From positions 1-31,180 of IMG/VR virus record IMGVR_UViG_3300017655_000250: a DNA stretch of 31,180 bases. The stretch is one strand, 5' to 3'. This document shows, piece after piece, positions 1 through 31,180 of the stretch; the stretch's first letter is position 1; the number at the start of each line of letters is the position of its first letter. The notes beneath the pieces were generated by a model. It did no database searches, was not told where the DNA came from, and saw nothing but the letters and a program-made list of their open reading frames with translations. This DNA is from a virus (lineage: Duplodnaviria; Caudoviricetes). A program made the position numbers and the translations under genes.

Positions 1-1098
1 ATGAAATTGTTTCTGATCATCGCCGTCGCGCTCATAGGCATGCCTCCCTTGATTTCCGGAAGCGAAATTGAAGGACAAATCTTTATTGCTACAAAAGGAG
101 GAACCGCCATAAAGCTCCCCCTGATTCGAGTGAATTTATACGACAAGGATGTTGTGGTAAATCATATAGCAACCAAAATAAATCAAGCCGCTGCAATCAA
201 AGCCAATCTTGAAGAGTTAGCCGATGAATGGACAAACCGAAAAAGAGTCCTTGAGGCTCTATATGCGAAAGCCAAAGAGCCCTTGGATATTCCCTTTAAT
301 GATCCAGACCGAAAGCAACTTGTGTCTGATTATTATGAAAAATCCGATCTCCTTGATAAAGTTCGAGCCCGGCTCCTATCTGTCTTATCAGCAAGTTTGT
401 GTTTAAAATCCGGGTTTTACTACCTGGACGGAATGCCTCGCCCTAAAGCTTCCGAGAAATCCGATGCTGATGGAAAATTTTTCTTCAATGATATAAAATC
501 GGGCGAGTATGTACTGGTTGCCAGAGGTAAAAGACTGGTGGGCGACGAGGAGGAATTATATTTCTGGTTTGTAGCGATTAACGCTCCCGGAAAAATATTA
601 TTATCAAATGATAACCTATCAACGTCAAACGGATATCAATCTCTGGTTTTTACTACAACCAGTGAGGACTTGGCAGCAAAGACAGGGGTCTTCCATTTTG
701 ACAACATCCAGGAAATAGCAAAAACCTTGAAAGACAAAAGCGACCAATGGGAAAAAGAAAACGGGGGGAAATTGGCTGAAATGCTCCGAAAAGATCAGGA
801 AAAACTGCAAGCCGAACAAGAAAGAGAAGCAAAGCTGCAAAGAATCAGGCAAGCGGCACAAAAACGAATTAAAGAAGAGCGAGAACAGGCACGACAAGCC
901 AAACTTGCCATTTATAGAGAATATCCTGAACTCGCTCAACGTCATGCCGTCGAACGGCTCCCGGAAATCGGCAGGGCAGGAACCCCGGAAAACGAAGAGT
1001 TCCTCAAGCGTACAGCACGCTATCGGGCTGAGAAACCCGATTTCTTCAACGAACCAGACTGGCCGATAAGATTGGCTGAGGAAATTAAAGGAGAGTAA
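1..1098 (+). CDS. Secreted or membrane-anchored hypothetical protein (signal peptide, carboxypeptidase-regulatory/prealbumin-like segment, coiled coil); outside the prophage
   Basis: 365-aa ORF with hydrophobic N-terminus MKLFLIIAVALIG; SDADGKFFFNDIKSGEYVLVA resembles the prealbumin-like beta-sandwich motif; E/K/R/Q-rich helix near the C-terminus; visibly AT-richer than the phage and on the far side of the att site. Confidence 0.7.
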   Translation: MKLFLIIAVALIGMPPLISGSEIEGQIFIATKGGTAIKLPLIRVNLYDKDVVVNHIATKINQAAAIKANLEELADEWTNRKRVLEALYAKAKEPLDIPFNDPDRKQLVSDYYEKSDLLDKVRARLLSVLSASLCLKSGFYYLDGMPRPKASEKSDADGKFFFNDIKSGEYVLVARGKRLVGDEEELYFWFVAINAPGKILLSNDNLSTSNGYQSLVFTTTSEDLAAKTGVFHFDNIQEIAKTLKDKSDQWEKENGGKLAEMLRKDQEKLQAEQEREAKLQRIRQAAQKRIKEEREQARQAKLAIYREYPELAQRHAVERLPEIGRAGTPENEEFLKRTARYRAEKPDFFNEPDWPIRLAEEIKGE

Positions 1099-1178
1099 CC
1101 GGGGGCATGACCATGACGAACCTGCGCACCCTCCACTGCAGAGATACCATCATCGCCTGAGAGTCGGGAGGTGGGCTA

Positions 1179-1204
1179 TGGTGGGTTGGGTGGGACTCGA
1201 ACCC
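1179..1204 (-). other. Prophage attachment site: displaced tRNA 3'-end fragment
   Basis: Minus strand reads GGGTTCGAGTCCCACCCAACCCACCA (T-loop TTCGAGT, 3' acceptor strand, ACCA end). T-stem pairing breaks upstream and no 5' tRNA half is present. It lies right after the last phage gene. Confidence 0.8.
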
Positions 1205-1219
1205 CTGAAAAGCGGCTAT

Positions 1220-1314
1220 TTTTAGGGCCTTCCTAGGTGGGTTTTTCGGGAAATCGGCGTTTTATGACGATTTTAGGGCCTTTTTTGGCGCGCATCCTTC
1301 AAATCTGTTCAAAT
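1220..1314. repeat. Short direct repeats next to att (candidate integrase arm or accessory-factor sites)
   Basis: TTTTAGGGCCTT at 1220-1231 and 1271-1282; TTCAAAT at 1298-1304 and 1308-1314 (10-bp period). Confidence 0.45.
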
Positions 1315-1333
1315 GGGATTTACACCCCTCGCC

Positions 1334-2089
1334 TCACCCGCAAGCCTCCATCAGCGTGGCTTCGGCTTCCCGGTGGCGGAGCAACCCCTTGATGTTCGGC
1401 CAGAGCCGTTTCATGCTGCGGATTTCAGCGGCGATCCCATGATAGTCCCGCTTGAGAACCAGCGGTTTGATGTTGCGCATCTCCGCCCGGCTCGCGCCGA
1501 CCATGCCGCTCCCCCGGTTGAAGACGAGCGAGACGAGTACGGCCTGGGCGTCGGGGTGGAGGGCTTCAAGGCCGGGATAGGCCGACTTCGCCAGCGCGTA
1601 GTATTGCGCGAGCGTCACGTCATTAAAGACGGCTTCGGCGTCCGCCCAAGGGATCAGGATGTCCTTGACCTTCGCCAACACCGCCCGGGCGGCGGCTTGT
1701 TTTTTCCCGGCGGCCTCCGAGAGTCGGGCGGGCTGCGGCTTCGGCAATCGATCCCAGTCCCGGAGGATGACCGGCTTCGAGTAGTGGCCGCAATCGTAAC
1801 CGACGCCGATGGTCAAACCCGACTGCGCCGGGGGTACCGTAGGCCGGGCAAGGAACTTCGAGTAGTAGGCCCTGCCGCCGCCGACTTCGAAGTCGAGGAT
1901 CAGTTGGTAACCCTTCGGGGAGAGAAGAACCGTGGTGTCCGGAAGGGCGTAGACCGGCGTCGGCGTTGGAGTGGGATCAGGAGTCCGGGGTTCAAGTGGC
2001 TCTTTCTTCGGACCGCACCCGGCCAGAAGGCCGATCAGAGCGAGCGGAAGCAGACCAGCACGAAAACGAAAAGGAAGATGGTAACGCAT
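1334..2089 (-). CDS. Endolysin, pesticin-like/GH24-type muramidase with N-terminal lipoprotein signal
   Basis: ILDFEVGG (candidate catalytic Glu), SGLTIGVGYD, LVSLVFNRG and GLLRHREAEA are T4-lysozyme/pesticin-like motifs; lipobox LLAG-C at Cys25; Pro/Thr linker; last gene of the late operon. Confidence 0.85.
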   Translation of the reverse strand: MRYHLPFRFRAGLLPLALIGLLAGCGPKKEPLEPRTPDPTPTPTPVYALPDTTVLLSPKGYQLILDFEVGGGRAYYSKFLARPTVPPAQSGLTIGVGYDCGHYSKPVILRDWDRLPKPQPARLSEAAGKKQAAARAVLAKVKDILIPWADAEAVFNDVTLAQYYALAKSAYPGLEALHPDAQAVLVSLVFNRGSGMVGASRAEMRNIKPLVLKRDYHGIAAEIRSMKRLWPNIKGLLRHREAEATLMEACG

Positions 2090-2361
2090 GTGTCGTAGAT
2101 GTCATCCCGCAGTCGTGGAGCACCCCCTTTGCTGCGGTACCCAAAGAGATGCTTTTGGAAGAGGCCGACAATCGCCCCCATCAAAAAAATGAAATATAGG
2201 GATCGGGAGATGTTGATCAGGTCGGTGGGGGGATCAACCGACGACCGGCCACCCATGAGGGAGGCGTAAATCCACTGATGCCACCAGAGGGAGGCGACCG
2301 CCAGCGGGATGAAGACGTAGATTTCCCGCCAGTAGAGGACGTATTGAACGATGCGTTTCAT
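2035..2361 (-). CDS. Putative holin (108 aa, about 3 TM segments)
   Basis: Start moved to ATG 2361 (ATGA overlap with upstream stop); three hydrophobic stretches; immediately upstream of and overlapping the lysin. Confidence 0.6.
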   Translation of the reverse strand: MKRIVQYVLYWREIYVFIPLAVASLWWHQWIYASLMGGRSSVDPPTDLINISRSLYFIFLMGAIVGLFQKHLFGYRSKGGAPRLRDDIYDTCVTIFLFVFVLVCFRSL

Positions 2362-2855
2362 AAAATCAGGAAAATGATGGTGAAGACCGCTCCGGCACCG
2401 GCGGCAGGGATCAACCACCGCCACCAGAACGGGAGCACGAGGCCGAACTTGTCGACGATGGACTTGATGGCCAGGAACACCAGGAGCGCGACGAACCCGG
2501 CGATGTAGGTTCTGAGCTTCCGGTTAGAGGCGGCGAGGGTCTTGATCTCCGCCGCCTGTTCAAGGCTCTTCTTTTCCAGTTCCGCCCGGCGGCGCTCCGA
2601 TCCCTCGAACATCTCGGTCAGCTTGGCGGCTTCCTGCTTGTGGCGCTCCACGGCGGCGTTAGCCGACTCCAGGGCGTCGCCCTGCGCATCGAGCCGGACG
2701 GTCAGCCGGTTGATCTGCCGCCGGGCATTTTGGAGAGAAGCCTCCTGTTCGCGGGCGAGCTGCTTGATCTGGCCGCCGATGGCCCGAACCTCTTCCCGGG
2801 TCAAGTCAGCGCCCCCTGCAGTGGCCAGCATCAGCATCAGGAAAACGAACTTCAT
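2358..2855 (-). CDS. Coiled-coil membrane protein, putative inner-membrane spanin-like component
   Basis: N-terminal signal-like MKFVFLMLMLATAGG, about 100-aa heptad-rich helix, two C-terminal hydrophobic segments; within the lysis cassette. Confidence 0.55.
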   Translation of the reverse strand: MKFVFLMLMLATAGGADLTREEVRAIGGQIKQLAREQEASLQNARRQINRLTVRLDAQGDALESANAAVERHKQEAAKLTEMFEGSERRRAELEKKSLEQAAEIKTLAASNRKLRTYIAGFVALLVFLAIKSIVDKFGLVLPFWWRWLIPAAGAGAVFTIIFLIL

Positions 2856-3097
2856 GGCGTCGGCTCCTTTCCGATAAGACGATCAGCCAGGCGAGAGATG
2901 GCCTCCGCACTGGTCTGTGCCTTGGCGACTTCATCCCGCACGCTGGCCGCCGCCTGGCGCGCGGCGGCGTTGCTTTCGCGGGCGCTCGCAATCTGCCGCC
3001 CTGCGGCCCCGGCGGCATCCGCTGGACGGGGGGCTGATTCCGGCAGCGAGCTACAACCGGCCAGGGCAAAAAACGAAATAAGAAAAATCGCTTTCAT
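2852..3097 (-). CDS. Small lipoprotein, putative outer-membrane spanin-like component
   Basis: MKAIFLISFFALAG-CSS lipobox, Pro-rich linker, Ala-rich helix; ATGA-coupled to the coiled-coil gene. Confidence 0.6.
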   Translation of the reverse strand: MKAIFLISFFALAGCSSLPESAPRPADAAGAAGRQIASARESNAAARQAAASVRDEVAKAQTSAEAISRLADRLIGKEPTP

Positions 3098-3101
3098 AGA
3101 T

Positions 3102-3314
3102 TTAACCCACTCTTACAACAAGGGTCACCGCAGCGCTGACCACGGCAACAAGCACGATGCTCACGCACCCGTACACCAAGGCCCTCACCGGCCAGAACTC
3201 CGCGCGCGTGACAAACTGCTTTTCAGCGATCATCTCAAACCGTTCCAGACGTTCGGAGAGGTTGTCGATCCGCTCGATTAACACGTCGATTTTCTCGTGT
3301 TCGTCTCTGCTCAT
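3102..3314 (-). CDS. Small coiled-coil protein with C-terminal TM (XhlA/holin-accessory-like)
   Basis: 70 aa, charged N-terminal helix then hydrophobic LVYGCVSIVLVAVVSAAVTLVV; first gene of the lysis cassette. Confidence 0.55.
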   Translation of the reverse strand: MSRDEHEKIDVLIERIDNLSERLERFEMIAEKQFVTRAEFWPVRALVYGCVSIVLVAVVSAAVTLVVRVG

Positions 3315-3712
3315 GGTTGTTCTTCAGGTATTGGTTGCGGCCATTCTTCCGGCGGTTTGTAGGTCAGCGGCAGGGTTTCCAGGATCGGCAGCAGCGCCGC
3401 CAGCCGCCCGCCGTCGAGTGCATCGGAGAGCAGGTCAACGCTGACGAATAGGTCGCCGTGGATATCCTCCCGTCCCGGATACTGATTGCCCGTGGGGGCC
3501 TTTGCTTTTATGTCCGCCGCCTGCTCGGCACTCACCGGCAACCACCAAAGGTTGATCCACGTGCGTTGCTCCTCCGTGAACCCGGTATCGGCATCAGGCA
3601 TCAGCAGCCGGAAAGCCGACTGTTGTTCGCTTGAAAGCTCGCTCCACGGCAACGGATTTTCCACCAGCGGAGCCGAGAGGTCGCGTAAAAGATCAATTTC
3701 TTCCGGAGTCAT
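3311..3712 (-). CDS. Hypothetical protein (possible tail fibre assembly factor)
   Basis: 133-aa acidic ORF, ATGA-coupled on both sides, directly after the fibre-like genes. Confidence 0.6.
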   Translation of the reverse strand: MTPEEIDLLRDLSAPLVENPLPWSELSSEQQSAFRLLMPDADTGFTEEQRTWINLWWLPVSAEQAADIKAKAPTGNQYPGREDIHGDLFVSVDLLSDALDGGRLAALLPILETLPLTYKPPEEWPQPIPEEQP

Positions 3713-4503
3713 GCGATCGCCTCCATGTAAGCGTTGAGAGCCGAACGCATGGCGATCAGATCAACAGTTTTACCGACGCTGAAAAAAGAAAGCTGAGCCG
3801 CAGAAAAATTTCCGGTGCTGTTGCTATATACGTAGAAAGGAGTGTTGTAGATGGCGTAATTCGTTCTTGTTCCTATTCCATCTGAATTTGGGAGGGCATA
3901 AGCAACTTGGCTCGACTGATTAGGGATACTGGAGAGGCCCAGAAATCCTCGGTTGTTGGGAGCAGCAGGGTATGGTATATTGTTTTTACCGCCCCAATCA
4001 ATCAATCTGAAACTTATAGCATCGCCAGTGTTTACAATTCTGGTGACTCCCTCCGATCCTGATACGTTTCCAATGTAATTCGTGTTGTTGCCCGAATCAG
4101 CAAAGACCGTCGAACAAAACACCGAAACGTGTTGATCTATTGCGGTTCCGTCGTTGGTGTAGTTTGTGAGCAGCGTCTTACTCGATCCGTTGCCCTTCAA
4201 CCCATTCACAGGATGGTAATCCCCTGAAACGAAATTGATGTTGGTGGGCGCAGGTCCGCGTAACGGGATCAGCGCTCCTGCCAGCGTCTGCGGCCCGGCG
4301 AGCAGGCACGTTGCTTTCATCGCATCCCAGTTGCTGACGCCCGGGAGAGGTGAAGGCGTAGACTTGAGCGTCTTAACCAGATCGTTGACTGCCATCAGTC
4401 GCTCCGCCGTGGCCGGCTGACCATCAGCCGCCGCAGACCGACGAATATAGTCAAGCGCATCTACGTCCCATCGTGACCGCAAGATATTAACCACTGGGAT
4501 CAT
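3709..4503 (-). CDS. Putative tail fibre or receptor-binding protein with a variable AT-rich C-terminal part
   Basis: Start moved to ATG 4503 (ATGA overlap); N-terminal DVDALDYI...ADGQ...GALIPLRG...NFVSGDY...GLKGNGSSK resembles a recurrent phage virion module (from memory); N/S/G-rich beta-type C-terminus. Confidence 0.55.
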   Translation of the reverse strand: MIPVVNILRSRWDVDALDYIRRSAAADGQPATAERLMAVNDLVKTLKSTPSPLPGVSNWDAMKATCLLAGPQTLAGALIPLRGPAPTNINFVSGDYHPVNGLKGNGSSKTLLTNYTNDGTAIDQHVSVFCSTVFADSGNNTNYIGNVSGSEGVTRIVNTGDAISFRLIDWGGKNNIPYPAAPNNRGFLGLSSIPNQSSQVAYALPNSDGIGTRTNYAIYNTPFYVYSNSTGNFSAAQLSFFSVGKTVDLIAMRSALNAYMEAIA

Positions 4504-5384
4504 GCCCACCCCCCGATAACAACGCCGTTGATGACGATCAGCATAACCATGCAGCCATCAGGCAACACGTCGGGCGGCGGAACTCCCATCATCCACTGTA
4601 CCGTACCCGGCCAGGTGACGGCGTGCCCCCCGGTGTTGGAAAACCGGATCAGGGCAATCGTGCCGTTGGCTGCACCGTCAAAGGTGTAGGTGACCGCCCC
4701 GGAGAGGGTAGCGTAGTAGATGATATCGCTGCCGCTGGATAGATCGATGGCGGTGCCGGTCAATGCTTCGTGTGCGCGGGTGTAGTCCTTGCCGGGATCA
4801 CCATCTTCCCCTCGCGGAATCTTGAATTTGAGCGCCGCAGCCGATTCCGTGCCGATATTTGTAACTTCAGCGGGCTGGCCTGGCTCGACGGTCTCCACGG
4901 AATCCACGCTGATCGTGGCCGCATTGCCGTCAACCCCCTTGTCGCCCTTCGGGATACCAAACTTCAAGGCGGCATTGTTCTCGTCGCCAATGTTCTCTAC
5001 GGTAGCGCTTTCTCCCGGCGCGAGGGTTTCGGTAGAGTCGATCGCGATCGTTGCAGCCTCGCCCTGCGGCCCTTGCCAATGCGGAGGAGTCGGGATATTC
5101 GTCCCCCCAGCGTTGATCAAGAGGGCGAAGTCATATTCCCCGCCGTCGTCGGGAACGCCGATGGTGAGCACGTCCTCAGTGTATCGGGGAAACGTGACGC
5201 GGTACTGGCCCGCAAGAAGGGTCACGTCTGCCAGACCGGCGCTGTTGGTGACGACTTCGGTCGTCTTGGTGGCGACCAGCGACCAGTCGCCGTTGATCCA
5301 CGGGGTTTCAAGCGGCGCGAATACGACCCGGGAAGAGAAGCCTTCCCCAAAGATATCGCTCAGGTTAATTTTGACGAGTGCCAT
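4500..5384 (-). CDS. Tail fibre protein with short collagen-like Gly-X-Y segments
   Basis: GPQG, KGDKGVDG and RGEDGDPG triplets flank two 45-aa repeats; position in the distal tail module. Confidence 0.7.
   Translation of the reverse strand: MALVKINLSDIFGEGFSSRVVFAPLETPWINGDWSLVATKTTEVVTNSAGLADVTLLAGQYRVTFPRYTEDVLTIGVPDDGGEYDFALLINAGGTNIPTPPHWQGPQGEAATIAIDSTETLAPGESATVENIGDENNAALKFGIPKGDKGVDGNAATISVDSVETVEPGQPAEVTNIGTESAAALKFKIPRGEDGDPGKDYTRAHEALTGTAIDLSSGSDIIYYATLSGAVTYTFDGAANGTIALIRFSNTGGHAVTWPGTVQWMMGVPPPDVLPDGCMVMLIVINGVVIGGWA
4791..5072 (-). repeat. Two 45-aa internal repeats in the tail fibre
   Basis: AATIAIDSTETLAPGESATVENIGDENNAALKFGIPKG versus AATISVDSVETVEPGQPAEVTNIGTESAAALKFKIPRG. 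Confidence 0.85.
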
Positions 5385-5398
5385 TTATCAAAGGGTTG

Positions 5399-5406
5399 GT
5401 GTCAAC
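5399..5406 (-). promoter_or_regulatory. GTTGACAC late-gene upstream motif (copy 1)
   Basis: TTGACA then 15 nt then ATG 5384. Confidence 0.7.
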
Positions 5407-6237
5407 TCACGGCGCAACGTAGTTGGGGTTGTAGAAGGTGCCGTCGCCGCGCTTGACGATCGCGAAGGGGTTGCGGAGCTGCGCGCCGGTTGCAGAGTCG
5501 TAGATGGGGCCGGAACCGTCCTTTCCGGGGTAGGGGTCGGTGTCGCCGGGGTCGTATTGGTAGTATTCTTCAGGAAGAATCTTTAGCAATGCATTCGATG
5601 GCGATCCTGAAAGAGAAGAATCCACATAAAGCGGGGTGGTCTCGCTGGGATCAATAGGATTAGAAAACAGGATGTTATCAGACAAGATATCACCGGTAGA
5701 ATAAGTAAGATATCCGATGCGATAAAACGAATTTGATGAAATCCATACCTCGCAATCAAACACCATCCTGGGGTAAACTAGGCCATTAATCAAATATCCA
5801 TCAAAGAATACATCTAACTTAGCTCGATTCGTGGGATTGTCATTCCAAAGACCAACCTTGGCATCGCTCTCACTGTACAAAACACCATCGCGATAGATTT
5901 TCCACCCGCCTTCAAACATTTTCCTCGCGTAGTTGTGGAGGATTCTTGAGTGAGCCAGCCAGCGTTCATCCCACGCAGGATTCCATGTATTTATCCGATA
6001 CGGCCACGGAGAAGCTTCACTGTAAGCTCCGCTAAAAACAGATCTTTGGATGTAGTTCGGGAATTCCGTCGTGATGTCAATATTGATATCGAAGTTCGTT
6101 CGGAACCTCTTTACTCTCCATAAAAGGCCAAGCTCTTCCAGAGTGTATCCAAAAGGGTAACTTGTTCCACGCCCAACAAGGGAATCATTGGACGTTTCAA
6201 CAAATCGGAAAATACTGGGAGCGAGCACGTAAGCCAT
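5407..6237 (-). CDS. Hypothetical virion (tail tip region) protein
   Basis: 276-aa ORF rich in aromatic residues in the tail module; AT-rich core with a GC-rich C-terminus. Confidence 0.65.
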   Translation of the reverse strand: MAYVLAPSIFRFVETSNDSLVGRGTSYPFGYTLEELGLLWRVKRFRTNFDINIDITTEFPNYIQRSVFSGAYSEASPWPYRINTWNPAWDERWLAHSRILHNYARKMFEGGWKIYRDGVLYSESDAKVGLWNDNPTNRAKLDVFFDGYLINGLVYPRMVFDCEVWISSNSFYRIGYLTYSTGDILSDNILFSNPIDPSETTPLYVDSSLSGSPSNALLKILPEEYYQYDPGDTDPYPGKDGSGPIYDSATGAQLRNPFAIVKRGDGTFYNPNYVAP

Positions 6238-6239
6238 AA

Positions 6240-6515
6240 TTAAGAAACCGGAGGCCCGTCAGCGTAAACATTCAGTTTGGCAGGTGCCCCCGAAAGCCAA
6301 ACATCAAGTGCAAAGGTTTCGGCATTAAGCCTCCCTCCCTTCAACTCAATCACGATATTAGCATCCGAGATAATCACGCGCCCCGCACCCTCCGGCTTGA
6401 TCTGCAACGAAAGCAGCCGGTTGATGGCGGCGATCACCTCGTTGGCGGTCGCCGTGTGCATCATCGTGCGTCCGGAGTCGCCCTTTTCCAAAGGATTTAT
6501 CTTGTTGTTCGCCAT
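6240..6515 (-). CDS. Small hypothetical tail protein
   Basis: Start moved to ATG 6515 (MANNKINPLEK), 1 nt after the upstream stop; 91 aa. Confidence 0.6.
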   Translation of the reverse strand: MANNKINPLEKGDSGRTMMHTATANEVIAAINRLLSLQIKPEGAGRVIISDANIVIELKGGRLNAETFALDVWLSGAPAKLNVYADGPPVS

Positions 6516-6516
6516 A

Positions 6517-7098
6517 TCAGGTAACCATGGTTGGGTCAAAGGGCGGCACGTAACGTTTGGCATGCTCCCAGACGTTGCCCCGGATGTTCCGGATGACGGA
6601 ATCCTCTGCAAGGAACCAACCTTCATCGGGGCCGGATTCGATCACGTTAAGATCGCCGACCCTGTAGACGACCGAGCCGATCAGGATATACCGGCGAGCG
6701 GAAAGCGTTTCGATCGTCGTCGGGTCTTCGACATGGGAATAGCTGTAGTAGACGTGGCTGGTGACCGGGATTTGCGCTTCAACGATCGGCTCATCGCCCA
6801 ACGAAAGAAACTGGTAGCTGTGAACATACCCCTCCGGCATGATGCGCGGCGGCGGAAGCTCCATCGCGAGCCGGTCCCATTCGAGAAGGTCCGCACCGAC
6901 GTTCCGGCCTTCGGTCTCTTTGTAGAGGTAGAAGTCGGTCGCGATGCTGACCCCGATGCCCATCTTCTCGAAGCTGGCCGCCCGCTGACGCATGGTGCGC
7001 CGCAGGAAATGACACCGAAGCTCCGGGTCAAAGCTGATCACGTCCGGCCCCTGAGGCTGGGCGACCGTGAAATCTCCGTCGTAGAAGGCGTTGGCCAT
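6517..7098 (-). CDS. Putative distal tail or tail-tip protein
   Basis: 193-aa ORF immediately downstream of the tape measure gene; phage-like codon usage. Confidence 0.6.
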   Translation of the reverse strand: MANAFYDGDFTVAQPQGPDVISFDPELRCHFLRRTMRQRAASFEKMGIGVSIATDFYLYKETEGRNVGADLLEWDRLAMELPPPRIMPEGYVHSYQFLSLGDEPIVEAQIPVTSHVYYSYSHVEDPTTIETLSARRYILIGSVVYRVGDLNVIESGPDEGWFLAEDSVIRNIRGNVWEHAKRYVPPFDPTMVT

Positions 7099-7101
7099 GG
7101 G

Positions 7102-8463
7102 TTAGCGCATCACTCCGAGACGATCCTTGACAGTTTTATTTAGCTCGGTAAGGAGCTGTTCAATTTTATTGTCAGTTGCATTGGACATCTTCTGATCTTT
7201 TCCTGCTAGAGAAGCGGCTGATTTATTAACCTGATGCACAAGCGGCTTTTGAGCGAACTGGCTATTTACCTGATCACGAAGAGATAGCCCGGCTGGCTGG
7301 AGGGAAACCGGTTTCTTCGCAGCGGCGAACCGGGCATCGCGGTTTTCGTCGCTACTGTTCGCCTCTCCATTCTGCTGGCGACCCCTTTCCCGGCTTTCAA
7401 AAACCCGCACGGCACGTCGACGGTCCCGTTCTTGCGCCTTTTCCGCTTCGACCTCCTGAGGGGTCATGCCAGCTCGCTCAACCTGAGCGTCGTGAAGCTG
7501 ACGGGATTTCTGATTGATTTGAACCGTAAGACGATTCCTTGCCTCAGCGCTAAGAATATCTTTGTGTGTCTCCAGCCGCTTTTGAAGCATGGCGATCTCC
7601 AGACGAGTAGCCGCGATGGACCGTTGGGATGCGCTCCCTTGGAGCTTGCTGATTTCATTTTGAAGACGCAATTCTTCTTCCATGAAATCATGCTTCTGAA
7701 CAATCTGCTGGAGTTCATTTCGATACTGAGCTTTTGCGCTTGATTCCATAGCTTGTTTGACCTCCGGGGCCTTTCCAGCTGCCGCTCCGAGCATCTCATC
7801 ATATTTACGCTTGGCCTCTGCAAACTCTGCCGCCCTTTCCGAAACCGTAAGCGCGATGGTCTGATTTCCAATTTGACTAAGCTGCTTGTTCGCGATCTGC
7901 TCCTCAAGCTTAAGCTGATCCCTTTTTAGATCGCCTTCCTGCTTCGCAAGCCGGACATTGGTATTGTCCATCTTAATTTCACCGTTCCAAGCTCCAACCG
8001 GGTTGGAGATGACGTTGAAAAGCGCCTCAAACCTATCTTTCAGGTCGTTGGCGCTCCGCTGCATGGTGCTCCCCAGATGGGTATTGATCTTCTGAAGCAA
8101 CCCGTCAACGCTCTGTAGCTGGTTTTGAAGGTCGGAAATCGAGGAGAATTTTGCATCCTTGATCTTGAGAACCTTGTCGAGTTCTCGGTCCAACTCTTTC
8201 GCCGCTTTGACGCCCTCCCAAAGCGAGCCGATGGCCATCACTCCAAGCAGCGGCCCTGTAAAGGTAGCAATTCCAGCCCGCATCCACTCCTTCCCAGCGG
8301 ATCGAATCGAAGTCCCGAGCCGGTCAGTGGTGGACTGTTGCCCCTTGGCGGCTCGCATCATTTGCGTATGCGCCTTCAGGACCGACGCAACGCTGCCGTT
8401 GAGGTCTTTTTGGAAATCCTTGGTATCAAGACCAAGTTTAGCGATGATGGCTTCGGAACTCAT
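7102..8463 (-). CDS. Tail tape measure protein (453 aa)
   Basis: Start moved to ATG 8463: MSSEAIIAKLGLDTKDFQKDL is a typical TMP N-terminus; hydrophobic Gly/Ala patch followed by long helices; follows the tube and chaperone genes. Confidence 0.8.
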   Translation of the reverse strand: MSSEAIIAKLGLDTKDFQKDLNGSVASVLKAHTQMMRAAKGQQSTTDRLGTSIRSAGKEWMRAGIATFTGPLLGVMAIGSLWEGVKAAKELDRELDKVLKIKDAKFSSISDLQNQLQSVDGLLQKINTHLGSTMQRSANDLKDRFEALFNVISNPVGAWNGEIKMDNTNVRLAKQEGDLKRDQLKLEEQIANKQLSQIGNQTIALTVSERAAEFAEAKRKYDEMLGAAAGKAPEVKQAMESSAKAQYRNELQQIVQKHDFMEEELRLQNEISKLQGSASQRSIAATRLEIAMLQKRLETHKDILSAEARNRLTVQINQKSRQLHDAQVERAGMTPQEVEAEKAQERDRRRAVRVFESRERGRQQNGEANSSDENRDARFAAAKKPVSLQPAGLSLRDQVNSQFAQKPLVHQVNKSAASLAGKDQKMSNATDNKIEQLLTELNKTVKDRLGVMR

Positions 8464-9098
8464 TTTTTCTTTTGGGCGGCGTGGGCGCGGAGGGCGGCGC
8501 TTTTCGCACGGTCCCGGAATTTTGACATGGCGGGAATGCTGACACCGGCGCGGGCGGCCTCGTGGTCGCGGATGAACCGGGTGTACTGGTAGAGGAGGGG
8601 CATCGGAAGGCGCTCGATCGTATCCCGGGACCATCCGAACGCGATGGCGACGGCGGAAACCAGGGAGGCGAAGAAGTGCATCAACGGCGCTTCGTTGTCG
8701 GCACCTCTGGCCGATGGTGGCGTGTCGAGGAAGATTTCCTCCAGGTAGGTCTGAATGGCTTCGATGGCCTCACCGGTAGGGATATGACGCAAAGACCGCG
8801 TGAAGCGGCGTCTGGCGCGGTTCTCGCTCCATCGGGGTCGGTCAAACACCCAGAAGGCGCGATCCCGGAACGCGCCGAACTCCGGGGAGATGATCCAGAG
8901 GAATTGCGCGATGTCTTCGGCGGTCGGGACGCCCCCGCAAACGAAGGGGTTTCGCGCGAGATCGAGGAACAGCAAATCCCGCAACGTCATGATTCGCACG
9001 GGAACGCCGCAAAGCTCGGTAGTGTAACCCGGCCAGCAAGCGGAGGCCCTGATTCGGGCCTCGCGCTCGATGGCCTCCTGGAGGCCGGGGATGTGCAT
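8460..9098 (-). CDS. Putative tail assembly chaperone
   Basis: Located between tube and TMP; C-terminal AFGWSRDTIERLP resembles gpT/TAC-type motifs. Confidence 0.6.
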   Translation of the reverse strand: MHIPGLQEAIEREARIRASACWPGYTTELCGVPVRIMTLRDLLFLDLARNPFVCGGVPTAEDIAQFLWIISPEFGAFRDRAFWVFDRPRWSENRARRRFTRSLRHIPTGEAIEAIQTYLEEIFLDTPPSARGADNEAPLMHFFASLVSAVAIAFGWSRDTIERLPMPLLYQYTRFIRDHEAARAGVSIPAMSKFRDRAKSAALRAHAAQKKK

Positions 9099-9481
9099 CA
9101 GGTTTCGGGGTTGCCCGGGGGATTGAGAACCTTGCGGATATCGATAGAAACTTTCGTTTCGCCGCCCGCATCCCAGGCGCGCCCCACCTTGCTGATAACC
9201 ACAAGCTGGGTGCCGCCGCCGACGTCGGTCAGGGTGAACGTGGAAAATCGTGCGGGCGGGGCCTGGCTGCTGTCTTGAAGCTGCAACTCAGCGGAGCCGG
9301 TCGGAATGGTTGCGGTGAGCACCTGGCCGCGCGGAACGCCGACATGATTGTTGGAATCGACATTGTTGCTTCCTTCCTCAAAACTGATATTGGACGCAAT
9401 GTAGCTTTGCGCGCCAATGGTCACGATTTGGGAGCCATAAGGAATGTCGCCGTCATTGTAAACACCTTCGGGGTCTGCCAT
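9098..9481 (-). CDS. Putative major tail (tube) protein (127 aa)
   Basis: Start moved to ATG 9481 (MADPEG); beta-strand-rich, G/S/T-rich; gene position; preceded by the GTTGACAC motif. Confidence 0.6.
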   Translation of the reverse strand: MADPEGVYNDGDIPYGSQIVTIGAQSYIASNISFEEGSNNVDSNNHVGVPRGQVLTATIPTGSAELQLQDSSQAPPARFSTFTLTDVGGGTQLVVISKVGRAWDAGGETKVSIDIRKVLNPPGNPET

Positions 9482-9495
9482 ATACCAAGGCCCCC

Positions 9496-9503
9496 GTGTC
9501 AAC
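9496..9503 (-). promoter_or_regulatory. GTTGACAC late-gene upstream motif (copy 2)
   Basis: TTGACA then 15 nt then ATG 9481. Confidence 0.7.
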
Positions 9504-9508
9504 CAGCG

Positions 9509-9991
9509 TCACGGCCAGGCGCTGGGACGGATGCAGACCAGGACGGAAAAAGCGACCTCGGAGATGTCGACTTTATCCTCGCTCTCCACCTTCGGCGTAG
9601 TGCCTTGTTCCGTAATCTTCGGGAGGCCGTGGTAAGGTAGATCGTGCGTCGTGATGCTCCCGGCGCACCCCTGCATGATACGACGGATGGCGGCCCGCCA
9701 CTTCGAGTGGAATGGGTCGAGCTTGGTCTTTTCATCCTTCCGGCGGGTGACGATCTGGAAAACCAGTGTGCCGTTCCATGCGTCGATCCAGACCCGTTTC
9801 TGCCGGTCGATATGTTTGTGGCCGGTCGCCGCTCCGAGCTGTAACTGGACTTCGACCCGGGGGGAGGTCAAAACCTCGCTATCCTGCTGGACGTAGACAG
9901 GCGCGATTCCGTCCCGTTCGAGGATCGACTTGATGGCTTTTTCTACGTCGTCTTCGACGCGGTAGAGGTCGTCAATAGATGGTGCAATCAT
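9509..9991 (-). CDS. Putative tail terminator/completion protein
   Basis: Start moved to ATG 9991 (ATGA overlap); 160 aa; position equivalent to lambda gpU. Confidence 0.55.
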   Translation of the reverse strand: MIAPSIDDLYRVEDDVEKAIKSILERDGIAPVYVQQDSEVLTSPRVEVQLQLGAATGHKHIDRQKRVWIDAWNGTLVFQIVTRRKDEKTKLDPFHSKWRAAIRRIMQGCAGSITTHDLPYHGLPKITEQGTTPKVESEDKVDISEVAFSVLVCIRPSAWP

Positions 9992-10761
9992 TTTGTGAAA
10001 ATTCCGGGGTAGCGTTTGGCGCGGACTTCGAGGTCTTCGAAGACACCGGCGCGAAGCTCGCGGATGAAAGCGGAAACGCGGATGCGCATCGCCCACGCGA
10101 GAATCTTCCGGCCCATCAGGGCGCTTTTGTCTCCCTTGAAGCCTGGGGATGGCCCTTTGACGAGGCGGGAGCTTGAGTTTCTGATCTCGATGACCAGCGA
10201 AGAACCCTCATTGAGCTTTCGCCCCCGACCGACGCGCGACGGCTGCTTACCCATGAAGGACTTCGCTTTCTTGATGTAGCCGGGGGCCTTTGCCCGTTCT
10301 TCGCAGAGGGAGCCGAGTTCCTGAGCGATTTGATACCAGGATTGAGCCGAAAGCCCGCGCGAGCCTTCGGCAACGTTGGGCTCAACATGCCTCGCCTCAA
10401 GGATGGCTCGTAACTGCAAGACCTTCGCCCATTGGGCATCCGGCATTCTCATGCTGGCTTTGTAGATAGCGACCTGCCTTTTCGAAAAGAGGCTTTTCTT
10501 TCCCGGGTCTACCAACCACTCCTTGCTACCCGACCGCTTGTAGCCGGTCAGCTTCGGGCCATCCTTGGGTCTAGCGTTATGGTTTTGAACCGATGCTACC
10601 TTCGCGAGCGATCCCTTTTCGGCTCGATAGGTCTTTTGGATACAAACCCTCAAGAGCTGGCCAACCTGATCCAAAAGGACATCTTCATAGTCGCGACCAG
10701 AGAGCTTTGAAAGGGACTCGACCATTCGGGAGAACCCTTTCATCTCAAGGTCGATCTTCAT
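9988..10761 (-). CDS. Putative neck/tail completion protein (basic)
   Basis: Start moved to ATG 10761 (ATGA overlap, GGAG upstream); K/R-rich 257 aa; position equivalent to lambda gpZ. Confidence 0.55.
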   Translation of the reverse strand: MKIDLEMKGFSRMVESLSKLSGRDYEDVLLDQVGQLLRVCIQKTYRAEKGSLAKVASVQNHNARPKDGPKLTGYKRSGSKEWLVDPGKKSLFSKRQVAIYKASMRMPDAQWAKVLQLRAILEARHVEPNVAEGSRGLSAQSWYQIAQELGSLCEERAKAPGYIKKAKSFMGKQPSRVGRGRKLNEGSSLVIEIRNSSSRLVKGPSPGFKGDKSALMGRKILAWAMRIRVSAFIRELRAGVFEDLEVRAKRYPGIFTK

Positions 10762-11081
10762 CGAATCTCCTTCAGGCCAAGGGTGACGAACGGGGCGCAC
10801 CGGGAGATGGCTTTAATCTCCAGCTTCATGCCGCCGATTTCGACCTCGCTTTCAATGGCCGCACCGAGGGTGTCGAACTCGTCATCGAGCACAACGGCCA
10901 CGCGGTCGAACTCCGGCTGGATGCCGGCGTTTTTCATTTCCTCGGCGGCATTGAGCGATCCGCCGACGACGGTAGCGACCTTCCCCTTGTGCCGGATGAC
11001 CTCGGCGTCGTCGGTGGAAGAGAAAGTTTGAGCGGCCTCATGAAAACCGGCGCGCATGAAATTGTGAAAGTCAGTGCTCAT
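10758..11081 (-). CDS. Putative head closure/head-tail joining protein
   Basis: 107 aa, beta-rich; position equivalent to lambda gpFII. Confidence 0.55.
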   Translation of the reverse strand: MSTDFHNFMRAGFHEAAQTFSSTDDAEVIRHKGKVATVVGGSLNAAEEMKNAGIQPEFDRVAVVLDDEFDTLGAAIESEVEIGGMKLEIKAISRCAPFVTLGLKEIR

Positions 11082-11085
11082 ACAG

Positions 11086-11131
11086 AAAAAGGGCCGGAAT
11101 GGGTAAACTCAGGGAAACCCCATTCCGGCCC
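11086..11131 (-). terminator. Rho-independent terminator after the capsid genes
   Basis: Perfect 13-bp stem GGGCCGGAATGGG/CCCATTCCGGCCC (11091-11103, 11119-11131) followed on the minus strand by TTTTT. Confidence 0.8.
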
Positions 11132-11157
11132 GGCCCTATGCCTATGCAGAAAGGCGA

Positions 11158-11373
11158 TCAGTCGACGCGATCGAAGTCGCGCTTGAACTCCGCCGCCGTC
11201 CCCTCCCAGGTGTGCCCTTCGGTAGTCGCGCGGTGCGTTTTCCCGTAGGGGTTCTGGGGATTGATCTCCAGGGAGTAGAGCGCGCCGTCGCGGCTGTAGA
11301 CGTAGAAGACGTCTCTGGGCGCTTCCTTGGGAGGGGTGGCGGGTTGTGTGGGTGAAGTCTTTTTGTCGCTCAT
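11158..11373 (-). CDS. Small hypothetical protein downstream of major capsid
   Basis: 71-aa ORF starting 2 nt after the MCP stop. Confidence 0.6.
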   Translation of the reverse strand: MSDKKTSPTQPATPPKEAPRDVFYVYSRDGALYSLEINPQNPYGKTHRATTEGHTWEGTAAEFKRDFDRVD

Positions 11374-11375
11374 GA

Positions 11376-12359
11376 TCAGGCGTATTGAGTGGCGATCAAC
11401 GTTCCGGCGTTGGCGTTGAAGACGCTCGGATTACCCGAAACCTTCCCGCGAACAACCTGTTGGTCCTTCGGCTTGTCTTCGTAGGTCTCGCCGACAAAGA
11501 GGCCGTACGGCTCCCAGAAGGCGGTTGCGCCGACGCCGTCAAGGATCGGGATTCCGGCGTCCCCGGCGACGTTCTTGTATCCGGCGCGACCGACCCAGAT
11601 GTAGTCATTCGACCAGATGCGGGTGAGGGTTTTCTTACCCTTGGCGGCGCTGTTGTACATGGCGCGCCCGACCTTGACCTTGACCTGGTAGCCCTGCTTG
11701 TTGATCGCGCTTTCCAGAGCGGTAGCGGTGACCTCCGAACCGGCGGCAAGCTGACCGGCCACCCACTCCTTGACGAGCTTGCCCTGGGAGCAACGCTCCA
11801 GAACCAGCGCAGGAATGATGACCATATCAGGCTCCTCCCCGGCATTGCGCACCCGGTTAAGGGCAGCGAGGATGTCGGCGACCAGCGAAATCGTATCGAG
11901 GTTTCCAGTGGTATAGGCAACCGACGAGTTCGTCGCGGAGCCGAAGTTGCCGGTCGAGAAGATCGTCTGCGCAGTGTAATACTCCAGCGTGAGCGAAAGC
12001 TTATGCTGGCCAAGCTGGCGGGCGTAGAAGGTCTCCAGGCTGAAGAGATGGGCGTAATCCATCTCTGCCTCCAGCGGGATGCCGATTTCCTGACCACGGA
12101 TCGCCGGGTTCAGGGTGAAATCGCCGATGGTGGCCGTCATGCGGGGGTAGTCGGCACCATCCGCCCTGAGGCCGTCGATGATCCGCATCAGTTCCGCGCC
12201 CGCAATGGTGAGCTTCGGAAGATGCGCGGTGCGCTGGTTGAGACCGAGAGGAGGAAGGACATCCTGCCAGATCAGTTGAGTATTGAGGCTGGCCCCTTCA
12301 ACGATCGCAGCGGAAATCTCTTCCCTGGGCGCGGCGGAAATATTGGAACGAAATGCCAT
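11376..12359 (-). CDS. Major capsid protein (HK97 fold, lambda gpE-like)
   Basis: 327 aa; follows protease/scaffold and cement; motifs such as LVADILAALNRV..GEEPDMVII and IWSNDYIWVG; strongly biased codons. Confidence 0.85.
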   Translation of the reverse strand: MAFRSNISAAPREEISAAIVEGASLNTQLIWQDVLPPLGLNQRTAHLPKLTIAGAELMRIIDGLRADGADYPRMTATIGDFTLNPAIRGQEIGIPLEAEMDYAHLFSLETFYARQLGQHKLSLTLEYYTAQTIFSTGNFGSATNSSVAYTTGNLDTISLVADILAALNRVRNAGEEPDMVIIPALVLERCSQGKLVKEWVAGQLAAGSEVTATALESAINKQGYQVKVKVGRAMYNSAAKGKKTLTRIWSNDYIWVGRAGYKNVAGDAGIPILDGVGATAFWEPYGLFVGETYEDKPKDQQVVRGKVSGNPSVFNANAGTLIATQYA

Positions 12360-12373
12360 AGTGTAAACCTTCG

Positions 12374-12769
12374 TTAACCGTTATCGATGGTGACGGCGGT
12401 GTTTGCAGCCGAAGTGTAGGTGACAACTTCTCCGTTGGCGGCGGCTTCCTCGGAGATTCCGACCAGCGGCTCGGTCGTCGATTGAGTGGTGGAGACCTTG
12501 CCGTCAGCGGCGGCATACAGTTTCAGGCCAGCGGTGGCAACAGCGCCGGAAGCGATTCCGAACTGTTGGCCTGGGGCATTGACGAAACGAGCCGTGCCGG
12601 TGCCGTTTGCGACGATGGGCTCATCGGTAATGGCGTCGCCAAAGTCAGTCGCGCTGCAGACCGTGTGCTTTCCGTCCGTGCCGAGCTTAACGCGAAGGTA
12701 GGCATCAACGGCAGATGAGCCGACGGTGATCGTGCGGAAACCGCCTTCGATCCTGGTGGAGGTGCCCAT
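12374..12769 (-). CDS. Capsid cement/decoration protein (DUF2190-like)
   Basis: 131 aa G/A/T-rich; LYAAADGKVSTT..LVGISEEAAANGEVV; directly upstream of MCP. Confidence 0.7.
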   Translation of the reverse strand: MGTSTRIEGGFRTITVGSSAVDAYLRVKLGTDGKHTVCSATDFGDAITDEPIVANGTGTARFVNAPGQQFGIASGAVATAGLKLYAAADGKVSTTQSTTEPLVGISEEAAANGEVVTYTSAANTAVTIDNG

Positions 12770-12771
12770 GG

Positions 12772-13167
12772 TTAGTTGCCCCCCCTTTCCAGGCCGATCC
12801 GATACTCATTGTAGAGTTCCGGGTATTTCGTGACGGCGGCGGCGTGCGGGTTGCGGACACCGGCCTTGACCAGCTCCTCGACCTTGGCTTCGAACTTGGT
12901 CAGCTTGCCGCGCTGGATGTCCGGCGCGCCTGCTTCCTTGTTTTTCGAGATTCCGAGGGTGGAAGCAAACTTCGTGACGGCGGCGGCGGCGACGTTGGCG
13001 GCGAGCTTTGCGAGCTTTTCCTCCTCCTTCTTTTCGTCGCCTTCGAGGTTTTCCTCAGGCTTATTTTCGGGATCGGCCTCTTCGAGCTTTTTCAGGCGCT
13101 CGTCGATGGGGGCGATGGCATCCGCAACGGCGGTGCCGACAATTTCAGCGATTTTTTCTTCGTCCAT
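12772..13167 (-). CDS. Nested in-frame scaffolding protein (internal start MDEEKIAEIV, 131 aa)
   Basis: In-frame ATG right after the protease domain, preceded by the same GTTGACAC motif as stand-alone late genes; analogous to lambda C/Nu3 and Mu I/Z. Confidence 0.6.
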   Translation of the reverse strand: MDEEKIAEIVGTAVADAIAPIDERLKKLEEADPENKPEENLEGDEKKEEEKLAKLAANVAAAAVTKFASTLGISKNKEAGAPDIQRGKLTKFEAKVEELVKAGVRNPHAAAVTKYPELYNEYRIGLERGGN

Positions 13168-13671
13168 TTCTTTAGGTGGGGTGTCAACCGACAAGAGGCC
13201 GTTGGCATTTGCCGCCGGGGTGGGAACCAGTGCGATTGCGTCGATTTGCTCGCACCGGTAAAGTTTGCGTTTGGTGTTCGAAACAGGCTCATGCTTCCCG
13301 TAGGTCTCAACGGAAAGGCCGAAGTTTTTCGGCATCTTGGAAGCGACTTCGAGGATGTGCGCCCGCTGCGGATGGCTATCCAGGAGATGGGCGTCGCCCT
13401 TGAGCTGATCACCTTCGATGCGGAAATCCTTCACCACACCGACGATTTCCGAAAACCCGGATTCGTGGTTGATGACCAGCTTGACGCCTTCATCGCCTTT
13501 CGCGAGGCAAGCGGCGAGGCACTGTTTCAATCCCTTCTCGTCGATGTCCATCCCGTGCCCGAGGGCGGGGCCGATCGTCATGACGGAAACGCCTTTGATG
13601 ATACCGGCATCGGCATCCACGGAATCGCCGCCCGGCAAGGCTTGGAATTGGGTAAGCTGCGGTCGCTTCAT
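12772..13671 (-). CDS. Prohead maturation protease fused to scaffold (HK97/Mu gpI-type fold)
   Basis: INH (His), FGLS (Ser) and IALVPTPA motifs; acidic helical C-terminal half; between portal and capsid genes. Confidence 0.75.
   Translation of the reverse strand: MKRPQLTQFQALPGGDSVDADAGIIKGVSVMTIGPALGHGMDIDEKGLKQCLAACLAKGDEGVKLVINHESGFSEIVGVVKDFRIEGDQLKGDAHLLDSHPQRAHILEVASKMPKNFGLSVETYGKHEPVSNTKRKLYRCEQIDAIALVPTPAANANGLLSVDTPPKEMDEEKIAEIVGTAVADAIAPIDERLKKLEEADPENKPEENLEGDEKKEEEKLAKLAANVAAAAVTKFASTLGISKNKEAGAPDIQRGKLTKFEAKVEELVKAGVRNPHAAAVTKYPELYNEYRIGLERGGN
13181..13188 (-). promoter_or_regulatory. GTTGACAC late-gene upstream motif (copy 3, intragenic)
   Basis: TTGACA then 14 nt then in-frame ATG 13167. 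Confidence 0.65.
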
Positions 13672-15200
13672 TTACTGAAGGGGTCCGTGTCAACCGCTGG
13701 CTGGCCGTTGTTCGCCGGGTTGTCGCTCATGGAGGCGATCTCCTCCGGGGAGATGGTGGCGGGGATTCCCTGCTCCTCAAGGGCCTTCTGCGCTTCCCAG
13801 GCGAGGCGATGCTTGTCGATGATTTCCTGCTTGCGAATCTCCCATTGACGTTTCCGGTTCTGTCCGTAGATAGCGTACTGTTCAGTGTAGGTAGAGAGGC
13901 CGGCGCGGGCCTCTTTGATGCCGATGTCGCTTTCGCGTTGAATGTCGGCGGTCGGCGGCGGGGGGAACATCCAGAGGCCGCGCCGGAAGTTCGCATGCCG
14001 GGAGATGTCGCCGCGCTCGATGGCGTCGCCGAGAACGATGTCACGGATCAGGTTGAGCTTTGGGAGGAGGATGTCACGCTGGATGCGCTCAAACTCACGG
14101 TTTGCCACGTGCGCGATGATACGGGCCGCGACGCCGCCCGGTTCGGATGGGTCGACCAGGAAGCCGTAAGGAAGATTCAGGTTGGCGCACGACTCGACGT
14201 CGAGCATTTTCAGGAAGCCCTGAAAGGAAGAGCTTGGCCGGTTCGGGTTGATGACCTCGAACTTCTCGCCGACGCCCATAAACTCAGTGGCACCGGCTTC
14301 AGCGTGCCGGATCAACGACGCGGACGCGCCGCCTTCATCCTGGACCCGCTTGTCATAGTCAAAGCCCTCCGGTCGCCCGCGCTCGGTGTAGGTGACGACA
14401 TCGTAGGTGGAGAGCTTCTTGACCGCGTTCTTCTCGAAGTCGAGGACCTCGAACTTGTCCCGAATGTTTTCAATCGCGGCGTCATAGGCGGTAATCCCGC
14501 GCTTGCTCGACCGCATGGGATCGTAGAAAAACAGCGTGTTCTCAACCGGGATGAACTCCGGGTTGATATACTGCATGTCGCCCATGCGCTCGTAGACGCG
14601 ATACCCGGCGCGAGTGCCGTCCGGGTTGAGGTAGACGCCGGAAACATAGTCGGAACGCTGGGAAAAGCTGTAAAGCTCGCCAACTTGGTCGGCTTCGATC
14701 AGCTGCAGGCGAAGGGCGTCTTCGTCCCGGTACCAAACCAGCATGGAATCGCAGTCGCGCGTCATGCCGATCAAAGAAATCTGAATCAGCCGATTGAAGT
14801 GATGGTCGAGGCCGACATGAGCGAGGGTATACCACCAGTCGAGATATTCCCGAATTTCGGAATCCATGCCGTCGTCGCCGGTGTCGGGTTCATAGGTCAG
14901 GGTTCCCGCTCCATAGAGTTGGACCTTCCGGAGATGCCCCTTGACGAACCCGACGTTATCCGCAAGGTCGCGGGCCTCAAACATCAGCGTCACCCGGTCG
15001 CGTTGCGTCTTCGGGCCGTCCGGGTGGTTGCTTGTACGAGGGGCGGATTCTCTGGCGCGGGTGATTCGGGCGGCGCGGTAAGCCAGCATGTCGCGAGCGC
15101 TGGCACGCTTGAGGGCGAGGCCCGGGGCGAAGGCTTCGAAAGCGCTATCGACCGTGCGAGCCAGCCACGAACGATTGATGACAGGAGCCTGGCGTTTCAT
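13668..15200 (-). CDS. Portal protein, lambda family (510 aa)
   Basis: Start moved to ATG 15200 (ATGA overlap); ARDLADN, LQLIEADQV, GVYLNPDG, RGIT and NRPSSSFQGF are lambda-portal-like motifs. Confidence 0.9.
   Translation of the reverse strand: MKRQAPVINRSWLARTVDSAFEAFAPGLALKRASARDMLAYRAARITRARESAPRTSNHPDGPKTQRDRVTLMFEARDLADNVGFVKGHLRKVQLYGAGTLTYEPDTGDDGMDSEIREYLDWWYTLAHVGLDHHFNRLIQISLIGMTRDCDSMLVWYRDEDALRLQLIEADQVGELYSFSQRSDYVSGVYLNPDGTRAGYRVYERMGDMQYINPEFIPVENTLFFYDPMRSSKRGITAYDAAIENIRDKFEVLDFEKNAVKKLSTYDVVTYTERGRPEGFDYDKRVQDEGGASASLIRHAEAGATEFMGVGEKFEVINPNRPSSSFQGFLKMLDVESCANLNLPYGFLVDPSEPGGVAARIIAHVANREFERIQRDILLPKLNLIRDIVLGDAIERGDISRHANFRRGLWMFPPPPTADIQRESDIGIKEARAGLSTYTEQYAIYGQNRKRQWEIRKQEIIDKHRLAWEAQKALEEQGIPATISPEEIASMSDNPANNGQPAVDTDPFSK
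13687..13694 (-). promoter_or_regulatory. GTTGACAC late-gene upstream motif (copy 4, in portal 3' end)
   Basis: TTGACA then 16 nt then ATG 13671. Confidence 0.7.
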
Positions 15201-15448
15201 CGGAGGGCGCGATTGAAATTGGTCAGCACGCGGCGGGGGCGGGGGCGATTGGAAAGAAGCTCCGAAGCGTAGTTGCACTCCAGGAGGATCTGATCGAGCG
15301 GAAGCGCCAACTGCTTTGAAAACGACTGACCCGCCACGCTCCCCGACATGGTGGTTTTGCCCTCCATGATGAGAAGGACCGCCTTTTCGCGGATCGCGTT
15401 GATTTGATCGCCGGTCAGGCCGACGAAGATTCCCTTTGGTTGCGCCAT
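15197..15448 (-). CDS. gpW-like head completion protein (83 aa)
   Basis: Start moved to ATG 15448; small helix-hairpin-helix pattern (SGSVAGQSFSK); between TerL and portal as for lambda W. Confidence 0.65.
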   Translation of the reverse strand: MAQPKGIFVGLTGDQINAIREKAVLLIMEGKTTMSGSVAGQSFSKQLALPLDQILLECNYASELLSNRPRPRRVLTNFNRALR

Positions 15449-15462
15449 CAAGAGAAGGCGCG

Positions 15463-15470
15463 GTGTCAAC
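15463..15470 (-). promoter_or_regulatory. GTTGACAC late-gene upstream motif (copy 5)
   Basis: TTGACA then 15 nt then ATG 15448. Confidence 0.7.
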
Positions 15471-15472
15471 CG

Positions 15473-17329
15473 TTACGCGCCCGCTTCGTAACCGAAGCAT
15501 CCGGCATTGAAGGCATGGACAAGGAGCATCCGCTCAACGTCAAGGTAGTGATCGTGACGGTTCCCGATGCGGGTCCATACAGCTTTCTCAGCTCCGGTCA
15601 CCTTGTCGCGCTTGATGATCTTCTGGTTGCTGCGCATCTGCGGCCAGTAGGAAGTGTAGCGCGGGCGCTCCGGGTCGGAGTTTGGGTCGATATATTTGCT
15701 GACCTCTGTGATTCCGGCAGGTACTCCCCACTCGATTCCTTTCCCGAAAATTCTCCGGTGGCAAACATCCTTGAAGTAGGGGTTCGACCAAAGGAAATGG
15801 TAGCAAAAATTATTCTTTGCCTGTTGCCGGGTGCCAATCCCGACATAGACCTTCTTGAAGCGTGAGACCGGCTTTTGAATGTATCCGTGCCCGGTTGGAT
15901 CTGGGTGCCCCCAACTCGATTCGTCGGAACCCAGAAAGCTAATCCATGCGTATTTCGCGCAAGCGGCGTAGACCTCCGCTGACTCGTGTCCGGAGTCAAT
16001 GGCGACGCGGGGGCCGCTCAAGCCGTACTCTGACGCCTTGATATGGATGTCCTCATAGCTTTCCAGTCGCCCGGCCCAGAGAAGCCGGGAGCGCCCGTCT
16101 TGCGCGAAGGCGCGAATCCCGCAAACGAAATGGATGCCGCCCTTTTCCTGCCGGTCGCAGGCCATGAAGCGATGCGCTTCGTCGGGCCATGGATCATCTA
16201 TCTCGTAATCGCTCTCTGGCTCGTGATCGTCGCCGTCGATCCTGATTTCCGTCTCTTCGTACGGTTGGGCAAGTCGCCGCTGGATGAAGTTCTTCAGCTT
16301 GGTGTAGTCGCCAAGCTGCATGGCTTCCATCGCTTCGATCCAGTCGATGACGATTTCCCGCCAAGGAATCCACGGCACGCAAAGCTGGTTCCAATTGACC
16401 GACGCTGTGTCGCGGGGCGCGATAGGGTTCGCCGGTGGAAGGTATTGCCCGCAATCATAAGTTTGCTCCCGGCGGTCTTCAGGCGTGTCGCGAAACACCT
16501 TGTCGCACTCCGGGTTCCCGCACTCGTAGCGGATGGTCTTCGCCATCGCATCGTAGTCCCATCGACCCCCGGGGCAGGTGGTTTCGTCCTTGTCCCATTT
16601 GAGCCGGAACTCCCCGGCGGCGTCCCGCCATTCGAACGGCTGAAGCTGGCCGCACGACGGGCACTTGAACCCAAAAACTTCCATCGTCCCCTTGCGATAG
16701 AGAACATCCATGTCGTCATTAACCTCGCCGCCCTGCGAGATATTAAGGACTTTGCACTTGTGTCGAAAGTCGTCGGTGCGGCTCTTGGCTTTGGAGATAT
16801 TCCCCTTCGGGGCTTTGTGCGGCTCGTCGTTGACGAGGTTGCAGATGCCTTTCGAGTCGAAGTTATTGGGGTTCCGAAGGCCCTGGATGATGATATAGTT
16901 CCCGTCGATAAACCGGATCATCGTATCCGTAACGTCGTGCCGGTTTGACGTGAACTTTCCGCAGACGGACGGGATCGACCGAAGCAGGGGAAGGAAGCGA
17001 GTTTTCGCGTGCTCCTTCGCGTCATCTTCGTTCCCGATGTTGAACATCATCGGGACGCTATTGGTGGCGATCTCCTTTGCGAAAAAGAGGTCGGCCCCAA
17101 GGGTTTTGCCGGTGCGAACGGCGGCAACGCACGTCACCTCGCGCACAAGCGGATCGTCAAGCGCCTCCCACTGACGCCTGAGCCACGGGGAGATTGAGAG
17201 ATCAAACGGCCCGTTGATGGCGTAGGCGGATGGGAGCTTTACCCCCTTTGCCCATTGCTCCAACGTGCGCCGGTCGCGTGGGGCGTAGCTGCTACGCCTG
17301 GCCTTTTCCAGTACGTGCATCTTCGCCAT
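15473..17329 (-). CDS. terL: Terminase large subunit, GpA family
   Basis: Walker A AAVRTGKT, Walker B LVNDE, CPSC/CGNPEC zinc motif, nuclease acidic motifs (ACDRQ, IDSG, HYLDVE). Confidence 0.92.
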   Translation of the reverse strand: MAKMHVLEKARRSSYAPRDRRTLEQWAKGVKLPSAYAINGPFDLSISPWLRRQWEALDDPLVREVTCVAAVRTGKTLGADLFFAKEIATNSVPMMFNIGNEDDAKEHAKTRFLPLLRSIPSVCGKFTSNRHDVTDTMIRFIDGNYIIIQGLRNPNNFDSKGICNLVNDEPHKAPKGNISKAKSRTDDFRHKCKVLNISQGGEVNDDMDVLYRKGTMEVFGFKCPSCGQLQPFEWRDAAGEFRLKWDKDETTCPGGRWDYDAMAKTIRYECGNPECDKVFRDTPEDRREQTYDCGQYLPPANPIAPRDTASVNWNQLCVPWIPWREIVIDWIEAMEAMQLGDYTKLKNFIQRRLAQPYEETEIRIDGDDHEPESDYEIDDPWPDEAHRFMACDRQEKGGIHFVCGIRAFAQDGRSRLLWAGRLESYEDIHIKASEYGLSGPRVAIDSGHESAEVYAACAKYAWISFLGSDESSWGHPDPTGHGYIQKPVSRFKKVYVGIGTRQQAKNNFCYHFLWSNPYFKDVCHRRIFGKGIEWGVPAGITEVSKYIDPNSDPERPRYTSYWPQMRSNQKIIKRDKVTGAEKAVWTRIGNRHDHYLDVERMLLVHAFNAGCFGYEAGA

Positions 17330-17834
17330 TGGGTTTGTGTACCTTGTCCAGCACCCGGTCGATTGCTTCGGTGATCAGAACCTTTCGTTGCGCGAAGGAC
17401 GCCCCTTCCATCTTGAGCAGAAGCGCGTCCCCGAAAGATTCCAGCAAGGCGCGGATGATGTCGGCATCGATCCGGGCGTTGATCTCGCGCACCTCTTCGA
17501 TACTGACCAGCTTCCCGTCATCAACGTCATTCACCCTGCGGAGCCGTCGCGTCTCTTCCTGGAGCTTCTGGATTTGCCATTCTTCTTTTCCCTGGACAGC
17601 GCCGGGATCGACCTTGTTTTTCTCCAACCAGGCCGAAAGCTCCGCGACGTAAATCCGCCCGTTACGAAAAGCGGGGCACCCGGCTTTCTTTGCCGCCTTC
17701 AAAAGCTCGACCGTACATTCGCCGCCGATGTGAGCAGCCGCAGCCTTCAAGGAATTGAAGGCCAGCTTCGAAGCATCGCGCGGTCGGCCCGGCGAACGCT
17801 TCATCGTCGCTGCTTTGGATTTCGTCGGCGGCAT
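17292..17834 (-). CDS. terS: Terminase small subunit (Nu1-like)
   Basis: N-terminal HTH-like region (KKAGCPAF...LSAWLE), coiled coil, GKLVSIEEV motif; overlaps the TerL start. Confidence 0.75.
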   Translation of the reverse strand: MPPTKSKAATMKRSPGRPRDASKLAFNSLKAAAAHIGGECTVELLKAAKKAGCPAFRNGRIYVAELSAWLEKNKVDPGAVQGKEEWQIQKLQEETRRLRRVNDVDDGKLVSIEEVREINARIDADIIRALLESFGDALLLKMEGASFAQRKVLITEAIDRVLDKVHKPNGEDARTGKGQA

Positions 17835-17835
17835 G

Positions 17836-17943
17836 GATTTAATTTGTGATTTAATTTTTCGCGGAAGGTCTCACGGAAAAAGCCCGGGGCGCTGGCTGGA
17901 CCTCCTGACTCCATGACCCCCTCAAATAGATTCCTTGAGGGGG
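17836..17943. other. Candidate cos/packaging region
   Basis: Mostly non-coding stretch directly upstream of TerS; GATTTAATTT twice; inverted repeat CCCCCTCAA-9 nt-TTGAGGGGG (17917-17943). Confidence 0.4.
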
Positions 17944-18563
17944 ACCCCCTCCTCATTTTTGAGAATTTTCAAGCTCGTCATTCCACTTTGTAGGCACGGT
18001 GACTCCTCTTCCAATTCCCGGTAAAGCTCCGCGATCGGCTTGATCTGATCCTTGATCGTTTCACGCTCCTGTGCGGTCCACTGCTCAAGCGGCTTGGTCT
18101 CACGCCACTTCGAAATGATCACCACAAGCTCATTGACCCGCTTCGATGCCCGGCTAACGTACTCAAGGCGCGGTCGACTTCCCGCCCGTTCTTCGGGGTC
18201 TGGCAACGCTCCCATGCCACGGTAGATGTCAGTCAATACCCGAATGCCTTCGGGAAGTCGGATGATCGGCTCAGGGAGGGCTTTAGCAACCCTCATGAAG
18301 TTGCAGGCGGTCGAGTAATCAAACTCAAAGGTAGAATTCGTTCTACCTTTGCCCTTGTACGTCTTAAACCGGAGCTTCCACTCCCCGTGTCTGCATTTTG
18401 CTTTTGCACCTTGAAGCAAGATGCCGGTTTCTCGGGCCTTGTTGATCTGCTCAATCAATCCGCTTGCGTTGCGCTTGCCAAGCTTCAAGAACTCGCCATA
18501 GCACGCGTTGATTCGGTCAACTTCGGGCGACGGCTCGGCAATTTCAAGTTTGGTTTCCTTCAT
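17922..18563 (-). CDS. DUF3102-like domain protein (213 aa)
   Basis: Start moved to ATG 18563 (ATGA overlap); GILLQGAKAKCRHGEW...STACNFMRVA matches the DUF3102 pattern. Confidence 0.7.
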   Translation of the reverse strand: MKETKLEIAEPSPEVDRINACYGEFLKLGKRNASGLIEQINKARETGILLQGAKAKCRHGEWKLRFKTYKGKGRTNSTFEFDYSTACNFMRVAKALPEPIIRLPEGIRVLTDIYRGMGALPDPEERAGSRPRLEYVSRASKRVNELVVIISKWRETKPLEQWTAQERETIKDQIKPIAELYRELEEESPCLQSGMTSLKILKNEEGVPLKESI

Positions 18564-18937
18564 GATCTTTTCAGGCTGTACGCTTTCCGAGCATCGGTAG
18601 ATTTTTGGGACGGAAGCGGCTTGATGTTGTTGGCCCGTTGAAAGATGATTCGTCCCTTGCTGATGCAAGCGCGAGATGCGACTCCGCAAATTGAGGCGAT
18701 TTCCGAATCAGACTTCCCGACTGCAACAGAGAGGCCAAGGGCGCTTGCAATTTGCCATGTGGCAACCATTGGCCGAGGTGACTGCACAACAGTTAAAGCC
18801 CAGTTATTCATAATACGAAGAGAATCACGGCAAGCATCAATATATCCCCTTCGATATGCCGCATTTTCATCTTCGGATTCTGGGCCATCTATTGATAGCG
18901 CAAAGTCTTCAACATAACTGCCAGGAGGTTTCTGCAT
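18560..18937 (-). CDS. HTH DNA-binding protein, candidate late-gene activator
   Basis: SDSEIASICGVASRACISK helix-turn-helix; start uncertain (ATG 18937 chosen because the longer ORF runs through the repeat-rich ori-like region). Confidence 0.55.
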   Translation of the reverse strand: MQKPPGSYVEDFALSIDGPESEDENAAYRRGYIDACRDSLRIMNNWALTVVQSPRPMVATWQIASALGLSVAVGKSDSEIASICGVASRACISKGRIIFQRANNIKPLPSQKSTDARKAYSLKRS

Positions 18938-19075
18938 GCAGCGACTTAAACTACACCCATCTCCTCCTGTCAACTGGTCGAGACCGAAATCTGCGAATTC
19001 CACGTAGTTTTTCAGAATCAAGGAATCTTCACGTTTGCTTGAAAATCTGAGTTCCGCAGGCCCCGTTCCGATTCC

Positions 19076-19186
19076 CATTCTCACGCCCCCTAAAGGGATG
19101 GCGTGTGAGAATGATAATCGAACCGGGATACGGCGGCGATTCTCAATTGTCATTGTCATAGATTTTTTGAGAATGAGAATGAGAAT
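19076..19186. repeat. Candidate replication origin: GAGAAT iterons and inverted repeats
   Basis: CATTCTCAC(19076-84)/GTGAGAATG(19105-13) around CCCTAAAGGG; ATTCTCAA(19139-46)/TTGAGAAT(19167-74); GAGAAT three times at 19169-19186; directly downstream of the primase-helicase. Confidence 0.55.
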
Positions 19187-19212
19187 CGGCACTTTTAAGG
19201 CGGCGTTTCCTG

Positions 19213-21327
19213 TCATTTGACCTTCCGGTAAAGGGCGGTATTCCCATCACCTTCCTTGCTGATAAATCCGTCTTTTGTGGCTTGCTTTAAAGTTCTATAC
19301 GCCGTTGACTGACTGCACTTATAGTGCTCTTGAACCAATGGTATAAGATCAACGCCATATATCTTATCATCAAACAAACGAATGATTTCAGCGGGTTCTT
19401 GCTTCGTCTTTTTGCTCTTTCTGGCATTTCCTACGGCTTCCTGAAACTCCTGGGGATCGTAATCCTCATCAACCTTATAAATCCATTCGTCTTCATCGAA
19501 GTAAACACCGATGTCTGGGAACGGCGCACCGTTGTTGTTCTTGCCGCACGTGATGAGCAGCTTCGTGTTGTCGTCGGGATCGCGTGGAGCAATATTGATC
19601 TGCGAACGGGTCCACGCTTGGAGAATCTTTGAGTTGCGCCCGTAGCTGGCTTTATCCCAGCCAGTTGCCTTTTGCGCTCCTGCTTTACCAGTAAGGGAGT
19701 GATGAACCACGATCGGGACGCGCTTTGCCTTTCCGCGCTTGGTGGCCTTTGTGATGAGCGAGCAAACCTCGCGCATGTCAGTATCTTCGTTGAGGTTGCC
19801 GGTTGTGAACGTGTTGAGCGGATCGAACACGACGAAATCCGGGTTGAAATCGGTGATCAGAAGTTGCACTTGCGCAAATTCATCCGGGTTATTCAAAGCC
19901 AGGAAACAATCATGATCATGCTCGATAGTGTGGAAGATCATGTGATCGTTGAGAACATCAACTTCTCTGTCGGTAATGCCCAGACCTTTGATGATGCCCT
20001 TCAAATCGTGCTGTAGGCGGCGCGTGCTGTTTTCTGTTTGGATAAAGAGCCAATGCTTGTGCATCGCGTGCGTCTGGATTCCCAGGAACGGCTTTCCGAG
20101 AATCATGCAAATGGCCATCTGCATAACCAGCCGCGACTTACCGACACCGCCCGGGCCGAGGATTGTTGCCGGTTGGCCTTCCGCAAGCACGCGGTCGCCA
20201 AAGAAATTGTCGTCATCGTTGAATGTAGACGCCATGATGTTTTTAAGCTCCTGATTTGATAAGCTGCTGTTCGTTTTGGTTTTCGCCGCTTCGATGGGAG
20301 CCACGAAATCCCCAATGTCTGGCGCTTCTCGCCACCAATCATTGTAATCTTTGACATGTTCCGGAGGCATCGCCAACTTGAGCGTTAGCCCGGTTTCCTC
20401 GCAAAGCTCCCGCAATCCCTTTTCGAGCGTGTCATGCCCCGTAGGCTTACCGTCCTTGCGGGGCGGATCATTTTGCCCGACAAGAATCACGTCGCCCGGT
20501 GCGTTCGATTTCGCGCGTTCTTCGAGGACGGCCTTCAAGCGTTTGTAATTGCTGGCCGATCGGGTTACCGCCAGGCAAACCACGTTATTTCCGTTCGTGT
20601 GATGGAAGCCCAGGCCCTCCATGAAAGCGAACGCATCCCATGGGCTTTCCATCGCAAGCAAAACCTGCGCATCCGGCTTGCCGATGATCAACGGCATTGC
20701 CGGTGTCTTCTCGCCGGGAGTGGCGTTGACGTATCGGTCGCCATCGGTTGTGCGGTACTGGCAACCGATCACGACGCCGTCTTTAATGACGGGAGTAGCA
20801 GGGTAAATGTCGTGCATCCCGATCAACTCTTGGGATTTGAGCCATTCAACGAACTTTGTTGAAAAGCCACGCCAACCAGCAAGCCCTTCGATCTTTTCAG
20901 GGGTCAGCGCGGCGACGCATTTCTTCCAGTCGAACGGCGCAAGTTCAGGTTCGTATTTACGCAGGGGCGATTCTGGCTTTGGGGGAATTGATATGGGGGA
21001 TCGTCTTTTTTGGGCAAGGGGCCGATCCCCGGAAGGCGCTTCAACGCCCGCCATGCGGAAATAGATGTCCTGGGCCTCTTGCGACGAACATCCTTTATCC
21101 ATTGCAATGAAGTCGATTTCGTCACCGCTTTCGTCCGTGGTGAAATCCTTAAACTTCATTATGCCTTTGTCGTCATAGTAAATACCCCATGACGGCGTTT
21201 TCTCGTCACGGAACGGGCTTTTGCACGATCTTTGGATGTAGTCGCCGTACCCAAGCTCCCGCATGACTCGATCAAGGGTAAAACCCCGGTTTCTAGCTTC
21301 TGTCAGTTTAGAAAGGAAATCACTCAT
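19213..21327 (-). CDS. Primase-helicase (degenerate CHC2-like N-terminus, TOPRIM-like domain, AAA_25/RepA-type helicase, C-terminal HTH)
   Basis: SPFRDEKTPS...GDEIDF; ESPWDAFA, GQND, KDYNDW; Walker A GPGGVGKS, Walker B VVFDP, VVHH. Confidence 0.85.
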   Translation of the reverse strand: MSDFLSKLTEARNRGFTLDRVMRELGYGDYIQRSCKSPFRDEKTPSWGIYYDDKGIMKFKDFTTDESGDEIDFIAMDKGCSSQEAQDIYFRMAGVEAPSGDRPLAQKRRSPISIPPKPESPLRKYEPELAPFDWKKCVAALTPEKIEGLAGWRGFSTKFVEWLKSQELIGMHDIYPATPVIKDGVVIGCQYRTTDGDRYVNATPGEKTPAMPLIIGKPDAQVLLAMESPWDAFAFMEGLGFHHTNGNNVVCLAVTRSASNYKRLKAVLEERAKSNAPGDVILVGQNDPPRKDGKPTGHDTLEKGLRELCEETGLTLKLAMPPEHVKDYNDWWREAPDIGDFVAPIEAAKTKTNSSLSNQELKNIMASTFNDDDNFFGDRVLAEGQPATILGPGGVGKSRLVMQMAICMILGKPFLGIQTHAMHKHWLFIQTENSTRRLQHDLKGIIKGLGITDREVDVLNDHMIFHTIEHDHDCFLALNNPDEFAQVQLLITDFNPDFVVFDPLNTFTTGNLNEDTDMREVCSLITKATKRGKAKRVPIVVHHSLTGKAGAQKATGWDKASYGRNSKILQAWTRSQINIAPRDPDDNTKLLITCGKNNNGAPFPDIGVYFDEDEWIYKVDEDYDPQEFQEAVGNARKSKKTKQEPAEIIRLFDDKIYGVDLIPLVQEHYKCSQSTAYRTLKQATKDGFISKEGDGNTALYRKVK

Positions 21328-21333
21328 GCGCGC

Positions 21334-21612
21334 TCAAACTTCAAAGATTGTAGAGATCAGTTCATCATCTCCCTGTGTAGTGCTTTCAAGCCTCTCTACT
21401 GCCACTTGGTAAGGCATGTTGAATCCCCTCCATATCCCGCTCGGAACGTGCATTATCACAGATTCAGACTTAAAGAGCTTGCCCTCGGACACGAGAAAAT
21501 CCCTGATAAATTTGAACTCACACTTTCCTTTTAAGATCGAAGTCCACAACTTCTTTCTCCGCTTAGTCGGCATGGCCGCGTATACTTTTCTTGCGTGAGA
21601 TGATGTATTCAT
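21334..21612 (-). CDS. Hypothetical protein
   Basis: 92-aa ORF, ATGA-coupled to the Pif1-like gene, AT-richer. Confidence 0.5.
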   Translation of the reverse strand: MNTSSHARKVYAAMPTKRRKKLWTSILKGKCEFKFIRDFLVSEGKLFKSESVIMHVPSGIWRGFNMPYQVAVERLESTTQGDDELISTIFEV

Positions 21613-22850
21613 AGATTGGAACGGTAAAACTCAATGGCGCTTGGGTGCGCCTTGATAGAGTCTCTGCTTCCGTCCGCAATGAACAAGCCTTCGGTAGTCC
21701 TGGCACGGCTTAACGCGACGTACGCTTGCCCGAACTCAAAGCATTTCCCTAAGTGGACCTGAATCTTGTCGAGCGTCATGCCCTGGCTCTTGTGCGCCGT
21801 GATCGCCCAGGCGAGGCGTAGCGGGATCTGTGAGCGCGTCGCAATGACGTCTTTGCCCTCTTTGATCTGCCACTTGTGCAACCCGACGCTGTACGTCTCG
21901 CCGTTGTTGAAAAACACCTTGACCAGCGGCCCGTTGATCCCGTCGTTGAACTCAACCACGGTGCCGACGCTCCCATTCGCAAGGCCCGCCTCTGTGTTGA
22001 TGTTGGTCAAGAGCATGACTTGAGCGCCAGCTTTCAAGCGCAACACTTTCGGCGCGAGACAGTTCTTGTCTAGCATGTTCACCGCGCTAGGCTCGCCGTA
22101 GTCGTCGGCGAAGAAAGTTCGCTCTTCGCCCTCCACCGTGGCAAGGCGGCGTTCGTTGATGGCATCAACGTTGAGGTTGTGCGTATGGACAACGACCGGT
22201 TCAAGGTTCGGGTTCTCATCTTTCGCAAGGTAGCGTTCGTTCAGGAGCGCCGACACGTCGGGCGCGACATCACCGAAACGAATCTTATTCAGGATCGACG
22301 AAAACCGGGCATCGGCCTGGCGAAACACCTTCGAAAGAATGTGCGTTTTGAACTTCGCCTGTTGCCACGAATCGGTTTCAAACGGGAACACGCCCCGTTT
22401 AATCAGGTCTTCCGCGCCCTTCTGGACTGGTGGCAACTGCAAGAAATCCCCGAAGAGAATGATCTGCATCCCGCCAAAGGGAAAAGTATCCCGGCGCACC
22501 ATTCGAAAAACGTGGTCGATCTTCTCGAAAAGCTCGGCGCTGATCATCGACACTTCATCAATCGCTAGTATCTTCGTCTTTCGGATGCGGTCAAAAGGAT
22601 CGGACCGCATGTTCGTAACGAGGTCTTTTACGGAATCTTTCGCGAGCCCGAGCCCGGCCCATGAATGAATCGTGCGACCGCCGACGTTCACGGCGGCGAT
22701 GCCGGTTGACGCGGTGACCGGGATTTCGAGTTCATCCCTGACGACCCGCAAGAGAGTTGACTTGCCGGTTCCCGCCGATCCTGTGACGAGGATGTTTTTC
22801 CCGGCTTTGATGTCGTCGATGACGCTGGTTTGTTCTTCTGAAAGGTTCAT
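21609..22850 (-). CDS. Pif1-like SF1B DNA helicase (413 aa)
   Basis: Start moved to ATG 22850; TGSAGTGKS, ASTGIAA..GGRTIHSW, IDEVSM, FGGMQIILFGDFLQLPPV, AWAITAHKSQGMTLD, GQAYVALSR. Confidence 0.92.
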   Translation of the reverse strand: MNLSEEQTSVIDDIKAGKNILVTGSAGTGKSTLLRVVRDELEIPVTASTGIAAVNVGGRTIHSWAGLGLAKDSVKDLVTNMRSDPFDRIRKTKILAIDEVSMISAELFEKIDHVFRMVRRDTFPFGGMQIILFGDFLQLPPVQKGAEDLIKRGVFPFETDSWQQAKFKTHILSKVFRQADARFSSILNKIRFGDVAPDVSALLNERYLAKDENPNLEPVVVHTHNLNVDAINERRLATVEGEERTFFADDYGEPSAVNMLDKNCLAPKVLRLKAGAQVMLLTNINTEAGLANGSVGTVVEFNDGINGPLVKVFFNNGETYSVGLHKWQIKEGKDVIATRSQIPLRLAWAITAHKSQGMTLDKIQVHLGKCFEFGQAYVALSRARTTEGLFIADGSRDSIKAHPSAIEFYRSNL

Positions 22851-22851
22851 G

Positions 22852-23130
22852 CTATGCTTTCGACTTCTTCGTTTGGTTCCTTCCGCGCTTGAGCGCGTTC
22901 TCAAACAGGATAGCTTTACTTCTCGACCAAAGCCGGTTGCCCGCTTCGAGGTCGGAAATATGCTTTGGTCGAACACTCATGCGCCGCGCTACTTCGCGAA
23001 TACTCAAACCAGCCTTCTCCCGAATGGTCTTCGCGTGCTTCGAGGTTTCAGCGTGGTCGATAACGACAACCATCATTGTTCTGTATTTGATAAGGCCGTG
23101 CGTTGCCTTCGGTTCATGAAGATCGCTCAT
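22852..23130 (-). CDS. XRE/Cro-family HTH protein
   Basis: IREKAGLSIREVARRMSVRPKHISDLEAGNR. Confidence 0.8.
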   Translation of the reverse strand: MSDLHEPKATHGLIKYRTMMVVVIDHAETSKHAKTIREKAGLSIREVARRMSVRPKHISDLEAGNRLWSRSKAILFENALKRGRNQTKKSKA

Positions 23131-24236
23131 AGAATTTCGTACCCAAGTTTTTTATATAGCCTTAGACGGCTCTTGTATTGCGAATGCAACATCGAGTGTT
23201 GCCGGTCCTCGAAATCGTGAATGATCCCGTGTTCCTTCCCGGCAAAGGTCCGAAGCACGCGCCCGGTCCGCTGCTCAACCTTTGTCGTCGACCTGCCGGC
23301 GCAAGCGAGAATCAACGTAGAGGCGCGGGGAACGTCTAACCCTTCGTCGGCAAGGGAAGTCGCGATCATGCAGCGAAGGGAGCCGTCCCGGAACGCAGCA
23401 ATGGCTTCCCGGCGGCGCTTCGCGCCCATCTTGGAATGACAGACAACCGCGCCTTTGATCTCTTCCGCGAGCATCCCGCCGTGGTCGACCGTGCCGACAA
23501 GCACAAGGGCCGCGTCGCCCTGGCCGGCGAGCGAGATCACCCGCCGGTTACGAACGTAGTTGCGAACGATCCCGTGCGTCTGACAGAGTTGCCACTTGAT
23601 GCGCTGGCGCTGTTCGGCTTCGTCCAGGTAGCGAAACCGCTTCATGCGCTCCTCTAGCAACCGAGGAACCGCCTCGTCGATGATTTCCGCGATGCCGGGG
23701 TCTGTATCGCTATGGAAATGCACCCGCGCTTTTGTCAGGTGGCCGCCGTCGACGATCCGCGCCCGGTCAATCTCGAACATCTGGTGTTCAAAGAGCGCCA
23801 TCAACGCGAGGTTCTTCTCTGGATCGCTCCCGAACGGCGTAGCCGACAATCCCCACCGTGCCCGTGGCGAGGTTGCCACCAGCGCGCCAAGCGTCGGCGC
23901 TCCCGCGTGGTGGCACTCGTCGACAACGACAAGGTCTTCGTCGGTCAGGTCCGGCATGGATTGCCAGCACGCTACGCGAACCCGGCAAAGCTGGTTGATT
24001 GCCGGGAACAGGGCGAGGGCTTCCTCTGCTTGCTCGACCTGTTCCCGCGTGTTCGCAAGCCATGTGATCCGCGCCTTACGCTGGCGCTGGTGGCCTCGCG
24101 CAACTCGATCAATACCAGAAGCCGCAATGAAGGTCTTCCCGCCCCCCGCCGGGCATTTGAGGATGCCGCGAAAGGTTTGCGAAAGCCAATCAATCCCCTC
24201 GTTTTGGTAGTCTCTTGCTGTTTTTTCCACGTTCAA
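23127..24236 (-). CDS. SF2 DExH helicase (SSL2/ResIII-like)
   Basis: RDYQ (Q motif), PAGGGKT, VVDECHH, LSATP, EGLDVP, QRTGRVLR; TTG start uncertain. Confidence 0.9.
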   Translation of the reverse strand: MNVEKTARDYQNEGIDWLSQTFRGILKCPAGGGKTFIAASGIDRVARGHQRQRKARITWLANTREQVEQAEEALALFPAINQLCRVRVACWQSMPDLTDEDLVVVDECHHAGAPTLGALVATSPRARWGLSATPFGSDPEKNLALMALFEHQMFEIDRARIVDGGHLTKARVHFHSDTDPGIAEIIDEAVPRLLEERMKRFRYLDEAEQRQRIKWQLCQTHGIVRNYVRNRRVISLAGQGDAALVLVGTVDHGGMLAEEIKGAVVCHSKMGAKRRREAIAAFRDGSLRCMIATSLADEGLDVPRASTLILACAGRSTTKVEQRTGRVLRTFAGKEHGIIHDFEDRQHSMLHSQYKSRLRLYKKLGYEIL

Positions 24237-24408
24237 AAAGCCAGTTGTTGTTTTTGGGTAGATTGTTCAAGATGCCGCGTTGATCTAGCCATCGGTTACA
24301 GGCGGCCAGGACATCGCCGTATTCATCACGGCGCTGTTTTGCTATGCCGACCTTGAATTGATGCAAGCGGGTAACTGGCGGCGCTTTAGGTGCGTCGTCT
24401 TCACTCAC
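24190..24408 (-). CDS. Hypothetical protein
   Basis: GTG start at 24408 in a GTGA overlap with the upstream stop; 72 aa. Confidence 0.45.
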   Translation of the reverse strand: MSEDDAPKAPPVTRLHQFKVGIAKQRRDEYGDVLAACNRWLDQRGILNNLPKNNNWLFERGKNSKRLPKRGD

Positions 24409-24611
24409 GTTGACTTCTTCCCCCACGTTATGCCGATATGCTCTTCGTGGACGGTGATCAGCCGATAGCCAACATATTCACCCGAGCGAACGCCCTTTCG
24501 AAGAGCCTCGACAAGGCCCTTCATTGTGCGATGGCGAGAGCAGAAGTCCGTCCATACGGAATGGGTTAGACTCGGTTCGAAAATCAGAACTTGTGCTTTA
24601 GCTCCCCTCAC
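24405..24611 (-). CDS. Hypothetical protein
   Basis: GTG start at 24611 in a GTGA overlap; 68 aa. Confidence 0.5.
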   Translation of the reverse strand: MRGAKAQVLIFEPSLTHSVWTDFCSRHRTMKGLVEALRKGVRSGEYVGYRLITVHEEHIGITWGKKST

Positions 24612-24769
24612 GCGACGCCCCCTTCCGATTTCTGCTTTTGGATGTGGCATTCGTCGCAGATGTCCATGCCGGTTTCGTTGGTGGCTTCCCCGCAGTCATC
24701 GCAGACCCACCCGTACCCGTTGCACTCGAAGCAATCTTCGTCATTGCTGTCACAAGATGGGCAAATCAT
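24608..24769 (-). CDS. 53-aa protein with four CxxC motifs (not in ORF track)
   Basis: Manual translation MICPSCDSNDEDCFECNGYGWVCDDCGEATNETGMDICDECHIQKQKSEGGVA; ATGA overlap and GGAG upstream, GTGA overlap downstream. Confidence 0.75.
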   Translation of the reverse strand: MICPSCDSNDEDCFECNGYGWVCDDCGEATNETGMDICDECHIQKQKSEGGVA

Positions 24770-24984
24770 GACTGCTCCTTTCCCATAAGCATCTCTGTCA
24801 ATGCTCCGCGCTCATTCTCCAAGCGGAGAGAACGCAGGGCTACTCGTCGCACGTGGTTGTTTCTCAATTTGACCCGAGCGTAGTCACCCGAGATTTCCAG
24901 TACCGTGCCGTACCGTGTGCTGAAGTCGATTGTGCGGACGCCTCTCTTTGTGACTACCCACTTAACTTTATCTCCTGCTTGCAT
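24766..24984 (-). CDS. Small SH3/KOW-like hypothetical protein
   Basis: GDKVKW...GTVLEISGDYARVKL pattern; GAGGGG upstream; TAATG coupling. Confidence 0.6.
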   Translation of the reverse strand: MQAGDKVKWVVTKRGVRTIDFSTRYGTVLEISGDYARVKLRNNHVRRVALRSLRLENERGALTEMLMGKEQS

Positions 24985-25265
24985 TAATTCCCCTCCTTTC
25001 CTTCTGCTTTGGCAATAGCATCAAACGCTGTAGTCATCGGCTCCGCGTGACAGGTCATCCCGTCCACGTCGGTTTCCTCGATGCAGCCAACAAGAGCCTT
25101 CAATGCCTCCAGCATCTCCGGCGCGGAGGCGAAGAGGGTAGCGTCCGCCTCATGCTCGAACAGGGCGATGCGCATCCCGTTCTTAGAGATAACGAAGCTT
25201 CTTCCGCTCCCGGTTAGGGAGGGCCGGATTTCCAACGGCCCCGACGTATGCTTCGGTTTGCTCAC
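24984..25265 (-). CDS. Conserved phage hypothetical protein (HTPGPW/AAPELLEAL type)
   Basis: GTG start in a GTGA overlap; KHTSGPL...ATLFASAPEMLEALK. Confidence 0.7.
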   Translation of the reverse strand: MSKPKHTSGPLEIRPSLTGSGRSFVISKNGMRIALFEHEADATLFASAPEMLEALKALVGCIEETDVDGMTCHAEPMTTAFDAIAKAEGKEGN

Positions 25266-26134
25266 TTCGTCACCTCGCTTTCCACGTCGGCGGGAATCCG
25301 GTAAAGAATGCCCCGACCCGATAGTTCTCCGATCCCACCTGCCGGAATCCACTCTTGCCGCTTGAGGTGGAGGATTCGAGCGCCCGGCGGCACGATCCAG
25401 TCGCGATCACCCCACCGTTCGGTGTAGCCTTCAGTGGCCCGGTCGGCCTGGCCGGATTTGACCCAGTACGGCAATGCTGCAATGGCACCAACGTTCATCC
25501 CTTCGGACTTCATTGGCATCAACAAGCCGACGAAGTTCGGTTCATGGGTAAACCGGATGACAACCGGGGTTTGGCCTTGGTTCGTATCGGTGTGCTCCCA
25601 ATGCTCATGACGCTTGAGCTTTGAAAAGATCATCCCTCGCGCCTGTTCTCCAATTTTAAGGATGGTTCCGACCTTCCCAAAACCACGAACAAGGATCGGG
25701 TCGACTATCGCGCTCCCCAGCGGCTCAACCTCAAACGGAGCAAACACTTGACGCCAATACGGGAAGCCCCCATCGATCAGCTTTCCGAAACTTGCGCACC
25801 CATCATCTCCAGAACGATCGCCTATCGAGATTGAAACATCCATCTTTTTGATGACAATCATAGCTATTGGTGAATAGCCATCCAGTTGATGAAGCCGATC
25901 AACAACGGAGAGCGGCACAATGAACGTTCTCCGCTCGTCTTTCTTGTTCAGCTTGAGCGCTACGCTTCCAATCGGCATCGAGATAACCCCCAATCGCATC
26001 CCATCCGTAGCAACAAGAAACACGTTCGGTTCGGCAATCTCGATCAGTATCCCGCTAAGGGCCGGTCGGCATTTGTCCTTCCGGCAGAGACAGGCGAGTG
26101 CTTTAAGGTAACGGTAAGGAACTGAAAGATTCAT
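25262..26134 (-). CDS. DNA polymerase III beta-clamp-like protein (partial clamp plus extension)
   Basis: Start ATG 26134 (GGAGG SD, ATGA overlap); RPALSGILIE, LVATDGMRL, GGFPYWRQV and VGLLMPMK are DnaN domain II/III-like motifs. Confidence 0.7.
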   Translation of the reverse strand: MNLSVPYRYLKALACLCRKDKCRPALSGILIEIAEPNVFLVATDGMRLGVISMPIGSVALKLNKKDERRTFIVPLSVVDRLHQLDGYSPIAMIVIKKMDVSISIGDRSGDDGCASFGKLIDGGFPYWRQVFAPFEVEPLGSAIVDPILVRGFGKVGTILKIGEQARGMIFSKLKRHEHWEHTDTNQGQTPVVIRFTHEPNFVGLLMPMKSEGMNVGAIAALPYWVKSGQADRATEGYTERWGDRDWIVPPGARILHLKRQEWIPAGGIGELSGRGILYRIPADVESEVTK

Positions 26135-26589
26135 CGTGCAACCTCCTGAATCAAGTCGGTGACCCATTCTTCGACCGGGCCTTTAATTTCATGGGCTGAC
26201 ACGGCGATTCCGGGTGTCGGCCCCCACACTTTCACCAGGCCTTCGGTTGAGACCTGGCCGTCATTCGCAAAGAAGCCCATGTCTTCCATCACGTCAGCGA
26301 AGAGCTTTTCCATGTTGCCCAGGTCGGGCGCGGTGTCTTTGTAGATAATGCTCTCGCGGGTCGCCTTACCCACGCCTTTAAGGTGCGGGAAGACCCATAC
26401 AACAATCAGCTTGACCGGGCCGGCGAGCGGTGTGCGCGGGCGAAAGGGTAGCATTTTCTCTTGAAGGAATGATGTGGCTTCCTTGAGTTCGGGCGTGTCG
26501 ATGTGCATCACGCGGCCACGGGCGAAGATGGTTTTCTTCATCTGCTTCGTGACGCGGGGAGGCGGGCCGGGAATAAAAAATTGAATCAT
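26131..26589 (-). CDS. rusA: RusA-family Holliday junction resolvase
   Basis: Start moved to ATG 26589 (MIQFFIPGPP); PLAGPVKL, PDLGNMEKLFADVM...NDGQV. Confidence 0.85.
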   Translation of the reverse strand: MIQFFIPGPPPRVTKQMKKTIFARGRVMHIDTPELKEATSFLQEKMLPFRPRTPLAGPVKLIVVWVFPHLKGVGKATRESIIYKDTAPDLGNMEKLFADVMEDMGFFANDGQVSTEGLVKVWGPTPGIAVSAHEIKGPVEEWVTDLIQEVAR

Positions 26590-26638
26590 AGGGATGGAGA
26601 GGGCAAGGGATCGGACCTTGCCGGGGTGGTGCGATTGG

Positions 26639-27337
26639 TTAGAACGGGGCGGACGGGCTTTCGTCGAGGTCTTCGGGTTCTTCGTCGATGGGCTCGACCT
26701 TCGTAGAGGCGGACGAAACGTCTTCGGGCTCGTCTTCTTCCGGTGCGGGGTCGGCGTCGGCCTTCGCTTTCGGCTTCCGGGTGCGCTTGGCCTTCGGCTT
26801 CTTCGGCGCGGCTTTTCCTTCCGGGGTCTCCGGTTCCGGCGCTTCGGGTTCGGGTTCGCTTTCCGTCGACTCCACCAACGCGGGAAACTCATTGATCGTC
26901 GTAAATTCCGCATCGACGGCATCGGCGTTCTTGTCTTCGGTGGCCGGGGCATCGGGCTCGTCGTCGAAGTCCATGACGGCTTGTGAGGTCTTGTCGACCT
27001 CGCCTTGAGTCATTTCCTTGACGTAGACGACCTCTCCGGTGTCTGGATGGCGGCAGGTCTTCATGCCTTTCTTCGGGTCGTTGTACGTGACCGGACAATC
27101 ATAGTCCCGGTACTCGATTCCAGAAGTGACCTTGTTCGAAAGGTTGGTGATTTCGGCCTGGCACGCGGAAAGCTTCGCCTTCCATTCGTCCATGACCATC
27201 TTCTTCGATTCCTCAAGGGACTTGAGACGGGTCTGTTCTTCGGCGGCCTTCTTCGCAATATGAAGAAGCTCGTCGTTGGTGAACCTGTATTCCAGGTTCT
27301 TACGTTCAATCGTGCTGGTAGGCAATTCAGTGCTCAT
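26639..27337 (-). CDS. Hypothetical protein (coiled coil, small beta domain, disordered charged tail ending APF)
   Basis: 232-aa ORF with phage-like codon bias. Confidence 0.7.
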   Translation of the reverse strand: MSTELPTSTIERKNLEYRFTNDELLHIAKKAAEEQTRLKSLEESKKMVMDEWKAKLSACQAEITNLSNKVTSGIEYRDYDCPVTYNDPKKGMKTCRHPDTGEVVYVKEMTQGEVDKTSQAVMDFDDEPDAPATEDKNADAVDAEFTTINEFPALVESTESEPEPEAPEPETPEGKAAPKKPKAKRTRKPKAKADADPAPEEDEPEDVSSASTKVEPIDEEPEDLDESPSAPF

Positions 27338-27368
27338 TTAGCTATACTGGTTTCTTGTGGTTGATTGA

Positions 27369-27887
27369 TCAGAAGGGCGCGTCGACCTTTTCGGGCGCGG
27401 GCTTCTGGGGAGTTTTTGCGGCGGGCTTCGCCGGGGCGGCGCTGCCAGCCGCTTTAGCAACGGCTTTCGTTCGACTGTTGAGGCGAGCAATCAAGCTGCT
27501 CACCTTGTCTTGCGAAAGGCGCTCAGCCGCGCGGTTGGGAGAGTTCAAGAACTTGATCTTGATTTTCTCCTTACCTTCGTACTCATCGCTTTCGGTGACA
27601 ATAGAGCACTCCATGCCGGCAAAGGTTTGTTGACCGCCGGCCAGGGCGTTAAGATCGCCGTCCCAGCCGAAGACTTCGTTAAGGTCTTTGACGGTGCGGT
27701 CAATCGTCTTGTCGGAAAGGTAGGCATAGTAAACGCCGGTGTTTCCGTTCTGGTCGCTCCCTTCTTCGTCCACGACAACGGGAATCTGAATGTAGGGGGT
27801 TCCCTTTTCGCTCTCCCCGAGCCAACCGGCTTCGGGTTCGGTGACTTTGCAGCGGAATTTCCCGACTGCATCAATGTATTTGCTCAT
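27369..27887 (-). CDS. Single-stranded DNA-binding protein (DUF669-like)
   Basis: OB-fold-like pattern (SEKGTPYIQI, DEYEGKEKIKIKF), Ala/Pro/Lys linker, DAPF tail; directly after the Sak4-like gene. Confidence 0.75.
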   Translation of the reverse strand: MSKYIDAVGKFRCKVTEPEAGWLGESEKGTPYIQIPVVVDEEGSDQNGNTGVYYAYLSDKTIDRTVKDLNEVFGWDGDLNALAGGQQTFAGMECSIVTESDEYEGKEKIKIKFLNSPNRAAERLSQDKVSSLIARLNSRTKAVAKAAGSAAPAKPAAKTPQKPAPEKVDAPF

Positions 27888-27893
27888 GATGAT

Positions 27894-28826
27894 TTATTCT
27901 TTGTCGACAAGGTTTTGCAGCCACTTCAAGACCTGTTTAAGCTTGTCTTTGGGTTGAGTTTCAATAGTGGCCAGCCAGTTGATTGTTTTCTGCTTCTCCT
28001 CTTCGTCCTTGTAGGTTGCGAGCGGAGCCAGGTTGACAATTTTGTGCCGAAGCTCATCTTCGGTAGGTTCAGCGACCGGCTGGTTGCGATGCTCGTCGAC
28101 CGCCTCCAGGAAAGCGAAGAAGCCGCGATCCTTATCGAGAGGGAGGGTTTCCGGCAGGTTGTAACGGTTCTTCGCATCCCAGCCAGGTGCCCAGCTTGTG
28201 TGCATGATCCGGTCCCCGCCGATTACCTTCTTGTGACCATCGCTATCTTCGGTCTTGAAGGTTTCATAGACGGCGAAGAGGCAAGCATCCGGCCATTCGC
28301 GGAGGATGCCTGTGAAATGTTTGTGACCCTTCATTTCGTACCGGTCGAACGGATCGCCGCCGGGAGGCGTGTGATTCTTGATATGGACGTGCGAAAGAAT
28401 GATGATCGCGATTTTGTGCTTGTGCCGGATGCTATCGAGCTTTGCCAGCAAATCGACCAGTTCCGGCAAGACAATGTTATAGCCTTTCCCGTAACCGTAG
28501 GCTTCGATGTTAGCCTTTTTGTCGCGCTTGCAGCAATGGCCCTGAATCAAGCGTTCGAGCCAGTCAGCGGTGTCAAGTACCAGCGTCTTAAACGCTACCG
28601 TTGCGGCGGCTTCGATGTCGTCCAGGAAACCGACGAGTTCCTTGTAGTCGCCCGGCGTGAACCGGTTGATGTGCTCAAGCCCGGTCAAGCCGTCTTCGGC
28701 TGCAATGAACAGCGGATCGGGAGCGTTCGCGCCGAAGGTAGATTTCCCGATGCCTTCCGGCCCGGAGAGAACCACGCGCGGCGGCAGGTCGACGACTCCT
28801 TTTTTGATCTTGGAAAGGTAGCTCAT
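27894..28826 (-). CDS. Sak4-like ATPase/ssDNA annealing protein (AAA_24)
   Basis: GPEGIGKST, AEDG, VLDTADWLE, GYGKGY, WDAKNR. Confidence 0.88.
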   Translation of the reverse strand: MSYLSKIKKGVVDLPPRVVLSGPEGIGKSTFGANAPDPLFIAAEDGLTGLEHINRFTPGDYKELVGFLDDIEAAATVAFKTLVLDTADWLERLIQGHCCKRDKKANIEAYGYGKGYNIVLPELVDLLAKLDSIRHKHKIAIIILSHVHIKNHTPPGGDPFDRYEMKGHKHFTGILREWPDACLFAVYETFKTEDSDGHKKVIGGDRIMHTSWAPGWDAKNRYNLPETLPLDKDRGFFAFLEAVDEHRNQPVAEPTEDELRHKIVNLAPLATYKDEEEKQKTINWLATIETQPKDKLKQVLKWLQNLVDKE

Positions 28827-29257
28827 TACTCTTCGCCTCCTTCGCCGCTCACGTCGACGCTGTTAAGTTTAAGCATCGCATCAATGGCGATGCTTAAGTC
28901 GGTTTGCTTGCCGGTGACGAGATCGTCGATGATGCGGTTTGCGCGACGGGAAACCTTCCGCTTGATTTCTTCCCTCTGCGATTGATGCAGGTTGTTGGCA
29001 GCCTGGCATCGTTCTTTGAGGTCTCCGAAATCGAACACCTTTTCGATTTCGATATAGCGACGGCCCGACCGTTGATAAGCGCTAAGAATGGCCTCTTTGG
29101 CGCGAAGCTTCGCCGTGCCAGAGTCAATGCGTTTTTCAATTTCGTTGTCGAAATCAGGAACTGGCGGAAGCGCGTTGATGAATTGCCGGGTCTTCGTTTC
29201 AGCGATCTGGTAGATTCGCTCCCTAGCGTATTTAAGTTGGGTTGCTGTAATAGACAT
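28826..29257 (-). CDS. Hypothetical helical protein
   Basis: 143-aa ORF, TAATG-coupled to Sak4 with GAAGGAGG SD in its 3' end. Confidence 0.65.
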   Translation of the reverse strand: MSITATQLKYARERIYQIAETKTRQFINALPPVPDFDNEIEKRIDSGTAKLRAKEAILSAYQRSGRRYIEIEKVFDFGDLKERCQAANNLHQSQREEIKRKVSRRANRIIDDLVTGKQTDLSIAIDAMLKLNSVDVSGEGGEE

Positions 29258-29295
29258 GGTGTTTTCTGTTCTGTTGGTTTGGTGGATTAAAAGGG

Positions 29296-29446
29296 TGCGA
29301 GCGGGCCGGAGTCGAACCGGCCACGGTTAGTACCGCTAGACAGGTCTCCCGCACAAAGCCGATAGCGGGGACACTCCTTTCTTCCTCGGCATAGGTTGCC
29401 GTCATATTTTCGGTTTGCGTGTTGCTCCGCCCACGCCGCCGCTCGC
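29296..29446 (-). ncRNA. tRNA-like structured RNA with a 95-nt insert in place of the anticodon arm
   Basis: 8-bp acceptor GCGAGCGG/CCGCTCGC, D-like arm GCGTG-10 nt-CACGC, canonical T arm GCCGG-TTCGACT-CCGGC. Confidence 0.7.
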
Positions 29447-29560
29447 ATTTTGAAAAGGTCCGGTTTAACCACCCACCGGCAAGGTTCTATGGGTCATGAA
29501 ATCAACACACGTTGAGTTGAGCTTACATATAGATACCCTCCTTTCTTTGTAGTGATGGGA

Positions 29561-29657
29561 TTGATCCGGTGCCCTGCTTTTATTTGGTTACGGGGCGGGT
29601 GGATGAAAATAACTACCGTTTTGCCAGCGGCGCACTATTTACCCATGACCGGATCAA
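29561..29657 (-). ncRNA. Second candidate structured RNA element
   Basis: Perfect 10-bp closing stem TTGATCCGGT/ACCGGATCAA around 77 nt containing imperfect hairpins. Confidence 0.35.
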
Positions 29658-29663
29658 AAGCTG

Positions 29664-30716
29664 TTAGTCGATCATCATCGACCTGAAATAAATTTCAAAC
29701 GCCTTGTGCATGAGCGTTCCGAACCGAAGGGCTTCGCTCTCTTCCTTGGTCGGCTCGATCGGATTTTCGTAGCGGTGATAGTGGTATCTGGCGCACTTGC
29801 GGAGAGCCGTCAAACGGGAGTTTGTCAGAAGCTCTTTCTCTCCCTCTTCCATTTCCAGTTCGCTATGCTTCCGCGCCTTTTGACGGTAGCGGATACCGTC
29901 GACCGATGCCCGCCCGGTGCAAAGTTCGTAGAACTCACACTGGCCGAACATCGAGCACGCGCTCGGGTTCCTGGGCCAGAGGTTTCCCCGGCGGTAGTGA
30001 AGTATTTGCTGGGATTGCGCCCAGGCATCACCCATGTATTCCAGGAGGTCAGCGTCAAGGCGGGGAACCTCACGTTGCGCGAAGTAGGCATCAAGATCGC
30101 CCGTAATCTCTTCTTCGAGCCGTGCGCCGTATTCTTCCGGGGTTTCGGTCTGCGATTGCAAGACGTAACCGTCTGCCGGGCTGGCGCTCTCACGCCACTT
30201 TTTTCCATCCTTTGTCCGCACCCGCTCGCCGTTGGCATCGAGCACGATCTTCACGCCGTCGCTGTCCAGGGTTGGAATCTGTCGGGGGCGCGATCCAGGC
30301 TTTTTGATCACGTCATGAAGCAGGTTTCCGACGTCCAGGCCCCTTTGCTTGAGGGCGAGAATGTACTTGCTGCTTTGCGTGTCCATTGCGAGGCGGTGCC
30401 AATAGTCGCTATCCGGTGCGACGGACTCCGACGTTGTCTTGTGCTCAAGCACAAGGTAGCGATCACTGGCGCGATGCTGCAAAACCGCGTCGATCTTTCC
30501 GCCTTCGTCGAAGGTCTTCGACATGCCTTCGGTCTGCGGGTTGAGGAGCGGAAAACGGAACTCCTCTTCCACGCTGATCACAGCGTAGCCCGCGTACTTT
30601 CCTCGCCACCGGAGATCGTAGCCGACTATCAGCGCGCGAGCCTTGGCAAGATCGTAGTCGAGCGGGAGCGCGTCAAGATGGGCGAGGGCGCGCTCGATTG
30701 GTAGAAGGTTTGACAC
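29664..30716 (-). CDS. PD-(D/E)XK exonuclease, Cas4/AddB-like Fe-S type, circularly permuted (350 aa)
   Basis: GTG start 2 nt after the upstream stop; VEEEF, GKIDAV, LEHKTT, QSSKY, C-x5-C-x5-C; the normally N-terminal LTNSR..CARYHY..ALRFGTLMH motif is at the C-terminus. Confidence 0.85.
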   Translation of the reverse strand: MSNLLPIERALAHLDALPLDYDLAKARALIVGYDLRWRGKYAGYAVISVEEEFRFPLLNPQTEGMSKTFDEGGKIDAVLQHRASDRYLVLEHKTTSESVAPDSDYWHRLAMDTQSSKYILALKQRGLDVGNLLHDVIKKPGSRPRQIPTLDSDGVKIVLDANGERVRTKDGKKWRESASPADGYVLQSQTETPEEYGARLEEEITGDLDAYFAQREVPRLDADLLEYMGDAWAQSQQILHYRRGNLWPRNPSACSMFGQCEFYELCTGRASVDGIRYRQKARKHSELEMEEGEKELLTNSRLTALRKCARYHYHRYENPIEPTKEESEALRFGTLMHKAFEIYFRSMMID

Positions 30717-30718
30717 GG

Positions 30719-31180
30719 TTAGGCTTCCTTTGGTTGATGCACCTTGACGGCGTGCCCGATTTTCGCCTGGAACTCTTCGATCCATTCCAGGGTGAGCTTT
30801 GCAACGGCATTGTTTTCCGGCGTGTTGCCCTTGCGGATCGCGAGGAACCAGCGTTCTGCCGGGCGGCTGGCGTCTGGTGTGATGCCGGGAATGTCATCGT
30901 GCGCGACGCCGGAAACACGAGCGAGTGTTCCGACAAGGCAACAACAATCCCCGAAGTAAGTAGAGCCGTCCACTTCGCCGGCGATCAGCGCGGCCTTGAG
31001 CCCGGCGACTTCGGCGGGGGCGTTGAGGAGGATTTCGAAGAAGTCGCCCTTGATGGCGTAGAGGTTGGCCCTGGAGAGGTTGGCCCTGGAGAGGTTGGCC
31101 CCGGAGAGGTTGGCCCTGGAGAGGTTGGCCCTGGAGAGGTCGGCCCCGGAGAGGTCGGCCCCGGAGAGGTCGGCCCCGGA
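30719..31180 (-). CDS. Pentapeptide-repeat protein (5' truncated by window edge)
   Basis: Open frame from the window end: eight ([15 protein letters not shown]) units, then YAIKGDFF...[19 protein letters not shown]. Confidence 0.9.
31061..31180. repeat. 15-bp tandem repeat, at least 8 units
   Basis: GAGGT(T/C)GGCCC(T/C)GGA eight times, encoding the pentapeptides. Confidence 0.95.

What the first reader, a model, noticed from the sequence alone, without database searches (positions are those of the whole stretch)
29296..29446. tRNA-shaped RNA with a 95-nt multi-hairpin insert replacing the anticodon arm
Seen: a perfect 8-bp acceptor, 2-nt linker, 5-bp D-like arm and textbook T arm, ending ACCC rather than ACCA. 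The insert has hairpins GGCA/TGCC, CCCGC/GCGGG and GCGGT/ACCGT. It is too short for a group I intron and lacks tmRNA features. Established: P1 C4 and P4 CI immunity RNAs are cut from early transcripts by RNase P. Inference: a tRNA scaffold that releases a regulatory RNA, processes the early mRNA, or decoys tRNA-targeting defences.
Basis: partly seen in the sequence, partly recalled or inferred. Interest (0 to 1): 0.75.

Follow-up and report, generated by a model that had tools for sequence, protein, structure and literature searches.

The report
Phage tRNA shell with swappable insert
A prophage carries a 151-base element that keeps the outer frame of a transfer RNA but has a 95-base insert where the codon-reading arm should be; the same frame recurs in many unrelated phages with different inserts and resembles phage T5's unexplained RNA2, so it is likely a cut-out, non-decoding carrier RNA whose job is still untested.

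Summary
The feature is real and lies on the minus strand (29446-29296) of a prophage's early recombination operon. It has an 8-bp acceptor, a CG linker, a 5-bp D hairpin, a 95-nt insert, a canonical T arm and A73-CCC-TTTT. Rfam and default ARAGORN miss it.

It belongs to a phage family: 9 of 11 viral loci with the D-hairpin motif carry the whole shell. All 8 acceptor pairs show compensatory changes, while inserts (50-232 nt) are mostly unrelated. A model built without the window scores it 57.6 bits and T5 RNA2 36.7, against 20.5 for the best T5 tRNA.

An 82%-identical phage holds a 102-aa gene in the same slot. Two 94-97%-identical phages keep one shell with different inserts. The best reading is a leucine-tRNA-derived, non-decoding accessory RNA, likely excised by RNase P, whose constant arms likely allow insert exchange.

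Not shown: expression, cleavage, or any target. The insert folds no better than shuffles and has no homolog. This scan noted the same design before on other DNA. Verdict: a new variant of the T4/T5 'tRNA-like stable RNAs'.

The parts
29439..29446 (-). acceptor stem, 5' strand (8 bp; G1 at 29446, U at -1 = 29447)
   Evidence: all 8 pairs show both-side changes among 11 members
29437..29438 (-). CG linker (positions 8-9 equivalent), invariant in the aligned members
   Evidence: partly fixed by the search patterns
29417..29436 (-). D-like hairpin: 5-bp stem and 10-nt loop holding the G18-G19 equivalent; a two-base-longer variant of the family's 8-nt loop (GRYGGAGA)
   Evidence: resembles leucine tRNA D arms
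29322..29416 (-). 95-nt insert in place of the anticodon and variable arms; predicted hairpins at 29401-29387, 29372-29344 and 29336-29323; no anticodon loop, no homolog found
   Evidence: z -1.33; no target above chance
29305..29321 (-). T arm: 5-bp stem, loop TTCGACT
29297..29304 (-). acceptor stem, 3' strand
29289..29296 (-). discriminator A73, then CCC and a T run (no encoded CCA); likely 3' processing boundary
   Evidence: the role is inferred
29280..29453 (-). exchangeable slot: in the 82%-identical phage L003 homology stops at about 29453 and resumes at about 29280, and a 102-aa ORF fills the slot
   Evidence: no model hit in the 39-kb L003 record
29664..30785 (-). upstream gene: PD-(D/E)XK exonuclease (context)
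28826..29257 (-). downstream 143-aa ORF of unknown family, starting 35 nt after the tail (context)
27894..28826 (-). Sak4-like single-strand annealing protein (context; related phages place a shell directly before or after this gene)

Best explanation
This is a tRNA-shaped element without an anticodon arm, likely derived from a leucine tRNA, that sits as an exchangeable accessory cassette in a prophage early operon and is likely cut out of the transcript by the host's tRNA-processing enzymes to give a stable ~150-nt RNA carrying a swappable insert. Shown: the anatomy, the family, covariation of the shell, unrelated inserts, replacement of the slot by a small gene in a close relative, and different inserts in one shell between close relatives. 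Inferred: (1) co-transcription with the exonuclease-Sak4 operon; (2) RNase P cutting at or near G1, 3' trimming in the T run and possibly CCA addition; (3) the shell protects the insert, as engineered tRNA scaffolds do; (4) the constant arms serve as short recombination joints, perhaps for the neighbouring Sak4; (5) the product acts in trans in phage-host conflict. No target is known.
For: Shell selected as RNA: 9 of 11 viral loci found by the D hairpin alone carry T arm and acceptor. In 11 members 12 of 18 pairs, including all 8 acceptor pairs, change on both sides; 0 of 500 shuffles reach this. Elbow bases (D-loop GG, T loop TTCRANT) are kept. Held-out test: window 57.6 bits, L257 65.1, L254 43.6, T5 RNA2 36.7, best ordinary tRNA in that search 29.3. 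It behaves like a gene: the slot holds a 102-aa ORF in L003; three 93-97%-identical phages hold different tandem sets of shells in one slot; one shell is 30/30 and 36/38 identical at its ends with unrelated ~147 and ~170-nt inserts. T5 RNA2 is annotated 'tRNA-like stable RNA', is matched over >=80% of its length in 418 of 445 phage records, and lies inside the deletion of the viable T5Mos (same coordinate system assumed). The host has RNase P RNA and a tRNA nucleotidyltransferase-family gene. Leucine origin: L243's acceptor and T arm equal the host tRNA-Leu(UAA) arms plus one pair, and Leu(UAA) genes were the only Rfam-recognised tRNAs among the 8 family-wide model hits.
Against: There is no expression or cleavage data. 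The window's insert has no homolog, no covariation and no folding signal (z -1.33; the 18 inserts span -2.26 to +0.87), and no antisense target above chance in window or genome. No neighbouring protein family is shared among 41 flanking ORFs. A seven-pair acceptor is called a major RNase P determinant (PMC4201824, passages), and this stem has 8-9 pairs. No RNase Z reached the curated cut-off in the host (best 72 of 293 bits). The window's D loop departs from the consensus, so this copy may be drifting. Members were kept only if they paired (T 5/5, acceptor >=6/7), so the 98% pairing figure is partly built in.
Confidence: 0.5

Rival explanations
1. It is a cis-acting processing signal: the shell is cut by RNase P and 3' nucleases to split the early polycistronic mRNA and set the levels of upstream and downstream genes, and the insert is tolerated filler.
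For: The shell is conserved and the inserts are not. Inserts fold no better than shuffles. All members examined are co-oriented with their neighbours; the next ATG follows within 45 nt in 15 of 18. Related phages place it at three different joints of the exonuclease-Sak4 module.
Against: L003 runs the same operon without it. Up to four tRNA-like units lie in tandem with no protein gene called between them. T5 RNA2 and L252 sit among real tRNAs that already punctuate the transcript. The T5 RNA2 middle is conserved as far as a T4-like Acinetobacter phage (85.7% over query positions 56-118).
Confidence: 0.25
2. The shell alone is the working part: an uncharged, non-decoding tRNA mimic that soaks up host proteins reading the tRNA elbow or acceptor end (tRNA-end-modifying toxins, sensors, synthetase or EF-Tu); the insert only removes the anticodon.
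For: Elbow and A73 are kept while the middle is free. Phage tRNA regions are known counter-defence loci (PMC11464382, passages).
Against: A decoy would not need 50-232 nt of insert. Most members lack an encoded CCA. Sister shells in the same arrays have a non-canonical T loop. In the PARIS case the suppressor is a real tRNA-Lys.
Confidence: 0.12
3. This copy is a decaying remnant of such a cassette, carried along by recombination with no present function.
For: The D loop deviates from the consensus, the insert has no homolog, and the element is absent from L003. Truncated-looking shells exist (L300).
Against: The acceptor (8/8), D stem (5/5) and T stem (5/5) are intact, although shell positions differ from the nearest relative (16/18 and 26/29 identical). 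It scores 57.6 bits against a model built without it.
Confidence: 0.1
4. It is a real tRNA gene interrupted by an unknown intron that is spliced out to restore an anticodon arm.
For: At a relaxed threshold ARAGORN can force an intron model on the window (Gln, 52-nt intron).
Against: At the default threshold there is no call on the window, with or without introns. At the most relaxed threshold 15 of 18 elements get calls with eight different identities and intron starts from 27 to 37. There is no Rfam intron hit, and inserts share no sequence.
Confidence: 0.03

Closest known systems
Phage T5 RNA2 (GenBank AY543070 32959-33083, 'tRNA-like stable RNA with unknown functions')
   Same: 8-bp acceptor, CG linker, 5-bp D stem with an 8-nt G-rich loop, insert in place of the anticodon arm, canonical T arm, A73, no intact encoded CCA. 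It is the top model hit in 16 kb of T5, 36.7 bits against 20.5 for the best T5 tRNA.
   Different: Low sequence identity (6/18 at the 5' end, 17/29 at the 3' end), an unrelated insert, and a tRNA-cluster setting rather than a temperate phage's recombination operon. T5 RNA2's insert is conserved among relatives; the window's has no homolog.
Phage T5 RNA1 and T4 rnaC (species 1 RNA)
   Same: Small phage RNAs with a T arm and an enlarged middle, annotated as stable and of unknown function.
   Different: They lack the CG linker and D-hairpin signature and score 10.3 and 12.7 bits, below ordinary tRNAs.
tRNA-Leu (RF00005), the likely ancestor
   Same: Leu-like D arm, A73 and T arm; L243 repeats the host Leu(UAA) acceptor and T arm plus one pair.
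   Different: No anticodon arm, 8-bp acceptor, extended D stem; no RF00005 hit.
tRNA-Sec (8/5 fold) and allo-tRNAs (8/4, 9/3)
   Same: A 13-bp acceptor-T branch, as in tRNA-Sec (PMC5389517, passages).
   Different: No UCA or any other anticodon; RF01852 scores 19.3 of 47 bits, on the T arm only.
Engineered 'tRNA scaffold' expression system
   Same: Acceptor, D and T arms kept and the anticodon stem-loop replaced by a cargo RNA (PMC3753655, passages).
   Different: Man-made. It shows that the design can work, not that this phage uses it that way.
YrlA bacterial Y RNAs
   Same: A tRNA-like domain with D and T arms, also found in phages; one is cut by RNase P and gains CCA (PMC4201824, passages).
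   Different: In YrlA the acceptor-like stem is an internal stem-loop between T and D, and Ro60 is encoded next door. Here the acceptor is terminal and no TROVE gene was found.

Membership tests
T5 RNA2-like tRNA-shaped RNAs (defined here; not an Rfam family) | 7-8-bp terminal acceptor stacked on a 5-bp T arm with a canonical T loop | tested here: met
T5 RNA2-like tRNA-shaped RNAs (defined here; not an Rfam family) | CG linker and 5-bp D hairpin with a GG-containing loop | tested here: met
   the window loop is a 10-nt variant
T5 RNA2-like tRNA-shaped RNAs (defined here; not an Rfam family) | Scores above ordinary tRNAs with a model built from other members | tested here: met
   window 57.6 and T5 RNA2 36.7 bits; best ordinary tRNA 29.3; E-values rough
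T5 RNA2-like tRNA-shaped RNAs (defined here; not an Rfam family) | Accumulates as a discrete stable RNA | not testable with these tools
   needs RNA data for this prophage
canonical tRNA (RF00005) | 5-bp anticodon stem with a 7-nt loop | tested here: not met
tRNA-Sec (RF01852) | 8/5 acceptor-T branch | tested here: met
tRNA-Sec (RF01852) | UCA anticodon arm and model score over 47 bits | tested here: not met
   19.3 bits, T arm only
intron-containing tRNA | Removing one segment at a consistent site restores a valid anticodon arm | tested here: not met
   inconsistent relaxed calls across 18 elements
tmRNA | G3-U70 alanine acceptor, stemless D loop, tag frame (features recalled) | tested here: not met
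   pair 3 is G-C and a D stem is present; no ARAGORN or Rfam call
P1 C4 / P4 CI antisense RNA | Rfam C4-type model match and complementary targets in the phage | tested here: not met
   no hit at E<=10; longest antisense match 12 nt, within the null
YrlA Y RNA | Internal acceptor-like stem-loop between T and D; adjacent Ro60/TROVE gene | tested here: not met
   terminal acceptor; TROVE in 0 of 1 host genome (95% complete) and 0 of 5 member phages
tRNA-based attachment-site remnant | 3' half identical to a host tRNA | tested here: not met
   the only BLAST match in the genome at E<=0.001 is itself; differs from host Leu(UAA)

The most novel reading that the evidence does not exclude
Phages use a leucine-tRNA-derived shell as a natural expression and exchange cassette: host RNase P releases a protected RNA, and recombination between the constant arms swaps in new inserts. 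This gives a fast-evolving repertoire of small anti-host or anti-defence RNAs. T5 RNA2 would be the laboratory-tractable member, so a decades-old class of unexplained phage RNAs becomes testable.
Probability: 0.3. Interest if true: 0.85.

Novelty: new variant of a known kind. Interest (0 to 1): 0.5.

Why it matters
T4 and T5 have long carried 'tRNA-like stable RNAs of unknown function' in their annotation. This work ties an uncultured prophage element to T5 RNA2 through a defined signature and a held-out model test. It shows the design in temperate and large phages of very different base composition, and shows that the shell stays while the insert or the whole slot is exchanged. Default ARAGORN and Rfam miss these elements, so they are unannotated. 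Shell versus insert can be tested directly in T5 and laboratory E. coli.

Tried and rejected
Plus-strand reading: it folds similarly, but the T loop and gene direction are on the minus strand.

Rfam: nothing at gathering in the window; only T-arm-level hits at E<=10; no hit on the homologs themselves.

BLAST against cultured phages with the window, L128, L149 and two 32-nt hairpin queries gave only short, weak matches (E 0.1-10) or none.

Patterns that led nowhere: one chance hit across a tRNA cluster; 0; 1 non-member; too loose; controls match as well. One search returned only a copy identical to the window. Class-wide BLAST of 401 genomes with L044 gave only the window plus three T-arm-sized hits. 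The family-wide model search scored only 19 candidates per genome, so its blanks mean little.

Antisense targets were rejected, as were a shared partner protein, Y RNA and an intron.

Sequencing runs: no RNA holder listed; this is no evidence either way.

Papers: searches listed no paper describing this family or a function for T5 RNA2 (listings only; most subscription papers are not held). A motif search of the PMC10690425 supplements found nothing, but files 1, 2 and 4 were not searched and mmc1-3 could not be read. That catalogue of 10,006 viral RNA candidates may hold members.

Full report
Observation. The stretch 29296-29446 reads as a tRNA only on the minus strand, the strand of the flanking phage genes. 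It has an 8-bp acceptor, a CG linker, a 5-bp D-like stem with a 10-nt loop, 95 nt of insert, a 5-bp T arm with loop TTCGACT, then A, CCC and TTTT. The whole fold is only modestly better than shuffles (z -2.0). ARAGORN finds nothing in the window and nothing at this place with introns allowed. Rfam finds nothing at gathering and only T-arm-level matches to tRNA-Sec and Deinococcus Y RNA at E 0.5-1.5. The lack of CCA is ordinary here: 22 of 36 cleanly parsed host tRNA genes encode CCA and 14 do not (five truncated rows and one call without a T loop were set aside).

Setting. The window is a prophage with lambda-like terminase, portal and head genes and, around the element, an exonuclease, a 143-aa ORF, a Sak4-like annealing protein, RusA and helicases. 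It lies at one end of a 146-kb contig that continues into host genes. The host is likely a verrucomicrobium, going by the titles of records with the closest Sak4 and several of the closest shells; this is inference.

The slot is exchangeable. Phage L003 is about 82% identical on both sides, but homology stops about 6 nt before the element and resumes about 10 nt after its T run, and a 102-aa ORF fills the gap. The model finds no shell in that 39-kb record. Of the 39 exonuclease loci, none showed this shell near the gene (flanks of up to 3 kb).

A family. A BLAST hit in 151 genomes of the host's family gave L044, whose shell is 16/18 and 26/29 identical at the ends but whose 59-nt insert is unrelated. 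Searching IMG/VR with the 19-nt D-hairpin motif alone returned 11 loci, of which 9 carry the T arm and a pairing acceptor. In bacterial and archaeal genomes 2 of 24 did, the rest looking like chance. A T-arm pattern added L342 and L386. Among 11 aligned members, 12 of 18 pairs, including all 8 acceptor pairs, change on both sides, and 0 of 500 shuffles reach this. Members were kept only if they paired, so the 98% figure is partly built in; the diversity of acceptor sequences is not. Acceptors fall into true 8-bp stems (the window among them) and 7-bp stems with a U-1:A73 pair. Inserts run from 50 to 232 nt. Of 55 pairwise comparisons among 11 inserts, three passed p<0.05: one pair of sister phages and two weak hits that chance would give.

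Closest known RNA. A covariance model built from 8 members, leaving out the window, L254 and L257, scores these three at 57.6, 43.6 and 65.1 bits. It scores T5 RNA2 at 36.7 and its DU_PP_V homolog at 34.4. The best T5 tRNA scores 20.5, the best ordinary tRNA in the search 29.3, T5 RNA1 10.3 and T4 rnaC 12.7. GenBank annotates T5 RNA2 as a 'tRNA-like stable RNA with unknown functions'. It has the same linker, D-stem length and loop pattern, and 418 of 445 matching phage records cover at least 80% of it. The viable T5Mos deletion spans its coordinates (PMC11464382, passages; same numbering assumed), so it is dispensable in the laboratory. The lead to the T5 RNAs came from earlier notes of this scan; the assignment to RNA2 rather than RNA1 is tested here.

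Origin. L243's acceptor and T arm equal those of the host's tRNA-Leu(UAA) plus one pair. Leucine tRNA D arms in the phylum differ from the family hairpin by two loop bases and two stem pairs. Leu(UAA) genes were the only Rfam-recognised tRNAs among the 8 family-wide model hits. A leucine origin is therefore likely. That LeuRS ignores the anticodon is recalled, and charging of an 8-bp stem is untested.

Inserts are swapped. Three large phages that are 93-97% identical hold different tandem sets of tRNA-like units behind the same gene. Two of them share a shell that is 30/30 and 36/38 identical at its ends around unrelated inserts of about 147 and 170 nt. The window's own genome has a second prophage with a shell right behind its Sak4 gene and an expanded D loop (41.6 bits). 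Another related phage has a shell's T arm and acceptor strand directly before Sak4, at a contig end. Earlier notes e1-8186961 and e1-5685165 describe the same behaviour on other DNA; they are unchecked and not independent support.

What is not shown. The window's insert has no homolog, folds no better than shuffles (z -1.33) and has no antisense partner above chance: 12 nt at best in the window, reached by 29 of 300 shuffles, and 16 nt in the genome, reached by 9 of 60. No protein family recurs beside members. There is no TROVE gene in the host or in five complete member phages, which with the terminal acceptor excludes YrlA (PMC4201824, passages). Relaxed ARAGORN intron calls disagree on anticodon and site. 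The host has RNase P RNA and a nucleotidyltransferase-family gene but no RNase Z over the cut-off.

Mechanism. Most likely (0.5) the element is transcribed with the early operon, recognised through its tRNA elbow, cut out and stabilised like an engineered tRNA scaffold (PMC3753655, passages), and acts in trans through an exchangeable insert, with the constant arms serving as recombination joints. Every step after the anatomy and the exchange is inferred. The main rival (0.25) is a cis processing signal, favoured by the unstructured, unconserved inserts. It is weakened by tandem units, by its absence in L003 and by the conserved T5 RNA2 middle. A shell-only decoy (0.12), a decaying copy (0.10) and an intron (0.03) follow.

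Novelty. The kind is known from T4 and T5 annotation, but it is not in Rfam, and eight paper searches listed no description of this family or of a function for RNA2 (listings only). Supplements of PMC10690425 that could not be searched may hold members. I file it as a new variant of a known kind, interest 0.5.

Noticed in passing
window 29561-29657 (-): A non-coding stretch closed by a perfect 10-bp stem (29657-29648 with 29570-29561), conserved in L003, with a possible inner pseudoknot seen by eye; no relevant Rfam hit at E<=10.
   Followed up: partly
window 29523-29547 (-): A strong Shine-Dalgarno-like sequence followed by ATG-TAA (start-stop minigene), identical in its core in L003; this host's phage genes otherwise often have A-rich leaders.
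   Followed up: no
window 29453-29479 (-): A short hairpin with a conserved 12-nt loop followed by ACC and a T run, the same tail as the tRNA-like units; it marks the upstream breakpoint against L003.
   Followed up: partly
L269 1501-1645 (-), G000 contig C113: A second prophage in the same genome has a shell between Sak4 and the next gene with a ~50-nt expansion inside the D loop; L300 shares its 3' insert but no matching 5' acceptor was found.
   Followed up: partly
L128 1719-1924 (-), L147 1254-1482 (+), L421 1501-1700 (+): Sister shells with a Leu-like D loop and a non-canonical 8-nt T loop (AGTTACRC type), two of them in tandem arrays that differ between close relatives.
   Followed up: partly
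L265 1501-1610 (-): 8-bp acceptor, T arm and encoded ACCA but no D hairpin, in a prophage of the same genus, upstream of an ORF and a thymidylate-synthase-like gene (gene identity judged by eye).
   Followed up: no
L254 1239-1528 (-): Member with a 232-nt insert that contains a second T-loop-like hairpin, ends in an encoded CCA and directly precedes a family A DNA polymerase gene.
   Followed up: partly
L264 1501-1590 (+): A D-hairpin match inside a closed stem with no T arm, between apparent host genes (36.3 bits); unexplained.
   Followed up: no
L021 5496-5598 (+): Another tRNA-like stretch with a 7-bp acceptor, T arm and 68-nt middle, downstream of a Sak4 homolog and lacking this family's hairpin.
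   Followed up: no
L258 1542-2720 (-): The gene just upstream of a member encodes a PemK/MazF-like domain fused to a Bro-N domain.
   Followed up: no
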